Below are positions 1 to 64,000 of a stretch of 64,000 nucleotides of DNA, one piece after another. The translations under genes were made by a program, and so were the position numbers. Below the pieces are notes generated by a model that worked only from the letters and a program-made list of their open reading frames with translations, searched no databases and was not told the DNA's origin. How positions within the stretch are numbered: the stretch's first letter is position 1; each line of letters starts with the position of its first letter. Source of the stretch: Octopus vulgaris (Eukaryota); assembly GCA_951406725.2 (NCBI GenBank), contig OX597814.1:142538001-142602000 (forward strand), written 5' to 3'.

Positions 1-14
1 ACTTGCCAAATTAA

Positions 15-70
<56 letters not shown>

Positions 71-599
71 AGGGCAATAAAGTAAATTTACGTTTACTCT
101 TTCGCCCTCATCTATTCATGTTATTTCCCGCTAACTTCTACTCATCTCGCCACTAAAACACGGAATAAACACATTCCTTCTGGTTGACATTACATGAGTA
201 AGGTACGAAGTTAGGCATACATTTTAGGAAAAATCAAATTTTTTTTTCATCATTATCAATATAGATTCATAAGATTAACTTTTTGGGACGATTAGAAATA
301 CCAGGAAAAAAGCTTTTTATTTCCAAGATAGACCTAATCAGATAAAAAAGATACGTATATATTTTCCTAAGGTGGCGAGCTGGCAGAATTACACTGAATA
401 ACATTCGGTTTGGGCTTTGGTCAGTAGGTATTATTTCATATTTGCTTCTTTCTAGAAATCAAAGGAAATTATTTCTATTCCATTCAAACTTTGCTTTGGT
501 GACCTGGACATCAATGTTTTCAAACCGACCTATTTTCCTTTACATTTCAGACATATTCAACGCTGAGTCGCTGAAGCAGATATATCGTTATTGCAAATA

Positions 600-755
600 T
601 TCTGCTCAATATCACAGATTTGCTTGTCGGTTGCTTGACTTTAACCACTCGAGCATGTCCCTTAGTGGCTGACAATATGTGCATTTCTGATTATGAGGAA
701 GAATAGTGAGAGAACATCATAACCATATGTTGAAAGGGACTCCATGGGGTTTGAA
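600..755 (+). repeat. Dispersed repeat fragment, same family as 8415-8665 in opposite orientation
   Basis: CACAGATTTGCTTGTCGGTTGCTTGACTTTAACCA..CCTTAGTGGCTGAC matches the reverse complement of 8415-8550; family identity unknown. Confidence 0.6.
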
Positions 756-1149
756 TAAATGTAATAAAAGCAAAGTTTGGAGGAAATAACCGTATCTCGA
801 ATTTTTTAAGGGTAAACAAATAGGAAATAACAGCTACTACCCAGGGACAAAAATCGTGTTACACAGTGTTATTAACACGCTTGACAAAAAGCTTAGCGGC
901 ATTTCTGTCGGCTTTCTTAGTTCTGAGTCCAAATATCACTGAGGTCATCCTTGTTTTTCATCTTATCAGGGCCGATAAAACAAAGTTGCTCTCCTTGGAC
1001 CCTGCCACGGACATGTTAGCTCGGTCACTTATTCGTCATGGAAACCGGGGAGCCAGCCTTATGAGTCCTAGAGCCCCGCCAAAATTTCTTTAAATATTCC
1101 ATATCAAATATAATGGGAACGAATATCTTGTGCATTTTGAAAGTATTTT

Positions 1150-1486
1150 GGAGTGGCTGTGTGGTAAGTAACTTGCTTACAAACCACATGGTTCCGGGTT
1201 CAGTGAGTGAATTTGATAGACGGAAACTGAAAGAAGCCCGTCGTATATATGTATGTATGTATATGTATGTGTGTGTATACGTTTGTGTGTCTGTGTTTGT
1301 CCCTCCAACATCGCTTGACAACCGATACTGGTGTGTTTACGTCCCCGTAACTTAGCGGTTCGGCAAAAGAGACCGATAGAATAAGTATTATGCTTACAAA
1401 GAATAAGTCCTGGGGTCGATTTGCTCGACTAAAGGCGGTGCTCCAGCATGGCCACAGTCAAATGACTGAAACAAGTAAAAGAGTAT
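1150..1486 (+). mobile_element. SINE family S1 (tRNA-like head, internal microsatellite), internally deleted copy
   Basis: GGAGTGGCTGTGTGGTAAG head, GACGGAAACTGAAAGAAGCCCGTC, tail ..GACTGAAACAAGTAAAAGAGTA; near-identical to 60445-60858. Confidence 0.85.
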
Positions 1487-1989
1487 TAGAGTAAGTGACA
1501 AAATTAAATTTTAAAAAAGGAGGATAAAATGGACATTTAAAAATAGAATTATATTGATATTCCTCGAGTTAATTAAAATAGATTTCTTAGTCCAAAGTAT
1601 AATTACGAAATGTAACACTTGCTGAAAAAACAGTGGCTTGACTATATGTTTGTTTCCGTCACTGGATTGTAGTCATACTGGAGCACCGCCTTGAAATATT
1701 TTAGTCGAGTGGCACTTATACATTTTAGGTCTGACAATTATTCTATCAGTTCCTTTTTGTCGAGCTGCTATATTACTGGGACGTAAACGAAGTAATACCG
1801 GTTGTTAAGCTATGCGGAGAACAAGCATGTCCTTCCCGAGCCAATAGAATGTATACAGGCTTATACATGAGATCTTAAAATGCCGCCCTCATTCCTCCCT
1901 GATTACACTACTGTGAAAAATAAGGCGAATTTCTACTTACTTGGGTAAACATCCATGAATAAGAATTACTTTATATCAGTTGGTGAGTA

Positions 1990-2815
1990 AGACGGTGAGT
2001 TGGCACAATCGATAGCGCACCGGAAATAATGCTTAGCGGCATTTCGCTAAGGTTGACTTTGCCTTTTATCCGTACGGAGTCGATAAAATAAGTACCACTT
2101 GAACACTAGGGTCGATGCAATCAACTTAACCCCTCCCCCGAAATTGCTGGCCTTCTGCCAACATTTGAAGCTGATATTAATTATACACAGGGCGGCGAGC
2201 TGGCAGAAATGTTAGCACGTCGGGCGAAATGCTTAGCCGTATTTCGTCTGCCGTTACGTTCTGAGTTCAAATTCCGCCGAGGTCGACTTTGTCTTTAATC
2301 CTTTCGGGGTCGATAAATTAAGTACCAGTTACGCACTGGGGTCGATGTAATCGACTTCATCCGTTTGTCTGTCCTTGTTCATCCCCTCTGTGTTTAGCAT
2401 CTTGTGGGTAGTAAAGAATAGGTATTTCGTCTGTCTTTACGTTCTGAGTTCAAGTTCCACCGAGGTCGACTTTGGCTTTCATCCTTTCGGGGTCGATAAA
2501 TTAAAGTACCAGTTGCGTACTGAGGTCGACCTAATCGATTGGCTCCCCCTCCCCCAAAATTTCGGGCCTTGTACCTAGAGTAGAAAAAGACATTAATTAT
2601 ACACATAAGGCGGCGACCTGACAGAATCATTACTACGCCGGAAAAATGCTTACCAGCATTTCTTTTGACTTTTCAAATTCCGCCGACGTCGTCTTTTCCT
2701 TCTATCCCTTTGAGTTCGATAAAATATTGCCAATTGAGCACTGGGATCGATGTAATCGATTTACCCGCTTCCCCGAAATTCCTGGTCTTGTACCAAAATT
2801 TGAAAGCGGTATTAA
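1990..2815 (+). mobile_element. Cluster of SINE family S2 copies, including a dimeric copy at about 2190-2588
   Basis: Repeated GGCGGCGAGCTGGCAGAA head, GAGTTCAAATTCC B-box-like motif and conserved GAGGTCGACTTTGCCTTTCATCCTTTCGGGGTCGATAAA central domain (resembles a MetaSINE-type domain from memory). Confidence 0.85.
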
Positions 2816-2896
2816 ATATACATATCTTGACGATTATATATGTTTTTTTTTTACTAAAATCATATATTAGTATATTATACTTCACTATTTTATATG

Positions 2897-2983
<87 letters not shown>

Positions 2984-3138
2984 GTTTATATATGTTTATA
3001 TATATATATATATATGTATATGTTTATATATGTTTATATATATATATATATATATATAGACACATATACACATATATATATACACATTTGTGTGTGTATG
3101 TATGTGTGTGTATGTGTGTGTATGTGTGTGAGTGTGTT

Positions 3139-3169
<31 letters not shown>

Positions 3170-3715
3170 TTGTGTGTGTGTGTCTTTGTGTGTGTGTGTG
3201 TGTGTAGATAACATATAAAACAGAGTTTGCTGTGATATATCTTTAGTTTTAAATTAAGTCTGTCTACTTTGAAGTTTTCCACTTTGAACACCGCGGTACA
3301 TTCTAAAATGTACTGAAAATTAATTTTTACTAAATATAACAAAACAAACACCTGATAGATTATGTGATAAGGTATTGGTTTCGGGACTCTATTGACACTT
3401 TTTTTTTTTTCGAATCCTAATTTTATCCTCTTTTTATATATTTATTTATTTATTTGCTTCATTATTGGAAATATTGCTGCCGAAATTAATGACTCGTGCA
3501 AAACTTCGAATCATTTGACTTTTTCATTTTTTCTTTTTTTTTTTTAAGTAAGTTATATTTATTTATTTGATTTTTGAAGTAATTTTTTTACTTATTTATC
3601 ATTTGATTTTTGAAAAGATTTATTTATGTATTTATTATTTGATTTTTGAAGAATTATATGAAAAAGAATCTCTACATGCTACATATATCTTTGTCAAATT
3701 ACATTAATAGAAAAA

Positions 3716-4100
3716 TCGTGGCACTCCGTCGGTTACAACGACGAGGGTTCCAGTTGATCCGATCAACGGAACAGCCTGCTCGTGAAATTAACGTGCAAGT
3801 GGCTGAGCACTCCACAGACACGAGTACCTTTAACGTAGTTCTCGGGGAGATTCAAGTGACACAGAATGTGACAAGGCTGGCCCTTTGAAGTACAGGTACA
3901 ACAGAAACAGGAAGAAAGAGTGAGAGGAGGTTACGGCGAAAGAGTACAACAGGTTTCGCCACCCTCACCCCCTGCCGGAGCCTCGTGGAACTTTCGGGGT
4001 TTTCGCTTAATAAACACTCACAACGTCCGATCTGGGAATCGAAACTGAGGACATACGACCGTGAGTCTGCAACCCTACCCACTGGGCCATTGCGTCTCCA
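3716..4100 (-). mobile_element. tRNA-derived SINE family S3
   Basis: Minus strand begins TGGAGACGCAATGGCCCAGTGG (A box) ... GTTTCGATTCC (B box); second copy at 23634-23990. Confidence 0.8.
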
Positions 4101-4498
4101 CTTTCCCTAAAATATATAGATATCGACTCTGCCGCACAGTGTGTTCTGCAGCTTTGATCTGAGTTCAAATCCCGCCGAGATCGAGTTACTTTTCCCCGTT
4201 CTAGGTTCAATAAATCAAAGTTACCAGTTATTTACTGAGGTTCCATATAATCAACAGTTCCCTCTTTTCTTTTCCTTGTTTCACCTATGACGCTGTGGTC
4301 ATGCTGGGGCTCCGCCTCGAAAGATTTTAGTCGAGCAGTACACGTTCTTTTTAAAGCTTTGTACTCATTCTATCGGTTCTTTTTGTAAAGAAAGCAAAAT
4401 CAATTGTCAAAAAGTGGGGACGGACAAACAAAAAACAGACACACACACACATACACACGCACACACACACACACACATAATACACATATATACATATA

Positions 4499-4897
4499 TG
4501 CGCGGGAGTGGCTGTGTGGTAAGTAGCTTCCTTACCAACCATATGCTTCTGGGTTCAGTCCCACTGCGTGGCACCTTGGGCAAGTGTCTTCTACTATAGC
4601 CTCGGGTCGACTAAAGCCATGTGAGTGGATTTGGTAGACGGAAACTGAAAGAAGCCCGTCGTATGTATTTATGTGTGTGTATATAGTTAAGTGTCTGTGT
4701 TTGTTCCCCTACCATCGCTTGACAACCGATGCTGGTGTGTTTACGTCCTTGTAACTTAGCGGTTCGGCAAAAGAGCTTGAAAGAATAAATACTAGGCTGA
4801 CAAAAAATAAGTCCTGGGATCGATTTGCTCGACTAAAGGCGGTGCTCCAGCATGGCCGCAGTCAAATGACTGAATCAAATAAAAGAGTAAAAGAGTA
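4499..4897 (+). mobile_element. SINE S1, near full length; flanked by minus-strand S1 fragments (about 4275-4480 and 4900-5040)
   Basis: Head GGGAGTGGCTGTGTGGTAAG, GGTTCAGTCCC, CORE-like CCTTGGGCAAGTGTCTT, tail AAAAGAGTAAAAGAGTA. Confidence 0.85.
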
Positions 4898-5614
4898 AAT
4901 ATGTACGCACACATACACACGACGGGCTTCTGCACAGTTTCCGTCGACCAAATTCTTTCCCAAGGCATTGGTTGGCCAGGAGCTGTACTAGAAAACACTT
5001 GCCCAGGGTGCTTCCCAATGGGACTGAACCGGAAACTATGCCAGTACATCATTTTAACTTTCTTTCTTTCTGTCCAAGAAATTATTATTGAGGCTGTGGA
5101 GTGGCAAAACCGTTAGAGCGTTGAACCAAATATTTAACCGTATTTAGTTACAGCTCTTTACGCCCGTCATCTTTCCGGGGTCGATAAAATAAAACCAAGT
5201 ACTGACCGTGGATGTAATTAACTTGTCTGTTCCCACAAATTCGTGGCCTTGTGCCATTATTAGAAATTATCATTTGAATGACATAGTGGCAGAATTGGTA
5301 GAGTGCCGGACCAAATATGTGGCGCTTAGTTACATCCGTTAATATTTTGTGTTCAAATTCTGCTGAGATTGACTTCATAATAAGACGATATGACGATCTA
5401 ATGCTCTTAGCTTAGTTTTTTCCCTGGGACTGGCCAGATTGGAGCAATCTCAAGAATAATCAGCCGAAATTGAAAGGATAATCTGGTGCTTGATTGAAGA
5501 AAGAAAACTTCGAATGACCCATCTTTGTTTTCTTTGTATCGTCTATCTGGATGTTTTGTTGTCCCTTTTTTTTATCACCTAGCTGTCCGGATGTTTTGCG
5601 TTCTTGACCCATTT

Positions 5615-5663
<49 letters not shown>

Positions 5664-5685
5664 CGGCGTACGTACACTTTGTTCT

Positions 5686-5745
<60 letters not shown>

Positions 5746-6143
5746 TATATATATAAATATAAGAAAAAGTGAGATTAAAAATTCCTGGCAGATATCAAGT
5801 AAGCACTCAGTATAAAGGAATAAGATTAAATTTCCAACAAATAGACACCAGTAAATTTATGCAGAATACAAATCCCAGGTAAATCTTCATGTATGACAGG
5901 TAAATTGTCATGTACAGCACACAGGTAAATCCAACAATCCTTATGTAGAATTTTAAGAAATTCAGAGTATTTAACAACAATCAATAACATGTACGAAGAA
6001 AATCATATTTTCATTTTTGATCACACCTTAAAAATCTAACAATATATGTATGTATATGCTAATGTAATTGAAACAAATGTTGGATATTTAAGGCGTGTTC
6101 TAAAGTAAAGATATGATTTTGTTCTTACATATTATTGATTATA

Positions 6144-6183
<40 letters not shown>

Positions 6184-6285
6184 TGTGTGTATGTGTATAT
6201 ATAAAGTTAATCGACACTAATTGTGACTGCTTTATTAGTGATTACGATAAATTTTTCCTTTATGATTTTATATTGTGTTTAGGTG

Positions 6286-6339
<54 letters not shown>

Positions 6340-6770
6340 ACCACCCACACACATACATACATATATACATATACGACAAGCTTCCACACAATTTCCGCAC
6401 ACGAAATTCACTCACAAGGCATTGTTCTGTCCGGGGCTATAGTGGAAGACACTTACCGAAGGTGCCGAACGGCGGGGCAGAACCCGTTACCACGCACTTG
6501 CAAAGTAAGCTTCTTAACGCGACAGTCAGGCCTGCACCCACATAAAGAAAAAGTGGGGGAACACTGCAATTTAGTTGGGAGATTTTTTGTCTATTCTCCA
6601 CCTTTCCTTTTTCCTGTCTTTTACTTATTCATATTTATATTTTCTTTTTTATCTTTGTCTTTCTTTTCCTTCGTTCTTCGTTTCTTTTTTTTTTTTATTC
6701 ATTTTTCGTTCCTTTCTTATTAGTCCTTTCGACCCAGTTTCTTGCGAACTGATATAAGTGACGTAATTCT

Positions 6771-6830
6771 AAGCAGGATATAGCAGTTATAAAAAAATAA
6801 AAGCAGGATATAGCAGTTATAAAAAATAAA
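6771..6830. repeat. Direct tandem duplication of about 30 bp
   Basis: AAGCAGGATATAGCAGTTATAAAAAA(A)TA occurs twice adjacently. Confidence 0.9.
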
Positions 6831-7417
6831 AAAGGAGAGTGTCTCTAATTAAACTTAATCTTTCAGACACGAATTATGAGTTAGATATATTTCTAATTAT
6901 CAAATGTAAAATTACCTTGCTGTGAAAGAAGGAAATTATCTGAAATTATGAAAGAATGAAATTATCTGAATTGTTTGAAGGTGGGGGTGCGTAGAAGGGA
7001 GTGACTCTTGCTGTTGTTATTGCTATAATTATTATTTTCATATTTCGACTTAAACCCTTATATGCCCATAAAACATGAAGTCTTAAAATTTTGCTGTATT
7101 TAGATTAAACATTATGGTAAGCTTTCACAATCTGGAAGAGAAGGATAGTATGCAACTGTTAGCTAAGGGTATCGACTACCTACTGAACATTTCATATGTT
7201 CAGTCAGATGCTTCCCGGCCAATTCAGGTCCAAACAAGTAGGAGCAGGTTTTTCGTTGCGAAAACGCAACCAGGCGTGTATATAACTCCAAGTTCCGCTG
7301 AGGTCGGTTTTGCCTTTCATTCTTCCTGGGTTGAAAGCTTCAGTTGAACACTAGGGTCGATGCTGTTGGCTAGCTCCCTTTCCCAAAATTTCAGGCCTTG
7401 TGCCTATAGCAGAAATG

Positions 7418-7483
<66 letters not shown>

Positions 7484-7487
7484 AATA

Positions 7488-7842
7488 AAACAAGAGCACA
7501 CAGAGAGCGCAAACCTCCGCCAAGGCAACACCAACGTCCTCTCAACGATTAGCCAGAGTTGATTTTTAAAATGAGAATATCTGAAATAAACTCGACTTTT
7601 CTGACAAACGAGAATACTAAGAATGAACCCGACCACTCTCAAAAATTAAGTAAAGAAAAATGGAAAAATAATCCAGAATCCTTGTCGGGTAGCGGATCGA
7701 TCCCAAAAGCCAGTCACGAAGCCAAACATCCCTGAAAGTTTCATCCGAATCCATCCTGCGATTTTTGAAATATTTTGTCTATGGACAAACAAACAAACAT
7801 GACTGAAAACAATAACTCCGCCTAAGCGAATGCAGAGGTAAT
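7488..7842 (-). mobile_element. Helentron-associated (HINE/DINE-1-like) non-autonomous element
   Basis: Minus strand: 5' TTACCTC..GGCGGAG hairpin, 3' subterminal CCTTGGCGGAGGT followed by short stem-loop GCGCTCTCTGTGTGC and terminal TT; second copy at 11535-11936. Confidence 0.7.
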
Positions 7843-7875
7843 AAAGAAAGAAAGACATCATCATTATTATTATTA

Positions 7876-7940
<65 letters not shown>

Positions 7941-8074
7941 GGTGGATTAGGCTCCGCCAATAATGGCTCCTGATGCACAGACACGCTCTTAGGTTACATC
8001 ACCCGCACCGATTTCTGGACAGTGAGCGTGTGCCCTTGTGACAAATAAATGAAATCATTATTACTATTGTTATT

Positions 8075-8400
8075 TCTCTTTATCACATGTTTTGATGGAG
8101 CTCCTGGAGTCTTGCACGCGTAGCGGGCTTGCGGTAACTATCATACTATCCGTTCTTTTCAGCTATCTAATACTTTCCGATTATTCTTGCTGTGCCATGG
8201 AGGCAAAGCTTTTGTAACAGTTCTACTGGGCACGCTATTCCAATTTCCTTTATATTCCTCTTGATACCTTCTGATACTGTTCCCAATGACCCAACAATAG
8301 TTGGCACTATCTTCACCTTCTTCATTTTCCATTGCCGGGCTATTTCGTACTTAAGAGGGTTGTGTCTCTCTTATATCTATCGATTTTTTCGCCTTCTTTC
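8075..8400 (-). mobile_element. 3' fragment of a restriction-like-endonuclease non-LTR retrotransposon (R4/Dong-like)
   Basis: Minus strand reads LKYEIARQWKMKKVKIVPTIVGSLGTVSEGIKRNIKEIGIACPVELLQKLCLHGTARII, a typical RLE C-terminus, followed by a TAA-like tail. Confidence 0.8.
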
Positions 8401-8414
8401 TTAATTATTCCTCT

Positions 8415-8665
8415 CAACACATGGCCATGATACTCCCCCACTACTTCTGCTCGTGATCAGAGATACACATGTCGTCAGCTACTAAGGGACATACTTAACT
8501 GGTTAAGGTCAAACAACTGACAAGCAAATCTGTGGTATTGAACAGAATATTTGCTGTAGCCCATTTTTTATACCAAGACAAAACAATGTACATGATAGCA
8601 CTTCCAATCAGTTAAGATCAGAATCCATGGGAGCCACTGTCTGTACTGCATCAGGGCATTTATCA
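8415..8665 (-). repeat. Dispersed repeat abutting (TTG)n/(TAC)n tracts
   Basis: Homologous to 600-755 in reverse orientation. Confidence 0.6.
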
Positions 8666-10544
8666 TTATTGTTGTTGTTGTTGTTGTTGCTGTTGTTGTT
8701 GTTATTACTACTACAATTACTACAACTACTACTACTACTACTATAATAATCATTGAGAGCGGCGAACTGGCAGAATTGTTAGCGTGTTGAACAAAATGCT
8801 TAGCGACAATTTTTCCGGCTCTTTACGTTGTGGGTCCATATCTCCCCAAGGCTGACTTTGGGAGGATAAAATAATCACCAGTTGAGCTCTGGTGCTAATG
8901 TAATTGACCAGCCCTTCTTAATCGACATCACCAATTTTCTCTTTTGCTCGTATGGAACCCCCCACCACACCCATTCCACCCATCAAATCTGATGTGGGCG
9001 CCCGGGAGTCATATGAACACCGGTTGAGAACCACTGGTCTAACCCATAAATAGGGATGGAAGAATGTATTTAGAAACGTTTAATTGTTTATGTATATATT
9101 TGGTGAATAAGAGTTATGCTTACATTCAATGCAAGACAGTAACTAGAACAGTAATAAGAGGTATTCTCCACATTCATGTAACCGGAATATCATAGAACAA
9201 AATGCTTCCAAGTTACTTTCAAATTAAAAAATAAAATCTAAATTTATAAACCACGAAATCAAACTTACATACTCAACGGATATACAATAGAAGACACAAG
9301 AAAAGAATTGTTTGGGGAACATTATGCTGAATGAAGAAGAAAAAAATAACACAAACAGCAATAACAGTAACACTGTCAATATCACGAAAACCAATAACAT
9401 TCAGTGGATCAAAGCATCATGGGTGAAGAGTAGCGACTCGGTTGGTTAGAGCCAGCTTATTAAAAAGGAGGAAGAATGGAGAAGATAAGTCACAAAAGTC
9501 AGCGCCTCTTATGCAGGAAAAGGGGACGAGGCTGTAACATACCACTAAGTTTTACAGAAATGGAGGGAGCATCCATATGCTCTCGAGAAAGAAAAGAAAA
9601 AGACCTCGTGGTTGTTTGGAAGGATATGTGTTCTGAGACAGAATATCTAGAATTGTCTGGTCTTTAAGACCGAGAAACAGGCGCGGTGACAGGTAGATCT
9701 GGTAATCCACACGCCTGTCAACAAATTAATGTCACTGTACAGGAATATCAGGCACCTGAAGATCACGGTAATAGAAGCTAGCCCAGACGTAGACTCTTTG
9801 ATATGTCGTCACATTTGCTCAACGATATGGACGTGCGAAAATGCGGAGATGAGCTGCGTTTGAGAAGAATCTCTATGGACATCCAGGCCCTGATGAACCT
9901 ACAAAATAATCACAAGGATGAAGGGAACAAAGATGAGATTAATTTCACTGGTGGTGTATGGACAACCAGTTGCTCCCCGTGTTACAGTAAAAACCAGTCA
10001 AGAACGTTCTGTCCAGGAGAGAAAGCTCACAAGAAAGAGGGCCGAGATAGTAATAAAAACAACAGCGCGAACAACAGAAGGGTTCAGAGGTCCAGAGGGG
10101 AAAGGACATGGGGCTGCTACTGTTGTTTTCAGATCATCAGCGATCTTAGGTTCCGAAAGTACTGGATTTAGAACAAACGAAATCGCCCCATCTTCAAAAC
10201 CAAAAGCGTCAGGCACTGACAATGACCAAGAAGCTGAGAGCCTCTTCCTCTTTCTCCTCCTCCCCTTTCTCCTCTTTTTCTTCCTCCTCTTCCTTTTCCT
10301 CCAATACAGACCTGGCAGCCACAAGCTGCATTTATATACCATAGCCTTGCACCGAAGGGAGGAGATGGAGATGAAATACAAGAAAACTATTGTAAACAGT
10401 AAAAAAGAAGGGGACAAAGTAAAGTAAGTGTGAACCCAGAAAAAAGTCATGCATGGAGGTAGTAGTTCCTCACACCAACCCTAAAGGAATGTTTGCATTT
10501 TACTGTAATTCAATGGGTAAACTCTGGCCTAGTTAATAATAATT

Positions 10545-10756
10545 ATTTCAAATTTTTGCCACAAGGGCAGCTTGGGAAAGGTGGGGATGAGTTGATTGCA
10601 TAGACACCAGTGTTCAACTGGTACTCATTTTATCGATATCGAAAGGATGAAAGATAAAGTCGACCTCGGCGGAATTTGAACTCAAAACGTAGCGACGGGC
10701 GAAATTCCGCTAAGCATTTCGTCCAGCGAGCTAACGATTCTGCCAGCTCGCCGCTT
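10545..10756 (-). mobile_element. SINE S2
   Basis: Reverse complement of the S2 head (TTCTGCCAGCTCGCCGC) and central domain (GAAAGGATGAAAGATAAAGTCGACCTC). Confidence 0.85.
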
Positions 10757-11299
10757 TGGTATAATTGATAATAATGCTGATTCTAGGATCGGATGCATCA
10801 AATAATTATTTGGGAAATAACGAACAAGAACTAGAAGCCTGTAACTAATAAATGAGAGTTAGAGTCCACATCAGCTGTCTACCAACGCCTGAGAGACCAC
10901 AGCCCAGATGCGGTTTTGCTAAGGCTGAAAATGTTTAAGAATGGGAAGTCATTGGAGGTGAAGGGGGTTAGATTGTGGGGTGGTGCCTTGTAAGTGGAAT
11001 CTTTTCACTACAATGTTGCTGGTTTGTCTTGTCTTAATATATTTTTATATTGTTTTTGCTCCTTTGATAGCTTAGCTTTCGAATGGTGCTACCTTGCGGG
11101 CTAGGCAGCTGAGCTATCTCCTGAACAGAGCGCCAGTTCGTGGTAGCGTTACCCAGTTACAGCTGAGTGGACTGCAGCAACGTAAAATGAAGTATTTCGT
11201 TCAAGAATATTACGCGCAGCCGAACCGGGATTCAAAAGCGCAATATTGCGAATGTGAGTGTCCACAGCCTAACCATCAGGTCAGGTGTCTACACACTCA

Positions 11300-11358
<59 letters not shown>

Positions 11359-11534
11359 ACAAACACATACACACATACAGAAATATTTAAAGCATCTTTT
11401 GAAGAATATGTTTTGTATTGTATATATGGGCCCTTGTGGCCAATATAGAAGATAACAACAATGGCAAGAAGAAGAAGAAGAAGAAGAAGAAGAAGAAGAA
11501 CAACAACAACAACAACAACAGCAACAACAGCAAT

Positions 11535-11936
11535 AACAAGAGCACTCAGAGAGCACAAACCTCCCCCAAGGCAACACCAGCGTCCTCTCAACAATTAGTC
11601 AGAGATGACTTTTAAAATGAGAATATCTGAAATAAACTCGACTGCTCTGACAAACGAGAATATTAAAAATAAACCCGACTGCTCTCAAAAATTAAGTAAA
11701 GAAAAGCGGAAAAATAATCCTTGTCCGGTAGCGGATCGATCCCAAAATCTACGGCATTCGTGCGTGCGTTGTCTTCCTGATGTATCTGTGTATAGTCACG
11801 AGGCCAGACATCCGTGAAAGTTTCATTCGAATCCATCTAGCGGTTCTTGAGATATCTTGTTCACGGACCGGCAAACAGACAAACAAACAAACAAACACGA
11901 CTGAAAATACCTCCGCCTTCGCTAAGGTGGAGGTAA
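11535..11936 (-). mobile_element. Helentron-associated (HINE/DINE-1-like) non-autonomous element, copy 2
   Basis: ACCTCCGCCTTCGCTAAGGTGGAGGT terminal hairpin, subterminal ACCTCCCCCAAGG, and GCACTCAGAGAGCAC stem-loop; colinear with 7488-7842. Confidence 0.7.
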
Positions 11937-12125
11937 AAATAATCGTTATTTTTATTTCTGGAGGAGGTGTTTAATGATGTTTTGTTGTTTTGTCCTAAAG
12001 ATATTTTTCAACAAAGTTTAATCCGTACTTGAGCGTTGTCATGTCGAAGTTTCCATACTTCAGTTGATTCGATAACTTCAGCCTCTCCATCTCCTTTCTA
12101 TTACTGTCTCTGTTTCTGTCTCTCT

Positions 12126-12203
<78 letters not shown>

Positions 12204-12517
12204 CCTTCCCCCTCTTTCTCTCTACACCAATTCCTTTTCTTGAATTACATGTGTATGGAAGAACGAGAGTGTATGAAAAGAATAGAAAAAAAGATAGATG
12301 AATAGGCAGACAGACACACACGTACACATAGAGAAGGAAAGAATTTTTTTTATTTTTCCATTTTCTCCATCCGTTAATGACCTCCGTTTCGGGCAATCGA
12401 TTCATAAGCTTGATTGCCTTTAGGTGCGGATAAATAATTCTGTTTATATTCTCTCTCCATCTCTCTACTCCCACCCATTCTCTCTCTCTCTCCCTCTCCC
12501 TCTCTCTCTCTCTCTCT

Positions 12518-12592
<75 letters not shown>

Positions 12593-12738
12593 ATAAAGAA
12601 AACAAAAGGAGACGAGATAGAAAGAGATGTATGTACATCTATATCTATAGAAATACTTACATTTGTATATGTGCGCGTGCTTTTGTGTGACTGTATATAT
12701 ATTCATGCACGTATATTTAATCTAATATAGTATATTAG

Positions 12739-12834
<96 letters not shown>

Positions 12835-12951
12835 ATAATATACAATATATAATATAATATATATATATATATACGCGCGCGCGAAGACACAGACGCATGC
12901 ACACACATACACACACACATAGAGAGAGAGAGAGAGAGAGGAGATACATAA

Positions 12952-13028
<77 letters not shown>

Positions 13029-13819
13029 GAAAAGTGATATAGTCATGTATGTATACGTATCTGTATCTATGTACAGATGCACACACATACATGTGTGTGT
13101 GTATGTGTGAATTCTCTCTTTATCCATCTATCTACTTTTTTGGCTTTCTTCCACTTTCCTCTCCCACCTCCGTAATATATGTACCACGTGACTTCGTGAC
13201 TGTTACCAAAAAAGAGAGGTAGCTAAAAAGTATGTTAATAACATCGTTTACCATTAAATTGGGCATGAGGAAATGAATGTAGTATTAAAGTTGATAGTGG
13301 ATGGTATATATGTGGTGGTGGCGGTGGCGGTGGAAATGTTGTTTTTTGTGTAACCTTCGAAATGTGATGCAACGATCACGTGTCCTAAAGATGCCGATAA
13401 TGGCTCCATTCTCACGTTTTCGGGAAACATATGCATTCATAAGCTTATATTTGTTCGTAGAGTGTTTCTCGCTTAGTCCAGAGTTCCAAGGAAGATTTTA
13501 GAAACTTTTGAAGTGTCTAGTTGATTTATTAGATTCTGCTGTTTGGTTTTGTAAGACACTAAGAGAACCTTTACGTGGCTAATCTGTCTGCAGAAATTTC
13601 AATCAAATCACCTTCAAATAATCTTTTACCTTTGATAGTATCTTTTTAACAGCTTAAATCTCAGTGAAACGATATAGCACTAAAATACTTTCTGGATTAA
13701 CCTTGAACTTCTTCGAACGTCTGTTGATACCGCTGTTACTGAAAAATATTCTGGGTTTTCTTGACAATGGAGTAGATTTCCATTATATTCGAGTCAATTA
13801 TCTCAAATATTGGTTTCAA

Positions 13820-14025
13820 ATTTTGGTACAACGCCAGCGATTTCAGGGATGGAGGCTCGTCGATTACACTGACCTCAGTGTTTAACTGGCACTTATTTTA
13901 TCAAGCCCGAAAGGATGAAAGGCAAAGTCAACCCCGGCGGAATTTAAACTCAGAACGTAAAGACGGAAGAAACGCTGGTAAGCATTTTGCCCGGTGTGCT
14001 TAACGATTCGGCTAGCTCACCTCCG
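13820..14025 (-). mobile_element. SINE S2
   Basis: Reverse-complement central domain CCCGAAAGGATGAAAGGCAAAGTCAACC. Confidence 0.8.
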
Positions 14026-14044
14026 TAATTATTTCAAGTATTGG

Positions 14045-14345
14045 TGGAGGCACATGGGCTAGTGGTTAGAGCAGCGGACTCGCGGTCGAGGGATCGTGGG
14101 TTCGAATCTCAGACCGGGCGATGTGTGTGTTTATGAGCGAAACACCTAAGCTCCACGCAGCTCTGGCAGAAGGTAATGGTGAACTTCTGCCGACACTTTC
14201 GCCACAATTTTGTCTCACTCTTTCCTCCTGCATCTTACAGCTCACCTGCGACGGACCGGCGTTCCGTCCAGGTGGAGAACCTATACGCCAAGGAAACCGA
14301 GAAACCGGCTCTTATGAGCCAGGCATGGCTCGAGAAGGAGCAAAA
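14045..14345 (+). mobile_element. tRNA(Arg)-like-derived SINE related to S3
   Basis: A box GGGCTAGTGG, anticodon-like loop CTCGCG, B box GGTTCGAATCT, then a non-tRNA body similar to S3 (GCGAAACACCTAAGCTCCACG). Confidence 0.8.
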
Positions 14346-14980
14346 AATACTAATATTGAAAATACATTATGGGATATTGATTGTCTTTGTATCAGAGAGA
14401 AGTTTCAGCAGCCATATTTCAAAATCTGGTCTCTGACATTTCCATCTTTGTTCACAGCTCCACTATACGAAATATTTTCATCAATATCAATGCATTGCGT
14501 TGAATTTGGGGTTAATAGAGAGAAACCATTGACGGAATATTTTTGGTTTGGTAAGCAATTTCTCCTCAGTTCGATGTCAATTATAAATGTTTTGGCCCGG
14601 TTCCATCCATATATCAACTGTCATTGTTGTTATAGAATTTGGCTGCTTTTTTAATATTTTAGATTTTTGCGTTGAAGGTCAATTAGATCATTAAAAATGA
14701 GATAATTTATTGCGTTATTGTTTTTTATTGTTTCTTAACCACTGCATATAACTCCTGTACTTATTCTATAAAGACTAATACTTATTCTATCGGTCTCTTT
14801 TGCTGAACCACTAAGATATGGGGACGTAAAAACACCTACACCGGCTGTCAAGCGGGTTGGGGGAACCATCACAGGTACAAAGACACACACGCACTCACAT
14901 AGATACACATTTATTCATATATACATATATAGAACGGGCTTCTTTCAGTTTCATACACGCACACACACATAGATACACAC

Positions 14981-15039
<59 letters not shown>

Positions 15040-15040
<1 letters not shown>

Positions 15041-15268
15041 TTTATTTTAAGCAGCAGAAAATTCAACAAAATCTGTTACTCTGAGTTTCTCGTTGCCGTT
15101 CATCAGACAGTTTTTGCTAGAAAAAACTGTCTGATGAACGGCAACGAGAAACTCAGAGTAACAGATTTTGTTGAATTTTCTGCTGCTTAAAATAAAGCAT
15201 ATTACTCTACCACTGGTATTTCAGTACTCTTTTTTCCACCTTGTTTCACATTTATGTGTTTACTCCGG
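15040..15268 (+). mobile_element. (TA)n-embedded palindromic hammerhead element, family A (PLE-like derivative)
   Basis: 76-bp perfect inverted arms 15040-15115 and 15122-15197, 6-bp spacer, unique tail 15198-15268, (TA)n on both sides. Confidence 0.85.
15127..15164 (+). ncRNA. Type I hammerhead ribozyme motif (mirror copy on - strand at 15073-15110)
   Basis: CUGU-CUGAUGA-A-CG-GCAA-CG-A-GAA-ACUC-A-GAGU-A^ACAG: intact core, stem I CUGU/ACAG, short stem II with GNRA loop, self-complementary stem III, GUA triplet (cut after 15160). Confidence 0.75.
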
Positions 15269-15367
15269 TATATATATATATATATATATATACAACATGC
15301 TTCTTTCAGTTTCCGGCTGTAATCAAAACATACTAGTACAAGGTGTAGACACAGTCTGTGTTTTAAA

Positions 15368-16015
15368 CAGTGGTGGCTCGTAGATAAAATCAGTGGTGGT
15401 GCTTCTTCTGAAAATGTTTAGCCGTTGTTTTAATATTGTGTAAAAGAGAACAAACATATAAAAAGACTATTCATACATAAACTTAGTCGGTTCGCGTTTT
15501 AGTCACTGCCGGGTAGTGTGTTTAATTTGTTCACTGAATACCGCCGCGAATTGTCCCTTGTTTTTCAAAATCCCAACTAAATCACAAAATAAGAGAGGAA
15601 AATCTGCCACTGAGGCTGGAAGCAGCATAATAATCTAATTCTTCACTTTATCACATTCAAGAATATAAACACGTTTTTAGGCACAACACACGCTGAGTCA
15701 AAAAGGAACACTGCCTTTCACCGGCACTGCGTGAACGACAGTGCTCTCTCTCCCTAACGTGCAGCTTTCTATCTCGGACAGGTGAGCATGCGCACAACAA
15801 CCAAACAACGCGTCGCTGGAACTGTGAAGCGTGCAGTTCTATACAAGGATTTTTGTATTTTTACATAAACTAGGAGATGGCTACTAACATTAAACTTAAG
15901 GATTATATAATGTACAAGTATAAAGAAAGAATTAAAGAAAAAAGGACTCATTATATTGAATGTTATCGATAATATCGAGTGGAAATAGGGGGTTCCACAG
16001 TACGAGCCGCCACTG
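15368..16015. mobile_element. Non-autonomous hAT DNA transposon (648 bp)
   Basis: 15-bp TIRs CAGTGGTGGCTCGTA / TACGAGCCGCCACTG (1 mismatch) and perfect 8-bp TSD GTTTTAAA at 15360-15367 and 16016-16023. Confidence 0.92.
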
Positions 16016-16900
16016 GTTTTAAATAATAAAAAACCCAACGTAAGCTAATTTTTTATGAGCGATTGTTCTGTGTATCTGCCTCTCCACTACGTTCCCTTCT
16101 TTCCACTTGCTTATCCATCAATTACTACGTTGCTGTACCATAGTCTTAGAGTTAATCTGTTGCAACTGCTTGTGTAAAGCTTATGCTCAATGATTAAAAC
16201 AAACATAATGTTAAACAAGTCAACCGTGGAGCCTCTACATGGTCATTCAATGTGCTAGAAACAGAAACCAAATCTTCCTCAAACCAAACCCTACCGTCTT
16301 TAAAATTCCACATTGAACAGCGTGGTTAAGGGTAGAATTTGCCTGGAAAAATATTGGGTGGTCTTGATTGGAACGCCTTCGATTATCACTCTGTTTTATC
16401 AGAATCGTCTTGGGACAATACAACAATCAACAGGCACATTGATTGGTCACGCTGCGGCTCCACCGTCGTCTTGTTTAAACATTATAAGCTTCGCCCACAC
16501 TGTTTCAAGCCATTAATACAAAACTAATGAGAATACAGCAACGTGGTAATTGATGGACAAGCAAATGGACAGATGGAATTTGTGGAGATACGCTGAACAA
16601 TTGCTAATGAATAAGCTTAATTATTTATTTTATTTTTTAATTAAAACAACGGTTGCCAGTTTGTTGTTTTTAGTGTTTACCATAAGATCTTCTTGTGCTA
16701 TGATTAATTAGCTTGATATATTAATGTTGCTTTCTGTGGTTCAATTTAACATTCTCAATTGTCTTCTATAGAACATCAACATGGTGTAACAATATCTGCC
16801 TATTACATGGATATATATCACTAAATGTCTTCATGATTGGTTTGTATATATGTATGCATGTATGTATGTATGTATGTATGTATGTGTGTATGTATGTATG

Positions 16901-16997
<97 letters not shown>

Positions 16998-17242
16998 GTG
17001 TGTGTGCGTATATATATATATATATATATATACGCACACACACACAGTGCGGTGAATAAACTGTCGTCTAAATTATGCAAAAATGAAAATAACACTGACA
17101 TCCCATTTTAACGGATATATTTACCAAAATTACATAAATATCTTGAAATACTAAAAAATAAATTTATTCGATAAAATCGCCATTGGCTTCAACCATGGCC
17201 TCCAGACGACTTCGGAATCTCCTGCGACTCTTCTGTTGCACG

Positions 17243-17912
17243 TGTGTGTATACGTGTCTATGTGTTTTGTATGTGTGTGCGCGTTTTGTGTGTGTATACG
17301 GGTTTGCTTACTATACTGTTTGTATCCGTGCCCTTCATATAGTTCTTTCATTTATTTACTTATTTATCTCTCTATTTTTGCCCATTTCATCTTAAGTATG
17401 TGCAGATGTGTCTTATGTGTGTGTGTGTATATGTGTATGGTTTTATGTACTATACTGCTTGTATCTGTGTCTTTTTCCCCCATTCTGTCTTTAGTTGTCA
17501 TGTTGTGTAGTGTGATGATGGTTGGTGTTATTGTTCCATTCGCGTTTTCTGCTGAGGCTCGGTCTGTCTATTACTGTGTGTGGCCTCTGTAATCTTTCTA
17601 AGTGTCGTATCTGTTTTATGCGTTGATAACACCTTAACATCAATGCTATTAATTGAGTATGTTGGTAGAGCATTGATAAGCTTTACTCCTCTTTGAGCTC
17701 CCACCAATGTCCACCTATACGCTCCCCTATGCTACACGCCGTCTCCTCGGTGTAAGTTGTTGTCTTGTTTCTGCACCGTCCTTCAGTACATCATATGCTA
17801 TAATCTAAGAAAATTTTAAAAATCTACATACAAACAGTACAGTAAGCAAACCCATATACACACACAAAAAACACACACATACGAAACATATAGACACGCG
17901 TATACACACACA
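17243..17912. repeat. Imperfect inverted repeat, arms of about 83 bp (17243-17325 and 17828-17912)
   Basis: GGGTTTGCTTACTATACTGTTTGTAT versus ATACAAACAGTACAGTAAGCAAACCC, plus matching flanking TG/CA-rich sequence. Confidence 0.75.
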
Positions 17913-18178
17913 CGCACACATACATACACACCCATACACACCCATACACACACAAGCGCAAACTTATCTGCAGATAAGGATACACACCACAGAAAGATAG
18001 AATGGGCTAAACAGAAAAGGAGATACGTGGGATGGAGAGTCGCTGGAATGGTCATAGGTGTGTGACGAAAACTTTCCAGAGAATGGACATAAAATAAGAA
18101 CAATAATAAACAAGTGATGAACGAATAAGTAGTGCATGTGTTTATTTGGCAAAAAAAAACAGCCACTTAAATATAACA

Positions 18179-18244
<66 letters not shown>

Positions 18245-19774
18245 ATGCCTCTGTGTATATATATATTTCCGTTACTGGTTTTGCTGTTTTGATTTGTTTT
18301 CCCATAGACCTCATAGCTCGCCCTTTTTGCTGTTCGGTCTAGAGAACCTTTTTTTTTGTACCTTACTCTGTCCTTCATTTTAGCTCAATTATGCCCCAGC
18401 AGTTTTTTTTTACTTTTAACGCCACTAAATTGAACAATATTATTCATAAAGTCTCGAAATTGTGACACGTTACCGTTGATGTTAAAACACATCTATACGT
18501 TTCGATGTTCAGTCAAGATGAATTACAATCAGACTCTTTCTGTTTAATTCCAAATCCTAAACCCAATTCATCCTTCTGAGAATGGGACACTTTTCTACAG
18601 AGATGTAGAAAAGCACCCCATTCTTCTCCTGATTACAGCTTATAGATCAAAAGCAAGTCTGCGGGTCATGCTGGTTCGTTCTCATAGTGATTTGATTCTT
18701 GTTAAACAGCTTTTCATTCGACGACAAAAACAGTTTGTGTTAGAATTATAAATCTGCATTCAAATATTTCAAGTGCAGTATCAGCGTATACCATAATTAC
18801 AAAAAAATCTTCGTGAAATGCAGTTAGTGTTCGGTGAATTCATTATCGATCTTATAATATGAGTAAGGTCGGCATAATTGTAGAGGAAAAGTTTCAAACG
18901 CACGTTTTTAACAATCCCTAACGCCCTCCTTGTCTGTAGTTTATGGCGCCATGTAAATACGTCTGTATGCGTATATGCATGTATGTATGCGTATATGAAT
19001 GTATGTCTAAGTATGTATGTATGTGTATATGTATGTAAGCATGTATGTATATATGTATGTATGCATGCACATATGTGTGTATATATAGATATATATATAT
19101 ATGTATGAATGTATGGATGGATGTATGTATGCATGCATATATCAAAGTACCTACATATAATGTATTTATGTAAGTATATATGTATTTGTATATAGGTATG
19201 TTTATATGTTTCTAAGTATGTATGCATATGGGTGAATGTATACATATATCTATGTATCTACACATAACACATGTATGTAAGTATATAACTATACATGCAT
19301 GTATGGATGTATGTATGCATCTATTTATACCCATAAGATATATCTATATCTGTCAGCCTATTTTTCTTTCTATCTCTGAATCTGTACCTTTAATGTATAT
19401 CTGTGAATGTATATGTGCATGTACCTGTCTATGACCATGTTTAAATCTATATCTATCAACAAACTTCATTTCTTTCTTTATCTTCCCGCTTTTCTCTACA
19501 TGTGTGTACGTGCATGCGTACAGCTGCACGCGCGCGCTTGTGTACGCATGCTTGTCTGTACGTCAAATGTATTAACACACGCGTGTATATAATGTGGCGG
19601 AGTGTAACTTTATGCTAAACTACTCAACTAGTCAAATATCAAACACTCCGTTATTGATCTATCCAAACCACAATTATTATAGCTTGTATTTTTAGGTATT
19701 TATCCCTTTTCTGCAATATATTTTTTTTAAAAACCCCAAAAACATCGACTCAGAATTTATGCATACATACATAC

Positions 19775-19849
<75 letters not shown>

Positions 19850-20072
19850 TATACATGTATCTATACAAGTATATTTATAAATATGTATGTATATATATAT
19901 ATATACATATATACGTGTATTTATATATACATATATTATACACACACACACTCACATACACACACTCACATACACACACATACATAATAGGTATATACGT
20001 ATTTATATATATATATATGCATATATATACATATATACATATATATATATATACATATATATAAATACATAC

Positions 20073-20121
<49 letters not shown>

Positions 20122-20180
20122 CATATATGTATATACAAATACATATATGTATATACAAATACATATATATATAAATACAC

Positions 20181-20211
<31 letters not shown>

Positions 20212-20737
20212 CATATATATGTATGTATGTATGTATGTATATATACTGTGGTGAGAGAAACAAAAATATAATTTCGTATATTGATTATATTATATGCAGT
20301 AATAGTTTTTCACTTCTTACCTATCATATTGGGTGTCTAGCTACTTATATTGTAATTTGATTGTGGCGTCTTATATCTGAGGTCACATCCACGCTCACGC
20401 ACCTTCGCACACAAACGCACACACACATACATAAACCTTCACACAAATGTATGCCTGTATGTGTATCTGTATGTGTGCGCGCTCGAAGAATTTAAACTTA
20501 CTGTGCATTGCATGTGAATATGTTGTCGTTTAACTAAATAATCTCTCACTCACACATGCACATAAATATACATGCTTATAAACGGATAAGTGTGTGTGTG
20601 TGTGCGTGTTTATACAGTATATTATATTAAATTTTACGCACACGCATACATACATCCTCTATTAAATTTCACACACACACACTCACACACATATATATTA
20701 AACTTATATATGTGTGCATGTGAGTGTGTAAGTGTGC

Positions 20738-20820
<83 letters not shown>

Positions 20821-21203
20821 CTCTTTTACTTGTTTCAGTCATTTGACTGCGGCCATGCTGGAGCACCGCCTTTAGTCGAGCAAATCGACACCAAGACTTA
20901 TTCCTTGTAAGCCTAGTACTTATTCTATCGGTCTCTTTTGCCGAACCGCTAAGTTACGGGGACGTAAACACACCAGCATCGGTTGTCAAGTGATGTTGGG
21001 GGGACAAACACAGGCACACAAACACACACGCATATATATATACATATACATATATACGACGGGCTTCTTTCAGTTTCCGTCTACCAAATCCACTCAGAAG
21101 GCTATAGTAGAAGACACTTGCCCATGGTGCCACGCAGTGGGACTGAATCCGGAACCATGTGGTTGATAAGTAAGCTAGTTACCACACAGCCACTCCTGCG
21201 CCT
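20821..21203 (-). mobile_element. SINE S1
   Basis: Reverse complement of the S1 consensus with an internal CA/TA tract and a small deletion. Confidence 0.88.
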
Positions 21204-21421
21204 GATCTTTTTCTATATACATCTATGCAGATTTAGTTTTATAAATGAGAAGAAATGAACGCAGTACATAAAGCATATATATATCATTTCTTAGGTATGA
21301 CTTAACGTAAGAGACTTAGAAACCTTAGATTTTCTTGCCAATGGATTTGTCAAAGTTCTACAAGAGCTTGTTGATGCAACTCTAGAACTGTGAGCCACTT
21401 ATGTAACTTTTCATATATATG

Positions 21422-21455
<34 letters not shown>

Positions 21456-21772
21456 TGTATGTATGTATGTATGTATGTATGTATGTATGTATGTATGCAT
21501 AAATATCAAACATCGTTATCGAGTTAGGGACAGAGAGATCTAATGGATACAAATTAATTTATTAATCAATCAATTTATTAATCAATCATTTTACGATATT
21601 TTATATAATATATTTATTGAAAAAATATCTCTTTAAAATATAGTAAATTAAATCAGTGTATCTTGGATAAATATCCCCATAAGAGGTTTACATGTCCTCA
21701 TTGTGACTAAATATACTCTCTCCCTCTCTCACTCTCTCACTCTCACTCTCTCTCTCTCTCTCTCTGTATATA

Positions 21773-21842
<70 letters not shown>

Positions 21843-22144
21843 GCAAAACATTCAAACGTTGAGATTTGAAATCAGATATCACTACTGTTCATATCATATG
21901 TGGATAAATTAAAAAATTGATATCACCAGCAGTGACATAGGTGGATCGGAGGGGCAATAGCATTAAGTAGCTATGAATTATAAATTTGCACGAAGCATAA
22001 TGATGCTTAACAAGGATCCACCTGCTAGAAATAAGAGCTAAAGTCTTAAATTTACCCACTGTACCACACCAAGATAACAGAGAAAAACAGTATGCTAGGA
22101 AAACAGAAAGGATTAAAAAATTTATCAGCACAAATAATATATAT

Positions 22145-22473
22145 ATGGCTCAGTGGTTAGAGCGTCGAGCTTACGATCGTGAGGTTGTGAGCTCGAATCC
22201 CGGACCGGGCTGCGTGTTGTGTTCTTGAGCAAGGCACTTTATTTCACGTTGCTCCAGTTCACTCAGCTGTAGAAATGAGTTGCGACGTCACTGGTGCCAA
22301 GCTGTATCGACCTTTGTCTTTCCCTTGGATAACACTGGTGGCGTGGAGAGGGGAGGCTGGTATGCATGGGCGACTGCTGGTCTTCCATAAACAACCTTGC
22401 CCGGACTTGTGTCTAGGAGGGTAACTTTCTAGGTGCAATCCCATGGTCATTCATGACCGAAGGGGGTCTTTAC

Positions 22474-22477
<4 letters not shown>
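22145..22477 (+). mobile_element. tRNA-derived CORE-like SINE inserted in (TA)n
   Basis: A box TGGCTCAGTGG, B-box-like GCTCGAATCC, CORE-like TTGAGCAAGGCACTTTA. Confidence 0.8.
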
Positions 22478-22509
<32 letters not shown>

Positions 22510-22510
<1 letters not shown>

Positions 22511-22733
22511 ATTGACCGCTAGCTCCAAAAGATTTTTTATTCTTTCTCTGTTTATTTCCTCGTGTTCGTTTCTGTTGAAGAGTGTAGGCTCGAAACGTAA
22601 AAGATTTTCTCACCTTCCCAAGTGTTACACTAATACACCTGTTTGTTGTTTATACACCTGTTTGTTGTTTATACACCTGTTTGTTGTTTATACACCTGTC
22701 TTCGTCTTATGTTTTTTTCTGTAAATTTTAACT
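22510..22733 (+). mobile_element. PLE-like 3'-end element, family B variant, with variant hammerhead at 22569-22602
   Basis: UUU-CUGUUGA-A-GAGU-GUAG-GCUC-GAAACGUA^AAA (core A6 changed to U); 19-bp tandem ATACACCTGTTTGTTGTTT in the tail; (TA)n both sides; homolog at 50355-50545. Confidence 0.65.
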
Positions 22734-22753
22734 ATATATATATATATATATAT

Positions 22754-22943
22754 GTAGGTCCCGGGTTGATTCGGGGTTAACCACAGTAAATAAGGTACTC
22801 AATACATAGCAGAGTAAAATTAATTTATTATATAGAAGGAGTTCTACAGGACTAGAACTGTTTCATTCAAGAGAAATCTTCAGGAAGCCCTTCCTGAAGA
22901 TTTCTCTTGAATGAAACAGTTCTAGTCCTGTAGAAGCTCCTTC

Positions 22944-22952
<9 letters not shown>
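22754..22952 (-). mobile_element. (TA)n-embedded palindromic hammerhead element, family C copy 1
   Basis: Arms 22826-22887 and 22890-22952 (one 1-nt indel, spacer CC), unique tail 22754-22825; homolog of 52519-52710. Confidence 0.88.
22890..22936 (+). ncRNA. Type I hammerhead ribozyme motif (mirror copy on - strand at 22842-22887)
   Basis: CUUC-CUGAAGA-U-UUC-UCUU-GAA-U-GAA-ACAG-UUCUAGUC-CUGU-A^GAAG: stems I, II and III all present, GUA triplet (cut after 22932). Confidence 0.85.
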
Positions 22953-22981
<29 letters not shown>

Positions 22982-22986
<5 letters not shown>

Positions 22987-23161
22987 ATCCAAACAAGAAA
23001 ACACAGAAAAAAAACAGAAAAAACACAGCAACGCGAGGACGTGGAACAATTAAAGTATTATTTGACGCTCAGGAAAGAAGGGAAGGGGGGTTTAACGTTT
23101 CGAGCGGAGCTCTTCGTCGGAAACAAGGAGAAGGAAAGATCCCAAGAAGGGAAGACAGAGG

Positions 23162-23163
<2 letters not shown>
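22982..23163 (-). mobile_element. PLE-like 3'-end element family B with variant minimal hammerhead at 23090-23124
   Basis: Minus strand GUUU-CCGACGA-A-GAGC-UCC-GCUC-GAAACGUU^AAAC (core U4 changed to C); homologous to 43140-43347; (TA)n both sides. Confidence 0.75.
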
Positions 23164-23220
<57 letters not shown>

Positions 23221-23633
23221 TTTTTCTTTCGAAAAAGTGTTTTTACACAATTGCTTGAAAGTGCTCAGATCGAATGTGCAATATAACGTTTATGTTGACG
23301 TAAATCATGAGTATAGGATAATTATCTAAACTTTGTCTCTTCCCAAACCAAGTTTTATCATTCTTTTATTTTTTTTCATTCATTTGATTGTGGCTATCCT
23401 GGAGCACCGTTTTTTGTCGTACAAATCGAAACCAGGATTTATTCTTTGTTAGTACTTATTCTATCGGTTTCTTTTACTGAACCGCTAAATTACGGGGATG
23501 TAAACACATCAACGTCGGTTGTCAAGTGATGGTGGTGGGACAAACACAGACACACAAGCATACACACGCACCCACACACATATACACGCACACACACGCG
23601 TATATATATATATATTTATATATGTATATACAT

Positions 23634-23990
23634 TCGTGGCACTCCGTCGTTTACGACGACGAGGGTTCCAGTTGATCCGATCAACGGAACAGCCTACTCG
23701 TGAAATTAACGTGCAAGTGGCTGAGCACTCCACAGACACGTGTACCCTTAACGTTGTTCTCGGGGAGATTCAGCGTGACACAGAGTGAAATGCAGATACC
23801 ACGGAAACAGGAAGAAAGAGTGAGAGAAAGTTGTGATGAAAGAGTTTAGCAGGGTTCGCCACCACCCACCTACCGGAGTTTCGTGGAGCTTTCGGTGTTT
23901 TCGCTCAATAAACACTCACAACGCCCGATCTGGAAATCGAAACCGCGATCCTACGACCGCGAGTCTGCTACCCTGCTATTGCGCCATTAC
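23634..23990 (-). mobile_element. SINE S3, adjoining an S1 tail fragment (about 23380-23580)
   Basis: Homologous to 3716-4100. Confidence 0.8.
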
Positions 23991-23992
23991 TG

Positions 23993-24399
<407 letters not shown>

Positions 24400-24400
<1 letters not shown>

Positions 24401-26560
24401 CAACAGATGTGTGTGTATGTGTGAGTGTGTGCGTGTGCGTGTGTGTATGTGTGTGTGAGGCGAGGTAAAAAAACAAAAAATATATGTATGTGTTAGTGTG
24501 TGCGTCTGTGTGTAGGCGTGTGAGGTAGGGCGAGACGGTGGTCAGCATAGCAGCAGCATAGCAGACAAAGGTCAGTAGTGAGAAAAGGGAGGAAGGAGGA
24601 AGGGAGGGAGGGGAAGGGGTGGGGGCGTATGTAGCGTGCCAGCGTGTGTTGAGTAGTAGTGTGTGTGTGTGTCCAGTGTCGTGGTAGTATTAGTGGCGAG
24701 TAGATTGAATGTGTGTAAGAGTGATGTATATGTTTAAGCAATGTGTGTATATGTGTGCGCGTGTGTGTAACGAAAAAAAGGGGGGTTTTAGGAAAAGGAC
24801 TCCAGCGGAGGGGAAGATGGAAGAGTGGTCCCGCGGAGACGGGCGTGGGAAAACCCAACGACAAGCGACAACCCAGGAACGGGCGGGAGGTCTCGTCGGG
24901 TCCAAGGGCGAGGTGCATGCGGGCGCATGCGTGCGCGAACCGGCGCAAACGCGTGTGTGCGCGAGCCTGCGAGTGTGCGCGTACGTATGTGTGCGTGTGG
25001 ATGTGTGAGTGTGTCTGTGTGTATGTCTGGGTGGCAGTGTGTCCGATGAATGTATGTGAGTATGTGTGTATATATGTGTGTGCATAGATGTATGTCCGTG
25101 TGTGTGTGTGTGTGTGTATGTGTGTATGAGTGTGTATGTATGTACGTGTGGGTGTGGGGAAGTGTGTGTATGTGCATGTGTGTGCGCGAACATACAGGTG
25201 TGTGAGTGAGTGCGTGTGTGTGTATGTATGTGTGAGTGTGTATGTATGTGTGTGTAGGATGCATGTATGTGTATGGGTGTATGTATGCGTGTGTGTATGT
25301 ATGTATGTGTACGTGCGTGTGTGTGTGTGTATGCGTGTAGGTGTGCGCGTGTGCATGCGTGCATGTATGTGCGTATGTGTGTGTGTGTGCATGTGTGTGG
25401 GTATATATGTGTGTGCGTATATGTGTGTGTATGTGCGTACATGTGTGTGTGTGTGCATGTGTGTGTGTAGGTGTGTAGGCGTGTGTGTATAGGTGTATGT
25501 ATGTAAGTATGTATGGGTGTGTCCGTGTATGTGTGTATGTATGTGTGTGTATGTAGCTGTGTGGGCGTGTGTATATGTGTGTGTATGTAGGTGTGTAGGC
25601 GTGTGTATATAGGTGTATGTATGTATGTCTGGGTGTGTCCGTGCATGTTTGTGTGTGTGTGTGTGTGTGCATGTGTATGTAGGTGTGTGTGTACGTGTGT
25701 AATGTATGTGTGTCTGCGTGTGTATGCGTGCGTGTGTGTATGTAGGTGCGTGTGTATGTGTGTGGGAGTGTAGGTGTGTGTGTGCGTGTGCGTGTTTATG
25801 TTGGTGTGTGCGTATGTGAGTGTGAGTGTATGAGTGTTTGTCATGCATGTGTGTGCGCGTGCAGGTGAGTGTGTGTGTAAGTATGTGTGTGTGTATGTTT
25901 GTGTGAGTGTGTATGTGTGTATGTCTGTGTGTATGTATGTGCGTATAGGAGTATGTAGGTATGTGTGTGTGTATGTATATGGGTGTATGTATGTGTGTGT
26001 GTGTGCATGTGTATAAGTATATGCGTGTGTGCGTATGTGTGTGTATGTGTATGTGTGTGTGTTTATGTATGTGTGTATGTATGTGTGTAGGCGTGAGTGT
26101 GTAGATGTATGTATGTATGGGTGTGTGTCAGTGTGTGTTTGTGTGTGTGTAGGTAGATGTGTGTGTCTGAGTGAGGGTATGGCTGTGTAGGTGTGTGTGT
26201 GTATGAATGTAAGTGTGTGTGTATACAAGTGTAATGTATGTATGTGGGTGTGTGTGTGTGTGTATGTGTACGTGTGCGTGTGTATGTGTGTGTGTGTATG
26301 CGTGTGAGTGTGGGTGTATGGGTGTATGTCTGTGTGTGTGTATGTCTGAAGTGGGTATGTGTGTGTATGTATGTATGTGTGTGTGTGTGCGGGTATGTGT
26401 GTGTGTGTATGTGTGTGTGTGAGTAGGTGTGCGTGTATGTATGTGGGTAGGGATGCATGCGAGTGTGTGGGTATGTATGCAAACATACGCAAGCGCACAT
26501 CCGAAGCAAGCCCACACACACGAAGCGCGCTCACGCACACAACGCACAAGCAGTGCAACG
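24400..26560. repeat. About 2.1 kb degenerate (TG)/(TATG)-rich low-complexity tract with GC-rich islands
   Basis: Source of the spurious 451-aa and 642-aa His/Thr ORFs. Confidence 0.85.
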
Positions 26561-27129
26561 CAAGCCCAAAGGGGCCGACCGAGCCCCCAGCGCGCGCCAA
26601 GGCGCGATACAAACACACAACTTTCAGTCATTAGACCGCAGGGCCATGCTAGAGCATCACCTTGGAGAATTCTTTTAGGAAAAGGAATCGACCCCATTGC
26701 TTATGGGTTTTTTAAAACCTGCTATTTATTTTATTTGTATCTTTTACCAAACTACTGTGTATATATATGTATATATATACGTGTATATATGTATGTATGT
26801 ATGTATCTGTGTGTATGTATGTATGCGTGTATGTATGTATGTATGTATGCATGTGTGTGTATATGTATTTAAGTATGTATGTATGTATGTATGTATTTAT
26901 CTCAATTAGTGAGAAATATAGCTATGAGATATAAAAATTAATTATATAATAGGTTCTTTTTAAAAGAAAATCACGTAATTTCAATAATTAGAGTTATCAA
27001 AACTTATTCAGCTTTCCTTATAACACATTTGGTAATGATATTCTATTTTATTGACTGATGCAGACTGAACTAACTCACAAATACTTGGTGTCTCTAGATT
27101 TGTTCTTGTATTTTTATTAATATAAGGTG

Positions 27130-27679
27130 ACTTTGTTCCTATAGCTTGTGAAGTTTTGTCAGAGTGTTCATAATTAACAGCAACATTTATTGTGTAAACC
27201 AAACATTATAAATAAAAGAGCACTGAGACATGTCAATTCCTTTTCATTTTTGAATTTTGATTCAACATTATTCCTGCTACTAAAGATTTATTCAACTTCT
27301 GCATTGTAATAAGGAGTTGCCGATGTCAAAATAGCACAGTCGGCAAAATATTTAAAGCAATCATACTCATAAACATTTTTATATTGAGAAGTTCTACTCG
27401 TCAAAAGGTTAGTACCAATATTATTGGCCCTGCTCAATGAAAATGATATTCATCAGCAGATACGGATTCTTTTGTTGCCCCTAAATGTGCCATCAATTTA
27501 GGAACTTAACTGTATATATATACGTGTATATATGTATGTATGTATCTGTGTATGTATGTACTCTTCGAGTGATCGAAGAATATTTCTAATATAGAGAGAG
27601 ATGTATAAGGAGAAAGAAAGAAAGAAAGAAAGAAAGGAAGAAAGAAAGAAAAAAGAAAGAAAGATAAAAGAAAGAAAGT

Positions 27680-27718
<39 letters not shown>

Positions 27719-29829
27719 CATTTCTTAAACTTTTCAAATATTGATTTCAGTTGTTTAAATAAGCATAAAATTTGATAAAACACATGAAATTTCCGATGAG
27801 CACATTTCTCCATTATTTTAAACCTTACCTAAATTCTTTAATTTTTCAAATTTATTTGCAAGCCTGTAACTTAAATAGAGCTTAGGATCTATTTAGGATG
27901 GGCAACCATTTTTGAGAAGCGGGCCGCATATGACATGGCTCATCATCAGTTTTGCCGCACTACTAAAAAAAAACAGAATTCAAGGTAATTTTTTGTTAGA
28001 AAGTCTGTGGGCCATAGTTTACTCATGACATCTAAAATTTCTTTATAAATAATAGGCACTACGTACGTATCAACATCGCAGTTATTTGGAACTCAGCATT
28101 TGGATACCTAAGCGCAATGGATCATCGAGCGAACTCTTTATAGCTTTCAGTGAAAAGATTCTAACATCGTTGTTACTTTATCAACTTCAGTTAACGACCA
28201 TATGATTTTTACCAGTTAAATCCTCTAATGTTAAATCATCTACTTATTTATTTATTCATTTATTTAACAGTTTAACAGTTTAAACGTCTGTATTATTCAT
28301 TTATTTATTTAACAGTTTAAACACCCTATTATCTATTTATTTATTTAGCAGTCTAAACGTCCGTATAAATCTGGTAAAACATGGCAAACTTAAGAAGATA
28401 AATAATAAACCATATACAAAAGAATAAACTAGAAAATCAAAACACAAAAGCTAGAAGTAAAAGAGTGAAATATCTGATAACGAATAGTTAAATGTTTCTG
28501 ATATTAAATCTTTCGGTGGCCTCCATGAATCGGATGATCTGTTATAATGGTTGGTGGATCCATGGAAATAAATTGCGCCTCCAATTTTGGTAGGTTTTTA
28601 CGACCATTTTTTAAATGTTTATCTTCTCAGGGAAATGTTAATTTGCACACTGTATTTCCTTAAGATGGAAGTGCATAAATAATATACAATCCAAGTTATT
28701 TTTCATCTAAATGCATTTCATAAAGGATTTCAGCAGTATTTTTCAGTATTTCTCATAATTTTGAAATGGTTTATTGGAAACTTTAGGTTATTATTCTTCC
28801 CAAAGCTGGTTCAATAGTCAACCGTCAGGTTTTGCACTTCAAGGGAATTTTTAATGGGGATTCGCTAACGTCAATTGCCCTTTATAGTTCATATATATAT
28901 ATATATAAATGTGCGTGTGTGTGTGTGTGTGTGTGAGTACATATATATGCTACTGCCTGTGTTAATGGAGAGTGAAAAAAAACAGTTGTGAGTTTCTGAT
29001 ATAAAAAAAATTTCAAGCTGAGTGGATTACATCCTGCAGAAGTAATGTGACATAGCTAACTGAAGTGGCATAAACATCTAATTAAAATAAACGAAGGATT
29101 TTCAGCTTTGAGCTCTAGATATATATATATCATTATTAATTCCAACCATAGCTGGTATTATCTGTACCAATGCTACAAATTTCTTTATATTTATTTTACC
29201 TTCATTAATTCAGATTTTAGAGCTTTCGCAATACTATCAGTTACGCATTTATTTAATTCCACCAAACCCAGATACATAAAGATATGTCTGATATATATCA
29301 TACTAAAATATATTATAGCTATCCTGAATGCTTTCACAACAGCGATATCATTTGACTCCTTAAGTATTAAATTAAACATTCTATCTGTTATGTCATTAAT
29401 CAAGACATCTTCCGAATGAACTCCGATTACGTATTTTTTTAAATTTTGAATACTCTCTTTGGTGCATTCTTAATATGGAAGTCGTTATTTTATTATCATT
29501 AATACTCTTTTTTATGTAAATCAACTAAATGACCGATTTTCCATTATTGTGCAACGGCAGCTCATAAACAACGCAAAGCTTTTCTCAAGCCATGTAGTTT
29601 TGCTGCATTTAGCAATAATGTATTGAAATAACGGCACTGTATCATAGGAATGACTCTGATATGATTTTATGTGCAATAAAATCGGTGCAGTTTGCATTTA
29701 ATTCGCGTTTGCCAAATTTGCAATGTGTGAAGTCAATATCTCTTTCAGTTATTGCTAACCACTTTTCAAAAATTTATTCCTAAGCTATTCACTTCGAAGT
29801 TTTTGTTTAAACTACCTTTGTTTTGCCAT
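27130..29829 (-). pseudogene. Fragmented hAT transposase fossil
   Basis: Colinear minus-strand remnants: N-terminal MAKQR..KWLAITERDIDFTHCKF; FNLILKESNDIAVVK (first catalytic D region); TDN..MVGINN..LKAENP; PLKIPLKCKT*RLTIEPAL (TRWLS-like); PKLYL; and dimerisation-domain-like PYYNAEVE*IFSSRNNVESKFKN..LSALLFIMFGL. Many stops, frameshifts and insertions. Confidence 0.85.
27893..28031. mobile_element. Short hAT/Charlie-like MITE nested in the transposase fossil
   Basis: Degenerate ends GGATGGGCAAC..GCGGGCCGCA and GTGGGCCATAGTTTACTCA. Confidence 0.5.
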
Positions 29830-30201
29830 TTTCGGGGTTACGAAAATTAGTAGTTTAACGTATTTAAAGAAAAACTGCACTTTGTTCAACTTGTTCGTCT
29901 TTTCCACTTCACCTAAAGCGAAACTGAACCAACTTCCTGTTACAAGGTGAAATTTAGAAAATTGAAAGCTTTAAGTAAAACTTTAAAAATTAAATGCTTT
30001 TGCGATTTTTCTTTCTTTTTTCCTGTAACTTTATTGAAAACTGCAAAATATATTTAAAATGATCCATATTAAAAAAATCGATCAAGCATTTATCCTCTCC
30101 TGCTTCATTTTAAAATAAATGAAAACGATATATTTAACGCGATATATTTTTTAAAAGTTTCAATTCATATTCGTTTCACCCGCATTTCACACGATGAAAA
30201 C

Positions 30202-30251
<50 letters not shown>

Positions 30252-30467
30252 CTGAGAGCAACAAAACCATATATTCAAAATTTAATATGATATTGAAAAT
30301 ATAAAACATTATTGGTTACATCGTTAGCGGGCAAAATGCTGACCGACGTCTTCCCGCTCTTTACGTTCAGAATTCAGATACCGACAAGGTCAGTATTGCC
30401 TTTCATTCTTTCTATTTAACAACATAAAATCAAACATTCAACTTTCTGTTTATCTATCTTTTATATA

Positions 30468-30579
<112 letters not shown>

Positions 30580-32049
30580 TTGCGTGTTGATTCCTTTTTC
30601 GTTTTATTTATATATAATTTAAATATGTTTCATAGTTTTCAACGTATACCATTTTCAGTATGTTTGAAATAGAAGTGGAATTGAAAGCATTTTGCTATTT
30701 TTCATATTTGGTTTAAATGTATCTTTTCACTTATTCCAAATTAGAGAAATTACATTTCTCAAAACAGCTACACGCAAAAACAAAAACAAAAAAAGTCTGG
30801 GTTTCAACTTTCTAAATTTTACTGTTGAACGGATGTTCTGTTCAGCTTTCTTTTGTGACATTTATTAGTTTTTTTTTTCTCCAAGATTTTATGTTGGAGA
30901 AAAGACGAATAAACGTCAAATACGCCTATGTACTGGTTTATGGATAAGCCACTAACATGCTCCTATATCGCTCTACTATTACTACTGCACCATTGACCAT
31001 TTTAAACCGATGATGCCACAATGATTCCACATGAAATTAACATGTTACATATGGTAAATGAAAGACGGAAGATGGAATATACGAGAATTTATTATTAATC
31101 AGGACAATTGTTTCGACAAATCTAGCATCGATCCCTCTACTGTATTATCAGTAGATATTTTAGGGTTACAAGCGTTTCACCCTTTAGCTTGTACGCTTCG
31201 CCTAAGTGGGACAGCAAAGACTGAACTAGAAAGGCTCCACCTGTGCCCGCTTGTTATCTATAACCGCCTTGATCGGTGTTGGCTATTGGAGGCATTCTTC
31301 AGTTGTTTGAGTATCATTCACAGACGTGTAATTACCAAATCTTACCAATTACATTCCTAAAAACTATTAATCAGCAGTTCTATTTGCATACATGATTTAG
31401 TATTTTATGAATAATTTTTTTTTTTTGTCGCCGATATCTAGAAAATCTTATATAAATTCATAATGTATGTTGCCCTCCACAAGTTGGTGCGTAAAGCCCG
31501 ATTTTTCTCCTCATATCTCAAACATATTTCTGCGAAGTGACATCACCTGGTTGAATTATGAAGCAAAATACCAAATATGATAATTTCGAAATTATCAAAT
31601 GTAGTTAGTCTTTAAAATTTCAAGTCATTTTGTCATGGAATGTGATTAGGTTATCTAGCTAAACATAATTATAAAACTTCTAGCAGTAAAAAATTCGCTA
31701 GAATCTGCCTAAATTATTGAAAAAATTAACTATTAATAGCAATTCAGCTGGTGGCTGTTTGCTATGATGCGCTAAAAGGCGCTAGATCTAGCAAATTGCC
31801 AATTTTGGATGTGTGTGTGTGTGTTATCTTCTCATTTCATTTATTTGACGTCTTCTTTTAAGGAAGGAGGTGGTTTCTGACAAAGATACAAAACTCCATC
31901 GTTGAAAAGTATACAACAATAACACTGTCACATGCTGGACTTGAGAAAAGTCTTACACATATTTACTATACCGACTACAGACTGTACTTGTAATTTTGTG
32001 TTTGATTTGATTTTTTTTTCTGGAAACTCTTGTTTTTTCCAGATTGTCA

Positions 32050-32650
32050 CTCAGAAATCTACTCACATAACCAAATGCACCAATTATCACTGGCATAGAA
32101 GCTAAAGCTAAAAGTTTCAAAGTAGTTGCCCATGGTTACCCTCTTTTCACTTTTGGAAGACATTCACGTCACTAGAGTAGCTGACCTCTACAACAGAACA
32201 TACATTTTCTTGTCTCTCTAAAACTACTATATCCAGCCTGCTATGTTTGTATATTTGCACTTAGTAGCAGTTTGGGTGGAAATGTTATACCAATAGTTCT
32301 TGTATTGAAGTTTTTGTATGTATTCAATTACAATCTATTTTTCAGATGACAATGTATATTGTTTTAGCAACAACGTCATGCTGCACTGGGAGAGAGTAGC
32401 TTGGTGGGCATTTTTAGGTAATTATTGATCACGTGTTTAATGTATTCCACAGAACTGTGACGTAATTGATATATTCGGAAGCATTTTGGGTTCCACTGTT
32501 TCTCTTCTCCATGAAGTATTTTGTCACCATCTTCTTGCTTTTGGATTGCAAATGCGTAACCTTTCAAGTCTGATGTGAGATAGGAGATTGCGAGTACAAG
32601 AAAAACTGCTCTTCGTGTCGATATTAGTATCATCTTCAAGTCTTTCAGAA
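32050..32650 (-). mobile_element. Degraded RLE-type LINE fragment (CCHC zinc-knuckle region)
   Basis: GYAFAIQKQE..NPKC..VEYIKHVI..KMP..QHDVVAKTIY resembles the AIQEQ..CR.C..H..C..RHD motif series of R4-like elements. Confidence 0.7.
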
Positions 32651-33395
32651 ACAGTCATGCATAATTTGTTCTTTTTTTTTTGTGTTGGAATGCTGAGCTT
32701 TTCAACTCAAGGTGTATGTATGATATATGTATGTGTAACACGGGAAATGAAAAGTAAACTTGAGAATGCAAACAAATTAGGATATCCACTATAGTGCTAG
32801 CCTAACTTGTGACTGGTTTATGTTGTAGCTAAGCTGGGTTATTGATTGAGGAAGGAAACCGGGTACTTCTCTGATGAGGGGTGAGCTAACTGTGAAATAA
32901 TCCTCCGTCTTTTTTCCGCATATAGACAGAATGTTGTAATATATCTGTGTGTGTGTGTATGAGTGAGTATGTGTGCATGCATGCATATGGTATGTAGCTC
33001 CATTTGTTTTACTCACACACACACACACGTGTGTGTGTAATGCATTGAAAAATCATACTTTGTTAAGCTGAACGTCAACGAAAACTGATTAGTAAAATGT
33101 GACGTTTCTTCTACTGCAAAACTTCTTTTGGCTACAACATGTACTAAATTTATTTAGTAAAACCTTTTTTTTTTATCCGAAAACTTTTCAGTAATATAGG
33201 ATTCTCATTCTTTTTTGTGTTTGTAAAACTCACCTTTTGAAAATATATACTCATATTTCTACAATAAATGTCATATGAAAACATTTGCTATTTGAAAATA
33301 TAATTTCGTGTTTTTGCTTTTACTTATGTAAATATATTTAGAGAAATATTTACTCTTATGGTAAAAAAATAAAACTTGTTTTATTTAAACATGTA

Positions 33396-33810
33396 TACGA
33401 GGATAGGTTGAAAATTTCATAACCTGACCAAAGTATGGGGCGGGGAGATGTTTGCGTAAGGTGACGTGTAGTGGGAAAAAGTACTGAAACATGATTGCGA
33501 GGTAAACTTCTTAACTACACAGCCATTAAATATAGACTGATTACGGGTGTCTTGTGTGTATAAAAATTTAGTGCATTTGAACATTTATTATTTTTCCTAC
33601 ACACAAACACAGACGTACATATGTATGCATGTAATTATATATACGAGAGGGGGCTGAAAAGTTCCTGGTTTTGGGTAAAAGAAAATACAAGAGGATCTGT
33701 TAATAGCGATTTTATTCACACACTTATTGCAGCAGTCCTTCAATTTTCCTAAGCCCTGTGACAGAGTTCGGAATGTTGTGCCTCCAACCAAGTACTCTTT
33801 CGCGATACGC
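33396..33810 (-). mobile_element. Tc1/mariner remnants (two TIR-like ends and a transposase C-terminus)
   Basis: TA-CGAGGATAGGTTGAAAATTTC at 33396 and TA-CGAGAGGGGGCTGAAAAGTTCC at 33642; minus strand QGLGKLKDCCNKCV resembles the mariner GI.KL..RW.KC motif. Confidence 0.65.
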
Positions 33811-33875
33811 TTAAAACCATGTACTTTTCAGTAACCCACTGTCTATGTGTGTGTGTGTGTTTGTGTGTGTATGTG

Positions 33876-33963
<88 letters not shown>

Positions 33964-34165
33964 TGTGAGCAATCGTGACATAGCTTGCACTAGCATCTGT
34001 TAATACCTTTACTCCGGTCCTTTATTTAATTGAAGTTGCGTAATTATATGGTAAGAACAGAATTTCAAATTTACTCTACGACGTCAAGTAAGTGATGACA
34101 ATCATCTTAAATAATAGATAATAATATAAAAATTCAATAAATAGTTTCTCATAATTTTTAAGAGA

Positions 34166-34198
<33 letters not shown>

Positions 34199-34228
34199 TG
34201 TATGTATGTATGTATGTATGTATGTATG

Positions 34229-34284
<56 letters not shown>

Positions 34285-34317
34285 TCTTAAAAAGAACACC
34301 CAGTAACTGAGAATATA

Positions 34318-34399
34318 TAATATTATATTATATTATATTATATTATATTATATTATATTATATTATATTATATTATATTGTATTATATCATATTATATT
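34318..34399. repeat. (ATATT)n pentanucleotide array
   Basis: Directly visible. Confidence 0.9.
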
Positions 34400-35296
34400 C
34401 CTTTTCTCAATAAATTTCTTGCGATTCGAACTTCTGATATCCAATGAAAAGATAATCCATATTGAAAGACACTGAAGAAATAAGAATAAGTTTTATGATG
34501 CAGGTATAATGTTATGTAACTCCTCCATATAGTTTCCACATCAACGAAGTGGAAATGAATAGATCAGTCCCGGTATTTAATTTCCGGGGTTGTTACCTTC
34601 CTCTTGAAATAATAAAAATAAAAAAAATACTTCCTGGATCCAGGGCGGTTTAAAAAACCATTTAGGTTTACAATGGAAAAATGCAATAAAACCGCAGGTT
34701 AAAAAAAAAATCAATATCTTTTCTTCGGTGAAATGCTTTATACCTGGAAGAAGTGATCTCTTGACAGTTGATCAATTTAATTCAAAGAATCAAGATTCAG
34801 GCATCAATTATGAGGCTTCACTTGTTATTTCTCACCTAGGGAATAGCAATCTCTGCATTATTTCTACATCACTGCAACGTTATCAACACTAATCATTATT
34901 TATTCTCCAGTGAAAACGAATCTTTAAGCAAACAGCTTCAACGATAGTAGTGGTGGGAATGGGTGGTAGAAGTACAAGTGGCGACATCGATGGTGGTGTG
35001 GTCAGCACGCAACAACACTACTAACAGGTACGACTATTCCACCAGGAAACCAACGACGGAGGTTCTGATATGGTCGCTCGACCTGCTACAATTAGCAGTC
35101 ATTTCTTCATGGTCATTGTTTCGATACCTTTGATCGTAGATCTTCTCGATTAAGGCTACACAGAGGTTAAACAATAGCAACAACTACATCGATATTTTTT
35201 GTTCAATGAAATAGAGAGTGTGTGTGTGTGTGTGTACATGTGTATATATGTGTGTGTGTGTTTGTCTGTCTGTCAGTCTATCTGTCTGTGACTATA

Positions 35297-35503
35297 TCTC
35301 TTTTACTCTTTTGCTTGTTTCAGTGATTCGACTGTGGCCATGCTGAACACCGCCTTTTAGTCGAGCAAATCGACCCCAGGACTTATTCTTTGTAAGCCTA
35401 GTACTTATTCTATCGTACTCTTTCGCCGAACCGCTAAGTTACGGGACGTAAACACACCAGCATCGGTTGCCAAGCAATGGTGGGGAGACAAACACAGACA
35501 CAA

Positions 35504-35576
<73 letters not shown>

Positions 35577-35718
35577 CATATATACGACGGGTTTCTTTCA
35601 GTTTCCGTCTACCAAATCCACTCACAAGAGACTTTCCCAAGGAGCCACGCAGTGGGACTGAACCCGGAACCATGTACTTGGTAAGCAAGCTACTTACTAC
35701 ACAGCCACTCCTGCGCCT
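35297..35718 (-). mobile_element. SINE S1
   Basis: Reverse complement of S1 with internal (CA)n(TA)n. Confidence 0.88.
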
Positions 35719-35932
35719 ACAAATATACATATGTATATAATAAATGTGGGTGTGTATAAATATGGTTAACGTTATAAGGATTTATAAACTTTCGAGAGAA
35801 CGGGAAATAATATTTTTCTGAAACATAGCAAATTTTTCCTATCCTAGAGCATCTTTTCAACCCAATATTTACATGCTATTATTTATAGCTTTATGTACTT
35901 CGAGACCTACTTTTAAGAAAAAGTATATTAAT

Positions 35933-36400
<468 letters not shown>

Positions 36401-36626
36401 CAATCTTTCTCCCGGATGCTGGAGTTGGTTGCACATCAGTTGTCTTCGTACTGACTAGAGATTTTCATTTGTGGGAAAAAAAATTTGCGGCCGGGAAAAT
36501 GTATGTCTGCTCGCGGATACATAAGTGCCCAAAGCACTTAGCAAAAACAAAGTAGAAAACGCCGGGTAATCCTCGCTGACGAGTGACAGCTAAGCACATA
36601 CACACAACCACACTAACATAATATGC

Positions 36627-36657
<31 letters not shown>

Positions 36658-36804
36658 TGTATGTATGTATGTATGTATGTATGTATGTATGTTTGTTTTA
36701 TGTATGTATGTATGTGGGTATGTTTGTATGTATGTGTGTATGTTTGTATGTATATATATGTCTGTTTCTTTGTATGTATGTAAATACGTCTATATGTATG
36801 TATG

Positions 36805-37457
36805 TCATTATTTAGTTTTATTTCAAAATTTCTTGCCAATAGAGAAAGAACCGGTTTCTAACCGAGATCCAAGGCTCCTTCATTGGAACTTCAACATCAA
36901 CAACAGGGCATTTTTGTATGTATGTATGTATGTATGTATGAATGTATGTATGTACGTATGTATGTATGTATGTATGTATGTATGTATGTATGTATGTATG
37001 TATGTATGTATGTATGTATGTATGTATGTATGTATGTATGCATGTATGTATGTATGTATGTATGCTTGTATGTATGTATGTAAATATGTATGTATGTATG
37101 CATGTATGTATATGTGCAAATTTGTATGTTTTGTTTTATGTATGTCTTCTCATGCATACACTTGCGTATCTAGACATGCTCATATCTAAATAACAAACTT
37201 CTGGAAAGTTTTACAGATTTTTACAGTTCCGGTGATGACTTTGATCTGTAGTCTTCGAATCAGCTTTCGGGCTTGAAGAAGCCTAATTTCTCAAGATTGT
37301 TACTTAGGCAGTGTGATACATATTCCAATGCCCCAATAATTACAGGTATAAACCTGAACTTGTAATCTGGGTAGAGTAACTGTAGATATCTCAATTGTTC
37401 AGCGTAGATATTTTCTTTTTCGCTAACCTTTAGCTTTATGTTAAAAACATCTGGGCT
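36805..37457 (-). mobile_element. 3' end of an RLE-type non-LTR retrotransposon embedded in (TATG)n
   Basis: Minus strand NIKLKVSEKENIYAEQLRYLQLLYPDYKFRFIPVIIGALEYVSHCL..RRLQIKVITGTVKICKTF; (TATG)n on both sides and inside the presumed 3' UTR. Confidence 0.78.
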
Positions 37458-38025
37458 GTATGTATGTATGTATGTATGTATGTATGTATGTATGTATGTA
37501 TGTATGTATGTATGTATGTATGTACGTATGTATGTATGTATGTGTTATGTCACACGTTCGGATGACCTCTGCTCAACTCTGCTCTCCTCTTCTCTACTGT
37601 AGTCCGACTCAGCTGTGCTACTGACGTCTAGGCTTCTCCCTCTATATCTACGTATTGGGCTAGCCTACTTCATCGTCTGGGGGCGTCCACACAACTGTAT
37701 GTATGTATGTACCTGTGTGTGTATCTACAATTGATGAAGAGGTAATCGATTGAAAAATTAGATGAAAACACGAGAGCTAAGTACAAATAAGGAGAAGAAA
37801 AATCTAACTGCGCCAAAGTAAATGGTAAATTACTTTAAGTTTCGGGGCTTTCTTAGTTGATTGCTCGTGAGTCGCCAAGAGTAAACATTGTAAGTATGTG
37901 TGCATGCGTACACAGACACACACACACACACACACACATACAGTGTCTGGTACGTGATTTGATCTGAGACCGTGTGTTGAAATAAAACAATTACAGCGTG
38001 GAAGATACATAGCTATTCGAAAAAC

Positions 38026-38149
<124 letters not shown>

Positions 38150-38154
38150 TTAGT

Positions 38155-38245
<91 letters not shown>

Positions 38246-38366
38246 ACAGATAGAGAGATAGAGAGAGAGAGAGGAGAGAAGAGAGAGTGAGCGATATATA
38301 CATATTCATATATGTATAAACACACTGCATACAAACATTCACGCACGCACACACACACAAACACAC

Positions 38367-38397
<31 letters not shown>

Positions 38398-38996
38398 CAT
38401 ACATACATACACACATACATACACACACATACATACATACATACATACACACACACATACATACATACATACATACATACATACAAACATACATACATAC
38501 ATACATACATATACACACACACATACATACATACATACATACATACATACATACATACATACATACATGCAAACATACATACATACATACATACATACAT
38601 ACATACATACATACATACATACATACATACATACATACATACATACATACATACATACTCGTTAAACCTCTCAAACTAAGTTTGGCAATCAATCAAGAAC
38701 TTACAGTTAAATTTAATGAGAGGTGTGAGGTGTGTCCGAGAAGCAGTTTTGACTTTCCATTACAATCATTTCTTTTTCACTTGCGTCGTTAATTCTCTTG
38801 TGATTTACACACATGTTACACTCACATTTCTCCTTTACGGGAAACAGAAAGTTTCTACCTCAGTATAAGAAGAAACCAATAGCGGTTAAGTGAATTCCAT
38901 CAGACTTGATCAGGGGTTAAGACGTCATTAATAATCATTTGCTCTTTTTCAAACGTCTTTACATACATACACACACATACATATGTATATATACAT

Positions 38997-39043
<47 letters not shown>

Positions 39044-39060
39044 TCTCTCTCTCTCTCTCT

Positions 39061-39149
<89 letters not shown>

Positions 39150-39229
39150 AAAAATATGAAAATCTAAAATAATTTTATAAGAACATTTGTACGGTTCGGT
39201 CATTTTGAGACCTTTTCAACTGTAACGAT

Positions 39230-39279
<50 letters not shown>

Positions 39280-39544
39280 AGTATATGTATGTTTGTATTA
39301 TATGTGTATATGTATGTATATAAACCTGCCTAGTGAACATGCAAACATGTCAAATTTATCTATTTCTTCGAAGATTGGAAAAAGATGAACTGCTTTAATC
39401 GATTTTCGAGCCATATTAGGATTTCATCAGTGGTTGTTTACATCACTTGAGCAATCTCCGAGAACGAGTTGAAAATTCCTTTATATACCCCATTGTCATC
39501 AAATTGTCATCGGCAGTAGGTCCTGATAAGTTCCCGGGGTGCAA

Positions 39545-39850
39545 TTTGCTATCGACACATCTCCAGGACAGTGGCCGGGAACTTATCAGGACCAACTGCC
39601 GAGTTGTGCTTGATCTTATCTATTCCTGTTAGGATATCAGGAGCACCAAAAATTATGTCAGATATGGTTAGTTGAGGGTTTACATCACTGATACTAGCCA
39701 GATCAACCGCATTAGCGTTACTGAGACAGAACAGTAATGTCTCTGCAGTATCTCGCACATAGATTTTGCATCATCATAGAGTGTTGTTCTCATCAACCAG
39801 AGGACCAACTGTGGAAACAGCGGTTTTATGTTTTTTTGCAAAGAACATTT
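39545..39850 (-). mobile_element. CR1/L2-group LINE ORF2 fragment (linker preceding RT)
   Basis: KTAVSTVGPLVDENN..MCEILQ and IDKIKHNSAVGPDKFPATVLEMC match the K..S.GPD..P..L..C pre-RT motif. Confidence 0.75.
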
Positions 39851-39968
39851 TAGGATTGAGTCTTATTTTCTAAGTTATATGATGTATAAAAACATGTAAT
39901 ATACAAATAAATATCTGTAAATATAAAACCATCCGAATTTCTGAGTCCCTCATTTCTTCTAAAATTTC

Positions 39969-40034
<66 letters not shown>

Positions 40035-40039
<5 letters not shown>

Positions 40040-40140
40040 ATCTCTCGCAATATCGTGGTACATCGCGGATTTTTCTGGCTAATATATGTAAATTTATATC
40101 ACAGACTCCTCAGTATATCACAGATTTCTGCGGGCGACAG
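40035..40140 (+). mobile_element. pogo/Tigger-like terminal fragment
   Basis: TA-TAGTAATCTCTCGCAATATCGTGG..ATCGCGGATTTT resembles CAGTAATCCCTCG-type ends; no partner end found. Confidence 0.45.
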
Positions 40141-41342
40141 GTATAGATATTTATGATTTTTTTTTAGATTTTAATTATTTCTGTGGTAAAATAAGCATTT
40201 CTCGCCTAAAAATTAATGAATTAATAAATAAGAATAGACTACGGTAATGCATTGTATAACACATTAATAAAGTACATTAAAAGAAAATACGTCGTGTACC
40301 ATAAATAAGTAAACAAAGAATCGCACATACTGTATGGAAAGCGGAACTCGGGTGGCGAGTGTGTGGTATTGCTTTGCATTTATAATAAAATAAATGTATA
40401 CAAATTATAAATATAATTTTAGAATATGTGCGGCCATGCTGGAGCACCTCCTTTAGACGAAGAAGTCGACCGCAAGACATTCTTTGTAAGCCTAGTACTT
40501 ATTCTATCGGTGTCTTTGTCTTTGTTCCCCCAACATCGCTTGACAACCGATGCTGGTGTGTTTACATCCCCGTAACTTAGTGGTTCGGTGAAAGAGACCG
40601 ATAGAATAAGTACTAGATTTACAAAGAATAAGTCCTGGGGTCGATTTGCTCGACTAAAGTTGGTGCTCCTGCATGACCACAATCAAATGCCTGAAACAAG
40701 TAAAAGAGTAAAGAGTATATATATATATAATATCAAAGGGAAATGGAATTTAATTAAAGTTAAAACATTCAATCAAAAATTACATTTCCAGATGTCCAAC
40801 CCCTTAAAAAAATTTTAGTCAAAAAGACTATATATTAGTCATACAAAATAGTGTATATTAAAATACATAGAGAATCCACTTATAGGGATTCTACGCGCTA
40901 GAAAGAACAGCTAAGTTCTATAACCAGCAAAAATTGGGGATAAAATTCGACAGGAATAGATTTGGAAACTAAAAACATTTACCGTCTAGATTCCTGGACC
41001 AATTGGTTTCTAATCTTCTTTTAGTGAGTCATAGAGATCTTACAAGGTCTGATTTTCGTCAACTGTTGACGGTGTATTGTAGTCAACGAATGGTCTGCAC
41101 CTGCTCAGAATAAATTTGAAAAGTTAGGTCGTATGTACACTGGGCAGATAACCTATTTTGTCTCGTGTAGATAGGTTGGTTCTTTAAGATATCGTACCCA
41201 ACGTTATTTTCATATTTCATGTTGTTTACTTTTTGTGACGTCCTGTACCCATACATGCATACCTATATTCATACATATGTATGTACATATATGTGTGTAT
41301 ATATGCATATATATATATACATTATTTATATTATAGAACGCC

Positions 41343-41797
41343 TATTAGGCAAACATTGAAAAACCATAAAATTAATTTAAAAATATAAAAGTTAAAAATA
41401 AAAAATTATTTAAATCCATTTAATTCTAGAAACAAAATCCTTAATATTATTAATAAGTTTCAAAATATATTCTTTCCTAGAAGGTATTGGAATATCCTTC
41501 AAAGATGAATTCCAAAATAGCGGTTCTATCTTACCTGTAAATTCCATAATTTACGAAGTTGAGATATTACACTCAATATACGTAATTTATCAATATATTA
41601 ATTAATAATAATAATATTAGGGAATAAATCCAAACTTACAGGGAAAAATTAGATTTAGGATTAAATCCAATTTTATTAATAATATTAAGGATTTTGTTTC
41701 TAGAATTAAATGATTTAAATAATTTTTTATTTTTAACTTTTATATTTCAAAATTAATTTTATGTATTGGCTTATGTTTTTCATTGATTTGCCTAATA
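41343..41797. repeat. AT-rich inverted repeat (arms 41343-41456 and 41673-41797) between TA tracts
   Basis: TTTAATTCTAGAAACAAAATCCTTAATATTATTAATAA versus TTATTAATAATATTAAGGATTTTGTTTCTAGAATTAAA, and further matching sequence. Confidence 0.85.
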
Positions 41798-41817
41798 ATG
41801 GTTTTATCTCTAATTTA

Positions 41818-41854
<37 letters not shown>

Positions 41855-41950
41855 TCCAATAAATGACGGGAAGGAAAGGTTGTTTTACGTTTCGAGCATA
41901 GCCATTCTTCAGAAATAGAAGACAGAGGAAAGTCCAAGAGAAAAGGAAGA
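41855..41950 (-). mobile_element. Family B fragment with degenerate hammerhead at 41883-41915
   Basis: Minus strand UUU-CUGAAGA-AUGGC-UAU-GCUC-GAAACGUA^AAAC; stem II partly disrupted. Confidence 0.6.
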
Positions 41951-54553: not shown

Positions 54554-55025
54554 CAGTCATAATGATTTCGATGAACATTAAGATGTCTAATTTATTCATG
54601 CAATAAAAATAAGTCGGTCGCGACAGATCTATACAGTAACACAAGTATAGTTATGTGTCACAAACAACGGAATTCGAATGTTGAGCAATACAGCAATTCG
54701 ACAATTCAATACATGACAAAACCAGCGGCAATTAAATAATGAAATGAGAAAATTATGTAAAGTCATACAAGTTCATCTTTGAAAAACATAGAAGACTTCT
54801 TAAGAATACAAGTTTTAAATAGCGTCAAAGTTCACGAATTCACACAAAAGTCTGTGAAGAAATTACAGTAATAAACTATCTTTTAAACAATAATTTAACA
54901 TGATTTTCGTCAGTGTGAAAGATCCTCTTATCACAATGTGTATGTATTCAGTGTGAACTGCTAACTATGTATGTGGAGGTACGTTCATTTCATTATGTGC
55001 ATGTATTGGAAAACAAATCATAATA

Positions 55026-56020
55026 TGTGTGTGTGGTGATATCATGAATGCGTGTGGTGATATCATGAATGTGTGTGGGGTGACATCATGAATGTGTGTG
55101 GTGATATTATGAATGCGTGTGGGGATATCATGAACGTGTGTGGTGATATCATGAATGTGTGAGGAGTGATATCATGAATGCGTGGGTGGTGATATCATGA
55201 ATGTATGTGTGGCGATATCATGAATGTGTGTGTGGTGATATCATGAATGTGTGTGGTGATATCATGAATGTGTGAGGAGTGATATCATGAATGCGTGGGT
55301 GGTGATATCATGAATGTATGTGTGGCGATATCATGAATGTGTGTGTGGTGATATCACGAATGTGTGTTTGGTGATATCATGAATGTGTGTGTGGTGATAT
55401 CACGTATGTATGTGTGGTGATATCATGAATGCGTGTGTGGTGGTATCATGAATGCGTGTGTGGTGATATAATGAATGTGTGTGTGGTGATATCATGAATG
55501 TGTGAGGAGTGATAACATGAATGTGTGTGTGGTGATATCATGAATGTGTGTGGTGATATCATGAATGCGGGTGTGATGATATTATGAATGTGTGTATGGT
55601 GATATCATGAATGCGTGTGTGGTGATATCGTGAATGTGTGTGTGGCGATATCATGAATGTGTGTGTGATGATATCATGAATATGTGTGAGGTGATATCAT
55701 GAATGTGTGTGTGGTGATATCATGAATGTGTGTGTGGTGGTATCATGAATGCGTGTGTGGTGATATTATGAATGTGCGTGGGATGCTACCATGAATGTGT
55801 GTGTGGTGATATCATGAATGTGTGTGTGGTGATATCATGAGAGTGTGTGTGTGGTGATATCATGAATGTATATGTGGGGAATCATTAATGCGTGTGTGGT
55901 GATATCATGAATGTGTGTGTGGTGATATGAATGTGTGTGGGTTGATATCATGAATGTGTGCGTGGTGATATCATGAATGTATGTGTGGTGATATCATGAA
56001 TGTGTGTGGAGTGATATCAT
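55026..56020. repeat. Minisatellite, unit about 23 bp (GTGATATCATGAATGTGTGTGTG), roughly 44 copies
   Basis: Directly visible; unit length varies (mostly 21-23 bp) with TG number. Confidence 0.95.
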
Positions 56021-56060
56021 ACATACATACATACATACATGTGTGTGTGTGTATGTGTAG

Positions 56061-56293
56061 ATACTTTATCTGTTGGTTAACAAGGCTACCATCGGTTTCA
56101 TACCAAGGGAAATTTTCTCAGTAATTTTCAAGCCTGCCACATGGAACACTGCTACTCGTCCCCATCTTGGATGGAATTCTTATCCAAGATGGTGACCAAT
56201 ACTAGTGTCCCATATATCAGACTTGATAAGTGGCGAGAAATTTTACCATTGCACGAAGCTAACGGTAGCCTTGTTAACCCACAAATAAAGAAT
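56061..56293. repeat. About 230-bp imperfect whole-length palindrome (foldback/MITE-like)
   Basis: GGTTAACAAGGCTACC/GGTAGCCTTGTTAACC outer and CCATCTTGGAT/ATCCAAGATGG inner arms. Confidence 0.82.
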
Positions 56294-58765
56294 ATTTACC
56301 CACCATGTCGGTGTTGAGCACTCATTCTCACTGTTCGATATTAGCATAAATATACATATGTGTGTGTGCATGCGTCTGCGTGTGTGTGTGCGCGTGTGTG
56401 TGCGTGTGTGTATGTGTGTATGTGTGACGTGCTCGTGCGTGTGCGTGTGTGTATATGTGTCTGTATATGTGTTTGTGTATGAATGAATGGATGGATGGAT
56501 GGATGGATGGATATAACATTGTTGTATAGACCGTTCCTGGTTTTTAGGTTGATAAACTTAATTCATCCCCTGGTTTTTATCACCACATTTGGCTCTTATG
56601 TGCCTCAACGGAATCCGTTACGATGCAAATATTTGAACCAAATCTCCAATCTAAGGAAAACTTCCTGTCCTTCCCACCAATGTCAGAGGCCTTGCAAGAG
56701 GTCAGCACAGCTGTCCTAGCTCCTCTAAGTCACATACAAATAAAAGGGTTTGTGTGTTGATTATTTCGAGAAACCTATCTCTACTACTATAGCAGTGTAG
56801 CCTACCTACTGTTATGACATACGTTCCAGTCACAAAATCCAAATAGTTTAAGGGAAGTGGTGGCAATAAAATTTAGTAAATTAAGTCACCCTAGACATTT
56901 GAGTCTCGAGCCCTAACACTCATTGGACAAGTTACTCGGACTTCATGGTGTATACTCTCAACCGAGATTACAGCACTTACCTGCAAGGGGACTCCAGTCC
57001 ATCGTGGAGTTACCCATTTGTAGCTGTGTGAACGGGATCATCGTGAAATGAAGTGTTTTGTTCGTAAACACGACGCACAGTCCAGGAATGGAAACCGCGA
57101 TCTTGCAATCGTGAGTGCAAAACCCTAACCACTAGGCCGTGTGCGTTCACAGAAGCAATTAGGAATTTTCAAACATTTTTCAGCGAAAAGTTTATGCCGA
57201 TGGCGATGCCGTAACAGAAACAGCTGTAACACACGTAAACGGACATAACTACACTCCTGGTCTACATCCTAGTTAGAAAACCCTATCAAGATAGACTTTG
57301 ACTATTCACTCTTTCTTGATGGGCGGCATAGCTATTAGTTGTGAACTGAATCGATTCAGTTATATTAACGACGAAAGTGGATTTGTGACAACAGAAAATG
57401 GAACCTTGACCGAAGCTTTCTTTCTCCTGGAGTTTAATTCTTAGTTCGCAATATTCATCGAGAAAATAAATACAGCGCTACTTTCTGGTATTACTATAGG
57501 AACAGCGATTAAATCAATCCAGTACATAACTGTTCGTGATTTTGTCCATCACAAGTGTGCGCATGTGTAAGTAATTTTCATTTCACTCTTTTCTTCGTTT
57601 CATTTTTTTTTACTTCCTTTAATGCCTTTCTTTCTTTCTTTCTTCCTCCCTTCTTTCCTTTATTTATTTTGATCTATTTGGATCCCAAGAAAACAGATTT
57701 CAGTACTTTGCTCTGAAGTAGCATAGCGCCATTAGTTAAATACGAACAGACGACACTCGAAAAACAAAACGAAAACAAAAGCAAAATGGTAAAGCAGAAA
57801 CATTATCAATTCGGTCTTTACAATTTCGTTCTCAGACACAATGTATAAACCAGTCGAATTGTTACGAGAGTCCTAGAGTAGAAGGTAAACACTCTGGGCA
57901 AACTGAAACCGAAAGTCGCTCTCGGATCTCGACATAAAAAAAAAGTGCTTGAACGTTATAGTATTCTTTAATTGTCTCCCTTATCGAAAGCCGGTTTAGA
58001 TTCTCAACTGAAGCGACCATTTTAATTCCTTTAAAAAGAAATAAAAAGACATGGATACCACAACATTATATAATTGTCTTCTCTTTTTGAAAAGTAGATT
58101 TTGATTCCCGGTTGAATCTGCCATCGTAATTCCTTTAAAAAGAAATAAAACGGCATGACCATCACAACATCCTATCATTGTTTCCCTATTATATTCTTAC
58201 GATTTCATACTGAAGTCAAAAGTCAATATTGAATTCTCAACCAACAAAAATGAGTTAGCAAATAAATAAGTACATAAATTTTAAAAAAATAAATGTCTTT
58301 GAAATAAATGAAAATGATTTGTCGAACCTACTTGGCAGGTTTGGTTTCTTTCGTTTTGGCACATTATTCTGCAGTAATTCAAAATTTCTGTGTTGCTGAA
58401 TTAAAATCTATTATAGTATTTGAAAATTGATTTTTCTCTTTAGCTCGAAGCTATTACTATTTTTACAACAAATCATACTGCCTTAGTTTAATCACATGCG
58501 TCTTTGTTTTAAACGGATTTGCACTGTTGTGCATTTTTGTTTTTTCTAAAAAAGAAAACTGTGCATCGTCGTCGTCATCATCATCATCATCAGCACTATC
58601 ATCATCATCATCGTTGTCGCCGTCGTCGTCGTCGTCGTCGTCGTCATTATCATCACCACCAACAACAACAACAACATCACTACCACCAACACCTACAACA
58701 CCACCATCACCATTATCATCATCATCATCATCATCATCATCGCCAACATCAATGTTATTATGACT

Positions 58766-59145
58766 AGGCGCAGGCATGGCTATGTGGTTAAGAAGCTAGC
58801 ATTGCAACCGCGTGGTTTCGGGTTCAACCCCACTACGCGGCACCTTGCGCAAGTGTCTTCTACTACAGCCTCGGGTCGACCAAATCCTTGTGAAAGAATT
58901 CGATGAATGGAAACTGTGTGGAAGTCTGTCGTGTATACGTGTGTGCGTATATGTCTGTGTGTCTTTCTGTCTGCTTTTGTTCCACCACCACCACCACTTA
59001 ACAAACGGTATTGGTTTGCTTGTGTTCCCATAACTTAAAAGTTTGGCAATAAAGACAGGTAAAATAAGCTTCGTTCGACTAAAAGCCTTCAAGGCGATGC
59101 CCCAACATGGTCGCAGTCCAATGACTGAACCAAGTAAAAGATAAA
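58766..59145 (+). mobile_element. SINE S1, diverged, within (CAT)/(CAC) trinucleotide tracts
   Basis: AGGCGCAGGCATGGCTATGTGG head, CCTTGCGCAAGTGTCTT, GACTGAACCAAGTAAAAG tail. Confidence 0.8.
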
Positions 59146-59748
59146 GTTTACCAGCACCAATAACTCCACCACCACCACCACCTCTACCACCACTGATACT
59201 AACATAACTACCACTACCACCGCCTTCACTATCACAACCACCATCACCACCTCTACCAACACCGACATAGGCCTTCAAATCAGAGGCGGGAGTGGGGCGG
59301 AAGCTGCCATATCCCAACTCACATTCAAACTCGATTGTGGGGAAAATTCGGGCAAAAGCAAGAAAATAAACAATCGTCGGACAGTGAAAACAAAAACAAA
59401 TGGAAAAAAATTACAGATCAGCAATTACGGGAAATGAATTTAGACAACCAAAATTATTAAAAAAACAACCCATCTAAAATTTGTACCGATCATCATCATC
59501 ATCATCATCATCATCATTATTATCATCATCGTCATTTCTAAGGCAGAATCGTTAGCAGGCCGAGCAAAATGCTTAGCTGCATTTCGTCTTTCTTTACGTG
59601 GTCGACTTTGCCTTTCATCCTTTCGGAGTCAATAAATTAAATGCCAGTGAAACACTGGGGTCGATGTAGTGCACTAGTCCCCTCCCCCAAAGTTTCAGGC
59701 CTTGTGCCTTTAGTAGAAAGGACTATTATTATTATTATTATTATTATT

Positions 59749-60357
59749 CAGTAGTTTTATTTTTATAGCGTGCTTTCACTTCATTACCGAGCGCAGCTCT
59801 GTGTGCCTTGGGTATGTGCTGTGATTTGTTGTGATGCTCTGATGGTTATTGTATGGAAAGTGTTCAGCGTAGGATGTGTGCAGTGCCTAGTAGTGCAATT
59901 TTCTGTATGTTATATGTGTTTGTAAGTCCTGGTGTTTTTGTTATGTATTTGTCTGAATATTTTTTTATCATGCCTAATGCACCTATGATAGGTATCGTTT
60001 CTGTTTTTAGATTCCACATTCTGGTTACCTCTATTTCCAGGTCTTTGTATTTTGAAAGTTTCTCCATTTCTTTTAGAGACACGTTGTCATCTGCCGGTAT
60101 TGATACATCAATTAGAAAGCATTTTTTTTCTTCATGATCTCTGACAACTATATCTGGTCTGTTGGCCTTAATTTCTCTATCTGTGTGTATCGGCATATCC
60201 CAGAGTATGGTTGCTTTCTCGTTTTCTGTGACCTTTTCTGGTGTGCGCCTATACCATCTTTTTTCTGTTGTTATTCTATAATGTTGGCATAGCTTCCAGT
60301 ATATGTAGGTTCCAACTCTGTCATGTCTGTGAATATATTCCTTCTTAGCCAGGACTA
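59749..60357 (-). mobile_element. 5'-truncated R4/Dong-like non-LTR retrotransposon (RLE domain) inserted in (TAA)n
   Basis: Open frame 59864-60357: YIHRHDRVG..WKLC..ILWD..IKANRPDIVV..CFLIDVSIPADDNVSLKEMEKLSKYKDL..IIGALG, a PD..D-type restriction-like endonuclease; (TAA)n on both sides. Confidence 0.92.
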
Positions 60358-60386
60358 ATAATTTATTATTATTATTATTATTAATA

Positions 60387-60444
<58 letters not shown>

Positions 60445-60445
<1 letters not shown>

Positions 60446-60858
60446 GGCGCAGGAGTGGCTGTGTGGTAAGTAGCTTGCTAACCAACCACATGGCTCCGGG
60501 TTCAGTCCACTGCGTGGCATCTTGGGCAAGTGTCTTCTGCTATAGCCCCGGGCCGACCAATGCCTTGTGAGTGGATTTGGTAGACGGAAACTGAAAGAAG
60601 CCTGTCGTATATATGTATATATATATATATCTGTGTGTGTATGTGTGTGTGTGTTTGTGTGTTTGTCCCCCTAGCATTGCTTGACAACCGATGCTGGTGT
60701 GTTTACGTCCCCGTCACTTAGCGGTTCGACAAAAGAGACCGATAGAATAAGTACTGGGCTTACAAAGAATAAGTCCCAGGGTCGATTTGCTCGACTAAAG
60801 GCGGTGCTCCAGTATGGCCGTAGTCAAATGACTGAAACAAGTAAAAGATAAAAGAAAG
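60445..60858 (+). mobile_element. SINE S1, full length
   Basis: Complete head, CORE-like segment, internal TA/TG tract and tail. Confidence 0.9.
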
Positions 60859-60876
60859 ATTATTATTATTATTATT

Positions 60877-60947
<71 letters not shown>

Positions 60948-60961
60948 CAAAATTATTAATA

Positions 60962-61600
60962 AGGCGGCAAGCTGGTAGAATCTTTAGCACGGCAGGCGAA
61001 ATGCTTAGCGGTATTTCGTCTGCCGTTACGTTCTTAGTTCAAATTCCGCCGAAGTCGAGTTTGCCTTTCATCCTTTCGGGGTCGATGAATTAAGTACCAG
61101 TTACGCACTGGGGTCGATGTAATCGACTTAATCCGTTTGTCTGTCCTTGTTTGTCCTCTCTGTGTTTAGCCCCTTGTGGGTAGTAAAGAAATAGGTATTT
61201 CGTCTGTTCTACGTTCTGAGTTCAAATTCCGCCCAGGTCAACTTTGCCTTTCATCCTTTCAGGGTCGATAAATTAAGTACCAGTGAAACACTGGGATCGA
61301 TGTAATCAACTAGTCCCCTACCCCAAATTTCAGGCCTTGTACATATAGTAGAAAGGATTATTATCAATATCAACATTACCATTATTAAGGCGGCAAGCTG
61401 GCAGAATTGTTAGCACGACGGGTAAACGCCTTGTGACATTCTGTCTGTCATCACATTCTGAGTTCTAATTCCGCCGAGGTTGACTTTAACTGTCGTCCTC
61501 TCGGAATCGATAAACTAAGTACCTATTGAGCACTGGATTCGATGTAACTGACTTGCTTCTACCCCTGAATTTACTGGACTCGTGCCAAAATTTGAAACCA
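60962..61600 (+). mobile_element. SINE S2 dimer (60962-61357) followed by a monomer (61389-61600)
   Basis: Same dimer junction (GTAGTAAAGAA(A)TAGGTATTTCGTCTG) as 2190-2588. Confidence 0.88.
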
Positions 61601-61878
61601 TAATTAAATTTTTTTTTTCCAGAGTATAAACCTAACATTTATATTTCTCCGAGTTATCTTCCTTGTTATACTCCAGTCGCATTTTCATTGATTACAGAAA
61701 CCCCTATAGCATTCCTATCATTCTCTATTTAGTTTGTGATATAACAATGTTCGCACAACCTCTGGTGATGGGAAATTCAATACGGCTCATTCTGAAAGTT
61801 AATTGATAAAAGCCATCGAGCAGCGCTCTACGCTTTACTCCCTCTCTACTCTATCCTTTCTCTCTTTCTTTCTTTTTT

Positions 61879-61909
<31 letters not shown>

Positions 61910-61962
61910 CTCTCTCTCTCTCTCCCTCTCCCTTAATTTATGTTCTGTTTTTGCCTTAAAGC

Positions 61963-62158
61963 AAATACGACGTTGGAAGCCTAATTAATTGATGTATAAA
62001 TCCCGAGATAGCGTCTCTGACAAACGTACAGTGTCTTTAAAAAATCACAGAAATATATTGCTACTTATATATTTCTGTATCTTTTAACACTGTACGTCTA
62101 TAAGAGATGGTACCTCCGGACATATACCGCAGTTAATTCGGCTTTCAACGTTGGATCT
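61963..62158. repeat. About 195-bp imperfect whole-length palindrome (foldback/MITE-like)
   Basis: ACGTTGGAAGCC/GGCTTTCAACGT, ACGTACAGTGT/ACACTGTACGT, ACAGAAATATA/TATATTTCTGT. Confidence 0.8.
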
Positions 62159-62337
62159 ACCTTAAGTATGATATGCAGAATGCTAATTTAAACTAATACT
62201 GTTTCTGGCGCACATAAAGATTTTTTTTTCTGTTCTTATCGCATACTAGAATTCAAATTGTTTGTCTCTAATTTACATTATTTACATTTGACGGATATTT
62301 GTCCGAGTTCGATTCCAGGCAGTGACCTGAATAATAA

Positions 62338-62422
<85 letters not shown>

Positions 62423-62614
62423 TATATACATATATATATATAAACATATATATATATGCCATTATTATATAATATATATATATATAATTATTACTATCAG
62501 GAACGGAGGTAAAAATTTCCGTATTGAACTCATTTGCTTTTGTATTTCATGTTGTTTACTGTTGGTGACGTCCTGTGCCCATATATGCATGTGCATATGT
62601 GTGTGTGTGTGTGC

Positions 62615-62650
<36 letters not shown>

Positions 62651-62729
62651 TTGTTTGTGTGTGTGTGTTATTTATATTATTATTTGATTGAACGCCACGT
62701 ATCCATTTCCAAGTAAGTTTATCTTTATA

Positions 62730-62807
<78 letters not shown>

Positions 62808-62830
62808 AAGAGAGAGAAATAGAGAGTGAG

Positions 62831-62882
<52 letters not shown>

Positions 62883-63315
62883 GTGTGAGTGTGTGTGTGT
62901 GTGTGTCCGAGCTTTAGTACGTATATGCATGTATATGTGAACAGCCATCTGTGTGTACGTATAGGCCGATTCTTAAAGGTCAGCTAAGAACAATTGCATG
63001 TGAAGCCAACTATGAAGAACAAATCAACAGTACAAAGAAATCAAATGTCAATCCCTTTAAGATGGCAACCACTTTAACAGTAGCAGAATCACGATCCCAT
63101 TACATCAACACATTCAAAGGAGTTTGCCGGCGGTCCTTCAGCAACAACACACCTTGTGACTACTCAGTGACTACTACTAAATTCAGAACACAACAAAGAG
63201 GATGCTTTTGAAACAGAGAATTCGAACTTATGGAGACAATATTTAGATATCGCCTGAGGAAACACAACCTAGACCTCATAATGCAAGGAAATGGTTCCCT
63301 ATTCGAGTACTTGAA

Positions 63316-63353
63316 CGCCTGGAGAAGTACCTTGCGTAGAAACAATTGTAGCG
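63316..63353 (+). ncRNA. Degenerate type I hammerhead motif, family E
   Basis: CGC-CUGGAGA-AG-UAC-CUUGC-GUA-GAA-ACAAUUGU-A^GCG; core A6 changed to G; same palindromic stem III as 50886-50976; AATAAA follows. Confidence 0.6.
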
Positions 63354-64000
63354 ATTGAAAATAAATGTCTAACCGTACTGTTTCTTGTTGACTCCAATTT
63401 TTTTCAATTATCTATTCGCACACGAGAGAAGCCTAAACGCAAACTTGAGAATAAGTATAATACTATTACTGGATAGTACAGGGTGAAATCTGAAGGTGTA
63501 TTCTACTACGTTTTTAACAGAATATACCATCACACACACACACATAAAAACACGTACACGCGCATGATCACATACACAAACATACAAACACATGCAGACA
63601 CGCATCATGTTTGGATGTGTGTATGGATCTTTTCAGTTTGTGTCAGATTTTTTGATTATCTTTTTTAAATAAACAGTTTAAAACTTCGTATACTGGTGTA
63701 ATTTCTCACGCTGAACACGGTTTACTTTCAACATTTTTTACAAAATTACGTATATATATTCAGCCCCAGAACTTTCTCGTAAGGATCAGAATGATAATGG
63801 GATAATGAAATATAAATGTGTGTGTTCGTATGTGTCTGTGTATGTGTGTGTTCTGTGCATGCCTGTGTATGCGTCTGCATTTGCGTGTGTATATATATAT
63901 ATATGTGTGTCTGTGCGCGCGCGCGTTCGTCTGAGTATGCACATGAGTGTCTGCATATTTGTAACTTATGATGTGTATCCGTATGTGTTTGTGTGCTTGT

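Follow-up and report, generated by a model that had tools for sequence, protein, structure and literature searches.

Insertions of Penelope-like elements (PLEs) with an adjacent, inverted and 5'-truncated copy and a tail have been described, and the accessible text of the same work states that the way in which tandem and inverted PLE structures form is still unresolved (PMC8557442). The PLEs of the Hydra clade insert in (TA)n and carry a sense hammerhead ribozyme near their 3' end (PMC8557442). The published account of the inversion is self-priming on an antisense template (PMC3846280). Hammerhead pairs on opposite strands, 100-700 bp apart, have already been noted (PMC4209133). A PLE protein studied in vitro cuts its target on both strands, extends both of them and uses uncleaved RNA, and two internal reverse-transcription start sites bound the tail (PMC11167929). 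In the accessible part of that report the tail is explained, and we found no discussion of inverted insertions.

We analysed a window of 64,000 nucleotides from Octopus vulgaris (contig OX597814.1), which contains a small palindromic element, here called family A, between two (TA)n tracts. Its features, in the coordinates of the window, are as follows.

14987..15039, left (TA)n target tract, 53 nt
15040..15118, minus strand, short arm, an inverted copy of 15119-15197
15073..15110, minus strand, mirror hammerhead, same sequence as the plus copy; the mirror CUGAUGA starts at 15106
15116..15121, head-to-head junction, axis between 15118 and 15119, which is position -12 from C3; single substitution at 15116
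15119..15268, plus strand, long arm, the family A unit of 150 nt
15127..15164, plus strand, minimal type I hammerhead, core at 15131-37, cleavage site after 15160
15127-30/15161-64, plus strand, stem I, 4 bp
within the hammerhead, plus strand, stem II, 2 bp, GCAA loop, A-A mismatch at 10.1/11.1
15148-51, plus strand, GAAA
15151-59, plus strand, stem III, palindromic
15198..15202, plus strand, CATAT, the short 3' end throughout family A
15198..15268, plus strand, tail, on the long arm only, 71 nt
15204..15226, plus strand, probable tail hairpin, by likeness seen by eye and with a relaxed regular expression
15269..15292, right (TA)n target tract, 24 nt

The arms are perfect over 76 bp (15040-15115 and 15122-15197) with a 6-nt spacer between them; the palindrome can alternatively be read as 79-bp arms with one mismatch (G15116/A15121). 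CUGAUGA starts at 15131, 12 nt past the axis. The preliminary description had reported these perfect arms, an axis about 12 nt upstream of CUGAUGA, a tail of about 70 bp on one arm and (TA)n on both sides, and all four hold at the coordinates given above. The element thus comprises a head-to-head, 5'-truncated inverted copy, a tail on one arm and a hammerhead within the repeat, and it lies in (TA)n as do insertions of the Hydra clade. The segments 14885-14952 and 14955-15313, within a SINE-like composite, represent a tandem duplication of ~70 bp that is older than the element. We rejected it as the target duplication of the element, because the element, in (TA)n, interrupts its second copy.

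The architecture is that of known PLE insertions, in which a tail accompanies an inverted, 5'-truncated copy, here shrunk to a stub. We are highly confident that family A represents such a PLE stub, inverted copy included, and its parent is likely to have been a Hydra-type PLE. Hydra-clade PLEs such as Hydra-2_Amil, Penelope-13_HM and Hydra-1_Obim likewise have (TA)n targets, and their sense hammerhead lies about 100-180 nt from the 3' end, as in family A (PMC8557442). By eye, Hydra-2_aMil is identical to family A in stem I (ctgt/acag), stem III (actc-N-gagt) and the cleavage A, and a 5'-truncated inverted copy like that of family A was noted for Penelope-13_HM (PMC8557442). In contrast to the Hydra-clade PLEs described there, family A has no reading frame, and its stem II is shorter with an A-A mismatch. 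The accessible text of PMC8557442 describes neither stub-sized palindromes nor a fixed axis, and the octopus Naiad and Hydra consensus ends examined in its supplement do not contain family A. A Naiad parent was rejected, as there was no motif match in that supplement and the Obim, Ovul and Omin ends differ by eye.

PLE insertions with inverted pLTRs (PMC3846280; PMC8557442 Fig. 2) show the same head-to-head copy with a palindrome at the junction, the tail on one arm and a shorter inverted arm. In contrast to them, family A has no body between the repeats, and its tail, at 71 nt, is longer than their 30-40 nt. The minimal type I hammerheads of PLEs resemble that of family A in their short stem I, palindromic stem III and dimer-type organization, but family A is without their conserved G10.1-C11.1 pair and long helix II, and its two cores are only 24 nt apart (PMC4209133). 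Non-LTR retrozymes are also non-coding and PLE-derived, with a type I hammerhead; they are, however, head-to-tail tandems, whereas family A is a head-to-head pair (bioRxiv 10.64898/2026.07.22.740005). A non-LTR retrozyme was rejected for want of head-to-tail tandem hammerhead units, and a MITE or DNA transposon since the tail is one-sided and the junctions are variable.

The hammerhead of family A has the CUGANGA...GAAA core, the NUH triplet and stems I and III of type I, yet the 10.1-11.1 pair that should close stem II is A-A in this copy. In sequencing run X1, position 11.1 is A, G or U in about 40, 38 and 22% of the depth, respectively. The predicted energies are -0.4 kcal/mol for the monomer and -7.4 kcal/mol for a dimer duplex through stem III, in line with the weak stem II and dimer dependence proposed earlier. 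The minimum free energy fold of a single unit is no better than those of shuffled sequences (z 0.26), and the hammerhead is not formed in it. Rfam gave no match to the hammerhead at gathering scores; at E<=10 only miRNA and snoRNA matches appeared, which are hairpin-driven and below the cut-offs and were rejected. A transcript through the whole element, in either direction, is predicted to fold into a hairpin of about -135 kcal/mol. Since this hairpin would form and the antisense arm would be transcribed first, the mirrored copy is probably silent as a ribozyme. The stub as a whole is probably both sterile and ribozyme-silent, because it is without a promoter and its arms pair together.

Family A is abundant, and its copies end at two fixed points. 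All 16 sampled words of the element are present in run X1, and 20 of the 24 listed runs, under five organism labels, contain at least half of them. In four of the 24 runs, 11641, 4148, 1410 and 228 contigs aligned to the unit; summed contig depths are not copy numbers. Loose ends behind 15202 enter (TA)n in 79, 40 and 13 contigs, so that the end of the short arm at CATAT, first seen in this copy, is family-wide in three runs. In the three non-RNA runs (the RNA nature of run X9 is a guess), 75, 74 and 35 contigs pass from the long end, at about 15265-15268, into (TA)n. Other copies join at 15122-15123. Two lopsided strand switches, 15123/15194 and 15123/15215, occur in one contig each, and another three joints, whose kind is not specified, have an end at 15122, 15122 and 15143. 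The sequence continues upstream from 15117 in 16 and 15 contigs, with a low consensus agreement (0.55-0.71). The C at 15222 is private to this copy, the family having G in 98% of the aligned depth.

In the region 15187-15264, one contig each in runs X1 and X3 jumps back 78 nt, from 15264 to 15187. These returns suggest that one subfamily of family A repeats its tail region head to tail.

The only other perfect palindromes of the window with arms >40 bp are two copies of another family, called family C.

22754..22949, minus strand, family C copy 1, axis 5 nt upstream of CUGA; tail hairpin at 22788-22821
52519..52712, minus strand, family C copy 2, axis 4 nt upstream of CUGA; tail hairpin at 52553-52586

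Among the (TA)n-flanked inserts of 80-700 nt in the window (n=32), a hammerhead core is present in 3/3 palindromic and 1/29 other inserts (Fisher p=8e-4), two of the three palindromes belonging to one family and the regular expression having missed degenerate cores of family B. The expected enrichment of TA-flanked palindromes for hammerhead cores is thus found within the window.

The preliminary description had presented families A and C as unrelated but of the same architecture. The mirrored layout is indeed common to both, although in family C the axis is only 4-5 nt from CUGA and not about 12. Blastn found no similarity between the two families; however, family C has the Hydra tail hairpin, and family A has stem I, stem III and the cleavage triplet of Hydra-2_aMil, so that "unrelated" applies to the nucleotide alignment only. 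The long tails of 11 Hydra-type loci have a bulged hairpin in common, with 96% of cells paired and three pairs changed on both sides, the structure having been derived from the same 11 loci, some of them close kin; as a mark of the Hydra clade, the hairpin is a criterion of our own and not a published one. The top matches in the window of a covariance model built from these 11 tails were family C copy 2 (E 0.003) and copy 1 (E 0.05). The model did not match the tail of this family A copy; with the family G at 15222, the tail has the layout of the Hydra-type hairpin, by eye. In addition, a coding Hydra-type element at locus L121 combines a C-type stem III with the same tail hairpin. Families A and C are therefore probably both Hydra-type ends, as far as these structural likenesses indicate. 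In viral contigs, the general A-type hammerhead pattern gave no match, and the C-type pattern gave 16 matches, which were purine-rich, coding-like and without stem I and were rejected.

A third hammerhead-like family, family B, is present in the window at 43170-43348 (plus strand), 22983-23163 (minus) and about 24113-24290 (minus), and further at about 41854-41952 (minus), 22508-22732 (plus) and about 50370-50545 (plus). It has a bulged base before stem II, and several of its copies adjoin (TA)n; these are probably 3' ends of another PLE clade. The hammerhead ends of family B in the window are never mirrored; hence, a hammerhead alone is not the cause of inversion. A hammerhead-like match at 39430 (minus strand) was rejected, being without stem I and inside a decayed LINE-like fragment (39323-39973, minus) that has an internal inverted repeat at 39510-39602. 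Imperfect MITE-like palindromes (69-79%) of 100-250 bp lie at 43371-43619, 56061-56293, 61955-62166, 52114-52288 and 50607-50702, and no hammerhead core was found in those tested. The window also contains two inverted SINE-like pieces (40429-40681), a near-perfect 41-bp palindrome within a SINE-like copy (42867-42907), a minisatellite with 44 copies of a 23-bp unit (55017-56020) and a tandem pair of a 102-bp unit (51090-51279). A 178-aa frame at 59867-60400 (minus strand) lies beside (TTA)n; its nearest Atlas cluster is "Reverse transcriptase" (0.95), it has no Pfam match above cut-off, and it resembles the endonuclease-bearing end of non-LTR elements of the R4/Dong type.

The exact family A pattern had no match in metagenomes. 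The A-type hammerhead pattern was found there at at least 120 loci, mostly Hydra-clade PLE ends with the layout of family A. Their statistics describe another family in other hosts, not family A; in addition, the search pattern demanded one complete hammerhead, and short-read contigs favour short insertions. Two subfamilies account for 115 of 135 arms among the matches listed, and one of them matches the published Hydra-2_Amil end by eye. In both, the upstream frames end like the Hydra endonuclease, by eye and in comparison with Hydra-2_Amil. At L121, an A-type hammerhead is joined to a 125-aa frame that is 49% identical to the end of a 513-aa PLE frame, which itself has a GIY-YIG match (E 3e-4) below the Pfam cut-off. 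Animal PLE clusters with RT and GIY-YIG frames, at L121-L123, are located in contigs of a bacterial metagenome-assembled genome and represent host contamination. Among the matches listed, the homologous loci carry their hammerheads in mirror image; the short end falls at CATAT or close to it, and the tail measures about 68-70 nt.

Among the matches listed, 32 of the 95 loci examined have an inverted partner arm, and both ends are visible in 19 of them (L114, a duplicate, is counted in the 32 and not in the 19). These 19 loci combine a long and a short 3' end in 17 cases, compared with an expected share of 0.42 (p=3e-5); long+long pairs are absent (0/19), and short+short pairs occur twice (2/19, L022 and L113), again among the matches listed. 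At L022 and L113 the flanks are mirrored too and there is no target duplication, and these two loci are artefacts or products of another process. Target duplications of 10-19 bp flank 14 of the 17 long+short homologues among the matches listed, a few of them in simple sequence. Of 17 lone stubs among the matches listed, eight have the short end, six of them with duplications of 11-15 bp; the short end is thus a priming site in its own right.

Several homologues have arms that cannot be copies of each other, an observation that favours two target-primed cDNAs, both running to the RNA 5' end, over fold-back. The long arm stops at +15 (L018), +104 (L085) and +61 (L098), whereas the short arm reaches -9 to -12, so that in these loci the 5' part of the hammerhead is on the short arm only and the tail on the long arm only. 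At L121, the short arm extends ~570 nt into the frame and the long arm begins at -14. Another insertion of 100 bp in the same contig (L121 3325-3424) has inverted arms that do not overlap. Its short arm starts 4 nt past the hammerhead cleavage site; hence, it may derive from cleaved RNA. Both arms are of the same subtype in 12 of 12 decidable loci of the 17 (among the matches listed), which fits a single RNA or a single source locus.

In LINE-1 twin priming, the two target ends both prime and generate an inversion between target duplications, with arms that do not overlap and a second site that is not fixed. In the mirrored PLE stubs, in contrast, both sites have a fixed position, and the overlap of the arms is usually complete. 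The PAc Poseidon protein in vitro resembles the stub model in its two tail-bounding starts, the extension of both strands and the predicted dimer (PMC11167929). It differs in belonging to another clade and in needing no target homology, whereas the short end of family A has ATA/ATAT in common with the target. The strict long+short pairing is left unexplained by this system, because no strand difference in start site is seen in the accessible part of that report.

We determined where the 5' ends of the arms fall. Of the uncensored arms among the matches listed, 62 of 77 end at -4 to -15 from CUGA, once the 20 of 135 arms from other families and seven duplicates are dropped. A gapped re-run, which leaves out L022, L113, L025, L108 and L050 as well as the duplicate L114, placed 56 of 63 ends at -4 to -16, a rate 24-fold that of -17 to -150 (p=2e-22; among the matches listed). 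Neither the requirement for a whole hammerhead nor the short-contig bias predicts such a step at -16. The modes are -12, -9 and -7 among the matches listed, and the ends at -12 and -9 come after a pyrimidine; transcription start sites typically follow a pyrimidine. A TATA-like motif lies at -36 to -45 in the untruncated copies of 8/8 family representatives, with a shuffle probability of 0.02-0.11 each, the motif window and the representatives having been chosen after inspection, the families being related and the sister copies L050 and L066 being without the strict motif. An extra G precedes nine of the 15 ends at -9, against a background of 0.235 (p=0.003), and 12 of 47 elsewhere (among the matches listed); this excess fits cap copying, and templated filler explains some of it. 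With a TATA-like box ~40 nt upstream, the axis thus suggests a transcription start and not an effect of the ribozyme. In A. vaga, the pLTR itself contains the TATA (PMC3846280), and the internal promoter of D. virilis Penelope is TATA-less (PMC2377424); hence, this reading may be limited to Hydra-type elements.

The explanation that we consider fairly probable is twin target priming, with both cDNAs running down to the RNA 5' end, in the insertion of a minimal, probably Hydra-clade PLE. A TATA-type promoter in the 3' region of the element would start an RNA about 9-12 nt upstream of the hammerhead, and this RNA, uncleaved, would span the hammerhead and the tail hairpin. The PLE protein would make a staggered cut through both strands of an AT-rich target, and both DNA ends would prime: one would use the long start, located 3' of the hairpin, and the other the short start (CATAT), located on its 5' side. 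Within only 80-150 nt, the two cDNAs would reach the RNA 5' end, and end joining would then place them head to head. The long arm (15119..15268) would thus be the cDNA primed at the long, 3' start site and the short arm (15040..15118) that primed at the short, internal site, while the tail length would equal the distance between the two starts. If both cDNAs are joined at the RNA 5' end, the palindrome is made afresh at each insertion, and the axis between 15118 and 15119 is that 5' end. Direct support comes from the anatomy and the two fixed ends of family A and, in the homologues, from the clustering of 5' ends, the long+short pairing, the target duplications and the link to the Hydra endonuclease. 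The start site, the use of a single RNA, the order of events and the assumption that family A behaves like its homologues are inferences.

The mechanism common to families A and C that had been claimed is upheld in that the axis is just upstream of the hammerhead in both. Its proposed nature, fold-back followed by microhomology joining, fares less well. In that scenario, akin to the self-priming proposed in PMC3846280, a cDNA snaps back at the 5' boundary of the hammerhead, copies itself up to CATAT and joins (TA)n by microhomology; we consider it unlikely. It would account for the identical arms of family A, both with the minority alleles (A at 15147, 15165 and 15189), but one RNA predicts identical arms equally well. 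The ATA/ATAT common to short ends and target is in its favour, as is the loose-end consensus upstream of 15117, which would give a short native palindrome at the axis (at the agreement of 0.55-0.71), and a one-sided deletion after insertion could imitate lopsided arms. However, the short end of the homologues primes alone, given the duplications at six of eight lone short-end stubs (among the matches listed), the arms of L018, L085, L098, L121 and L121:3325-3424 each hold unique sequence that cannot have been copied from the other, and many junctions hold filler, up to 28 nt, rather than a loop. Inheritance of the palindrome as a whole, as in a MITE-like or self-propagating hairpin element of fixed structure, is very improbable and largely refuted. 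The outer ends are the same across copies and the layouts of the two family C copies are alike, as it predicts, but the centres vary (between these two copies, and with gaps of -8 to +28 in the homologues), both arms within a copy share variants, only one arm has a tail, and the same ends also occur in lone, lopsided and frame-bearing forms. As to an assembly or library fold-back artefact, chimeras do yield palindromes, and L022 and L113 look so; the unmirrored flanks and one-sided tail of the family A copy, the presence of all sampled words in run X1 and the recurrence of the family ends in three runs from three studies make it extremely improbable here.

A further alternative keeps twin priming but lets the ribozyme or RNA processing set the 5' boundary, by stalling of the reverse transcriptase at a folded or protein-bound hammerhead or, for example, by splicing. 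The distance tied to CUGA in families A and C and in the homologues fits this proposal, and so does an intron of D. virilis that ends at the 5' end of helix I (PMC4209133). The inferred upstream ends of family A are also pyrimidine-rich with AG at -12/-11, at low agreement; homologues without AG at that place speak against splicing. Structure stalls of reverse transcriptases fall before a helix, whereas the modes at -9 and -12 are 5-8 nt beyond stem I. A capped start would account for the TATA spacing and the extra G, and the family B hammerhead ends of the window are unmirrored and extend at least 45 nt upstream. We therefore regard a boundary set by the ribozyme or by processing as quite improbable, and the ribozyme cause that had been claimed for the axis gives way to its coincidence with a probable transcription start in the homologues, according to TATA spacing and 5' ends.

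Twin target priming might reflect a general rule of Hydra-type PLEs, to which we give an even chance: a protein dimer would prime both target ends on one capped RNA, always with a long and a short start. These starts would flank the conserved tail hairpin, and both cDNAs would stop at the transcription start 9-12 nt upstream of the hammerhead, the cap being sometimes copied as G. In a literature search outside most subscription papers and Repbase, no earlier work turned up that states the pairing of long with short ends, describes the tail hairpin or reads the axis as a start site. Self-priming on an antisense template, as far as it is set out in the accessible part of PMC3846280, does not fit the lopsided copies found in the homologues.

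The family A element is an ordinary product of a known class, and its value lies in the mechanism. Such stubs give predictions that can be counted: a long end paired with a short one, a 5' end at a fixed place, a G derived from the cap, and a hairpin in the tail. The model accounts for the many genomic hammerheads that sit in sterile, self-paired copies. If the general rule is true, it would supplant the antisense self-priming model, and it alone would produce inverted pLTRs, tails and the solo hammerhead stubs that abound in animal genomes. The axes would then map PLE promoters from genome sequence alone.

Follow-up and report, generated by a model that had tools for sequence, protein, structure and literature searches.

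The layout of inverted pLTRs plus a tail is already published for Penelope-like elements (PLEs): inverted pLTRs with junction palindromes and a tail have been described, and self-priming on an antisense template has been proposed for them, with the choice between sense and antisense templates left open in the passages cited (PMC3846280). The formation of inverted and tandem PLE ends is also named as an open question (PMC8557442), and min-HHR (hammerhead ribozyme) pairs on opposite strands have been noted (PMC4209133). Within PLEs, the Hydra clade is marked by RWK, a change of DKG to DKT, the motifs CxCx5C and CxxC/CxH, the lack of CCHH and the use of (TA)n targets, and its members are generally shorter than 3 kb, which is a tendency and not a strict criterion (PMC8557442). 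For PAc (Poseidon, Anolis), work in vitro found that the protein cuts and extends both strands and that mainly uncleaved RNA is used (Frangieh et al. 2024, PMC11167929).

The window, i.e. the whole stretch of 64,000 nucleotides analysed here, contains two HHR-bearing palindromes, copy 1 (22754-22952) and copy 2 (52519-52715), which we compared by end-to-end alignment, numbering positions relative to the predicted cleavage site with 0 as the first base after GUA (Table 1). The alignment bore out the preliminary description in that the copies share their architecture and that their HHRs differ solely at N7 (A/U) and at two loop-2 bases (UCUU/AUUU), each variant being present in both arms of its own palindrome. 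Outside the HHR, the tail region accounts for three differences (at 22770/52535 and 22830/52594 and, as an indel, at 22816), copy 2 has one unmirrored substitution (52594 versus 52711), and in the assembly sequence the tail-bearing arm of copy 1 is one base short. The axes do differ (GGAAG-CC-CTTCC in copy 1, GGAAGCTTCC in copy 2), but the 'CC spacer' that had been read into copy 1 dissolves into one templated base, G(-44), and one untemplated base, likely contributed by the cap or added by reverse transcriptase. For these two copies alone, the chance that three changes all fall in 13 of 51 positions is 0.014, a value in which two of the changes are adjacent and so not independent. The copies cannot serve as the two independent tests for which they had been taken: the variants at N7 and in loop 2 are source-element haplotypes, that is, ordinary subfamily variation. 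The flanks are (TA)n, in which no target-site duplication could be read.

Table 1. Features of the two palindromes and their flanks, in window coordinates.
Feature	Position	Strand	Basis or remark
(TA)n target, left flank of copy 1	22733..22753	.	sequence
One-sided tail of copy 1, +20 to +91 from cleavage site	22754..22825	-	sequence comparison
Mirrored part of tail-bearing arm, copy 1, from G(-44)	22826..22888	-	type I HHR with its C3 at 22883; cleavage predicted after 22845
1-nt deletion (+3) in this arm only, found repeatedly in tight palindromes	22841..22842	-	probably assembly error
Single untemplated G at copy 1 axis (template A)	22889..22889	-	versus ORF-linked copies and family pattern
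Inverted arm, copy 1, -43 to +19, ending at AT-rich second priming site	22890..22952	+	
HHR of inverted arm, copy 1			core intact, with C3 at 22894; 4-bp stem I; cleavage predicted after 22932
(TA)n target, right flank of copy 1	22953..22982	.	sequence
Tail-bearing arm, copy 2, reaching A(-45)	52519..52654	-	U7/AUUU haplotype
Axis of copy 2, self-complementary AGCT common to both arms	52651..52654	.	zero spacer
Inverted arm, copy 2, -45 to about +19	52651..52715	+	HHR intact

Searches of the 2.8-Gb genome with a 31-nt tail pattern gave 4,354 exact matches (reversed control, 0), and an HHR descriptor gave 7,637 (control, 11). The first 90 tail-pattern loci on contig C1, carrying 92 tails, and 29 further loci spread over the genome made up a sample of 121 tails, with 30 query-biased loci excluded from all counts and L267 dropped as a duplicate of L087. 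Tight palindromes accounted for 67 of these tails, while 40 run upstream into a microsatellite-rich body; genome-wide, both N7 sites could be read in about 1,762 tight palindromes. Short-read contigs of two runs reach the mirrored arm, at 22873 or 22878, and since they enter it, palindromes of this Penelope-type family exist outside the GCA_951406725.2 assembly. Raw reads of two runs under the same species label (X23 and X24, 1.9 Gb each) included just 8 and 16 from this abundant repeat, too few for use; the label, a filter or a species difference may be the reason. The window also harbours a different HHR family, at 23120 (-) and 43215 (+), with a C[C/U]GACGA core, a 12-nt stem II region and a 2-nt insert in stem III; one of its copies lies about 170 nt from copy 1, and about a dozen more occur in the loci retrieved. 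A further palindrome (15040-15197, 64-bp arms, 30-nt spacer) gave no HHR in the scan and sub-threshold Rfam microRNA matches, and a dispersed 239-nt repeat recurs at 1244-1482, 4648-4886, 36169-36407, 40469-40707 and 60610-60848 and, inverted, at 20818-21056.

ORF matches adjoin matches to the long body at no fewer than nine loci, at least, and two loci (L237, L239) display the complete layout of a pLTR with HHR and tail, followed by ATATCC and an RT plus GIY-YIG-type ORF. In ORF-linked copies the tail continues as ATAT into the ORF, the first ATG lies at +138, placing the HHR in the 5' leader, and each pLTR of the source element carries a single HHR. Tail ends followed by A and two non-A bases number only 26 genome-wide, a pattern for read-through that misses the ORF-linked copies since these continue as ATAT. 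Continuous frames from RT (YRDD) through a linker to LVY..YIG are found in L235, L243, L247 (where it is YIR) and L256, and BLASTP of the family ORF against a Pfam-confirmed PLE protein gave E=6e-5; a Pfam search with the family protein returned no RT or endonuclease match. Both L328 and L329 contain RWR, a conservative variant of RWK, together with DKT, and the family protein has a CNCPDKTTC linker (CxCx5C), and CDLC (CxxC) and CMH (CxH) around the conserved E and N; as read by eye, one Cys stands alone between LVY and YIG, so there is no CCHH. The family inserts in (TA)n, has a canonical HHR in its pLTR and shows the insertion-unit layout of EN+ PLEs, with an inverted 5'-truncated copy and a tail on one side only. 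Its unit, at least 5.2 kb with a microsatellite-rich 3' region, is longer than the less than 3 kb typical of the Hydra clade; successive pLTRs lie 5.2 kb apart in L328 and 7.2 kb apart in L329, and these distances may include nested insertions. Judged by these sequence marks, the palindromes are short insertions of a Hydra-clade-like PLE in (TA)n, and the palindrome family is a new family of an already known kind.

Other PLE-type sequences are intermingled with the family. We rejected the RT plus GIY-YIG ORF of L157 as a partner of the palindromes, as it belongs to another PLE nested in (TA)n of the family body. This second PLE (L157:967-7430), with Pfam RT plus GIY-YIG, a 557-aa upstream frame that has no Pfam match and an inverted end, sits in (TA)n of the palindrome family's own 3' region, and a related ORF occurs in L150. 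More YRDD-type RT frames, probably of other Hydra-like families, lie on the opposite strand of L154 and L165.

The family HHR is of type I, with the core CUGANGA, GAAA and UH, three helices, and U10.1/U11.1 in place of the usual G-C; Rfam gave no HHR among the best 150 matches, with only sub-threshold microRNA matches. We asked where alleles common to at least two loci fall among 38 long copies and found them at 5 of 13 N7/loop positions versus 0 of 38 core/stem positions (p=5.5e-4, with about five independent events behind the test), which agrees with the earlier view of N7 and loop 2 as tolerant positions. Private changes in these copies did not spare the core (8 in 1,444 core/stem bases versus 1 in 493). 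As shared alleles spare core and stems while private changes do not, the source elements likely kept the fold under purifying selection, with dead copies decaying neutrally. The claim that the ribozyme was selected in its sources thus holds against N7 and the loops but not against the neighbouring sequence: the core was no more conserved than the 86 nt downstream (5 variable positions; 0/38 versus 5/86, p=0.32), with 16 variable positions in the 35 nt upstream, and no stem allele was shared among the long copies, giving covariation no power. A first selection test on all arms (5/13 versus 3/38, p=0.019) was discarded, since misaligned axes at -39 and -38 and the +3 indels had distorted it.

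Folding predictions gave stem I a probability of 0.99-1.00 in a 51-nt RNA and of 0.09-0.34 at 70 nt. An invariant hairpin from -2 to +14 covers the cleavage site (window 22831-22846 and 22931-22947) and is a predicted rival of stem I; this downstream hairpin may be why the RNA stays uncut. HHR cleavage itself is predicted, and we infer from the sequences that integrated copies derive from uncleaved RNA.

Do both arms of a palindrome come from one template? Only 10 of about 1,762 tight palindromes are discordant between their arms at N7, where random pairing would give about half, and therefore the two arms come from a single template. When the window copies were added to the sample, the arms agreed at N7 in 47/47 cases, at loop 2 in 55/55, 53/53 and 55/55, and at loop 3 in 60/61. 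The check proposed earlier, of arm identity within against between copies, came out as anticipated, with a mean mismatch of 0.66 within and 2.52 between copies (50 palindromes). Mirrored private changes occur, some of them in stems (L097, L109, L288). Among the 10 discordant palindromes, seven differ at N7 without linked sites and three (L260, L263, L266) at two to three linked sites. As the 39 sampled palindromes that have both cores fall into 19 axis types, and the source has a single HHR per pLTR, the palindromes must have been made anew, so that the proposal of their creation from a single-HHR template stands.

The one-base deletion of copy 1 fared differently: present in the assembly, it is probably absent from the DNA. 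The identical deletion at +3 occurs in 185 arms versus 7,643 intact ones, in 20/124 arms of tight palindromes versus 0/38 long copies; all 30 sampled deletions lie in tight palindromes, and the deletion is mirrored at 1/29 loci. Among the 32 contig pieces listed from four runs at 100% likeness, no contig bridges 22841/22842; they stop at 22841 or begin at 22842, and the flat round depths of run X6 leave no room for a bridging contig. The deletion is probably an assembly error, although it may instead be a hairpin-induced mutation in vivo. Being confined to tight palindromes, nearly always unmirrored and, among the listed pieces, unbridged, indels beside the cleavage site were rejected as a signature of template jumping, and in this assembly an indel in just one arm of a tight palindrome should not be taken for a biological feature.

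On the 5' side the units end sharply, at A(-45)/G(-44), and they have two fixed 3' ends, at +91 and about +23. Tail-bearing arms stop at -46 to -40 in 51/121 cases, and only 3/121 end at the cleavage site (-2 to +2), despite a second AGCT at +2 to +5. In 34/38 long copies, A(-45) has a TATAAA 29 nt upstream; one further copy has this box shifted by 1 nt, and three others have CATAA at that spacing. Where a solo copy directly adjoins (TA)n, an untemplated G precedes A(-45) in 35/48 cases (template T or C) and other bases do so in 13, of which eight would be tiny inverted arms; the patterns used for these junctions miss cases with a flanking T right before A(-45), which made up 8/56 in a hand count. 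That hand count covered 89 loci, from 100 of 152 rows taken in order from the top, and found G at 32 of the 56 loci reaching A(-45), and an internal break gave G at 0/13, a weak control since template and flank both give A there. Untemplated 5' G's in L1 and SVA have been attributed to the cap (PMC3287187). From the TATA spacing, the 5' stop and the untemplated G, we infer that A(-45)/G(-44) is a capped transcription start and that the templates were uncleaved; RNA-labelled contigs cannot reveal transcript starts. At one locus (L327), a copy starts with GG at -44 and extends into the ORF for about 70 nt; next comes a second unit that spans -44 to +23, and this direct tandem (L327:8680-8996, -) resembles a run-off, a jump and a second run-off.

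At the other ends, the inverted arms of the 67 sampled tight palindromes terminate in a TA-like tract, between +21 and +27, and the tail ends at +91, the putative main priming site, after which the source continues as ATAT; both ends thus match the (TA)n target. Half of the solo loci (11/22) extend from -45/-44 to about +18..+27 with neither a tail nor a partner arm within 1.5 kb. Zero-spacer axes are the commonest genome-wide (599). Among one-base-short axes, the inverted arm is complete in 139 and the tail arm in 152 (p=0.48); the 67 sampled palindromes split 21 versus 18 by which arm is complete, with 28 ties, and the arms of L032, L052 and L277 do not overlap. In L147 (oriented 5180-5560), the inverted arm begins at an internal (AT)n of the long body and not at +23, the 3' region of this element being full of its own target repeat. 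What is new in this family is the axis 29 nt below a TATA box, the untemplated G in solo copies, the scarcity of cleavage-site ends, the predominance of zero-spacer axes and the symmetry of the axis.

We consider it probable that a palindrome consists of two run-off cDNAs, primed from both nicked target strands on a sense RNA that was likely capped and uncleaved, and joined head to head. RNA polymerase II would start at A(-45), 29 nt below TATAAA, giving a transcript that opens with HHR stem I. The GIY-YIG endonuclease would then cut both (TA)n strands, one target end priming at CUAC^AUAU through a 4-nt target match and the other at the UAUAUA tract, which would leave the roughly 70-nt one-sided tail. 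Both cDNAs would halt at the cap, often with an added C, and their 3' ends could pair through AGCT or shorter matches before fill-in. Two cDNAs ending in AGCT would make the zero-spacer axis the commonest and leave symmetry otherwise, as opposed to fold-back of the tail cDNA, which would need a loop and in which the tail arm would never be the shorter one. On the other side, an arm concordance of 99.4% requires that both cDNAs were copied from the same RNA or from transcripts of the same locus, and mirrored private changes fit fold-back or arm homogenisation equally well. PAc primes without target homology, as opposed to the 4-6 nt matches seen here, and this counts against priming at two such sites (PMC11167929).

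The main competitor, which we hold to be unlikely, is that a tail-primed cDNA, once past the 5' end of the RNA, folds back, is extended along its own sequence as far as the AT-rich tract and is then joined to the second target end, with later deletions at the centre varying the axes. Central deletions arise later in palindromes. Such a fold-back would provide the 99.4% concordance for free, together with the mirrored private changes and the L036 axis with its 4-bp stem and 3-nt loop, and junction palindromes of PLEs have been ascribed to self-priming before, in that case with an antisense template, as a proposal (PMC3846280). A cap-derived C could also allow fold-back of a single cDNA, giving the GGAAGCTCC axis. 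The commonest axis, however, is loopless, and the upstream template cannot supply its pairing bases; the inverted arm is complete as often as the tail arm, half of the solo units lack a tail, three palindromes have non-overlapping arms, and three others are multi-site chimeras. Later centre deletions might symmetrise fold-back products and remove one arm, and the chimeras could stem from gene conversion or mis-assembly instead. The G on the sense 5' end speaks against an antisense template.

Very improbable, too, is a palindrome that is copied as a unit, being a self-contained element or a retrozyme, or one whose arms were homogenised after insertion. Arms do match within copies, and retrozymes are reported to derive from PLE pLTRs (bioRxiv 10.64898/2026.07.22.740005), but the variety of axes and the linkage to the ORF refute unit copying as the main route: the axes are of many types, a third of the sampled copies (40/121) run into the long body, and ends do not pile up at the cleavage site. 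The retrozyme layout of non-coding, head-to-tail HHR monomers with cleavage-site junctions was not the form seen in the sampled loci, where units are head-to-head or solo and linked to an autonomous-type ORF. Equally hard to credit is a -45 stop that reflects 3' splicing or a stall on the structure of HHR stem I instead of a transcription start, for although YAG precedes stem I in 37/38 long copies and the intron of D. virilis Penelope ends at the 5' end of helix I (PMC4209133), AAG stands there in one long copy, copies retain AG or G plus an extra G without a recurring upstream exon, the TATA spacing is maintained across subfamilies, and a stall would presumably halt the enzyme at the 3' strand of the stem and not past its 5' strand.

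A wider reading, for which we see about as much reason to accept as to doubt it, is that these stumps record PLE insertion as such: a capped mRNA whose first nucleotides are HHR stem I, kept uncut by a downstream hairpin that captures the cleavage site, is copied from both nicks at two TA-matching sites, with strong-stop cDNAs meeting at the cap end, and run-off plus jump building pLTR tandems. On this wider reading, the inverted pLTRs, the tail and the partial tandems would be explained by one mechanism on the sense strand and not by antisense self-priming. The family makes the question of how inverted and tandem PLE ends form testable, since it supplies nearly identical products of 200 bp by the thousand, predicts the start nucleotide, bears a cap signature, has two priming sites and shows axis types that can be counted.

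For L1, Ostertag and Kazazian reportedly described in 2001 a twin priming in which the second target strand primes internally on the same RNA; L1 twin-priming arms are not known to overlap. The family would resemble L1 in internal second-strand priming on the same RNA and in the untemplated 5' G on complete cDNAs (PMC3287187 for the G), and would differ in that both cDNAs copy the same 5' segment, hence the palindrome. Our literature searches, which covered few subscription papers, found none linking PLEs with twin priming or microhomology priming and none on this octopus family. In the passages cited, the Hydra clade, including Hydra-1_Obim, has a single ORF of RT plus C-terminal GIY-YIG and (TA)n targets as here (Craig et al. 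2021, PMC8557442), and several Hydra-clade rows of File S2 share the type I HHR with U/U flanking stem II; the HHR sequence differs from that in the Hydra-1_Obim row, and the unit of at least 5.2 kb departs from the clade's typical length of less than 3 kb, the likeness being one read from motifs (PMC8557442). With PAc, the family would have in common two internal start sites that bound the tail, cutting and extension of both strands, an AT-rich target and an uncleaved RNA substrate, but its HHR lies in the 5' leader, whereas that of PAc overlaps the ORF (PMC11167929). With EN+ PLE insertions such as Pen2a_Av (Arkhipova et al. 2013, PMC3846280; PMC8557442 fig. 2; PMC4209133), the family shares the head-to-head inverted copy, the one-sided tail and an HHR in each arm. 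Compared with the published insertions, the tail here is longer (about 70 nt versus 30-40; PMC3846280; PMC8557442), the axis is fixed at the putative transcription start, and where self-priming or endonuclease resolution has been proposed (PMC3846280; PMC8557442; PMC4209133), two run-off cDNAs are proposed here.
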